Shown: positions 1 to 32,000 of the stretch, one piece after another
Position numbering within the stretch: the stretch's first letter is position 1
How the letters are laid out: each line of letters opens with the position of its first letter
Assembly: GCA_963718915.1 (NCBI GenBank)
Contig: CAVRAI010000003.1
Location: forward strand, 480,001-512,000
Direction of reading: 5' to 3'
DNA: 32,000 nt
Source of the DNA: an uncultured Chloroflexia bacterium
GTDB lineage: Bacteria > Chloroflexota > Ktedonobacteria > Ktedonobacterales > JADMIN01
Notes under the pieces: generated by a model
What the model was told of the DNA's origin: nothing
The model's database searches: none
The model's input: the letters and a program-made list of their open reading frames with translations, nothing else
Made by a program: the position numbers and the translations under genes

Positions 1-1
1 T

Positions 2-673
2 CAACATCGCACTGAGGCAGGGCAACTTTCTGAGGAGCAGATTCATGCATTGGAAGACGACCCTGCTGTTATCGACCTGCTCCTACGAACTCTTGAACAA
101 GCAGCCTTGACGAGCGATGCAGACAAACAGACACTGCTCGCTAAGCTTTTGGCAGAGAGACTTGGCACTGATACAGACTCTGAGCTTGCTCTCGTAAGTC
201 GTATGGCATGCAATACCATCCCTAACCTAAGTGGCCAGCAGCTCAAGATCATAGCGGTGCGCTATATCCTATTCTTTCAGCGATACAACGAGACCATCGA
301 GAGTCAGAGTGACGATGTTTCCACACGTCGCCTACGTGAAGTTGAGTGGCTCATCAGCATGTTCGAGCCATACCAGGATATAATAGCAAGCACACACGAT
401 GCCGAGCATCTTGCAGGTGTTGGATGTTTCTTTGGGAAACAAGGATTTCTTGCGTACGAACTCAAGTCTACCCTAACACAGATGGTATCCCCTGATCTCG
501 ATCTAGATATGGTAATGAAAACGGCAACCTGGCAGCATCTTGAAACAGTATGGAACAACGCCAGACTGGCAGGTTTCGATCTTACGTCGGTGGGCTCGAT
601 GCTAGGAATGTACACATCCGATATCTTGGCAAATCGCCCGAACGATGTAGACAAATGGTTGAACCGTAGCTAA
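2..673 (+). CDS. 5'-truncated (window edge) all-helical hypothetical protein, partner of the downstream HEPN gene; tentatively LPO_1073/Vpar_1526-like or Abi-alpha-like
   Basis: This frame is open from base 2, with no stop before the TTG at 50 used by the ORF track, so the gene probably continues upstream. Stop is TAA 671-673, 17 nt before the next gene's ATG. G+C is visibly lower (about 50% on hand-counted lines) than the rest of the window. The segment DKQTLLAKLLAERL...NLSGQQLKIIAVRYILFF recalls those helical families, from memory and unverified. Confidence 0.55.
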   Translation, partial: QHRTEAGQLSEEQIHALEDDPAVIDLLLRTLEQAALTSDADKQTLLAKLLAERLGTDTDSELALVSRMACNTIPNLSGQQLKIIAVRYILFFQRYNETIESQSDDVSTRRLREVEWLISMFEPYQDIIASTHDAEHLAGVGCFFGKQGFLAYELKSTLTQMVSPDLDLDMVMKTATWQHLETVWNNARLAGFDLTSVGSMLGMYTSDILANRPNDVDKWLNRS

Positions 674-690
674 GCGTTAAGGAGCAACTA

Positions 691-1524
691 ATGCAACCAG
701 GATGGGATATAACGTCTGAATGGCTGGAATGTCCGGTGTGTCATCACATCATTCTTCGTTCACAGGAACTCAGCAAAACAAGTACTCCATGCCCTGAATG
801 CGGGAAACCTGGCACCAGGAGTCTATATCCCGACTCGCCCGAAGCCGACTTCATCCACATGGCCGCGTACTTCTTTGGGCAAGGAGAGAAACGCAGAATC
901 GCGAATCAGGCTGAGCGGCTAGAGGAGGCGCTCCTTGAAATTGGGAAGCAGTACGACCCTGAGTACCTCGAAGAGCTCGCAACAGAGTTGGCCCAAAGAT
1001 TTAACGGCTCAGCGGACCCAGTAATTGACGCACAAATGCTTCAATGTTCGCTCGATTACCTCATGAGTATCCTCGATATTTCGATGGATCAAGCGATACG
1101 CGTGTGGCATCCACTGATGGGTTCCACAAAGGGCACTTTTGAGGAGCACAAAGCCACTGTCCTCATGGCATGCAGCGCATTTGAGAGCATGTTTCTCAGC
1201 CTGCTAATACATGTAGGTATCTGGCGTGGTGGTCTGGAACCCCAAAAGGCGAAACGCATAGTTGAGCAGTTAGGAGTACCAGGGCGGACTTATAGCCAGT
1301 TTGAAAAGTGGGCTAATTGCTCCATTGATGATAAGGCAGAACAGATTGGATACTCAGCTTTCTGGGAGAATTGGCGCAAGATTAGGGCCGTTCGTAACAA
1401 ATTCATGCACGGGAAAGATGATCCAATCAAAAGGAGTACCGCCATTGATGCTTTTAAGTTACTACCGCAACTCGTCGCATTCTTTGTAACTCTAAACAAC
1501 CACTTTGCCCCAAAGGCACCCTAA
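691..1524 (+). CDS. Zinc-ribbon + HEPN-domain protein (predicted RNase-type effector)
   Basis: ATG 691 is preceded by AAGGAG (679-684). N-terminal CPVC (from nt 730) ... CPEC forms a zinc ribbon. The C-terminal ~125 aa is helical and carries AVRNKFMHG, an Rx4H HEPN motif (R235 = nt 1393-1395, H240 = nt 1408-1410). Low G+C like the upstream gene. Confidence 0.75.
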   Translation: MQPGWDITSEWLECPVCHHIILRSQELSKTSTPCPECGKPGTRSLYPDSPEADFIHMAAYFFGQGEKRRIANQAERLEEALLEIGKQYDPEYLEELATELAQRFNGSADPVIDAQMLQCSLDYLMSILDISMDQAIRVWHPLMGSTKGTFEEHKATVLMACSAFESMFLSLLIHVGIWRGGLEPQKAKRIVEQLGVPGRTYSQFEKWANCSIDDKAEQIGYSAFWENWRKIRAVRNKFMHGKDDPIKRSTAIDAFKLLPQLVAFFVTLNNHFAPKAP

Positions 1525-1544
1525 CTGGGGACGGAGACACACTC

Positions 1545-1631
1545 ATGCATAACTACACCGAAGGCGCCCTCGTCGAGCAGCCCGCCATCGCCCTGCTCAA
1601 ACAACTCGGCTGGCAGCATCTCAACTGCTGA
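1545..1631 (+). pseudogene. hsdR: Type I restriction enzyme R subunit (hsdR) 5' stub, 28 codons then TGA
   Basis: Encodes MHNYTEGALVEQPAIALLKQLGWQHLNC*, versus MHDYSEDALVEQPAIALLKQLGWPHINA at 4113. There are 8 mismatches over 84 nt, with a 49-50 nt perfectly identical core (about 1565-1614 = 4133-4182). GGAG lies 9 nt upstream of the ATG. Confidence 0.7.
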
Positions 1632-1695
1632 CGAAGCTCGTATCGGGCGAGGCCGATGTCGCGGCGCTGGAGATAGCGGAGCGGGAAGATGCGAT

Positions 1696-1950
1696 ATGAT
1701 GAGGAGAACAACCATGCGTGATACCCAGCCCCCCATCACCGACGACGAAGAATATCATGGCTATCAGCGAGCACGGGATAAAATGACCCTGCTCGTTGAA
1801 CAACGTGAAGCACGGCTGATTGATGCGCTGGCGCGTGGGAATGGAGAAGAGATTGAGGATCGGCGCTTTGATCTGCTCGATGCCTTACGCAAGCGCCAGG
1901 GCATCCTTGATGCGCTCAGCGTGTATGAACACCGCCAGCAGAGCGCCTAG
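1696..1950 (+). CDS. Small hypothetical helical, charged protein (84 aa)
   Basis: ORF with an ATGA overlap (ATG 1696-1698 / TGA 1697-1699) to a short upstream reading frame, which suggests former translational coupling. No recognisable motif. Confidence 0.4.
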   Translation: MMRRTTMRDTQPPITDDEEYHGYQRARDKMTLLVEQREARLIDALARGNGEEIEDRRFDLLDALRKRQGILDALSVYEHRQQSA

Positions 1951-2130
1951 CATCAGCCAACATTGGCCACGTGTGTCGTCCCCTCAGTGGCGCGCGCCGT
2001 GGCGATTTATCCGCCAGCCGCCGTCCGACGCGGAATCATCCGCCCGCGCAATTGAGATGCGGAGGTATTCGCCCGCGTCTCTGGCTCCCCTCCCCGCGTC
2101 GGGGAGGGGCTGGGGGAGAGGTCAGCCCGC

Positions 2131-2222
2131 GCAGGCGGGCTTTGTGGCCGAGTGCAGGCGGGCTTTGTGGCCGAGTGCAGGCGGGCTTTGTGGCCGAGTA
2201 CAGGCGGGCTTTGTGGCCGAGT
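2131..2222. repeat. 23-bp tandem repeat x4 (gcaggcgggctttgtggccgagt; 4th unit starts with a)
   Basis: Read directly: units at 2131-2153, 2154-2176, 2177-2199 and 2200-2222. The unit is related to the dispersed ggcgcggtttNaaccgcc / gcgggtttcgtggccgc motif family. Confidence 0.9.
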
Positions 2223-2454
2223 ACAGCGAGGCAGTTCAGGCGCGGTTTTAACCGCCAGCCTCCATTGCGCGCGGCTCCAATCGCCAAATCACGTACAGGA
2301 AGCAGGGGGATCTCTGGCTTCAGCCGTGGCGAGTGTCAAGGGGGGATATTAAGCGACCATAGCGAGTCATGTACGAAACGCATGGTATTATCACCTCTTA
2401 AGGCAACCATCCTTCTCCATTGAAGTAGTGAATCCGACGCGCCAGGAGGTCTTG

Positions 2455-3837
2455 ATGCGCCACACACCATCCTCGCGGCCCCGCGTGCTCATGGGTCTCT
2501 TCTTCTTTCCACGTGGCGGGTCCGCACAGGTGACCAACTCGCTCGCCCACGTCTTGCCGCGCCAGGGATGGGATATCACCGTCATGTCCAGCTCACTCCA
2601 TGTGCCTGGGCTTCCTGGCGACGCCCGCGCCTTCTTTGAGGGACTGGATCTCTATCCACTTGACTGCACCGCTGCCCTCGACGCTGCTGATCCGTTGATG
2701 GCTGATCCGCCGCTGCCACCCTCCTATGAGGATCGTCCTGGCGCCCAGGATCGCGTCTTCGCGGCGGTGGATGACGCGACCTATACGCACCTGACGGATG
2801 CCTGGGCGCAGGCTCTCCATAAGGCCGGAGCCGCCGAGGCTACCATCCTGCACCTCCATCATTTGACCCCGCTGAATGCCGCTGCGGCGTGTGTTGCCCC
2901 ACACGTGCCCGTGGTTGGGCATCTGCATGGCACCGAACTCCTCATGCTGGAGCAGATCGCCCATGGCCCGCCCGCAGGGTGGATACACGCCAATGCCTGG
3001 GCGGATCGCATGCGTAGCTGGGCGGCGGCCTGTCAGCTGCTGATCGTGCCATCAGCCAGCCTGATACCGCGTGCGCAGGCGCTGCTGGGCGTCCCCGCCG
3101 AGCGCTGCATCCACCTGCCCAACGGGTTCGATCCCCAGCAGTTTGATCGGCGTACCGTGAACCGACAGGATCTCTGGCGCCACCTCCTCGTCGAACACCC
3201 ACAGGGCTGGCGCCCTGGTGATATCCCCGGCTCGGTTGCCTATACCGCACACCAGGCGCGTGCCCTCGCGACCGCCTCAGTGCTGCTCTATGTGGGACGC
3301 TTCACGGCGCTCAAACGCCTGGACCTGCTGCTGCGTGCCTTTGTGCGTGCCAGCCCTGCCTTCACCGCGCCAGCGAACCTGGTCTTATTGGGCGGTTTTC
3401 CGGGGGAGTGGGAGGGTGAACACCCCTTCGAGCTGATCCAGGATCTGCGAGCGCACAACGTGTTCCTGGCAGGTTGGCATGACCATAGCGAACTCCCGGC
3501 GATCTTCGCTGCCGCGGATGCGGTGATCCTCGCCTCAACCCAGGAGCCGTTTGGTCAGGTGCTGGTAGAAGGCATGGCCTGTGGCTTGCCCGCCATCGCC
3601 ATGGCAGCCGGTGGTCCCAGCGAGATCATCGCCGATGGAGAGACCGGTTGGCTCGTGCCACCCGATGATGAAGCCGCCTTCGCAGCCGCCATGGTATCGG
3701 CGGTCAACGACCCAGGCGAGCGGCGCGCGCGTGGAGATGCCGCCTATGATGTGGTACATGATCGCTACAGTTGGCCAGCGCTGGGAGCGCATCTCGCATG
3801 CATCTACGAACAGGTATCCAGGACGAATGCGAGATGA
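2455..3837 (+). CDS. GT4-family (GT-B fold) glycosyltransferase
   Basis: AGGAGG (2444-2449) precedes ATG 2455; the ORF track's GTG 2428 is less likely. C-terminal EPFGQVLVEGMACGLPAIAMAAGGPSEII matches the E-x7-E retaining glycosyltransferase signature. N-terminal FFFPRGGSAQV is the typical first beta-alpha loop. Confidence 0.85.
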   Translation: MRHTPSSRPRVLMGLFFFPRGGSAQVTNSLAHVLPRQGWDITVMSSSLHVPGLPGDARAFFEGLDLYPLDCTAALDAADPLMADPPLPPSYEDRPGAQDRVFAAVDDATYTHLTDAWAQALHKAGAAEATILHLHHLTPLNAAAACVAPHVPVVGHLHGTELLMLEQIAHGPPAGWIHANAWADRMRSWAAACQLLIVPSASLIPRAQALLGVPAERCIHLPNGFDPQQFDRRTVNRQDLWRHLLVEHPQGWRPGDIPGSVAYTAHQARALATASVLLYVGRFTALKRLDLLLRAFVRASPAFTAPANLVLLGGFPGEWEGEHPFELIQDLRAHNVFLAGWHDHSELPAIFAAADAVILASTQEPFGQVLVEGMACGLPAIAMAAGGPSEIIADGETGWLVPPDDEAAFAAAMVSAVNDPGERRARGDAAYDVVHDRYSWPALGAHLACIYEQVSRTNAR

Positions 3838-3961
3838 CACCATAGGCGCCACTGCATCCCATCTGGCCTGGTGTCGTCCGAACCGACCTTTCTGAATGAT
3901 ACTGATTTCGGTTAGGATGTTGTTGTAATGAGGTGGCGTGCTTGAGCATGCCGGTGAGCAT

Positions 3962-4033
3962 GCCGGAAGCCCAAAGGCCCCGGCGAATGGGGACGGAAAT
4001 TCGCCGTAGCGTTCACGCTACGGCCTTCCTCCG
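3962..4033 (+). repeat. Structured ~70-nt GC-rich repeat module (three consecutive hairpins), copy 1
   Basis: Sequence gccggaagcccaaaggccccggcgaat-ggggacggaa-attcgccgtagcgttcacgctacgg. It shares a 27-nt identical block and the ccgtagcg-ttca-cgctacgg hairpin with 22830-22902. Related hairpins lie at 24541-24560 and 24823-24843. Confidence 0.85.
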
Positions 4034-4112
4034 TATGACAATCCAGCAGTACTGTCTATACAGCAATCAGAAATACGACGTATGTCTTGATTGAAAGGCA
4101 AGCTAGAGCGCT

Positions 4113-7100
4113 ATGCATGACTACAGCGAAGACGCCCTCGTCGAGCAGCCCGCCATCGCCCTGCTCAAACAACTCGGCTGGCCACATATCAACGCCTTCC
4201 GCGAGACCTTCGGCGAGAGCGGCACGCTTGGCCGCGAGACCGAGGGCGAGGTAGTCCTGGTCAGACATCTGCGCGCCGCGCTGGCGAAGCTCAACCCCGG
4301 CGTCTCCCCCGACGCGCTGGAGCTGGCTATCGAGCAGATCACCCGCGACCGCTCCGCCATGAGTCCCGCCGCCGCTAACCGCGAGGTCTACAGCCTGCTC
4401 AAAGACAACATCGTCGTCCGGATGCGCGATACCAGCGGCAACGAGCGCGACGAGACCGTCTGCCTCATCGACTGGAACACCCCCGCCAACAACGACTTCC
4501 TGCTCGTCTCGCAGCTCTGGGTCGCGGGCGATATGTACCGCCGCCGTCCCGATCTCGTCGGCTTCGTCAACGGCATCCCCCTCGTCTTCGTCGAACTCAA
4601 AGCGACCCATCGCCGCCTGGAGCACGCCTATCAGGACAACCTGCGCGACTATAAAGACACCATCCCCCAGCTCTTCTGGTACAACGCCCTCATCCTCCTC
4701 TCCAACGGCAGCCAGACTCGTGTCGGCTCCCTCACCGCTGGCTGGGAGCACTTCTTCGAGTGGAAGAAGATTGAAAGCGAAGGCGAGCCGGGCGTCATCT
4801 CGCTCGATACCGTCCTGCGCGGCGTCTGCGACCACACCCGCCTGCTCGACCTCGCCGAGAACTTCATCCTCTATCGCGAGAGCGGCGGCGCGCTCATCAA
4901 GATCCTCGCCCAGAACCATCAGTATCTCGGCGTCAACAACGCCATCGAAGCCGTCCGCGCCATCCGGGCGAATCAGGGCCGCCTCGGCGTTTTCTGGCAT
5001 ACCCAGGGCAGCGGCAAGAGCCTCTCGATGATCTTCTTCTCCCAGAAAGTCCTGCGCAAACTGGCTGGCGTCTGGACCTTCCTCGTCGTCACCGACCGCC
5101 AGGAGCTCGACGGCCAGATCTACCAGACCTTCGCCACCACCGGAGCCGTCACCGAGGACGAGCGCGCGATTCACGCGGGCAGTGGCGAGCAGCTCAAGCA
5201 ACTGCTGACTGAGCAGCACAGGTATCTGTTTACGCTCATCCAGAAGTTCCATACCGAGCCAGGCATCGCTCTATCCCGAAATCTCCAGCCGCGACGACAT
5301 CATTGTCATCACCGACGAGGCCCACCGCAGCCAGTACGACCAGTTCGCCGCCAACATGCGCCGCGCCCTGCCCAGCGCCGCCTTCCTCGCCTTCACCGGA
5401 ACCCCGCTCATCACCGGCGAGGAGGAAAAGACGCGCGAAGTCTTCGGCGACTATGTCAGCGTCTACAACTTCAGCCAGTCCATCGAAGACGGCGCGACCC
5501 TGCCGCTCTACTACGAGAACCGCATCCCCGAACTACAGCTGACCAACCCCAACCTCAACGCCGACATCGAGGGACTGATCGAGGCCGCCGACCTCGACGA
5601 CGACCAGGAGCGCAAGCTGGAGCGCGAGTTTGCCCGCGAATATCACCTCATCACCCGCGACGAACGCCTGGAGAAGATCGCCGAAGACCTCGTCGCCCAC
5701 TTCCTTGCCCGTGGCCAGCCCGGCAAAGCGATGGTCGTCAGCGTCGATAAAGCCACCGCCGTCCGCATGTACGACAAGGTCCGCGCCCACTGGCAATCCA
5801 CCCTCGCCGACCTGCGCGCCCAGCTCAGCCCGCCCGCCATCACCTACCCGGTAAAGTCGCCGCGCCCAGGCGATAGTGGCGATACCCCGCCCACTGTTGG
5901 AGCTACAACTGCCCCGCTCTCCGAGGCCGAGCGCGCCCGCCTGCGAGAGCAGATCGCCTTTATGGAGGCGACCGATATGGCCGTCGTCGTCTCGCAGTCC
6001 CAGAACGAGGTCGCCGACTTCCGCGAGAAGGGGCTGGATATCGCCACCCACCGCCGCCGCATGGTCACCGAAGACCTCGAAACCAAATTCAAGGATCCCG
6101 TCGACCCGCTGCGCATCGTCTTCGTTTGCGCGATGTGGATGACCGGCTTCGACGTCCCCAGCCTCACCACCATCTATCTCGACAAGCCCATGCGCAACCA
6201 TACCCTGATGCAGACCATCGCCCGCGCCAACCGCGTCTTCGCCGACAAGACCAACGGCCTGATCGTGGACTACGTCGGCGTCTTCCGCAACCTGCAGAAA
6301 GCGCTGGCCATCTACGGCGGGACGCATCTCGACGGCATGGGCGGCGACGAGGCGGAAGACACGCCCATCAAGGACAAGAGCGAGCTGGTCGCCGCGCTCC
6401 GCCAGTCCCTCGCCGATCTCGACATCTTCTCTGACCTGCACGGAATAGATATCCCCGCGCTGCTCGCCGCCAGGGGCTTCGACAAAGCCCGCCTGCTCGA
6501 CGACGCCGTAGACACGCTCGTCGCCAATGACGACATCCGCAGGCAATTTCTATCAGATGTGGCGCAGGCGGCGCTGCTCTACCGCGCCATCCTGCCAGAT
6601 ACCAGCGCGGGCGAGTTCACCGCCGCGATGAGCCTCTACGTCGCGCTCAGCAAGAAGATACGCGCCCTCTCGCCCGAACCCGATACAGCAGGCATTATGG
6701 CCGCCATCGATAAGCTGCTCGACGTCAGCATCGCCAGCGAGGGCTACGTCATCGAGCAATCGGCAGACTATGCCACCGCTCGCTACATCGACCTCAGCCA
6801 GATCGACTTCGACGCCCTGCGCGCCCGCTTCGAGCATGGGCGCCAGCACATCCTCGCCCAGGAGTTGCGCACCGCCATCGAAGGCAAGCTCCACGATCTC
6901 ATCGCGCGCAACCGCACGCGCATGAACTACCAGGAACGCTTCGAGCGTCTCATTGCCGACTACAACGCGGGCAGTCTCAACGTCCAGCAGTTCTTTGATC
7001 AACTGCTCGTACTCACCCGCGACCTGAACGCCGAAGACAAGCGCCACATCGCCGAAGAACTGAACGAAGAGCAGCTTGCCATCTTCGACCTGCTCACCCG

Positions 7101-7371
7101 CCCCAACGTAGACCTGTCCGGGCGCGACCGCCAGCAAGTCAAGCGCGTCGCCCGTGACCTGCTCGAATCGCTCAAGCGCGAACAGCTTGTCCTCGACTGG
7201 AAGAAACGCCAGGCCGCACGCGCCGCCGTCAAGGTCGCCATCGAGAAAGTCCTCGACAACGAGCTACCCAAAGCCTATACCCGCGACCTCTACGAACAAA
7301 AATGCGATAAGGTCTTCCAACACATCTACGACAGCTACGCCGACGCCACCCACAACATCTACGCCGCCTGA
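4113..7371 (+). pseudogene. hsdR: Type I restriction-modification R subunit (HsdR, SF2 helicase/nuclease with DUF3387-type C-terminus), interrupted by a +1 frameshift near 5268-5272
   Basis: Frame A (4113-) gives the N-terminal nuclease region, then QGSGKS (motif I) and ...LIQKFHTEPGIA. Frame B (open from 5209) continues YPEISSRDDIIVITDEAHRSQYD (DEAH), FTGTPL, QTIARANR and a long C-terminal helical domain ending at 7371. The junction ggc atc gct c|tat ccc indicates one extra nucleotide. Confidence 0.9.
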
Positions 7372-7560
7372 TCGGCGTTGCCATCTCGTGAGGATATGCT
7401 CGCCCCAGGATTAGCCGCGGGTCTTCAGCCTGCGGCCCCCTCGCTCGACCTGAAACCTCGCCCGCTGGCGATTAGCCGCGGCATTCATGCCGCGAACCCG
7501 CCCTACCACGCACTGCGCCCTCCGCTTCCACTCTTCGCCCAGGTCTCTGCAGTCCGCGAC

Positions 7561-7606
7561 GGCGGACTTGGTGGCCGCAGGCCCAAGAGGCGCGGTTTCA
7601 ACCGCC
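7561..7606. repeat. Dispersed GC-rich motif-family element (ggcggacttggtggccgcaggcc..aggcgcggtttcaaccgcc)
   Basis: Near-identical to the reverse complement of 24613-24650, and related to 9596-9640 and 2235-2260. Confidence 0.8.
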
Positions 7607-7690
7607 CGCGCTGCCCACCGCAACGCCCGTCTCCGTCACACATGCTAAAACACATCAACCGCCCGCTCATTGGCTGAGGTCCATCCCCGC

Positions 7691-7719
7691 TTGACGCCCT
7701 CCGCCCCGCGTCCGATACT
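7691..7719 (+). promoter_or_regulatory. Candidate sigma-70-type promoter, TTGACG-N17-GATACT
   Basis: -35 ttgacg at 7691-7696, a 17-nt spacer, and -10 gatact at 7714-7719, about 155 nt upstream of the GTG at 7876. Pattern match only. Confidence 0.3.
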
Positions 7720-7783
7720 GAGCGAGATAGCGCGTGAGCGGATTGTGACTCGCGCATAGCATCCCAAAACGGTATCATCCCGG

Positions 7784-7821
7784 TATCTGCTATATCTGCT
7801 ATATCTGCTATATCTGCTATA
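7784..7821. repeat. 9-bp tandem repeat x4 (tatctgcta) plus a degenerate 5th unit
   Basis: Units at 7784-7792, 7793-7801, 7802-7810 and 7811-7819, in the leader/promoter region of the MBL-fold gene. Confidence 0.9.
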
Positions 7822-7875
7822 GCTGGATAGCATCGCGAGTAGCATTGTAACGGACTTCTCAAAGGATAGGCGCCC

Positions 7876-8760
7876 GTGCGGATAACATTCATTGGTCATG
7901 CTGGACTCTTCATCGAGACACGCCACGGCAGTATTCTCACTGACCCGTGGTTCAATACCGCCTACTTTGCCTCCTGGTTCCCCTTCCCCAGCAACGAAGG
8001 CATCGACAGGGCGAAGATCGCCAACCCCGACTACCTCTTCGTCTCGCACCTGCACCATGACCACTTCGACCCCGAATTCCTGCGCGACCACGTCTCCAAA
8101 GAGACCACCGTCCTCCTGCCCGACTACCCGCTCGACCTGCTCGAACGCGGCCTGCGCGAGGTCGGCTTCACCAAATTCCTGCGCACCAAAAACGGCGTCC
8201 CCGTCACCGTCGATGGCCTGCGGCTGATGATCTCCGCTGCCGTCGCCCCCACCGATGGCCCGCTCGGCGACTCCGGCCTCAGCGTCGACGACGGCGAGGT
8301 GCGCATCTTCAACCAGAACGACTCGCGCCCGGTGGACCTCGATGTGCTCGCCGACTTCGGCCCCTACGACGCCCATTTTCTCCAGTTCTCCGGCGCGATC
8401 TGGTACCCGATGGTCTACCTCTATCCTGAGAAGATGATGGACGCCCTCGGCCGCAAGAAGCGCGACAATGAGCTTGCGCGCGCCATGCGGTTCGTCAAAG
8501 AGATTGGCGCCACCCACATCATCCCGTCCGCCGGGCCGCCCTGCTTCCTCGACGACGACCTGTATAGCTTCAACGACTTCGACCGCGACCCGAAGAACAT
8601 CTTTCCCGACCAGACGGTCTTCCTCGAATTCATGCGGTCGCAGGGCCACGACCACGGCCACCTGATGATTCCCGGCAGCGTCGGCACGCTCACCAGCGAG
8701 GGCTACACCGTCACCCACCCGATGCCCGACGAGCAGGTGCAGGCCATCTTCACGCGATAA
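7876..8760 (+). CDS. MBL-fold metallo-hydrolase domain protein (UlaG-like); probably the N-terminal fragment of a disrupted MBL-Rieske fusion gene
   Basis: GTG 7876 with AAAGGA 9 nt upstream. Carries the VSHLHHDHFD metallo-beta-lactamase HxHxDH motif. Coding-like sequence continues past the TAA in another frame. Confidence 0.8.
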   Translation: MRITFIGHAGLFIETRHGSILTDPWFNTAYFASWFPFPSNEGIDRAKIANPDYLFVSHLHHDHFDPEFLRDHVSKETTVLLPDYPLDLLERGLREVGFTKFLRTKNGVPVTVDGLRLMISAAVAPTDGPLGDSGLSVDDGEVRIFNQNDSRPVDLDVLADFGPYDAHFLQFSGAIWYPMVYLYPEKMMDALGRKKRDNELARAMRFVKEIGATHIIPSAGPPCFLDDDLYSFNDFDRDPKNIFPDQTVFLEFMRSQGHDHGHLMIPGSVGTLTSEGYTVTHPMPDEQVQAIFTR

Positions 8761-8840
8761 ACGCGGCTACCTGGACGCCTATCAGGCGCGCAAACGCGAC
8801 GAGATAGCGGCACATCAAGGCGTCGTGGCCGCGCGGCCAG

Positions 8841-9569
8841 GTGGATATCCTCACGGAGCTGCGCGACTGGTTCGAGCCGCTGATGGATAAGGCCGACCTG
8901 ACGGCGGCGGGCATCAACAGCCTGGTCGTGCTGGACTGCGGCGAGACGAAGCTCGTCCTGGATTTCCATACGCGCAAGGTCTATCCCTGGCAGGGCGAGG
9001 AGTACGACTACTTCTTCCGCTTCGATCCCGCCCTCATCGAGTCGCTGATCGTCCGCCACGTCGAGGACTGGATCAACGAGCTATTCCTCTCGTGCCGCTT
9101 CCAGGCCGAGCGCAAGGGCGCCTATAACGAGTATGTCTACAACTTCTTCAAGTGCCTGAGCATGGAGCGGCTGCAATACGCCGAGGGCTACTACGCCGAG
9201 AAGGCGCCCGTCCAGACGCTGTGGGAGTCCAACGGCTACCGCATCCAGCGCCGCTGCCCGCACCTGAAGGCCGACCTGACCCGCTTTGCCCATATCGAGG
9301 ATGGCGTCCTCACCTGCACGCTGCACGGCTGGCAGTTCGAGCTGGAGACGGGCCGCTGCCTCACCTCGGACGACCGCCATCTCTACACGCAGAAGATCGA
9401 CGCCAGTGGCGCGGTGGCCGAGGCCCGCAGCGAAGGCGCGGTGACGCACGCCCCACTGGAGCAGCCGACAACCGGCGCCTCCATCCGCGACCGCTGCTAC
9501 GACTGCTGGTACGACCCAAAGAAATTCCCGACCAGCAAGCGGAAGAAAGCGGGCGCAACGGAGGAGTAG
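8841..9569 (+). CDS. Rieske [2Fe-2S] domain protein; probably the C-terminal fragment of the same disrupted gene (frame open from 8808)
   Basis: CPHLKADL...CTLHGWQF gives the Rieske CxH...CxxH ligands. No convincing SD before GTG 8841, and the upstream 80 nt reads as protein in shifted frames. Confidence 0.75.
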   Translation: MDILTELRDWFEPLMDKADLTAAGINSLVVLDCGETKLVLDFHTRKVYPWQGEEYDYFFRFDPALIESLIVRHVEDWINELFLSCRFQAERKGAYNEYVYNFFKCLSMERLQYAEGYYAEKAPVQTLWESNGYRIQRRCPHLKADLTRFAHIEDGVLTCTLHGWQFELETGRCLTSDDRHLYTQKIDASGAVAEARSEGAVTHAPLEQPTTGASIRDRCYDCWYDPKKFPTSKRKKAGATEE

Positions 9570-9595
9570 AAGGCGCATTAGGGCGGGGACGCGCG

Positions 9596-9760
9596 GGCGG
9601 TTAAAACCGCGCCTGAAGGGCCTGCGGCCACGAAACCCGCCGTCGCGGGTTTCACCGACCTGCCTGGCAGGCACGACGTTGGTGAGTACTCTGCAGCCCG
9701 CGCAGGCGGGCTTTGCGGATGCGCGGGCGCATCCCTTAGGCGCGGCTTCAGCCGCCAGCC
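9596..9760. repeat. ~165-bp imperfect palindromic (MITE/REP-like) element with aaccgcgcctga-type termini
   Basis: The left end ggcggttaaaaccgcgcctgaag is the imperfect inverse of the right end cttaggcgcggcttcagccgcc. The internal gcgggtttc / gcgggctttg motifs match the same family as 24611-24774. Confidence 0.75.
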
Positions 9761-9803
9761 GACGTTGTGCCGCACAGTGGAGTTACATAGGGAGGGGGCT
9801 ACC

Positions 9804-10403
9804 ATGGATGGATTCCGCGCGCTCTGGCAGCGCACCCGCGAGCGACTGGCGCAGGCGGCGTCCTCGCCGAACTCGGCGGCGCGTAATCCCGCCGTCGCCG
9901 CTTACCTCGACGAAGTGATGGCGACGTTCCCCTATACCGAGGCCGCCAAAGCCTGGTTCCACAGCGCCATCACCTTCGAGGTGGAGAACCTCGACAGCAC
10001 GAACGGCGGCGGCTTCTGGTATCCCGACCGCTACGCCGTCTTCCTCTATACCGCGCAGTACGAGGCGGCCATCCACGAACTGGCCCACGCCTGGTGGGAA
10101 GAGCGCCGCCCGCGCCTGAAAGATGCGCTGATCGAGGCGACCGTCATGCTCTCTGAGGAGACCGATCCGCGCTACCAGCGCATGCAACAGCTCACCCACG
10201 GCTACATTCATGGCATCGCGGAGCAGAACTGGCCGGGCATGCTGGTGGATCGCAACGACTGGGAGATGTACGCGGGGATGGCCAGTGGCATGATGGCCGA
10301 TCTGCGGCTAGTACCACCCTATGTGCGCGAATTTTACGCCGAGATGTACGCGCTATTGCCCGATGACGCCCCTTCGCCCGCAAGCCTTGCGCGCCATAAC
10401 TGA
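9804..10403 (+). CDS. Hypothetical HExxH protein (putative zinc metallopeptidase-like)
   Basis: GGAGGG (9791-9796) precedes ATG 9804. The only motif found is AIHELAHAWW (HExxH). No signal peptide is evident. Confidence 0.6.
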   Translation: MDGFRALWQRTRERLAQAASSPNSAARNPAVAAYLDEVMATFPYTEAAKAWFHSAITFEVENLDSTNGGGFWYPDRYAVFLYTAQYEAAIHELAHAWWEERRPRLKDALIEATVMLSEETDPRYQRMQQLTHGYIHGIAEQNWPGMLVDRNDWEMYAGMASGMMADLRLVPPYVREFYAEMYALLPDDAPSPASLARHN

Positions 10404-10529
10404 GCACGCTTCTATAACTCAGCCGTGCATTATTTCGTAGACGACATGAATAGCCTTGCGTCTGCTGCTATGCTGGAGAAACCATACCGTCGCAGCGCGT
10501 CCGCATCACGTCTACGAAGGGATTTGCTC

Positions 10530-10913
10530 ATGGCCCAGACCGCCATTCCGGTTCCGCTGAGTTCATCGGTCTATCATCCGCGCCGACGCGGCATTATTGG
10601 CTTCTTCGCAGATATCCTACGGGGCGCGTTACTCGGCGATTTCGCGCTGGATCTTGGCCTCGCGGGGGCAATCACCCAGGTTGCGCTGGCCTACACACCG
10701 GTCGTTGGAGACATCTGCGCCATTCGCGATATGGTCGGCGACCTCTACCATCGAGACAAGCTCGGATTTCTCTTGAGCATGCTGGCGCTGGTTCCCATTC
10801 TCGGCGGCATCGCCAAGACGATTGACGTGATCCACAACACCCGACGTGTTGGCCATGCGCTCGTCCGCTCCCACCAGCGCCACGCAGAGACACAGCAGCG
10901 CATCATCCACTGA
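10530..10913 (+). CDS. Small membrane-associated protein with a pre-toxin-TG-like glycine motif
   Basis: GAAGGGA lies 7 nt before ATG 10530. Hydrophobic segments are present, and YTPVVGDICAIRDMVGDL...LVPILGGIAKTI resembles the PT-TG motif pattern of polymorphic-toxin pre-domains (recollection, unverified). Confidence 0.5.
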   Translation: MAQTAIPVPLSSSVYHPRRRGIIGFFADILRGALLGDFALDLGLAGAITQVALAYTPVVGDICAIRDMVGDLYHRDKLGFLLSMLALVPILGGIAKTIDVIHNTRRVGHALVRSHQRHAETQQRIIH

Positions 10914-10931
10914 CTCGCGCCAGGGGCCAAT

Positions 10932-11354
10932 CTATCCCAGGTCAACCGCTGTGCCGCCCCAGTCTTCGGGGGCGACATCGGCGATGGACTGCGAGAACGT
11001 CCAGATGTGGCCGCCGGGATCTTCGACGCTGTACTGCCGCTCGCCGAACGGATAGCTCTCTGGCGGTTGCGTGATGTGCGCGCCGTGCTGCTTCGCCTGC
11101 TCATAGTGGCTGTCGGCGTCCGCCACCCGCACGAGCACCGAATGGCACGAGTGTGTACCCTGGCTCGTAGGTCGCTGCGTCAGGATGACCGCGCCATCAC
11201 CATCGCCAACGTGCAACTGAATGCGGTGGCCCTCGATGCGCAGCCGCTCGCGAAAGCCAAACGTATCGCAGAGCCACCTGCTCGCCTCCGCCACGTCTTC
11301 ATAGCTGAGCACGGGAATAACTGTCGCCGCTGGTATCGAACGATTCTCGATCAT
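10932..11354 (-). CDS. VOC / glyoxalase-bleomycin resistance family protein
   Basis: An internal ATG (11352-11354, minus strand) with GGGAGA upstream gives MIENRSIPAATVIPVLSYEDV... The Gly/His/Glu pattern (FGERQYSVEDPGGHIW) is typical of the VOC fold. The upstream 55 codons in the ORF track look non-coding. Confidence 0.8.
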   Translation of the reverse strand: MIENRSIPAATVIPVLSYEDVAEASRWLCDTFGFRERLRIEGHRIQLHVGDGDGAVILTQRPTSQGTHSCHSVLVRVADADSHYEQAKQHGAHITQPPESYPFGERQYSVEDPGGHIWTFSQSIADVAPEDWGGTAVDLG

Positions 11355-11574
11355 GCTGTTCTGTCTCCCTTCCGCCGCTATTGTAGAGAACAGGCGTTCG
11401 AGTGTCAAATGGAGTGGTGGATGGCGATGAGTGCCGTGGGGTAACGCGCGCCGCAGGATGGGAGCTATGCGGCTAATGCTGCCTGGTCGGGTATCGTAGA
11501 ATGGGTATGTAGCGGTCAATCAAGGCCGACAAGCGGAATTTCTTATGATGACCTGAGCTACGAAGGACAGAAAA

Positions 11575-11997
11575 ATGAGCCGATTCACTCCCGCCGAAAT
11601 CGAGTATCTTCAAAGCCAGCGCCTGGGTAGATTGGCGACCGTCAACGAGCACGGCGACCTGCACGTGGTGCCGGTGGGTTTTCGCTACAATCCTGACGAG
11701 GATACCATTGATCTTGGCGGCCACGACATTGTCCCGACGAGAAAATATCGCGAGGCGCTGCGTCACGGGCGCGTGGCCTTTGTCGTTGATGATGTCGTGC
11801 CTTCCAAGGGGCCGCGTTTCGTCGAGGTGCGTGGCACGGTGCGGGCGTGCTCTGAAGGGGGCAAAGCGATCAATCCCAATTTCGCCCCGGCTATCCTGCG
11901 GATTACCCCCACCTACATCGTTTCCCTGGGCGTGAATGGCGAGTTCGCCGGGCCAGCCGCCGGACCAATCCCGTATCACGGTCGCAAGGTCGAATAG
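11575..11997 (+). CDS. PPOX-class (pyridoxamine 5'-phosphate oxidase fold) probable F420-dependent oxidoreductase
   Basis: FTPAEIEYLQSQRLGRLATVNEHGDLHVVPVGFRYNPDEDTIDLGGH...RVAFVVDD...VEVRG matches the split-barrel PPOX/FDOR family pattern. Confidence 0.85.
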   Translation: MSRFTPAEIEYLQSQRLGRLATVNEHGDLHVVPVGFRYNPDEDTIDLGGHDIVPTRKYREALRHGRVAFVVDDVVPSKGPRFVEVRGTVRACSEGGKAINPNFAPAILRITPTYIVSLGVNGEFAGPAAGPIPYHGRKVE

Positions 11998-12147
11998 CGT
12001 CATCCGCGGCGCCCCTCGGCTTCCGCCTCCCATTTTCCCAGGCGCGGTATACTGCAAGCACGAGACCGTTTCTCCTTCGGGCTGATAGCCCATCGGGAAT
12101 AGAGAGCAACCCCCATCATCTGAACGAGTACAAAGGAGTACGAGCCG

Positions 12148-13551
12148 ATGCCTGGCAGACAGAAATCTCAGCCGATGACCCTGACCCAGAAGATCCTCGC
12201 GCACCACGCGGTCACACTGCCGCGACCGTGGGCGCAGACCGGCGATATGCTGCGTATCCGTGTGGACTGGACCATCGCCAGCGAACTGGCCTGGAACGGC
12301 ATGGACCGAACCTATACGCTGCTGGGGCGGCCCAAAATCGCCAACCCCGACCGCTTCTATCTGGCGCTCGATCACACGGTTGACCCGGTGACACTGGCCA
12401 ACGACGCGCGCACGCTCAAGCTGGCCAACCTCTCGCGCGACTTCGCCAGGGAAAGCGGCATCACCCACTTCTACGACGCCAACGTCACCATTATGCACAC
12501 GCGCTTTTACCGCAATCTGCTCCAGCCGGGCGAGGTCATCATCGGCGCGGACTCGCACACCAGCTCGCATGGCGGCCTGGGCGCCTTCGCGATTGGGCTG
12601 GGCGGCGCGGACGTGACGGCGGCGATGGTGCTGGGCGAGACGTGGATCGAGGTGCCCGAGGCGATTGCGGTGGAGTATGAGGGCACGCCCGACTTCGGCA
12701 TTGGCGGCAAAGATATCATCCTGCGCACGCTCGGCGAGTTGGGCCGCAACACCGTCGCCCTCGAACGAAGCGTCGAGTTCCGTGGCTCGGCGGCGCAGCA
12801 CTTCACCACCGACATGCGTTTCACCATCTGCAACATGACAGCGGAGTTTGGTGGGCTGAATGGCATCTTCGAGGCTGACGAGATCGTCGCCGACTGGCTG
12901 GCGCACCGGCGGCGCGGCTACAACGACAGCGCGCTCTACTTCCGCGCCGACGACGACGCGCCCTATATCGCGCGCTACCCCATCCAGCTTGACCGCCTCG
13001 CCCCGCAGATTGCCAAGCCGTTCTCGCCCGATAACGTCTACGATGTCGGCGATCTGGTGGGCCAGAAGCTGGACGGCGCGTTTATCGGCGCCTGCACCAC
13101 CACCGAGGAGGAGCTGGCGCTGGCCGGGCTGGTGCTGGAGGCGGCGCTGGCCGACGGGCAGACCCCACGGGAAACGGATCCCGACCGTCGCATCGCTGTG
13201 CCGGGGGACCTGCTGATTCAGAAGAATCTGGAGAAGGCGGGCATCTGGGATATCTACCGCCGCGCCGGGTTCATCGTTGATCCGCCCAACTGCTCGATGT
13301 GCCTGGGTATCGCCAGCCGCAAGGCGGGCAAGGGCGAGGTCTGGCTCAGCTCGCAGAATCGCAACTTCGAGAATCGCATGGGCGAGGGGTCGCTGGCGTG
13401 GCTGGCCAGCGCCGCCACCGTGGCCGCCAGCGCCCTTGGGATGGAGGTCGCCGATCCGCGACCGTTGCTGGCGCGGGTGGATCGCGACCGACTGGCGACG
13501 CATCCTCGGGCGCAAGGAGAACCGTCCGCTGCTGGAGATCACAACCGCTGA
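12148..13551 (+). CDS. Aconitase-superfamily dehydratase large subunit (LeuC/HacA-like, divergent)
   Basis: AAGGAG lies 9 nt before ATG 12148. Fe-S ligand motifs are GADSHT, GACTTT and CSMCLG. The C-terminal LASAATVAASALGMEVADPR is typical of isopropylmalate/homoaconitate dehydratases. Confidence 0.85.
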   Translation: MPGRQKSQPMTLTQKILAHHAVTLPRPWAQTGDMLRIRVDWTIASELAWNGMDRTYTLLGRPKIANPDRFYLALDHTVDPVTLANDARTLKLANLSRDFARESGITHFYDANVTIMHTRFYRNLLQPGEVIIGADSHTSSHGGLGAFAIGLGGADVTAAMVLGETWIEVPEAIAVEYEGTPDFGIGGKDIILRTLGELGRNTVALERSVEFRGSAAQHFTTDMRFTICNMTAEFGGLNGIFEADEIVADWLAHRRRGYNDSALYFRADDDAPYIARYPIQLDRLAPQIAKPFSPDNVYDVGDLVGQKLDGAFIGACTTTEEELALAGLVLEAALADGQTPRETDPDRRIAVPGDLLIQKNLEKAGIWDIYRRAGFIVDPPNCSMCLGIASRKAGKGEVWLSSQNRNFENRMGEGSLAWLASAATVAASALGMEVADPRPLLARVDRDRLATHPRAQGEPSAAGDHNR

Positions 13552-13558
13552 GCCGACG

Positions 13559-14134
13559 GTGCACGTTGAGCCGCACGCGGCTGGCGCCAAAGAGTCGCAA
13601 GCCAGCAGCCAGGTCGTGCGCGGACATGTGCAGCGCTTCGGCGACTCTGTGGATACCGACGCGATCATTCCCGGCGAGTTCTGCCACCTGACGAAGCTGG
13701 AAGACCTGGGCGACAAGGCGTTCTACTACGTCCGGCCAGAGTTCCGCGCGCGGGCGCGTGAGGGCGCGAATATCATCGTCGCGGGCGAGGGATGGGGCAG
13801 CGGCTCCTCGCGTGAGATGGCCGTCTGGGCGCTGCAAGGTGTCGGCATTCAGGCGGTTATCGCGAAGAGCTACGCCTTCATCCACAAGCGCAACCTGGTC
13901 AATGAGGCGCTGCCCTATCTGGTCGTGACCGACCCCGCCTTCTACTCACTAGCCACCGAGGGGTCGGAGCTTGAGGTGGACCTGGCGCGCGGCATCGTGC
14001 GTGATGTCGCCACCGGACGCGAGTTCCAGGCGCTGACGCCCTCGCCGATGATTCAGGCGCTGACGGCGGAGGGTGGGCTGGTCGCGGCGGTGCAGCGCCA
14101 CGGCAAAGAGGTCTTCTCGGCGCTGACGGCGTGA
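13559..14134 (+). CDS. Aconitase-superfamily dehydratase small subunit (LeuD/HacB-like); start uncertain (GTG 13559 or GTG 13616)
   Basis: VRGHVQRFGDSVDTDAIIPG, then GEGWGSGSSRE (the GxGSSRE swivel-domain motif). GTG 13616 would give the family-typical N-terminus, while GTG 13559 lies 8 nt after the large-subunit stop. Confidence 0.8.
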   Translation: MHVEPHAAGAKESQASSQVVRGHVQRFGDSVDTDAIIPGEFCHLTKLEDLGDKAFYYVRPEFRARAREGANIIVAGEGWGSGSSREMAVWALQGVGIQAVIAKSYAFIHKRNLVNEALPYLVVTDPAFYSLATEGSELEVDLARGIVRDVATGREFQALTPSPMIQALTAEGGLVAAVQRHGKEVFSALTA

Positions 14135-14145
14135 CTGTTTCTTGT

Positions 14146-14169
14146 CCCCCTCCCAACTCAGGGAGGGGG
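14146..14169. terminator. Perfect 9-bp GC hairpin between convergent genes (candidate bidirectional terminator, no U-tract)
   Basis: ccccctccc (14146-14154), aactca loop, gggaggggg (14161-14169). It lies between the LeuD-like stop (14134) and the CMD-family stop (14190). Confidence 0.55.
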
Positions 14170-14189
14170 CATATCCGCGTTTGTGCGAT

Positions 14190-14768
14190 TCAATCGCCAG
14201 TGGTGTTTGCGGCAAGGCCGCCCTGCGTGCCTGGCAGCACCTCGTTGTGGCCGATGCCGAGCGTCTTGATCCAGCGTTGCTGCCCAAGGGTCAGCGCGAC
14301 GAAGAACCCAAGCTCCACCAGCTCGGGATCGGTGAAGTGCGTGTGCAGCCGCTCCCAGAGGGCGTCATCGGCGATAGTGTCGTCCCAGATAATCGCGCTG
14401 GTGTAGGTGAGCGCCGCCTTCTCGCGTTCGCTGAACTCGTCGGAATCCTCGAACAGCAGTAGCTTGGCGTACTTCCCTTCAGGAATGCTTCCCGATCCAG
14501 ACCGGACCGATCGCTGCACCCCTCAATACTCGCACGCGATGGACTGCGAGACGTAGACGCGGCAAAGTTCCTTCAAGTCGTGGTCGAGCACGCCCGTGCG
14601 AAATGTCGTCTGCCAGGCCTGCGAGAAGGCGCGGATGACGGCGGGCACGTGCGCGCGGATCGCCTGGCTCTCTGGCCGTGGCGCGCCATGAATGCGAGCA
14701 TCTTCCAGGTATCCAAGGATTTCGGGGTCGGTGATGGCGGATAGGTCAGCATACGGTATTCTGGGCAT
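14190..14768 (-). CDS. Carboxymuconolactone decarboxylase / AhpD-like family protein with an in-frame TGA (14523-14525) at the second Cys of CxxC: candidate selenoprotein, or a nonsense pseudogene
   Basis: Two adjacent ORFs (14523-14807 and 14190-14519) share one frame and are separated only by TGA-GGG. Read-through gives ...VSQSIACEY-[TGA]-GVQRS... and a single 192-codon CMD-family protein. AGGAG lies 8 nt before ATG 14766-14768. Confidence 0.7.
14492..14510 (-). promoter_or_regulatory. SECIS-like stem-loop downstream of the in-frame UGA
   Basis: The RNA UCGGUCC-GGUCU-GGAUCGG has a 7-bp stem (two G-U pairs) and a GGUCU loop. The loop G/U lie 20-22 nt after the UGA, close in sequence and spacing to my recollection of the E. 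coli fdhF SECIS apical loop (GGUC). Confidence 0.45.
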
Positions 14769-14940
14769 CCTGGTGACTCCTCTCTTGTGGTCGGCGGCCC
14801 AACACACTCGCTTGCCTGTGTGGATGTATCGTAGTGCGCTCGAATCGGCGCGTCAACCTGTTTCTGTTAGCCAGGAACGGTTCCGCTTGAAACCCGCCGC
14901 ACTCCTAATAGAAGAGTGATAGAAGAGTGCGGAACGCGCT

Positions 14941-15675
14941 GTGACGTTTCGGGCGCTTCCTTCGGAGGGAGAGAGGATTTTGGCGACGACAACAACGACA
15001 ACGACGACGATGGGTATCGAGAATGGGATCGAGAGGAAGCCCCTGCTGCGTGGCTGGTTTCACGCGGTGGCGGCGATTGTCTCGGTGGGGCTGACGGCGG
15101 CGCTCTGCTGGCGGAGTCGCGGAGACCCCGCGCGCACGATCTCGCTGGCGATCTTCGGCCTGAGCATGGTCGAACTGTATACGGTGAGCGCGCTCTATCA
15201 CATTGGCCGCTGGAAGCCGTCGGCGCGCAAAGTCTGGCGGGCGCTCGATCACGCCAACATCTTCGTGCTGATCGCGGGCACCTACACGCCGCTCTGCTTC
15301 AACGTGCTGGAAGGGTGGGTGCGCCCGACGCTGCTGACGGTCATCTGGCTCTGCGCCGCCTGCGGTGTGGCGCTGGCAACGCTGACGCTGCGGACGCCGC
15401 GCTGGCTGACCGCGACGCTCTACGTCGGCATGGGCTGGGTGGCCGTCTTCGCGCTTCCGGCGTTTGTGCATGCGCTCTCGTGGCCGCCAGTGCTGCTGCT
15501 CTTCGGTGGCGGCGTGCTCTACACCATTGGCGCGCTGGTCTATGCGCGGCGCTGGCCCAATCCCTTCCCACGGGTCTTCGGCTTCCATGAGGTCTTCCAC
15601 CTCTTCGTCATCGCGGGCAGCATTGCTTTCGCGCTCATGATGTGGATCTGGGTCGTCCCGTTTCCGCGTGGCTAA
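14941..15675 (+). CDS. Hemolysin III / PAQR family membrane protein (start uncertain: GTG 14941 or ATG 15010)
   Basis: Seven hydrophobic segments plus the family motifs LRGWFH, LYHIGRW, LDHANIF and FHEVFHLFV. Confidence 0.85.
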   Translation: MTFRALPSEGERILATTTTTTTTMGIENGIERKPLLRGWFHAVAAIVSVGLTAALCWRSRGDPARTISLAIFGLSMVELYTVSALYHIGRWKPSARKVWRALDHANIFVLIAGTYTPLCFNVLEGWVRPTLLTVIWLCAACGVALATLTLRTPRWLTATLYVGMGWVAVFALPAFVHALSWPPVLLLFGGGVLYTIGALVYARRWPNPFPRVFGFHEVFHLFVIAGSIAFALMMWIWVVPFPRG

Positions 15676-15687
15676 CCTCACCTCCAG

Positions 15688-15710
15688 CCCCTCTCCTACG
15701 AGGAGAGGGG
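15688..15710 (+). terminator. 9-bp GC hairpin after the hemolysin-III gene (cccctctcc-tacga-ggagagggg)
   Basis: Begins 13 nt after the stop at 15675. It belongs to the dispersed cccctc/gagggg hairpin family. No U-tract. Confidence 0.5.
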
Positions 15711-15956
15711 AGCCAGAAAGCGTCCTGGGCGCCGCATTTCTCGACTGCGACCCCTCCCTTTTAGGGGGCTGGTGCGCGAGGCGATAGCCTCGGAGCGTGC
15801 GATAAGCACGCGCAGCGCCAGCGGCCCGGAGGGCGGGGGTAGGGGGAGAGGTCCGCGTGCGCTCAGTGTAGCGCCGCGCGTAGAGATGATGTATAGTTGG
15901 GGCGCTATTATGTCAGCAGTCCGATATGCCCCGGTGTTCGTTGGAGGTTGCCAGCT

Positions 15957-17708
15957 ATGACCATCGCCGCTCAGCAGGGATCACCACAGTTCCCACAGGC
16001 TGCCAGTGCCGTCGCCGCCAGCGACCAGACCGCCATGGACAGCGCCATCGCTGAACTCCAGGCGCGGAAAGACGCGTGGGTGGCTACGTCCGTGCCCGAA
16101 CGTATCGCGCTGATCGACCGGATGATTCATGATGTCGCCGCGATTGCCCCGCGCTGGGTGGACGCCTGTCTGCGCGCCAAAGAGATCGCGCCTGGCACGC
16201 CGGGAGTTGGGGAGGAATGGGCCACCGGGCCATACCTGATGCTCAAGCAGTTGCGCCAGTTTCGTACCGCGCTCGACGATATTCGCACGCGCGGCGTCCC
16301 GCGCATTCCCGGCCCGGTCAAGACACGGCCAGACGGGCAGATCACCGCGCAGGTCTTTCCGCAGACAACCTATGACAAGCTCTTCTTTGGCGGGTTGACC
16401 GCCGAGGTCTGGATGGAGCCAGGCGTGACGCAGGCCGACCTGCCCAAAACACAGGCGATCATCTACGCGGACAAGAACCATCCGGGCAAAGTCGCGCTGG
16501 TGCTGGGCGCGGGCAACGTCTCCAGCATCGGGCCACTCGACGCGCTCTATAAGTTGTTCGTCGAAGATCAGGTGGTGCTCTTCAAAACGAATCCCGTCAA
16601 TGCCTACCTGGGGCCGCTGATTCTCGAAGCGTTCCACACGCTGATCGATCGGAACGTGCTGCGCGTGGTCTATGGCGGCGCGGCGGAGGGCGCGTATCTC
16701 TGCGCGCATCCCGGCATCGACGAGATTCACATCACCGGGTCAGACAAGACCTTCGACGCCATTGTCTGGGGTCCGGGCGCGGAGGGCGCGGCGCGCAAGG
16801 CAACGGGGCAGCCGCTGTTGAACAAGCACATCACCGGCGAGCTGGGCAATGTCAGCCCGGTCATCGTCGTGCCAGGCCCATGGAGCGCGAGCGATCTCGC
16901 CTATCAGGCGGAACACATCGCCAGCATGCTCACCAACAACGCGGGGTTCAACTGCAACGCCACCCGTGTCATCGTCCAGCACGAGGGCTGGGGACAGCGC
17001 GAGGCGTTGCTGGCGGGCGTGCGCAGGGTGCTCGGCGGCGTGCCGACCCGCGCTGCCTACTATCCCGGCGCGCGCGACCGCTATGCGGCCTTTAAGGAGG
17101 CGCATCCCGAGGCGCGGCAGTTTGGCGCGGCCAGCGGCAGCCAGCTCCCCTGGATGTTGATCGAAGGCGTCGCGCCTGACCAGCAGGACGACATCGTCTT
17201 TACCACCGAGGCGTTCTGCGGCCTCTTTGCCGAGACGGCGCTCCCGGCGTCGAGCGTGCCGGAGTATATCGAGCGCGCGGTTGCGTTCGCCAATGACAAC
17301 ATCTGGGGCACGCTCAACGTCACGCTGCTGGTGCATCCCAAGTCGCTGAGCGACCCGGCGATAGCGGCGGCGGTTGAGCAGGCGGTAGCCAATCTGCGCT
17401 TTGGCACGGTGGCTGTCAACTATTGGGCGGGCGTAGGCTTCGCCCTTGGCATGACCACCTGGGGCGCGTTCCCTGGCCACCTGCTATCCGATATTCGGTC
17501 AGGTACGGGGGTCGTCCACAACGCGCTGATGTTCGACCGCCCACAGAAGTCGGTGATGCGTGGGCCATGGCGGGCGATGCCTGTGCCGCCGTGGTTCGTC
17601 ACACGCGCGCGCGCCGGACGCGAGGTCTTCCGCCGACTGGCCTACTTCGAGGCGTCGCCCTCGGCGGGCAAAGCTCCGGCGATTGCGCTGGCGGCGCTAC
17701 GTGGGTAA
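15957..17708 (+). CDS. Aldehyde dehydrogenase superfamily protein (long, ~580 aa form)
   Basis: GGAGG (15943-15947) lies 9 nt before ATG 15957. Motifs are LVLGAGNVSS (NAD-binding Gly motif), GELGNVSPVIV (catalytic Glu region) and NAGFNCNATRVIV (catalytic Cys). Confidence 0.85.
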   Translation: MTIAAQQGSPQFPQAASAVAASDQTAMDSAIAELQARKDAWVATSVPERIALIDRMIHDVAAIAPRWVDACLRAKEIAPGTPGVGEEWATGPYLMLKQLRQFRTALDDIRTRGVPRIPGPVKTRPDGQITAQVFPQTTYDKLFFGGLTAEVWMEPGVTQADLPKTQAIIYADKNHPGKVALVLGAGNVSSIGPLDALYKLFVEDQVVLFKTNPVNAYLGPLILEAFHTLIDRNVLRVVYGGAAEGAYLCAHPGIDEIHITGSDKTFDAIVWGPGAEGAARKATGQPLLNKHITGELGNVSPVIVVPGPWSASDLAYQAEHIASMLTNNAGFNCNATRVIVQHEGWGQREALLAGVRRVLGGVPTRAAYYPGARDRYAAFKEAHPEARQFGAASGSQLPWMLIEGVAPDQQDDIVFTTEAFCGLFAETALPASSVPEYIERAVAFANDNIWGTLNVTLLVHPKSLSDPAIAAAVEQAVANLRFGTVAVNYWAGVGFALGMTTWGAFPGHLLSDIRSGTGVVHNALMFDRPQKSVMRGPWRAMPVPPWFVTRARAGREVFRRLAYFEASPSAGKAPAIALAALRG

Positions 17709-17754
17709 TAGAAGTCCAGTCTCGCCCCCACCCCTACGAGAATGTCGAATGATG

Positions 17755-17780
17755 CCCCCCTCTCCCACAGGAGAGGGGGG
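17755..17780 (+). terminator. 10-bp GC hairpin after the ALDH gene (cccccctctc-ccacag-gagagggggg)
   Basis: Lies 47 nt after the stop at 17708. Same hairpin family as 15688-15710. Confidence 0.5.
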
Positions 17781-18113
17781 CAGGGGGTGAGGTCCGCTCC
17801 TCAGCCGCTTACCGGACAACGAACTACACCTGAGCTATAGGACAAATGGTGTAGCCGTTATGCCCGGTGTTTCGCTGCATGATACGATTGCCTCTGTTCT
17901 TATACGGTGTGTTTGACATCGCCTCATTTTTGCCTGATTCAGGAGGCGCATCCCGCACAGAGTGGGACGGAAATATGCGCGTCAGGCAAGCGGTTATTCA
18001 GACCGGCCCATGTTACCGCCGGTCTGTGCGTCCGTTCCATACTTGTGAGATGAGTTGTACATCAATTCATCGGGTCAACTAAGGGACGGCGCTGGCATGG
18101 GAGGCCGGAAGGT

Positions 18114-18770
18114 ATGCGCCTGTCAACCCGTTCCGAGCCTGGAGCCTCCGCGCAAATGGACGATGTGGCTGAGCAACAACAGCCAGCGTTGGCGAGGGAG
18201 CACAAGCGCGTGACCAGCGAGGGGTCTTCAGGAGGATCAGATTGGTCCTTTGAGCGTATTTACGACCAATACAAGACTCCCATTTTCAACTTCATCTTTC
18301 ATCTCGTGGGCAGCCGTGAGTTGGCCGACGATCTGACGCAGGACACCTTTTTCAAGGTCTATAAGGCGCTCCCGCGGATGGATGCCAATCTGAAACTTTC
18401 AGCCTGGATCTATCGGATCGCGACCAACACAGCGTACGATGCCTTGCGACGACGCAAGCTCATTACCTGGACGCAGTTGCCGGATCACGAACACGAACCG
18501 GCGGATGTCGAGCGCGCCGACCCACAACAGACCATCGGAACGATCGAGCTGGTGCGGCAAACACTCGAGCAGATGCCCAAACAGTACAGTCTGGCGATAC
18601 AGTTCTATACGCAGCACGGGCTAAGTTATGCCGAGATCGCCAAAGCGCTGGATATTACCGAGAGTGGCGTCAAGATGTTCCTGTCGCGGGCGCGCCATTC
18701 CTTCCGCGAGATTTATCGCGCGCTGGAATCGGGCACGCCCCCCGACCGCCCTCCTCGCCCGCGCAAATAA
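18114..18770 (+). CDS. ECF-type sigma-70 family RNA polymerase sigma factor
   Basis: Region 2 is DLTQDTFFKVYKAL...WIYRIATNTAYDALRRR. Region 4 HTH is LSYAEIAKALDITESGVKMFLSRARHSFRE. GGGAGG lies 9 nt before ATG 18114. Confidence 0.9.
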   Translation: MRLSTRSEPGASAQMDDVAEQQQPALAREHKRVTSEGSSGGSDWSFERIYDQYKTPIFNFIFHLVGSRELADDLTQDTFFKVYKALPRMDANLKLSAWIYRIATNTAYDALRRRKLITWTQLPDHEHEPADVERADPQQTIGTIELVRQTLEQMPKQYSLAIQFYTQHGLSYAEIAKALDITESGVKMFLSRARHSFREIYRALESGTPPDRPPRPRK

Positions 18771-18968
18771 CAGGCGCCAGCCATCCCGCTGGCGCATGGT
18801 CGCGCCGAGGGCTAGAGATGACAACGCGTACAAGGGTATCAGCGCCGAACGCTCACTGATAGACGGTGGAATCGTTGTAGAAAAGATGTCAGGTAGAAGC
18901 TGTATTGTGCATAAGCCAGTTTAAGAACGTAACCGAAAGCGGCCTGGAATATCCCGGCAACTGTTAAG

Positions 18969-20645
18969 GTGATAGAGACAGCAATGGATAACGACACGAT
19001 AGAAATGGACTGCCAGTGGGCAGAGGACGAGTTGAGCGGATACCTCGACGACGTTCTCGATCCGAAATTGCGGCGGCGCGTGGAGGCGCATCTCGCGACC
19101 TGCGAGCGGTGCCAGACGATTCTGGCGGATTATCGTCGCGCCGACGAGTTGGTGCGCGACCTGCCATTTATCGAGCCGCCGTCCGATATGCGCGACCGCT
19201 TCTTCAACTCGCCGCGTTATCTCAAGTTGGCCAGGGAGCGCGCTCACCAGCGCAGTTTCGTCACGCCACTGACGGCGGCGCTCGTTGCGGCGGCGGTGCT
19301 GGTGATTGCTCTGGGGGGCGCGCTGCTGGTTCGGCAGGGCATCGCTGGTTCGCAGACGGCGGGCAAGCAGGGTACCACGACGACCATCGGGAACAATGGC
19401 GGTGGCGCGCCGCTGGCCGCTGGCTCCCGATTGATCTATGAGCGCGGTGGGGCGCTGTGGAGCGCGCCGGAAAGTGGCGCGGGTCTTCCGGCGCAATTGA
19501 CCCCGGCTGGAACTCAGGTGGCGGGGTGGAGTGTCTCGCCCAATGGCCACATGGTCATCTATATCAATGCCAGCACTGGCGCGCTTCATAGCATCCGCGC
19601 CGACGGGCTAGACGACACCGCGATTGGCGCCGTCACTGGCGGCAAAGCGCCCTCCGCCGACTTCTGGACAACGCCCGCCGGAGCAGCCATCGCGCATAGT
19701 GTCGCATGGTCTCCGGATAACACACGAGTCGCCTATCTGGCGCAGAGCGCTGATGGCGCCACAACCCTGCACGTCATGAATGCGGCGGGATCGGCGGATA
19801 CGGCGGTGAATTCCTCCGACGCTGGGCTGATCGGTCACCTGCTCTGGAGCGCGGATAGTGTCTATATCGCCTATACGTCCGCCACACAGGCGGGCGCGCA
19901 GAGCGTCTGGGTCTACAACGTGACTACGGGGCACGCCCGCTCCTTGGCGTCGCAGAGCGATGCTGACGACTCCGCCGCGGTGGTGGGGCGGCTTGCATGG
20001 CTACCGTCGAGCGCTTCAGCCTCAGCTACAGTCACCTGGTCCGCGAGCGATGCTGGTAAGGTAATCGGTGTCTTCCGCGCCGCGGCGGACTCGAGCGGCG
20101 CCGCGCTTCGGCTGACCCATGCGGGTAGTTCTTATGCCACTGCCGATGTGTCGTCATCGGGCGCGTGGTTGCTGGCGAATGGCGCAACGTTGTGGGAGAT
20201 TGCCGCTAACCAGACGAGTCCCCATGTGGTAGCCGCGCTGGTCAACCAGGTCACGCAGATTCACTGGTCGCCTTCGGCGACGATGGCCGCGCTGGTCTCA
20301 GGTGACACGCTGATTGTCGTGACCCCAGGGCAGACGCCGGTTGTGGTGGCGCACGGCCTGACGGCGCACAGCCAGGTGGCATGGTCGCCCAGGAGCGACG
20401 CGCTGGCGTGGCAGTCGGGTCAGACGGTGATGAGCGCGCGCGTGCAAAATGGCGCGGCAGGCGATGCGAAGACGGTAGCCGCGAACGCCAACGCGAATGC
20501 GCTGGTTTGGGCGCCTGACGGCCAGAGTCTCGCGGTGCGGTCTTCTACCGGTCTGTTGCTGGTCACGGCGGATGGCGCGCACATTCGCGCGAGTGACAAC
20601 AGTGCGGCGGGCGACGGTCAGTTTGCCTGGTCGGTTGCCGGGTAA
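18969..20645 (+). CDS. Anti-sigma factor (zf-HC2) with one TM helix and a large extracytoplasmic TolB-like beta-propeller domain (start GTG 18969 or ATG 18984)
   Basis: HLATCERC is the H-x3-C-x2-C zinc-binding anti-sigma motif. The TM helix is VTPLTAALVAAAVLVIALGGALLV. Repeated blades follow: WSPDNTRVAY, WSADSVYIAY, WSPSATMAAL, WSPRSDALAW, WAPDGQSLAV. Confidence 0.85.
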   Translation: MIETAMDNDTIEMDCQWAEDELSGYLDDVLDPKLRRRVEAHLATCERCQTILADYRRADELVRDLPFIEPPSDMRDRFFNSPRYLKLARERAHQRSFVTPLTAALVAAAVLVIALGGALLVRQGIAGSQTAGKQGTTTTIGNNGGGAPLAAGSRLIYERGGALWSAPESGAGLPAQLTPAGTQVAGWSVSPNGHMVIYINASTGALHSIRADGLDDTAIGAVTGGKAPSADFWTTPAGAAIAHSVAWSPDNTRVAYLAQSADGATTLHVMNAAGSADTAVNSSDAGLIGHLLWSADSVYIAYTSATQAGAQSVWVYNVTTGHARSLASQSDADDSAAVVGRLAWLPSSASASATVTWSASDAGKVIGVFRAAADSSGAALRLTHAGSSYATADVSSSGAWLLANGATLWEIAANQTSPHVVAALVNQVTQIHWSPSATMAALVSGDTLIVVTPGQTPVVVAHGLTAHSQVAWSPRSDALAWQSGQTVMSARVQNGAAGDAKTVAANANANALVWAPDGQSLAVRSSTGLLLVTADGAHIRASDNSAAGDGQFAWSVAG

Positions 20646-21214
20646 CACTCGTTTGTCCGGGGTCGCCCTGCACTCTCCCCCTAACCCCGCCCTTCGGGCC
20701 GCTGCCGCTTCGCGCGACAGCCCCCTAAAAGGGAGGGGGAACCAGAGTGAACGAAATCGCCGGTGATACCCCATGCTGTATGTGCCAGGCTCATCACTAC
20801 GAGAACGGTCTGCTATCCCCCGACCGTTCGACCAGGGTTCTTGTTACCATTGATATAGTCTGCTTGTTTTGGCCGCCATATGCGATGATTTCCGGGCCGG
20901 TGGAACATACGTTCTGGTAACGTTTTACTGACTGCTAGCCCAAGCGGGCTAGCCCCATCTCCGTGCAGGCATCCCCAAGTACGTACACGAGTTCATGCGC
21001 TCCTGGCTGCCGTGTTTCCGGGGAAACAAGGGGGCGATACGAAGTCGCTTGACATACTGTGCTGGCAGCTAGCCCAAACGTCCCCTTGTATAGGGCAGTA
21101 TATGGCGTTATGCTTCTTTCGCTGCTTGTCAAGCTGGCTCCGGGGATCTCTCGCGCGTATGGATCGCGCATAGCCCGCAGTTCTGGCTTTCTCTGGCACG
21201 GAGGTAGGATTATC

Positions 21215-22615
21215 ATGGCACAAGCCGCCGAAAGGACGACGCCCGCGCAGAGTACATCACCAGAAGTTCAGGTGGATACGATGAGTGCAGTCCTGGCGCA
21301 GCAAGGGGCGCTTGACCGCGAGAAGGTGCTGCCACTGCCGGGCTGGCTGGTGAAGGTGTACTTCATCTTCCCGGTCATCCTCTACATCCCAGATGCCATC
21401 TTCAACTACTATGTGTACTCTGATGGCTGGAATACCGCCACCGCCAGCCCGCTGGTGCAGGTGGGCAAAGTGGCGCTGGTCTCGTTCCTCTCGATTGGCG
21501 TCGTTGGCATGGCATACCTCCTCTCGGTGCTGGCGCCGTGGCACTGGGGTCAGGGGCATCGCATCCAGGCGTTCTTCTGCGCGCTGGGCGTCATTGTGGC
21601 GACGGCCATCACGACCTGGAACAGCCTGGCCTATCGCAGTGGCAGCTTCGTCGAGTTCAAGACCGATCAGTGGGCCTACAATATCTGGCCAGACCTTAAG
21701 GCCAATCATGTCAGCATCACGATGATTCTGGTCTCGATTGCGCCGCCGTTCTGGGGTCTCTTCTGGGCGATTGTCCAGCCGACCGAGACGGGCCGCAGCC
21801 TGCGTCAGTTGCAGGAGTCCCACGCTGAGCGGCTCATGCGCGTGCAGCATGAGGCTGAGGTGAAGGGGCTCAAGGCCGAGGCGAACGCCAAGGTACGCGA
21901 GGCGCAGTTGCGTGGCATGGCCCGTACGGCTGCCGCCGCGCGCGATCAGGCCGCGGAGGTCTTGCGGCGCAAAAAGCCAGGTGAGGGCGAGACGGGCGAA
22001 CAGCCCGCGATTCCTCAGAACGCGCAGCAGACAGCTTCACAGTCTTACGATGCGAACGACTCGGGCGAGCATCCCGCGCCCCATAAGATTGTCAATTTGC
22101 CGACAGTTAGCGCGCGTGAGTCGGGACATGGCCGCACCGCCTCGTTCATGAACAGTGTCGCGCCCGCTGGCCCATCCATGCACATGGAGCCTGCCGGTGG
22201 CTCGTCATTCCCGTCGCAGTCAGCGCTCTTCGCCGATAGCGATGCCAGCGGTATGCCTGCCAGCGATACCTCCGGCAATTCGTGGACACGCCGCCCGCTG
22301 ACCCTGGCAGGCGATCTGCTGGAAGCCGACATCACCGATAACGACGCGATGACCGGCACAACTGGCCCACGCCAGGCGGTTCGCCGCTCGCCGTACGAAT
22401 CGGGCACGCTGATGCGCAGCATGAACGAGGTTCCCGCGGCATATGCCCGCGCCTACGACGAGGCGATGAGCGAGCTGAATCCGACCGGCGCCAAGAAGTC
22501 TGTCTCCGCGGCGGCGCTGAACAAGCGGATAGCTGAGAAGCTCAACATCGACGAGGCGCATGCGAAGGCTGTTGTCACACGGGTGCGCGATTCGCGCCGC
22601 ACGTCGCGTAATTAA
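21215..22615 (+). CDS. Hypothetical integral membrane protein (about 4 TM) with a charged coiled-coil and a long disordered C-terminal region
   Basis: GGAGG (21200-21204) lies 10 nt before ATG 21215. The ORF track's extension from 21059 lacks an SD and looks non-coding. No family recognised. Confidence 0.65.
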   Translation: MAQAAERTTPAQSTSPEVQVDTMSAVLAQQGALDREKVLPLPGWLVKVYFIFPVILYIPDAIFNYYVYSDGWNTATASPLVQVGKVALVSFLSIGVVGMAYLLSVLAPWHWGQGHRIQAFFCALGVIVATAITTWNSLAYRSGSFVEFKTDQWAYNIWPDLKANHVSITMILVSIAPPFWGLFWAIVQPTETGRSLRQLQESHAERLMRVQHEAEVKGLKAEANAKVREAQLRGMARTAAAARDQAAEVLRRKKPGEGETGEQPAIPQNAQQTASQSYDANDSGEHPAPHKIVNLPTVSARESGHGRTASFMNSVAPAGPSMHMEPAGGSSFPSQSALFADSDASGMPASDTSGNSWTRRPLTLAGDLLEADITDNDAMTGTTGPRQAVRRSPYESGTLMRSMNEVPAAYARAYDEAMSELNPTGAKKSVSAAALNKRIAEKLNIDEAHAKAVVTRVRDSRRTSRN

Positions 22616-22829
22616 AGTGCGTTGCGGATGCTCAGGGCATCCATCTCACCTCTATCGAGCACAGTGGGGCTGGCCAGCACGGTCGGCCCCATTGTTGTGT
22701 TGTAGCAAGGGACACCAGTACCAGATATATCCTCAACCGCGAGCGCTTCTGCTATGCTGTGAGGAAAAGGTGAATTTCGGTAGAAATGCGTAGCACGCGC
22801 AATTGGGCGAAATTGTGTTACAGGGTTGT

Positions 22830-22902
22830 CCGCCGGAAGCCCAAAGGCCCCGGCGAATCGGGTACATCAGCCCATTCGCCGTAGCGTTTACGCTACGACT
22901 TG
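22830..22902 (+). repeat. Structured ~70-nt GC-rich repeat module, copy 2 (same orientation as 3962-4033)
   Basis: Sequence ccgccggaagcccaaaggccccggcgaat-cgggtacatcagccc-attcgccgtagcgtttacgctacg. It lies about 70-140 nt upstream of the PKD gene start. Confidence 0.85.
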
Positions 22903-22970
22903 TTCGCTCGCGAACCCAGGTGGATGTCGTATCACATGATCGTACGAGATTGGTGAGGGGGCAGGGATAC

Positions 22971-24410
22971 ATGTGGCTGGCAGCGCAACAGTCTGATTCC
23001 TCTGATTCCCGGCAAAACACATCAAGGCGCATCGTGGCGCGCGTGGCGCGGTCGCTCGCGTTGGCGTTGGTCGGCGGCGCTCTGCTGATGGTGGCTTTCA
23101 CGGCGCGCCAGGCAACCCAGGGCGACGTCTTGTCAGCGCTGGCATGTGGGCTGGGCAATCCGCAGACGATGCTGGCGAATAAGATCCCCGCGCTGCTGTA
23201 TCCAGTGACGCCCAATATGCCTCAAAACGCGCCTCAGGGCGTCTTCCCGTTGGACTATGCGGTGAATACCACTATTCCCTTCACTGAGGATTTGAGCAGG
23301 GTGCCGGGCGCGCCGAAACTCAGCAGTTTTAAGTGGCGCTGGAACTTCGGGGATGGCACTGGTGATATCTTTACTGAAAGCCCTTCACACACCTTCACCA
23401 AGACCGGCACCTTCTATGTTGGCTCATGGATATGGGATACCACGACCGGCCAGTGGGATAGTTTCGATAGTGCGCAGATTCATATCATCTCCAGTATCGT
23501 GACCAATCAACCCGTGGCGAAGGCTGCCTCCGATATGGCGGTGACGGCTATTGGCCAATCGGTGACATTTGATGCCGCTGGCTCTCACGCCAGTGATGGC
23601 TCGCAACTGAAATATTTCTGGAACTTCAACGACGGCACGACCGCGACCACCGCGCATGTCGTGCATCAGTTTCCGCTCAACGGCTCGACATTCGCCGCGT
23701 TAGTCGTGACCGATGCGCGCGGGGCCCAGAGCATGGCGACTGTGAATATTACGATTCAGACGCAGGCGCCCACCGCCTCGCTATCTGCCAGCGACCTGGA
23801 AGTGGACGCGGGGAGCGCGGTCAGCTTCGATGCCAGCCAGTCGGCGCCGCCACAGGGCGTGGATGGCGATGCTATCGCGAAATATGTCTGGAATTTTGGC
23901 GACGGTACCGTCTCTCAGACGACAGAGACAGCCACGACCTCACACACCTACCAGAAAGCTGGCTCGTACAAGGTCGCGCTCACGGTCTACGATAAGCCGG
24001 GCGCGCAGGCCACGACGACGCTGACGGTCAAGGTGCTGGGCGCGGCGAGTGGCGGTCTCAGTCCGCTGGTTATCATCGGCGGCATCGCGCTGCTGGTTGG
24101 CCTGGGGATCGGCGGCTATGCGTTCTGGCAGCAGCGGCGGCGCGCCGAGATGGTACGCCGCTATCAGGAGGCGCAGGCGCTCGCGCGAGCTCGCCGTGGG
24201 CCGCGTGGGCCGCGTGCGCCGAATGGTGGCTACGGCAATTCCGGCTCCTATGGCAATGGCCGCCAGCCCGCGATGCGTGGTGGCCCACCGCAACGCTATG
24301 ACCAGCCGCCAGGGCCGAGTCAGCCAGGACATTCCGGGCCGGGGCAGCGCCGCCCGCCCTCTTCGTCCGGAGGACGTCCACCGCGCCAGTCTGGCCGCGA
24401 CGAGTGGTAG
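22971..24410 (+). CDS. Membrane-anchored protein with three PKD domains, a C-terminal TM helix and a Pro/Gly/Arg-rich cytoplasmic tail
   Basis: Three WNFGDG/WNFNDG PKD signatures (FKWRWNFGDGTG, YFWNFNDGTT, YVWNFGDGTV). An N-terminal signal-anchor (ALALVGGALLMVAF) and a C-terminal TM (LVIIGGIALLVGLGIGGYAF) are present. ATG 22971 was chosen downstream of the repeat module. Confidence 0.85.
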   Translation: MWLAAQQSDSSDSRQNTSRRIVARVARSLALALVGGALLMVAFTARQATQGDVLSALACGLGNPQTMLANKIPALLYPVTPNMPQNAPQGVFPLDYAVNTTIPFTEDLSRVPGAPKLSSFKWRWNFGDGTGDIFTESPSHTFTKTGTFYVGSWIWDTTTGQWDSFDSAQIHIISSIVTNQPVAKAASDMAVTAIGQSVTFDAAGSHASDGSQLKYFWNFNDGTTATTAHVVHQFPLNGSTFAALVVTDARGAQSMATVNITIQTQAPTASLSASDLEVDAGSAVSFDASQSAPPQGVDGDAIAKYVWNFGDGTVSQTTETATTSHTYQKAGSYKVALTVYDKPGAQATTTLTVKVLGAASGGLSPLVIIGGIALLVGLGIGGYAFWQQRRRAEMVRRYQEAQALARARRGPRGPRAPNGGYGNSGSYGNGRQPAMRGGPPQRYDQPPGPSQPGHSGPGQRRPPSSSGGRPPRQSGRDEW

Positions 24411-24450
24411 CGACGGTCGTATCGACGGGTGGCGCGCCGCGGGATGATGT

Positions 24451-24609
24451 ACTTTTACAATTTACGACGGACACAGGCATTGCAATGGGGCGCGCAGGCT
24501 GGAGCCTGCCAGCGCATGGGCCTGGGAGGCGGGAAATTCGCCGTAGCATTCATGCTACGGCCTGCCTCGCCCACCACGACGTGCGGTGTTCGGCGTAAAT
24601 TGTAAAACT
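24451..24609. repeat. ~160-bp imperfect palindromic MITE/REP-like element with 16-bp terminal inverted repeats
   Basis: Left end acttttacaatttacg (24451-24466) versus right end cgtaaattgtaaaact (24594-24609), 15/16 complementary. An internal ccgtagcattcatgctacgg hairpin lies at 24541-24560. Confidence 0.8.
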
Positions 24610-24610
24610 G

Positions 24611-24774
24611 CATAAACCGCGCCTGAATGGCCTGCGGCCACCAAGTCCGCCTGCGCGAACTCCCCAGGCACTGCTCCATTGCGTACCGATGGTGAGCGGA
24701 TCGCTGGGACCCGCGACCGCGGGTTTCGTGGCGGAGCGTGCGCAGCAGGCGAGGCCGCTCAGGCGCGGTTTATG
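24611..24774. repeat. 164-bp palindromic element with perfect 16-bp terminal inverted repeats
   Basis: cataaaccgcgcctga (24611-24626) is the exact reverse complement of tcaggcgcggtttatg (24759-24774). The interior arms (ggcctgcggccaccaagtccgcc / gcgggtttcgtggcggagc) are imperfectly complementary. Confidence 0.85.
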
Positions 24775-24775
24775 T

Positions 24776-24944
24776 CGTTTTAGGATTTGTGACGGACACG
24801 AGCATTGCGGTGAGGTGAGCAGGCCGTAGCGTTCACGCTACGGCGCATGCGAGGGCGGGGCAATTCGCTGGAGCCTTCAGGCTCCGGCACGCACCCCTCA
24901 GCAGACCGCTGGCCGGAGATTTGTCCCTCCTATTTTCTAAAACT
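24776..24944. repeat. Third ~170-bp element, homologous to 24451-24609
   Basis: The left arm cgttttaggatttgtgacggacacgagcattgcgg parallels acttttacaatttacgacggacacaggcattgcaa. The right end ...ctaaaact parallels ...gtaaaact. An internal ccgtagcgttcacgctacgg hairpin is present. Confidence 0.7.
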
Positions 24945-25065
24945 ACATTAACCGCCCGCGCTCCCATGCACCTGTGTGCTGCGTGTGTAGCACATGGACT
25001 CGGCGGACTGATGGTACACTGATAATGAAGAGATGCTGTAGCGCCAAGTGAGGAATAGAGCGTAC

Positions 25066-25778
25066 ATGACAGATGCGACATCGGGGCCGGATAACGCTTC
25101 GGAAGATGATTCATCAGGACAGGAATTGATCCTCGAAGTTGCCTGCAATGTTGCCAACACCCTTGAGCAGGCCGTTGGGCTTGGCGAGGAAGACTTGCTG
25201 CGGGTGGCGCTGCTCACACTGGAACGTGTGCGGGTGTCGGAGTCGGTTGAGATCAGTGTGCTGGTGACGGATGATGAAGGGCTGCACGAGTTGAACCGCG
25301 ACTTTCGCGGGAAGGATGAGACGACCGATGTGCTGTCGTTCCCGCTGCTCGCCGCGCCGCTGGTGGAGGCTCCCGCCGACGAGCTTTGGCAGCCGGACGA
25401 AGATGATAATGGGGATGATGCGGCCCAGGTAGAGCAATGGCCCGACAGCGCCGACCACGGATCCGCTGGCCTCATGGATTCCGACGACGATGAAGAGAGC
25501 GATACCACGACGACGGCGGCAGGCGACGGGGATGGCGATGCGGCGACGACGACGACTATGACGATGGGCCAATGCATCTTGGGGACATTGCGATATCACG
25601 AGATGCTGTGGTGCGCCAGGCGGCGGCGGCTGGCCACAGCGTTCCCTGGGAGTGCGCCTATCTGTTTGCGCATGGGCTGCTACATTTGATGGGATACGAC
25701 GACTCAACCGACGCTGGCTATCGCGCGATGGTTGCGCACCAGGAGGCCGTGCTGACCGAGGCGCATATCACCCGCTGA
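25066..25778 (+). pseudogene. ybeY: Endoribonuclease YbeY (rRNA maturation factor) with a long acidic insertion and an apparent -1 frameshift near 25543-25545
   Basis: Frame 1 gives ...NRDFRGKDETTDVLSFPL plus an acidic low-complexity tract. Frame 0 (open from 25494) gives GDDDDYDDGPMHLGDIAISRDAVVRQA...FAHGLLHLMGYDD, the YbeY metal-binding motif. The junction lies in gcg gc|gac gac gac. Confidence 0.8.
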
Positions 25779-25853
25779 CGGCGCTATGGCGATGTGACGA
25801 TATGACGCGACGCTAGCAGACATTCCGAAATACTTCAAGGCAGAAACTGGCAT

Positions 25854-26312
25854 ATGCACAATACCTTTAGCGGAAACACCCCGCCATCACCAACTCAATT
25901 TCCTGATTCGGCGCATGTTGACCCCAGCTCAACAGAGCGCGCGGCTTTTCTGCGCAGCTTTGTCTACGCCGCCCACGGCCTCGTCTACGCCATCCGTACC
26001 CAGCGCAACGCGCGCGTCCATGCCATCATCGGCGCGGGAGCGATTGTCCTGGGGCTGGTGCTGCACATCTCTCCGGTCGAGTTCGCGATGATCTTCGTCG
26101 CCATTACGCTCGTCTTCATCGCGGAGATGTTCAATACGGTCGCCGAGGCGTGTGTCGATCTGGTGACGCGCGAATATCACCCACTCGCCAAAATCGCCAA
26201 GGATGTCGCGGCGGGGGCTGTGCTGCTGAATGCGATCCTCTCGGTGGTGATTGGCCTGCTGGTCTTCGGGCCGCACCTGCTCGCGCTCTTCTTCGGCGTG
26301 CATGGTCGCTAA
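25854..26312 (+). CDS. dgkA: Diacylglycerol kinase / undecaprenol kinase family (DgkA)
   Basis: Three TM helices and the EMFNTVAEACVDL motif (E-x-x-N-T-A-x-E). It occupies the conserved ybeY-dgkA gene order. Confidence 0.85.
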   Translation: MHNTFSGNTPPSPTQFPDSAHVDPSSTERAAFLRSFVYAAHGLVYAIRTQRNARVHAIIGAGAIVLGLVLHISPVEFAMIFVAITLVFIAEMFNTVAEACVDLVTREYHPLAKIAKDVAAGAVLLNAILSVVIGLLVFGPHLLALFFGVHGR

Positions 26313-27190
26313 TGGTCGCATCATCGACGAATGACACAGGAATGCGCGTGGGCAGCGTGCGCGCACTCTGGCGCTACCCCGTCAAGTCCATGCGGGGCGA
26401 GCGACTGACTCAGGCATCGGTGAGTGTACGCGGCATCGCGCATGATCGTGGCTATGCGCTGCTCGACCAGGAGACCGGGAAAATCGCGAGCGCCAAGCGT
26501 CCCCGCATGTGGGGGCGCCTGCTCCAATGTCAGGCGTGGTTCGTCACGATGGATGGAGTGGCGCGCATTGCGCTGCCCGATGGGCGCGAGCTGCTGACAA
26601 GCCAGGACGATGCCGACGGGCTACTATCGGCGCTGACGGAGCGGCCAGTTCATATGACGCGAACACCGCCAGAGTCACCGGAGATCGAGCGCTACTGGCC
26701 GGATGTCGATGGCCTCCAGTTGCGCGATATGGTGACGTCGGGGCGGATCGGGCAGGGTGCGCCTCAGGGCACGTTTTTCGACTACGCGCCACTCCATCTG
26801 ATGACGACCGCCACACTCGATCATCTGCAAGCGCTCTATCCGCGCGGCCAGGTGGATCCGCGCCGCTTCCGGCCCAATCTGGTGATCGAGACGCCCGATG
26901 ACATACAGGGCTTCGCGGAGAACGAGTGGGTCGGGCGAACTTTTCAGATTGGCGCCGAGGTGCGTCTGCGCATAACCAATCCATCGCCGCGATGTGTCGT
27001 GCCAACCCTCCCGCAGAGCGAGCTGGCAGAAGATATTGGAATATTGCGCGCAGTGGCGCAACACAATCGACCGCCTGTGCCCACGCTCGATGGCGCGCGG
27101 TTGCCCTGCCTGGGAGTCTACGCCTCCATTGAGCGTGGCGGTGTCATCCGCTCGGGCGACGCCGTGGTGGAAATCAGCTACGAGCAATAG
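26312..27190 (+). CDS. MOSC domain protein (YcbX-like, MOSC_N beta-barrel + MOSC)
   Basis: A TAATG overlap with the dgkA stop places the ATG at 26312; ATG 26342 is the alternative. LWRYPVKSMRGE marks the N-terminal barrel. NPSPRCVVPT contains the invariant MOSC cysteine. Confidence 0.85.
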   Translation: MVASSTNDTGMRVGSVRALWRYPVKSMRGERLTQASVSVRGIAHDRGYALLDQETGKIASAKRPRMWGRLLQCQAWFVTMDGVARIALPDGRELLTSQDDADGLLSALTERPVHMTRTPPESPEIERYWPDVDGLQLRDMVTSGRIGQGAPQGTFFDYAPLHLMTTATLDHLQALYPRGQVDPRRFRPNLVIETPDDIQGFAENEWVGRTFQIGAEVRLRITNPSPRCVVPTLPQSELAEDIGILRAVAQHNRPPVPTLDGARLPCLGVYASIERGGVIRSGDAVVEISYEQ

Positions 27191-27234
27191 CCGGGCAGAT
27201 CCGTCTATTCGCTGCGGCCTTCAGGCTACGGCGC

Positions 27235-27981
27235 TTACGACTCAGCTGGCGGCAGCGCATATTCGCCACGATACTCTGGCGGCAGTAGCTCGGCGATATG
27301 ATACATGATGAGGTCGGTGTTGCGCGCCAGATCGTCGCGGGTGCGGCGCGGGCCGCTGGCCTCCAGGTGGAATGGCTTGCCATAGGTGACCGTGACCTGC
27401 GGACGGAATCGCTTGAAGACATTCTCAGTGCCTGAGATCGCCACGGGGACAATCGGCGCGCCAGTGCGGAGCGCGATCAGCGAGGTACCAGGGTGCGCCT
27501 GGATCAGCTGGCCGCCGCTGCGATGGCCCTCCGGGAAGATGACCAGGATCTTCCCCTGCGCGAGCAGCCGCTCGGAGATACGCAGCGATTCGCGGTCGCC
27601 CTCGCCGCGTCGCACCGGAAACGCGCCCAGCAGCCGCATGATGCCGCCGAGCACTGGTTGCCCGAATAACTCGATCTTGGCCATATAGTGCGCGGCGCGC
27701 GGTACCTTGATGGAGGCCAGCGGAATATCAACCCATGCGATATGGTTCTGCGCCATGATGACAGGGCCGCTTGTGGGGACATTTTCGAGACCGACGATGC
27801 GCAGGCTGGCAAGCAATGGAATGACTAGCCTTACGACAAGCTTTGCGAAGGCGTAGAAGCCCTTTGATTCCTGGCCGACGCGATCTTCTGGCGGCGCTGA
27901 GTTCGATGATAGTGATGGTTGCGAAGGCTGGGACGGCTGCGAGGGTTGCGACGAAGACGCTGGTGGATTGGCGCTCATCAT
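27235..27981 (-). CDS. plsC: 1-acyl-sn-glycerol-3-phosphate acyltransferase (PlsC / LPLAT family)
   Basis: NHIAWVD is the H-x4-D catalytic motif, and FPEGHRS is the second acyltransferase block. An N-terminal SQPSQPSQPSQPS repeat is present. The start overlaps the cmk stop (ATGA). Confidence 0.85.
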   Translation of the reverse strand: MMSANPPASSSQPSQPSQPSQPSLSSNSAPPEDRVGQESKGFYAFAKLVVRLVIPLLASLRIVGLENVPTSGPVIMAQNHIAWVDIPLASIKVPRAAHYMAKIELFGQPVLGGIMRLLGAFPVRRGEGDRESLRISERLLAQGKILVIFPEGHRSGGQLIQAHPGTSLIALRTGAPIVPVAISGTENVFKRFRPQVTVTYGKPFHLEASGPRRTRDDLARNTDLIMYHIAELLPPEYRGEYALPPAES

Positions 27982-28673
27982 GATGAAACCTCCCGCTCGG
28001 CGAGATCGTGGAGCAGGGTCAGAATTCGGGCGACGGTTTCATCAGCCGTCAACATATCATTGTTAATCGTGTAGGCGTCTGGCGCGGGCTGCATCTGCTT
28101 CTGGTCTTTGCCATCCCGGCGTGCGATTTCCTCGCGCACCTCGTCGAGCGTCGGCGCTTTTTCGCCCATGCTGGCCACCAGATCGCCGTGACGTCGTTGC
28201 GCGCGCTGCTCCAGCGAGGTGGTCAGCCAGATTTTGAGATCCGCGTCTGGCAGCACCACTGTGCCAATGTCGCGCCCAACCATCACCACCGTCTGATCGT
28301 CGGCCATCGCGCGCTGGAGGATCCTCAGCGCGTCCCGCACGCTGGGGTGGCTCGAAACCCGTGAGACGTTCGTCTCCACCTCTGGCGTGCGCAGTGCTGG
28401 TGTGATATCAGTGTTCCCGGCGAGGACGGTATACTGGCGTCCGTCGCGGATCGTCGGCGTCACGATGCGGATGTTGCTCGATTCCGCCAGCGCGGTGAGC
28501 CGTGCGCTCTCGTCGGGATCGATGTGTTCGGCGACGGCCAGTACCGTGAGCGCGCGGTAGAATGCGCCCGAGTCCACATACAGGCATCCCAGGGAGAGGG
28601 CAACGCGCTCGCCGATGGTGCTTTTGCCCACGCCAGCTGGGCCGTCAATCGCTATTTGCGGGTGCTCGCGCAT
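27978..28673 (-). CDS. cmk: Cytidylate kinase
   Basis: MREHPQIAIDGPAGVGKSTIGERVALSLGCLYVDSGAFYRA carries the P-loop and the Cmk N-terminal signature. The internal ATG (28671-28673) is preferred over the longer ORF-track start. Confidence 0.9.
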   Translation of the reverse strand: MREHPQIAIDGPAGVGKSTIGERVALSLGCLYVDSGAFYRALTVLAVAEHIDPDESARLTALAESSNIRIVTPTIRDGRQYTVLAGNTDITPALRTPEVETNVSRVSSHPSVRDALRILQRAMADDQTVVMVGRDIGTVVLPDADLKIWLTTSLEQRAQRRHGDLVASMGEKAPTLDEVREEIARRDGKDQKQMQPAPDAYTINNDMLTADETVARILTLLHDLAEREVSS

Positions 28674-28940
28674 GGTATGATGCAGCCTCCGCTTCGCACA
28701 AGGGGAACGCGGGCAAGACACCCGCACGACCTATGGCACGCACAGTGCGTGTAGCGCGCCGGGGGCATTATACCAGCCAAATCAGATGGCCGCAAAGCAC
28801 TCTCTGGCGTACAACTCTCTCAGGGTGTACGATACACTGCGACGAGACAGGGGAGAGCATCGTAGAGACCACGTAGGGCGTATGAGCCATACGGTGTTGT
28901 GAAGATACCGAGCCGCCTGACTCTGTCGGCGCAAACAACG

Positions 28941-28967
28941 CAAAGAACCCAAAGAACCCAAAGAGCC
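28941..28967. repeat. 9-bp tandem repeat x3 (caaagaacc, caaagaacc, caaagagcc)
   Basis: Read directly, about 45 nt upstream of the ECF sigma start at 29012, in the divergent cmk / sigma intergenic region. Confidence 0.9.
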
Positions 28968-29011
28968 GCAGCGCAACGAGCGAGGCGGCGGAACGTTGGA
29001 GGAGGTTGCCG

Positions 29012-29815
29012 ATGAATCCACGCGATTTGTTCTTCCGTGGAGGCCTCCGGCGTGACGAAGATGCTGGGCGGCCGGGGCAGAAAGCTCAGCCATCCACATC
29101 GTGTGATGGCACGAACGATAACGATGATGTCGCCAGTGAGCGCCAGTGGATTGCCTACGCCCAAAAGGGTGACCAGGAGGCGTTTGCGGTGCTGGTGAAT
29201 CTCCACCAGCGACAGGTCTACCAGCTGGCGATGCGGATGCTGCGCGATGAAGACGAGGCAAGCGAGGCGACCCAGGAGGTGTTTCTCGCGGCCTGGCAGC
29301 ATCTCCATTCGTTCCGGGGCGATGCGCGGCTGGCGACGTGGCTGTATCGCATTACCTACAACCACTGCCTCAAAGTGGCGGAGAGCCGCCGCCGCGATAA
29401 CGAGGCGCGTCAGGCGCTGGTCGCGGCCTCGCGCGCGGGGCAGCCCGCGAGCCAGTTGAGCGCTTCGCTGGCGCTGGCCGCCGAGCGTGACGTGCAGGCA
29501 ACGGTGCGCCAGCAGATCGAGCAACTGCCTAATAAATATAAGCGGGCGCTGGTCCTGCGTCATCTTCAGGATCTCAGCTATGAAGAGATGGCTGACGTGA
29601 TGCGCGTTCCTATAGGAACAGTCAAGACGCAGTTATTTCGCGCGCGGATATTGCTCAAGGAGCGTCTCGATGCGCTGGAACGCGCGCGGGCGGAAGGTGT
29701 GGCGCGCGCCGGGGAACTGCGCGCCGGATTTGAGGCGAATCTGCGAACGGTGCTGGATCAACGTCTGGACTACGCGGGCAACGGCAAAGGAGACGGCCAG
29801 TCAACTGCCCTATAG
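29012..29815 (+). CDS. ECF-type sigma-70 family RNA polymerase sigma factor (second copy in window)
   Basis: GGAGGAGG (28998-29005) precedes ATG 29012. Region 2 is EATQEVFLAAWQHLHSFRGDARLATWLYRITYNHCL. Region 4 is LSYEEMADVMRVPIGTVKTQLFRARILLKE. Confidence 0.9.
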   Translation: MNPRDLFFRGGLRRDEDAGRPGQKAQPSTSCDGTNDNDDVASERQWIAYAQKGDQEAFAVLVNLHQRQVYQLAMRMLRDEDEASEATQEVFLAAWQHLHSFRGDARLATWLYRITYNHCLKVAESRRRDNEARQALVAASRAGQPASQLSASLALAAERDVQATVRQQIEQLPNKYKRALVLRHLQDLSYEEMADVMRVPIGTVKTQLFRARILLKERLDALERARAEGVARAGELRAGFEANLRTVLDQRLDYAGNGKGDGQSTAL

Positions 29816-30123
29816 CTGAGGCTATGAGGCTTGCAACTACGGAGGTTCACCGTGTCGCCATCAGGAGTGCTACTTCCCGCACTTCCCTACCCGGTTCGCA
29901 TCGGGAGGTCGGCTGACAACCAGAGTGGGGCTGTCCGACCCGTCTACGTGCAAGCGGCACCCACTATACTCCCGGCTCCTAACCGAAGCCAGGAGCTTGC
30001 CGCTCGATGTCACCATCCTAAGCACGACGCTCGCGTTTCCGCGTGATAGATGCACTATACTCCGGAAAGGAGGCGGCCATTTCTCCCTGGGATAGAAGTC
30101 CGGGGTCTTCTGGTCAAAGAAAG

Positions 30124-30660
30124 ATGAACTGCTCACAATATGCGGACTGGCTCCAACTTTCGGTGGATGGGCGGCTAGATGCCAACCGACAACGTAGCCT
30201 GGAGGCTCATCTGGCGGTGTGCGCGGCGTGCCGACATGACTATGTGTTGCTCGAAGAGGTACGCGATGCGCTGGCTATGCCCGTCGTCGTAGATGTTGAC
30301 TTGAGTGACGCCATTCGCCAGCGTGTCGCCCAGTATGAGCAGGTGATGGTTGCTCGCCGCGAGCGGCTCCGTGCGTTTCGCCGCGATCTCATGAGGAACA
30401 GCGCGATCGTCGTGGTCCTCCTGATGCTGATGGTGGCGTTCCTGCAGCCAGGGCTCTGGCATTCGGCGACCGATTCGGTGCAGCGCACCTGGCCGCAGGT
30501 GCTGACACTGGCTATGTCGCCTGGCCCATATTCCATCGCCTGGGCCATCTGGGCGGCGGCGGGGCTGGTGGCGCTGGGCCTGTTCATCTGGCTGCGGCGC
30601 ACCGAGACGCTGACGACCTGGCGGCGCGCGCTGGAAGAGCGGATCTCGCAAATCCGTTAG
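30124..30660 (+). CDS. Anti-sigma factor (zf-HC2) with one or two TM segments
   Basis: The N-terminus MNCSQYADWL...HLAVCAAC carries the H-x3-C-x2-C motif. Hydrophobic segments are NSAIVVVLLMLMVAFL and AIWAAAGLVALGLFIWL. The start is inferred from family N-terminus length; the SD is weak. Confidence 0.75.
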   Translation: MNCSQYADWLQLSVDGRLDANRQRSLEAHLAVCAACRHDYVLLEEVRDALAMPVVVDVDLSDAIRQRVAQYEQVMVARRERLRAFRRDLMRNSAIVVVLLMLMVAFLQPGLWHSATDSVQRTWPQVLTLAMSPGPYSIAWAIWAAAGLVALGLFIWLRRTETLTTWRRALEERISQIR

Positions 30661-30876
30661 CCACGCCTGGTGGTAGCGTTCTGGCAACGGAGGTCGCACA
30701 GCGGTTGAGGCGGTCGCACGGAGGCGTGGAGGCGTGGAGGCGTGATTCATCCCTGGGCAGCCACGTCCTCCCGCCGCCACCGAGCCGGAACTTCGGATGT
30801 CGTACTCGGATGTCGTACATAGAATGCTGAAGACTTGTAATGCTGGAATGCTTGTGACCGCAAGAGGAGAAAACGT

Positions 30877-32000
30877 TTGAGATCCGAGCCAGCACCGTCG
30901 GGAGGAAGCGCGGGACCAGTACGCCTGCCATCGTGGGCCTATGCCGCTGTGACGGTGGCCTCGCTGCTGATTGGCGTTACGGCGGTGGTTCGCGGGACGA
31001 GCGCCATTGTGGTTGCCGAGGATAGTGACCTTACGAACTTCTTCTTCAAATCCGCGAACTACATCCTTCAGGGCGAGCCCTGGCAAATCTATGCCGCGCG
31101 TGGCAGTGGTCTCACCTCAACCTATCCCAACTTTAACCCGCCACTGAGCATGTTCCTGATCGCGCCGCTGCTCTCGCTCGCCCATGCGCTCCATGCGGTC
31201 AGCTATGGCGCGCAGATAACGGTTGTCTCGCTCCCCTTCGTCGTACTGGTACCGCTGCTGGCCTATATCACCGCGCGTGTCCTTCGCTGGCTCTACCCGG
31301 AAATCCCCGAGACACAGCTATTCTTGGCATATATGCTCATCGCGCTCTCGCCGCTGGCGTGGCAATCGCTGACACCGTGGTACCATCTGGAACAGCCGTT
31401 GATGCTCTGCCTGCTGGTGCTGGCGATTGCATCTCTACAGGGGCGGCGTGAGGGACTGGCTGGTCTGCTGGCGGGGCTGGCGTTCCTGACACGCACGACG
31501 GCGCTGATGCCGCTGGTCGCGCTGGGGGTATTATTGCTGGTGGCGCGCGAGTGGCGCGGACTCTTACGCTTCGGTGGTGTTGCCGCGACGGTGAGTTTTG
31601 TCGGCCTGCTGCCATTCTTTCTCTTCGATCCGCATGACACCCTCTATTCGCTCGTCAGCTGGCGCGGTAGCTCGCAGATTGGTGGCAACTCCATCTGGAG
31701 CATCTTCGCCTATTCAGGCGACGACAGCTCAATTCGCTACCTAATCAACGGGGTCGCCGAGCGGCTCGATATGTATAGTGTGCTGCTGTTCATTGTTATT
31801 GTGGCGTTCGTGGCGGCGCGACGGCGTGGCATCTCCGCCTATGGAACGGATGCCTGGGCGGTGGTCGCGATTGCCTGCCTCGCGACGCCGATGCTCTCCA
31901 AGACGGTCTGGCCGTACTATTATCTGGAACCATTTGTGCCGCTGCTGATCTGGGAATACGCGACGATGTACAACCGGCGTGGCGGTGTCTGGCGCTGGCC
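30877..32000 (+). CDS. 3'-truncated (window edge) polytopic membrane glycosyltransferase, GT87/DUF2029-like (GT-C fold)
   Basis: The ORF is absent from the track because it has no stop inside the window. The frame is open from 30841, with TTG 30877 placed 6 nt after AGGAGA. Many TM helices are present, and the first-loop motif DLTNFFFKSANYILQGEPWQIYA...YPNFNPPLSMFLIAPL resembles DUF2029 mannosyltransferases. Confidence 0.7.
   Translation, partial: MRSEPAPSGGSAGPVRLPSWAYAAVTVASLLIGVTAVVRGTSAIVVAEDSDLTNFFFKSANYILQGEPWQIYAARGSGLTSTYPNFNPPLSMFLIAPLLSLAHALHAVSYGAQITVVSLPFVVLVPLLAYITARVLRWLYPEIPETQLFLAYMLIALSPLAWQSLTPWYHLEQPLMLCLLVLAIASLQGRREGLAGLLAGLAFLTRTTALMPLVALGVLLLVAREWRGLLRFGGVAATVSFVGLLPFFLFDPHDTLYSLVSWRGSSQIGGNSIWSIFAYSGDDSSIRYLINGVAERLDMYSVLLFIVIVAFVAARRRGISAYGTDAWAVVAIACLATPMLSKTVWPYYYLEPFVPLLIWEYATMYNRRGGVWRW

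Follow-up and report, generated by a model that had tools for sequence, protein, structure and literature searches.

HEPN genes embedded in R-M operons, known since 2013, comprise at least 16 R-M-linked clades and are predicted to encode PrrC-like back-up suicide effectors (PMC3710099). This HEPN-in-R-M theme and a 'Zinc Ribbon (Npun_R5629)' architecture were both catalogued by Anantharaman et al. 2013 (PMC3710099). In the window (the whole 32,000-nucleotide stretch of DNA analysed here), we found a gene (gene 2; 691..1524, + strand) that is like PrrC of EcoprrI (type Ic), a HEPN-type RNase gene placed between hsdS and hsdR (PMC3710099). By analogy, gene 2 would also follow the logic proposed for PrrC, which is latent while restriction works and freed when restriction is neutralised. 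The two proteins differ in build: PrrC has an N-terminal ABC-ATPase (SbcC/Rad50-like) domain, whereas the 277-aa gene 2 product has a zinc ribbon and linker instead. Pfam, NCBIfam and PADLOC scans returned no ATPase domain in gene 2, which sets it apart from PrrC and RloC with their N-terminal ABC-ATPase, and no sequence relationship between gene 2 and PrrC was detectable.

Other described systems resemble gene 2 in part. The Abi2/Swt1 and RiboL-PSP HEPN clades have the same RNxxxH motif, include its nearest Pfam model (PF18735), and have recorded cases of zinc-ribbon fusion and R-M embedding, but gene 2 departs from the RiboL-PSP clade in falling below the PF18735 threshold and in having no L-PSP domain. 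Gene 2 may differ from the listed Npun_R5629 architecture in domain order and in its long helical linker. The small Rx4H HEPN RNase toxins of HepT/MntA (HEPN-MNT, type II/VII toxin-antitoxin) gave the top-probability Foldseek structures, at non-significant scores; gene 2 differs from them in its extra zinc ribbon and linker and in the absence of an adjacent MNT nucleotidyltransferase, gene 1 not being an NTase. Finally, AbiU2, AbiJ solos, ApeA, EC042_2821/DUF3644 and DUF4145 share the theme of a solo HEPN gene in an R-M locus, but their sequence families differ, and none of the AbiU2, AbiJ, ApeA, DUF3644 and DUF4145 models in Pfam, NCBIfam and PADLOC matched gene 2 significantly. Gene 2 is a new example of the known HEPN-in-R-M defence theme and not a new kind of system, and the finding leaves the understanding of defence islands unchanged.

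The left end of the window is compactly organised. Gene 1 (1..673, + strand) and gene 2 lie on the same strand 17 nt apart, with a ribosome-binding site (AAGGAG; 678..683, + strand) read from the sequence 7 nt ahead of the start codon of gene 2. The ATG of an hsdR 5′ stub (28 codons, 27 of them sense; 1545..1631, + strand; TGA at 1629-1631) follows at 1545, 20 nt past the gene 2 stop and with GGAG ahead of it. Promoter and terminator scans predicted neither element in the spaces between genes, and Rfam and tRNA scans gave nothing relevant. Positions 1-1524 have a G+C content of 0.491 vs 0.627 for 1632-32000 (gene 1, 0.488; gene 2, 0.494), the stub is host-like (0.605), and every related locus repeats this low-G+C contrast between the gene or genes and the flanking hsd genes. 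Homologues of both genes are under purifying selection (dN/dS 0.14-0.27 for gene 1 and 0.15-0.20 for gene 2). Since this selection acts on both and the compositional contrast is recurrent, the two reading frames are, on sequence grounds, not chance. The first-pass annotation had described an AT-richer, foreign stretch at 1-1524 (about half G+C vs roughly two-thirds elsewhere), two packed same-strand ORFs (2-673 and 691-1524) with a 17-nt gap and AAGGAG, a zinc-ribbon and HEPN-type second gene with RNxxxH, and a 28-codon hsdR start after it, which puts the gene in a PrrC-like position; all of this agrees with the present analysis.

Architecture and HEPN assignment of gene 2

Gene 2 encodes an N-terminal zinc ribbon, a long linker region (aa 50-146) of helical character and a C-terminal HEPN-like domain, and its product is a predicted latent RNase. 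The zinc ribbon (730..801, + strand) consists of C14-x2-C17 and C34-x2-C37 (CPVC and CPEC), forms short strands at 11-22 in the AF2 model, and weakly matches Zn_ribbon_8 and FmdB. To describe conservation, we used alignments of the close clade (A1), of 61 sequences (A4) and of 71 sequences (A8). All four cysteines are invariant across the 61 relatives of A4. The Rx4H catalytic-type motif (R235-N-K-F-M-H240, within AVRNKFMHG; 1393..1410, + strand) closes predicted helix 3; in A1, A4 and A8 its R and H are invariant and its N nearly so (61-71 relatives, 12-55% identity); Cys14/17/34/37, R235 and H240 persist unchanged among relatives down to ~17% identity. E165 is kept in at least 90% of the A4 and A8 sequences, where F265 and N270 are also invariant or nearly so.

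HEPN proteins are defined by an Rx4-6H motif with a polar residue (N, D or H) directly after the R (PMC3710099), and gene 2 carries exactly this, as R235-N236-K-F-M-H240. The AF2 model of gene 2 (pLDDT 81.8 overall, ~90 in the HEPN region) has helices at 132-146, 151-178, 222-239 (with the motif at its end) and 248-272, and an insert at 184-218. This secondary structure agrees with the published HEPN helix layout (PMC3710099), in that helix 3 of the AF2 prediction ends with the motif, helix 2 (151-178) contains E165 as the conserved acidic residue, and the insert separates helices 2 and 3. These helices, the conserved residues and the PF18735 matches of relatives delimit a helical domain at aa ~130-272 (1078..1506, + strand).

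Gene 2 itself scored E 0.013-0.14 against PF18735 (HEPN_RiboL-PSP; 12.5-15.8 bits, cutoff 28.4), and the C-terminal domains of 22/71 relatives matched this model (best E 8.8e-7). Every other Pfam family matched by more than one relative is a HEPN family; the relatives' weaker matches were to HEPN_Cthe2314, MAE_28990, Swt1 and Apea, with single relatives weakly matching Apea and DUF3644. Searches of Pfam, NCBIfam, PADLOC (v2) and PHROGs with gene 2 gave sub-threshold matches only, and PDB sequence-profile searches with full-length and C-domain profiles gave nothing significant. The highest-probability Foldseek matches were the HEPN proteins 1wty, 6m6w (MntA-HepT) and 5yep, none significant. The deposition title of 1wty reads 'probable nucleotidyl transferase protein'. 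We rejected HepS 9oij as a match (E 0.26-0.88, motif region only) and treated annexins and designed helical proteins in the PDB search as noise. Together, the motif, the modelled layout and the family matches suggest that the C-terminal domain is HEPN-like, and gene 2 is predicted to be a metal-independent RNase.

Genomic contexts of gene 2 and gene 1

The gene 2 family (218 representatives) is rare, uncharacterised and nearly always located beside restriction genes, with only ~10 independent contexts inspected. In the window and its counterpart L007, as in L001, L002, L003, L006 and L008, gene 2 occupies the hsdS-hsdR interval of a type I operon. Among close loci with a visible downstream gene, it sits 15-23 nt upstream of hsdR in all five (window, L001, L002, L003 and L006), and L001, L002, L007 and L008 have an hsdS tail upstream. 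Homology to the window clade extends to a distant clade (hhalign 97.8%, E 1e-12), whose members lie directly after hsdS in EcoEI-type operons (L012, L013 and L022) or beside BREX (L015-L020). A distant relative is fused to an HD-CE domain, and the distant member L010 shows no R-M genes in its visible surroundings. Scans of genome, metagenome and viral contigs with the A1 profile found no further close-clade loci, and tblastn found no match in plasmids or phages for the product of either gene 1 or gene 2. Neighbouring cargo genes match the PADLOC candidate families PDC-M14A, PDC-M63A and PDC-S05. An NTase-like DUF6932 gene is present only in L008, two genes upstream.

The window holds the 3′ 223 codons of gene 1, its frame open to the 5′ edge, and the full-length product is the 285-aa P0008. 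Gene 1 belongs to NCBIfam NF045477 (LPO_1073/Vpar_1526; E 3e-26, 92.6 bits, cutoff 45, model 49-257 of 257), to which full-length homologues score 103 bits; its homologues carry precomputed Pfam PF28206 assignments, and it matches phrog_19542 (E 5e-15). This family has a name only: the literature search found a single locus-tag mention and no paper on function. The designation of the locus as a type not recognised was thus only half right, gene 1 being already placed in NF045477/PF28206 and zinc-ribbon-HEPN proteins and HEPN-in-R-M having been catalogued in 2013. The AF2 model of gene 1 is all-helical but poor (pLDDT 49), and Pfam and domain scans revealed neither a nucleotidyltransferase signature nor one for DNA binding.

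Gene 1 and gene 2 lie on one strand with 17-nt spacing in the window, the pair recurs (window/L007, L004, L006 and L008), both are low in G+C, and one recombination tract of 95-100% identity spans both. HEPN toxins with adjacent antitoxins are also well known (HepT/MntA). These observations would fit a toxin-antitoxin pair in which gene 1 neutralises a HEPN toxin and the R-M locus merely carries the pair along or is stabilised by it. We nonetheless consider this explanation unlikely, as L001 and L002 carry gene 2 but no gene 1 (hsdS immediately precedes gene 2 in L001, two unrelated genes in L002), gene 1 homologues occur in L009 without gene 2 and without R-M genes, the distant gene 2 clades have no gene 1, and gene 1 has neither of the signatures sought. 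Because each gene is found without the other, gene 1 is, judged by gene content, a facultative neighbour and exchangeable cargo of the hsdS-hsdR gap, not an obligate partner of gene 2. An obligate two-component module in which gene 1 acts as the sensor or antitoxin is accordingly not supported, and the two genes do not strictly co-occur. In L011, the contig ends just past gene 1.

The rearranged hsd operon

The stub is recognised as the start of the cognate hsdR by an HSDR_N match (E 0.006), and over its first 81 nt it shares 93% identity with 4113-4193, the start of a longer hsdR ~2.5 kb downstream. Overlapping the end of the stub is the remnant 3′ tail of a second hsdS (1625..1699, + strand; LLTKLVSGEADVAALEIAEREDAI, then a stop), identified by DNA alignment and by tblastn with the L007 hsdS tail (window 1625-1690), a query that also matches the hsdS ends of L001, L002 and L008. 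The five nucleotides CTGCT (1625-1629) are common to the stub and the tail at their junction. Since the stub is joined there to the hsdS 3′ end, the alignments identify it as a recombination scar via CTGCT microhomology; an earlier view of the stub as an hsdR that decayed where it stands is corrected by this fusion. Tandem duplication is an unlikely origin of the paired hsdS tails and hsdR starts, the copies being only ~80% and 93% identical, respectively. We also discarded the idea that the first 81 nt of hsdR are a specially conserved recombination site, as the comparison of loci shows no higher conservation there than in the remainder of hsdR.

The stop of the hsdS remnant overlaps the start of a small ORF (78-84 aa; 1696..1950, + strand) that has a 95% identical counterpart ahead of gene 1 in L008 and, as read from this layout, is translationally coupled to the tail. 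A GT4 glycosyltransferase gene (2428..3837, + strand; Glycos_transf_1, 2e-32; GT4-conflict PF20706, 3.9e-8, 33 bits vs cutoff 26) separates the hsdS remnant from the long hsdR. The latter (4113..7371, + strand) is full-length but apparently frameshifted at ~5267-5272, just before the DEAH box: its Pfam matches are split over two ORFs, and with L001 HsdR as the tblastn query, frame 3 matches residues 1-385 and frame 1 matches residues 387-1058. The window therefore has no intact hsdR, the first copy being reduced to 27 sense codons and the second frameshifted. Because the one is truncated and the other frameshifted, the gene 2 copy of the window may be uncoupled from a working restriction enzyme. 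The body of hsdS and hsdM lie outside the window. An hsdS expected upstream was confirmed for its 3′ end in L007, an independent assembly that is 100% identical to the window in their overlap; there, the start of gene 1 directly overlaps the stop of an hsdS-like ORF, of which L007 shows a 30-codon tail. With L008, the window shares a recombination tract of 650 nt at 95-100% identity.

The joined stub and hsdS remnant, the frameshifted second hsdR and a frameshift in the L008 gene 2 homologue could suggest a decaying remnant in which gene 1 and gene 2 are dead and only relatives elsewhere are active, but this seems improbable, as gene 2 is full-length, gene 1 is open to the edge with its full 285 aa known from P0008/L007, the independent L007 assembly is identical, and comparison with L006 gives no excess of non-synonymous change (dN/dS 0.15 and 0.24).

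Candidate roles of gene 2

We favour, with moderate confidence, a reading of gene 2 as a PrrC-like latent RNase that guards type I R-M and serves as a second-line abortive-infection effector. Gene 2 would be co-transcribed with hsdS and hsdR, and its product would stay inactive as long as its zinc ribbon and linker touch the restriction complex; HsdR, as the invariant neighbour, is the most probable contact. When a phage disables or overwhelms restriction, gene 2 would be freed to cleave cellular or phage RNA. Domain architecture, conserved residues of catalytic type, purifying selection, gene order and the recombination scar are observed here, whereas RNase activity, latency, trigger and physical coupling to HsdR are inferred. 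Some observations sit uneasily with this reading: the HEPN profile match of the window protein is below threshold (E 0.013), the distant member L010 lacks a visible R-M neighbour, and an intact gene 2 beside a broken hsdR is unexplained if R-M restrains the toxin, unless HsdM/HsdS or gene 1 suffices.

The intact state of gene 2 next to a broken hsdR would be easier to understand if gene 2 were harmless, for example a non-toxic accessory or regulatory type I subunit that binds nucleic acid by its zinc ribbon and tunes hsdR expression or activity, or that processes operon mRNA. Strict adjacency to the hsdR start, with short gaps suggestive of translational coupling, and a linker (aa 50-146) without assigned function are consistent with such a role. 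We assign it a low probability, however, since the complete HEPN triad of catalytic type stays invariant among deeply diverged relatives, and the distant relatives that follow hsdS, neighbour BREX or are fused to HD-CE fit an effector better than an hsdR-specific regulator.

To our knowledge, few R-M-embedded HEPN RNases besides PrrC have been experimentally tested. The gene 2 family suits a test of the PrrC-like paradigm, as it is small (277 aa), does without the ATPase regulator of PrrC, and keeps its hsdR adjacency with unusual fidelity; it could provide a compact system for how an RNase senses restriction-enzyme failure. It is also missing from the copies of Pfam, NCBIfam and PADLOC (v2) that we searched and would add a family to defence-annotation tools.

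More tentatively, and going beyond the PrrC-like reading of this one gene, the family as a whole might be a minimal, ATPase-free counterpart of PrrC, in which the zinc ribbon and linker directly read the state of modification-dependent defence complexes (type I HsdR, BREX) before the RNase fires. The hsdS-hsdR gap would then be a hotspot in which recombination exchanges cargo cassettes (gene 1, PDC-M14A, PDC-M63A/DUF6932 and GT4), with traces of past exchanges in the junction of the stub with the hsdS tail and in the 650-nt tract common to the window and L008. The window records cargo movement inside a type I operon, in the form of a microhomology junction and mosaic recombination tracts.

Architecture and conservation of the gene 2 family

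The composition, open reading frames and hsdR stub were re-read, and all of the features described by the first-pass annotation were found where it had placed them. Bases 1-1524 are 49.1% G+C vs 62.7% in the remainder of the window (gene 1, 48.8%; gene 2, 49.4%), and the gene 2 family falls below its hsd neighbours in G+C in every locus compared. Gene 1, which encodes a predicted helical protein, runs off the 5′ end to a stop at 673; gene 2 lies on the same strand at 691-1524, with AAGGAG ahead of its start, and encodes 277 aa.

No significant model for gene 2 was found in Pfam, NCBIfam, PADLOC or PHROG, and its best profile signal in these scans was HEPN_RiboL-PSP, the PF18735 family, for which it scores below threshold. 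A word-indexed search of 5.8 billion proteins returned only 7 close relatives (49-100% identity), and 218 relatives at E ≤ 1e-3 (mostly 270-300 aa, some shorter) came from 1.84 billion cluster representatives searched exhaustively by HMM. One of these, the 729-aa metagenomic protein P0021, carries a C-terminal fusion to HD-CE (PF24391), a phosphohydrolase-type conflict-effector domain. Among 61 full-length relatives (those beyond the window protein's own clade share 15-31% identity with it), C14, C17, C34, C37, P47, R235, H240 and N270 are invariant and E165, N236 and F265 nearly so. When the C-terminal domains were isolated (n = 71), the invariant residues were R and H only; 22 of these domains matched PF18735 (best E 8.8e-7), and the other Pfam families matched by more than one were all HEPN (Cthe2314, MAE_28990, Swt1, Apea). 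The dN/dS of the family is 0.15-0.20, and gene 2 is under purifying selection.

An AlphaFold2 model of gene 2 (pLDDT 81.8 overall, ~90 across the C-domain) places a small strand-based zinc ribbon and then long linker helices ahead of a C-terminal bundle (helices 132-146, 151-178, 222-239 and 248-272) with a helical insert at 184-218. [quoted passage not shown] 2013, PMC3710099); in the model, RNKFMH, which closes helix 222-239, and E165, within helix 151-178, occupy exactly these positions. The top Foldseek probabilities against the PDB were HEPN proteins (1wty, 0.89; HepT 6m6w, 0.84), at non-significant E values of 0.2-0.6. Since motif, topology and transitive profile matches agree, we accept the predicted HEPN assignment of the C-domain, which is well supported, although no direct match is significant enough to prove it.

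Genomic neighbourhoods of gene 2 and the place of gene 1

Members of the family recur within type I operons and next to BREX. In the close clade, the downstream gene, wherever visible, is hsdR at 15-23 nt. The layouts are hsdM-hsdS-gene 2-hsdR-AIPR/Mrr (L001), hsdS tail-PDC-M14A-like gene-unknown gene-gene 2-hsdR start (L002), gene 2-hsdR (L003), gene 1-gene 2 (L004), gene 1-gene 2 followed by a stretch aligning as an hsdR start (L006), and hsdM...hsdS tail-DUF6932 (PDC-M63A-like)-78-aa ORF-gene 1-broken gene 2 (L008). A distant clade shares ~19% identity with the window protein, and its homology to the window clade was confirmed by profile comparison (hhalign probability 97.8%, E 1.2e-12 over 240 columns). 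Its members lie directly after hsdS in EcoEI-type hsdR-hsdM-x-hsdS-gene operons (L012, L013 and L021; L022 at 72% identity) or beside a pglX-pglZ-brxL BREX cluster (L015-L020).

L001 is the best-preserved related operon. Downstream of its hsdR, 7144-8226 encodes an AIPR (abortive-infection phage resistance) domain behind a Mrr_cat-like N-terminal region, and is therefore a second Abi-type gene in that operon. The hsdS tail motif also appears there in another frame at 2984-3052, running past the called hsdS stop at 3017; the 3′ part of that hsdS call probably contains a frameshift or a wrongly placed stop. In L010, an FGE-sulfatase-like gene is the sole gene visible upstream of the gene 2 relative.

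Gene 1, 285 aa at full length (P0008), is a member of the LPO_1073/Vpar_1526 family (NCBIfam NF045477; 92.6 bits vs a cutoff of 45) and of Pfam PF28206, and matches phrog_19542; no published function for the family was found in the literature. Its AlphaFold2 model is all-helical and unreliable (pLDDT 49). Gene 1 accompanies gene 2 in four loci, is missing from L001 and L002, and in L009 has a homologue with neither gene 2 nor hsd genes nearby; its presence beside gene 2 is therefore facultative, and it ranks among several alternative cargo genes that occupy the space between hsdS and gene 2. The obligate antitoxin or sensor that had been proposed for gene 1 does not fit these loci, and we consider it unlikely that the two genes form a toxin-antitoxin pair. 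In L011, a Ktedonobacterales MAG, the contig stops just past the gene 1 homologue.

Proposed role of gene 2

The best-supported reading, which we favour as somewhat probable, is a PrrC-like one: gene 2 would encode a HEPN RNase co-expressed with the type I enzyme and kept latent, and failure of restriction would release it. The architecture, the conserved catalytic-type residues, the selection and the recurring location within type I operons and next to BREX are shown directly; we infer the RNase activity, latency, trigger and partner. A non-toxic accessory subunit would be an improbable alternative for a protein with conserved catalytic-type residues.

Membership of gene 2 in the PrrC or RloC families was ruled out because the ABC-ATPase domain is missing, and a HepT/MntA pair is likewise excluded, as no MNT gene is present. 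Links to R-M systems have been reported for at least 16 HEPN clades, and a zinc-ribbon fusion, Npun_R5629, is listed in the Abi2/Swt1 group (PMC3710099). The theme of HEPN domains within R-M systems is thus already established, and gene 2 is a new, uncurated example; the family merits annotation and offers a convenient minimal test case, though one unsurprising to a specialist.

The hsdR stub and the downstream segment

The hsdR stub (ATG at 1545 to 1631; 28 codons) begins 20 bases past the gene 2 stop with GGAG ahead, and matches Pfam HSDR_N (E 0.006); its first 81 nt align at 93% identity with the beginning of the long hsdR at 4113. In L007, an independent assembly with 100% identity to the window across the overlap, an ORF ending in RRTRDLLLPKLVSGAVDVAGMEIAAGEDNN lies immediately upstream of gene 1, its stop overlapping the gene 1 ATG; hsdS ends with the same motif in L001, L002 and L008. 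This tail motif also stands directly behind the stub (1625-1696, LLTKLVSGEADVAALEIAEREDAI; stop 1697-1699), with ~80% DNA identity between window 1625-1699 and the L007 tail. The hsdR homologues read on as CAACTGCTTCCACGA. Because hsdR sequence here instead gives way to the hsdS tail at CTGCT (1625-1629), the stub is a junction, in which the cassette's own hsdR 5′ end is joined to a second, related hsdS 3′ end at 5-nt microhomology. Its origin would be either a deletion fusing two neighbouring type I operons or insertion of a cassette (hsdS tail-gene 1-gene 2-hsdR start) into a resident hsdS.

A small helical ORF (1696-1950; 78-84 aa) is translationally coupled to the hsdS tail. Its L008 homologue (9707-9943; 95% identity) lies between gene 1 and the DUF6932 gene, which is nucleotidyltransferase-like (PADLOC PDC-M63A); the ORF is upstream of gene 1 there but downstream here, thus the same cargo genes occur in a different order. 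Window 181-840, which takes in the last two-thirds of gene 1 and the start of gene 2, shares ~650 nt with L008 at 95-100% identity, with 50-60% on either side, and this mosaic indicates that recombination between cassettes is recent and still under way. Past the shared tract, L008 gene 2 has lost 4 nt and stops prematurely.

Between the hsdS remnant and hsdR, a GT4 glycosyltransferase gene (2428-3837) passes Pfam PF20706, 'GT4 in conflict systems' (33 bits vs a cutoff of 26), and may be another defence-linked cargo gene, not a housekeeping enzyme. The sole full-length hsdR within the window (4113-7371) is split between two frames, with a single-base shift at ~5267-5272, just before the DEAH box; no long homopolymer was found at the site, and either a genuine pseudogene or an error in the assembly could account for the shift. 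That the locus is a dead remnant in its source genome seems doubtful to us.

Several repeats accompany this segment. A non-coding 23-nt tandem repeat (2108-2245; ~5 copies of GCAGGCGGGCTTTGTGGCCGAGT) separates the small ORF from the GT4 gene, with a G-rich hairpin-like sequence just upstream at ~2085-2125. Related short elements, AGGCGCGGTTT(T/C)AACCGCC, at 2238-2259 and 7588-7609 (91% identity; also 2029-2049) flank the GT4-hsdR segment on both sides and may represent a dispersed intergenic repeat that encloses it. At 7779-7825, 4-5 tandem copies of a ~10-nt unit (CTGCTATAT) sit just upstream of a metallo-beta-lactamase-fold gene starting at 7876.

Follow-up and report, generated by a model that had tools for sequence, protein, structure and literature searches.

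The window analysed here (32,000 nucleotides, positions 480,001 to 512,000 of contig CAVRAI010000003.1, assembly GCA_963718915.1, from an uncultured Chloroflexia bacterium) carries on its minus strand two open reading frames, 14523-14807 and 14190-14519, which the ORF listing places in the same frame with a TGA as their sole separator, as a sequence-only reading of this DNA had described. That reading took the TGA for a selenocysteine (Sec) codon within a single gene of the CMD/AhpD type. The locus thus raises the question of whether this codon specifies Sec, ends a dead or a split gene, is a misread Cys codon or is read through as another amino acid. The comparisons presented below make it very probable that the region 14190-14768 is one gene for an AhpD-like selenoprotein, with a Sec-specifying UGA followed by a bSECIS element.

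Gene layout and reading frame

The elements of the gene and its immediate surroundings are listed below.

14190..14768, minus strand: predicted complete gene for the AhpD-like selenoprotein, of 192 codons with Sec82 counted, followed by the stop TGA at 14190-14192
14523..14525, minus strand: predicted Sec codon UGA, residue 82, second redox position of C79-E-Y-U82
14532..14534, minus strand: Cys79 codon TGC, first (resolving) Cys of the putative CxxU redox pair, invariant in the homologue alignment
14777..14780, minus strand: Shine-Dalgarno-like GGAG, 8 nt upstream of the ATG at 14768, read from the sequence
14828..14856, minus strand: sigma-70-like promoter candidate TTGACG-17 nt-TACGAT, from a consensus scan and a pattern match only
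14146..14169, no strand assigned: G+C-rich inverted repeat CCCCCTCCC-N6-GGGAGGGGG, read from the sequence

Only one internal stop, the TGA at 14525-14523, is found in 14190-14768 on the minus strand. The DNA at this point reads TGC(14534-14532) GAG TAT TGA(14525-14523) GGG GTG CAG CGA TCG GTC CGG TCT GGA TCG, and the translation around the stop is SIACEY*GVQRSVRSG. Read-through gives the product of 192 codons stated earlier, and a database search with this protein returned ~3,800 homologues, roughly 190 residues each, that can be aligned with it over the full length. The start was placed at ATG 14768-14766 and not at GTG 14807 because the N-termini of the homologues read MPRI(P/S)Y. Upstream, the sigma-70 consensus scan found one site against 0.1 expected. 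At the other end, the inverted repeat sits between the convergent aconitase small-subunit-like gene (end 14134) and the stop of the selenoprotein gene (14190), and probably acts as a terminator in both directions, with no T-run; the consensus terminator scan missed it. The neighbours of the gene are aconitase-family subunits, HlyIII, an aldehyde dehydrogenase and an ECF sigma factor.

Two compensating frameshifts around the TGA were considered because another frame reads RSGLDREAFLKG, which is CMD-protein-like. They were rejected because the in-frame GVQRSVR that follows the stop agrees with the family consensus in the homologue alignment, which leaves one in-frame TGA as the whole of the disruption.

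The same motif bears on the reading in which translation ends at the TGA and re-initiates at GTG 14519, so that the AhpD-like protein would be made as two polypeptides. This GTG does lie 3 nt after the TGA, but it encodes the Val in the conserved motif G-V-Q-R-S, with GCG, CTG and GAC at the equivalent position in relatives, no ribosome-binding site precedes it, and such a split would part the two redox residues of one helix-start motif. We regard the production of two polypeptides as scarcely credible.

Two further genes of the window are disrupted. The type I restriction R-subunit gene hsdR (4113-7371, plus strand) is split by a single-base frameshift near 5255-5265, with HSDR_N and the first half of SWI2/SNF2 in one frame and DDIIVITDEAHRSQYD and the remainder in the next. 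The gene ybeY (25042-25700, plus strand) is apparently frameshifted as well, its N-terminal part with a long acidic insert being in one frame and the region of the C-terminal metal-binding motif, HGLLHLMGYD, in the other. Since ybeY is a conserved housekeeping gene, its breakage suggests assembly indel errors rather than real decay, and the sequence quality or the gene integrity of the window is imperfect. Two tandem repeats, both perfect or near-perfect and in intergenic or unclear-coding DNA, were also seen, at 2131-2226 (23-nt unit x 4.2, GCAGGCGGGCTTTGTGGCCGAGT) and at 7784-7825 (9-nt unit x 4.7).

Distribution of the TGA codon among relatives

In the family alignment an invariant C-x-Y-C has its second Cys in the column of the TGA, which is the redox position assigned to the codon from the sequence alone. 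Among the 120 best of the ~3,800 homologues this column holds Cys in 107 and 'W' in 11 (P0003-P0007, P0010, P0015, P0017, P0020, P0022 and P0034). The DNA of three of these 'W' proteins (P0003, P0005 and P0007; loci L001-L004) was inspected and showed TGA in all three, and translation of the called genes did not reproduce the stored proteins. Evidently the metagenome gene caller had moved to a code in which TGA is Trp on short contigs, giving the 'W'.

At the DNA level the TGA form prevails. TGA occupies the homologous codon in 80/80 of the most similar reference-genome loci (one genome per species scanned), which span Ktedonobacterales and at least eight other phyla (taxa as labelled): besides Ktedonobacterales and other Chloroflexota, they include Dormibacterota, Actinomycetota, Armatimonadota, Binatia, Rokuibacteriota, Thermodesulfobacteriota/Deltaproteobacteria (Syntrophobacteraceae among them), Burkholderiales, Verrucomicrobiia and others. 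Protein identity to the window reaches 95% in the Ktedonobacterales/Chloroflexota loci. The codon was also found in 72 of 80 metagenome loci, even though that scan was seeded deliberately with Cys forms, which brings the total to 152/160 independently sampled loci; the related genes that keep both the TGA and the co-varying hairpin described below number ~155. The sequence-only reading had allowed for relatives with Cys codons and no hairpin, the TGA being unique to this allele; what was found instead is TGA together with the hairpin in all 80 genome loci and in 72 of the 80 metagenome loci.

The two closest metagenome-assembled genomes (L005 and L006, Illumina-type assemblies) have TGA at the same codon. 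They share with the window a syntenic segment comprising the PPOX-like gene, the large and small aconitase subunits, the selenoprotein gene, HlyIII, the aldehyde dehydrogenase and the ECF sigma factor, at 90-99% amino-acid identity, and by these signs their genes are true orthologues from independent assemblies. This evidence bears directly on the reading of the TGA as a one-base sequencing or assembly error, with TGC or TGT read as TGA. Errors of the indel type are suggested by the single-base frameshifts in two other genes of the window. The disruptions of hsdR and ybeY are indels, as had been held from the outset, not substitutions, and the codon is likewise TGA in L005, L006 and 78 further genomes, so that a base-calling error has a vanishingly small probability.

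Selection on the region after the TGA was examined in 14 Ktedonobacterales relatives. The dN/dS values over the 103 codons downstream of the TGA were 0.05-0.23, compared with 0.02-0.14 before it, with dS up to 0.9 and no further stops after the TGA; these 103 codons are under purifying selection. It is against this background that a nonsense mutation has to be weighed, in which a TGC or TGT Cys codon would have become TGA and left the gene dead or cut to 81 residues. The other disrupted genes of the window (the hsdR and ybeY frameshifts) and the Cys forms that dominate the best database proteins (107/120) could be taken to favour it. Against it stand the identical TGA in 152 of the 160 sampled loci, the strong purifying selection with no additional stops downstream, and a co-varying hairpin specific to the TGA forms; that the relatives' TGAs are all assembly artefacts is implausible across separate projects and sequencing platforms. 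A pseudogene can accordingly be given almost no weight, and the conserved TGA, the co-varying hairpin and the selection after the codon all favour Sec recoding over a nonsense mutation, as first supposed.

The closest full-length database homologue (P0001; L085 10001-10573, on the 1.57-Mb contig_11942 of ENA ERZ25039538) is 80% identical to the window protein and is a Cys form with TGT. Its genomic context is unlike that of the window and its hairpin is degraded, with 4/6 pairs. This locus shows that Sec and Cys have been exchanged among proteins closely related to that of the window.

The hairpin downstream of the TGA

Two RNA elements are considered in the region that follows the TGA.

14492..14510, minus strand: bSECIS core hairpin, 5' arm UCGGUCC (14510-14504), loop GGUCU (14503-14499), 3' arm GGAUCGG (14498-14492)
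14482..14522, minus strand: possible lower stem of an extended SECIS around the core hairpin, GGGGUGC (14522-14516) pairing with GCAUUCC (14488-14482)

The core hairpin is as originally described, with its onset 13 nt after the UGA, a 7-bp stem and the GGUCU loop at +20 to +24. The published bSECIS model calls for an apical loop of 3-9 nt with a G within its first two positions, an upper stem of 4-16 bp, a UGA-to-loop distance of 16-37 nt, and a minimum free energy of -7.5 kcal/mol or lower; the loop is usually of the form N1-G-[G|U]-N-N2, in which N1 pairs with N2 (PMC13188914). The window hairpin, with a 5-nt loop, a 7-bp stem, a UGA-loop spacing of 19 nt and a folding energy of -8.3 kcal/mol for the hairpin alone, agrees with the model in every respect. 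Its GGUCU loop fits the N1-G-[G|U]-N-N2 pattern with a closing G·U as N1·N2, while the loop of the majority clade is A-G-G-C-U with A-U closing. Folded in a 59-nt context, the region reaches -21.3 kcal/mol (z = -2.57), and 2/200 shuffled sequences fold equally well.

Covariation was analysed in an alignment of 85 loci (83 distinct sequences), each contributing the 63 nt that surround the TGA. The six inner pairs are formed in 83/83 distinct TGA-form sequences and in 72/72 metagenome TGA forms, and the G at the second loop position is invariant in 85/85 sequences. The pairs persist through changes of both partners: pair 30-44 is C-G (53), G-C (16) or U-A (14), pair 31-43 is G-C, G-U or A-U, and pair 32-42 is U-A or C-G. 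A total of 34 double-sided changes was counted, and neither this count nor the covariation score was reached by any of 500 column shuffles. Sliding the 3' arm by 1-3 columns lowers the pairing from 94% to 25-55%, and RNAalifold independently predicts the identical helix. The compensations couple Ser codons (TCC, TCT or TCG) on one arm with Arg CGG, Gln CAG or Ser TCG on the other. Synonymous changes on one arm thus track amino-acid changes on the other, a behaviour that is not explicable by protein constraint alone and that indicates selection of the hairpin as RNA.

A different picture was obtained for the genes with a Cys codon. The six core pairs are complete in 2 of the 12 Cys-codon loci sampled, the number formed being 4, 4, 3, 3 and 6 in one group and 3, 2, 2, 6, 5, 2 and 1 in the other. 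With pairing at anything from 1 to 6 of the six positions in these loci, the hairpin accompanies the TGA and not the protein sequence. In two TGC Cys forms, L089 5001-5600 and L141 1501-2073 (assembly FWWL01, GCA_900175155.1), the usual place of the SECIS element is still taken by a perfect hairpin of that type, which in L089 reads UCCGUGC-AGGCU-GCACGG and in L141 is identical to the consensus of the Sec forms. These are probably fossil SECIS elements left after a recent replacement of Sec by Cys.

The lower stem (14482..14522) occurs in the minimum-free-energy fold of the window sequence. It is partly kept in 16 Ktedonobacterales sequences and takes another register in other clades. When a conserved lower stem was sought, two registers were tried and neither paired consistently across clades. 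As the lower stem has no common conserved register, only the upper hairpin is claimed here, and the extended element is at most weakly suggested. A scan of 14100-14900 against Rfam, at E up to 10, gave no match to a curated SECIS family; a match to the KDPG-aldolase sRNA on the opposite strand was dismissed as chance.

Genetic code and decoding of the UGA

The remaining reading accepts that the UGA is read through and gives it an amino acid other than Sec, either by a reassigned code (Trp or Gly, codes 4 and 25) or by a near-cognate tRNA (Trp or Cys), with the hairpin acting as a stimulator only. Gene callers did write W in 11 database entries. TGA nevertheless serves as the stop codon of the selenoprotein gene itself and of ~10 other likely genes in the window, so that the genetic code is standard and not code 4 or 25. 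When the window was scanned for internal TGAs with coding-like sequence on either side, 14523-14525 was left as the only credible one, and no second Sec-type codon was found; the sole other candidate, antisense to a glycosyltransferase gene, was rejected. Moreover, the codon occupies a redox Cys position, in a family for which CxxU forms with Sec are documented, and the hairpin loop fits the G-[G|U] pattern of the SelB type. Taken with these points, read-through to another amino acid is very improbable, though a shade less so than the other alternatives, and Sec insertion is the reading retained.

Genes for the Sec machinery were sought around the locus. ARAGORN detected no tRNA in the window and no tRNA-Sec among the 5 tRNAs that it found in the window and L001-L084, and motif scans of these sequences gave nothing credible. 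tblastn with the E. coli SelA, SelB and SelD queries (NC_000913.3) matched nothing in the window, nor in related loci totalling 1.07 Mb. The lack of a tblastn or ARAGORN match in the flanking sequence indicates that the sel genes are not linked to the selenoprotein gene.

From the arrangement of codon and hairpin the following course of decoding can be proposed. A ribosome arriving at the UGA (14525-14523) would meet the hairpin 13 nt downstream, which would present its GGUCU loop 20-24 nt after the UGA. SelB·GTP·Sec-tRNA(Sec) would bind this loop, Sec would be inserted in place of termination, and translation would run on to the true stop at 14190.

Protein fold and active site

The read-through protein belongs to the AhpD/CMD fold, as had been proposed. 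A profile search against the PDB gave E ~1e-9 to PA0269 (2O4D/2IJC) and Atu0492, and 9e-9 to the Bmp8 debrominase. The AlphaFold2 model is all-helical (pLDDT 76.7, pTM 0.75), and its best Foldseek matches in the PDB are exclusively AhpD/CMD structures, with a probability of 1.00 and TM values of 0.6-0.8. The region of the active site is weak in this model, with a mean pLDDT of 51 for residues 81-90 and 59 for residues 91-100 and with residues 87-93 below 50.

The protein scores under the cut-off of every curated model. With Pfam PF02627 (CMD) the score is 18.3 bits (E = 0.0023), where 23 would be required, and a precomputed match to this family is carried by many homologues. The top NCBIfam match, NF053654 'YciW-related (seleno)protein', reaches 51.5 bits against a cut-off of 310, and TIGR01926 (peroxidase-related enzyme) 18.6 bits against 81.8, both below threshold; NF041047 and NF041238 do not figure in the list of five families with E of 1 or less.

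The HMM alignment places Glu67, Cys79, Tyr81 and Sec82 on Glu36, Cys48, Tyr50 and Cys51 of PA0269, so that the Glu-x11-Cys-x-Tyr-Cys spacing is identical to that of PA0269 (Glu36...Cys48-Ala-Tyr-Cys51). The proton relay of AhpD is Glu-x11-Cys-x-x-Cys-x3-His, and its His (His55 in PA0269, His137 in MtAhpD) was invariant in the six structures compared (PMC3141380). The window protein departs from this canonical relay: four of the five residue positions match, the second Cys is replaced by Sec82, and the position of the relay His is taken by Arg86 within Q85-R86-S87, an Arg that is invariant in Sec and Cys forms alike. The protein would by its predicted sequence work as an AhpD-type selenol-thiol oxidoreductase, yet it is not a canonical AhpD.

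Within the conserved AhpD helix pair, Sec82 and Cys79 (C-E-Y-U) would be located where the second helix begins, and Glu67 precedes Cys79 by twelve residues. Sec would take the place of the second active-site Cys, and the two residues would constitute a selenenylsulfide/selenol-thiol redox couple. Such a couple would probably serve to reduce a partner peroxiredoxin, a peroxide or some other small substrate, oxidised or halogenated. No ahpC or peroxiredoxin gene was present among the 20 ORFs scanned against Pfam between positions 50 and 25686.

The resemblance to characterized structures can be followed further. The window protein shares the all-helical AhpD fold with MtAhpD (1GU9) and PA0269 (2O4D/2IJC), with TM values of ~0.6-0.8 to 2O4D, 2GMY and 2PRR. 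It differs from MtAhpD and PA0269 in the Sec predicted at the second Cys, in the Arg for the relay His, in having no adjacent ahpC, and in ~45 extra N-terminal residues with an invariant PRPESQ motif. The Bmp8 debrominase (6OHI) is similar to it in its CMD/AhpD fold (TM ~0.7), its length and its active-site Cys chemistry; identity between the two proteins is ~16%.

Relation to known selenoproteins

The sequence-only reading had described the AhpD-like proteins as a reported bacterial selenoprotein family, which is correct, as is the CxxU motif (PMC1088965, PMC2398784, PMC13188914). The Sargasso Sea survey of 2005 described AhpD-like (COG2128) CxxU proteins as a new selenoprotein family with 27 sequences, together with 4 'CMD domain-containing' CxxU proteins (PMC1088965). 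In the GOS data of 2008, 'AhpD-like 1' (COG2128, CxxU; 299 sequences) was the fourth most abundant family, and 'AhpD-like 2' (PF02627, CxxU) had 70 sequences (PMC2398784). A 2026 review lists several CxxU families of the AhpD and CMD types for which NCBIfam models exist (PMC13188914). With AhpD-like CxxU selenoproteins reported since 2005, the window gene is a further member of a known family.

The published AhpD-like/CMD CxxU selenoproteins (Zhang & Gladyshev) and the window protein have in common the fold superfamily and the placement of Sec at the second CxxC position, and in both groups Cys and Sec forms coexist and a bSECIS lies immediately downstream. The label of the homologues at JGI is 'alkylhydroperoxidase family enzyme', the name of COG2128. 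Comparing by description only, the earlier reports were mainly marine, while the window clade comes from soil and sediment metagenome-assembled genomes, Ktedonobacterales included. The hairpin can likewise be set beside the E. coli fdhF SECIS: both lie in the coding sequence just after the UGA and have a GGUC-containing apical loop ~20 nt downstream. The window element differs from that of fdhF in its shorter, perfect 7-bp upper stem without a bulged U and in its unconserved lower stem.

What is new in this protein is modest: a score under all curated cut-offs, the Arg in place of the relay His, the predominance of Sec in the sampled soil and sediment genomes, and the occurrence in Ktedonobacterales, an aerobic soil order of the Chloroflexota. 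No mention of selenoproteins in this order was found in the literature searched. A broader proposal, which we hold tentatively and with slightly more doubt than belief, is that these proteins form a distinct, widespread and uncurated subfamily of AhpD-like selenoproteins. It would be recognised by PRPESQ, by E-x11-C-x-Y-U-x2-Q-R-S with Arg for the relay His, and by GQQRWIKT near the C-terminus; its Sec form would predominate in bacteria from soil and sediment belonging to at least nine phyla (152/160 loci), its presence in ~16 Ktedonobacterales species genomes would give the first indication of Sec use in the order, and annotation pipelines would split its genes or write Trp.

The biology itself is unsurprising, AhpD-like CxxU proteins being among the commonest bacterial selenoproteins. 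For the genome at hand, the two split ORFs would be one functional selenoprotein gene, in which the Sec codon should be annotated. The annotation error is systematic: callers truncate members of the family or print Trp (code 4) at the Sec codon, and such misannotation hides a very common soil selenoprotein from the protein databases. The Ktedonobacterales-like host is predicted to possess the selenocysteine machinery and to need selenium.
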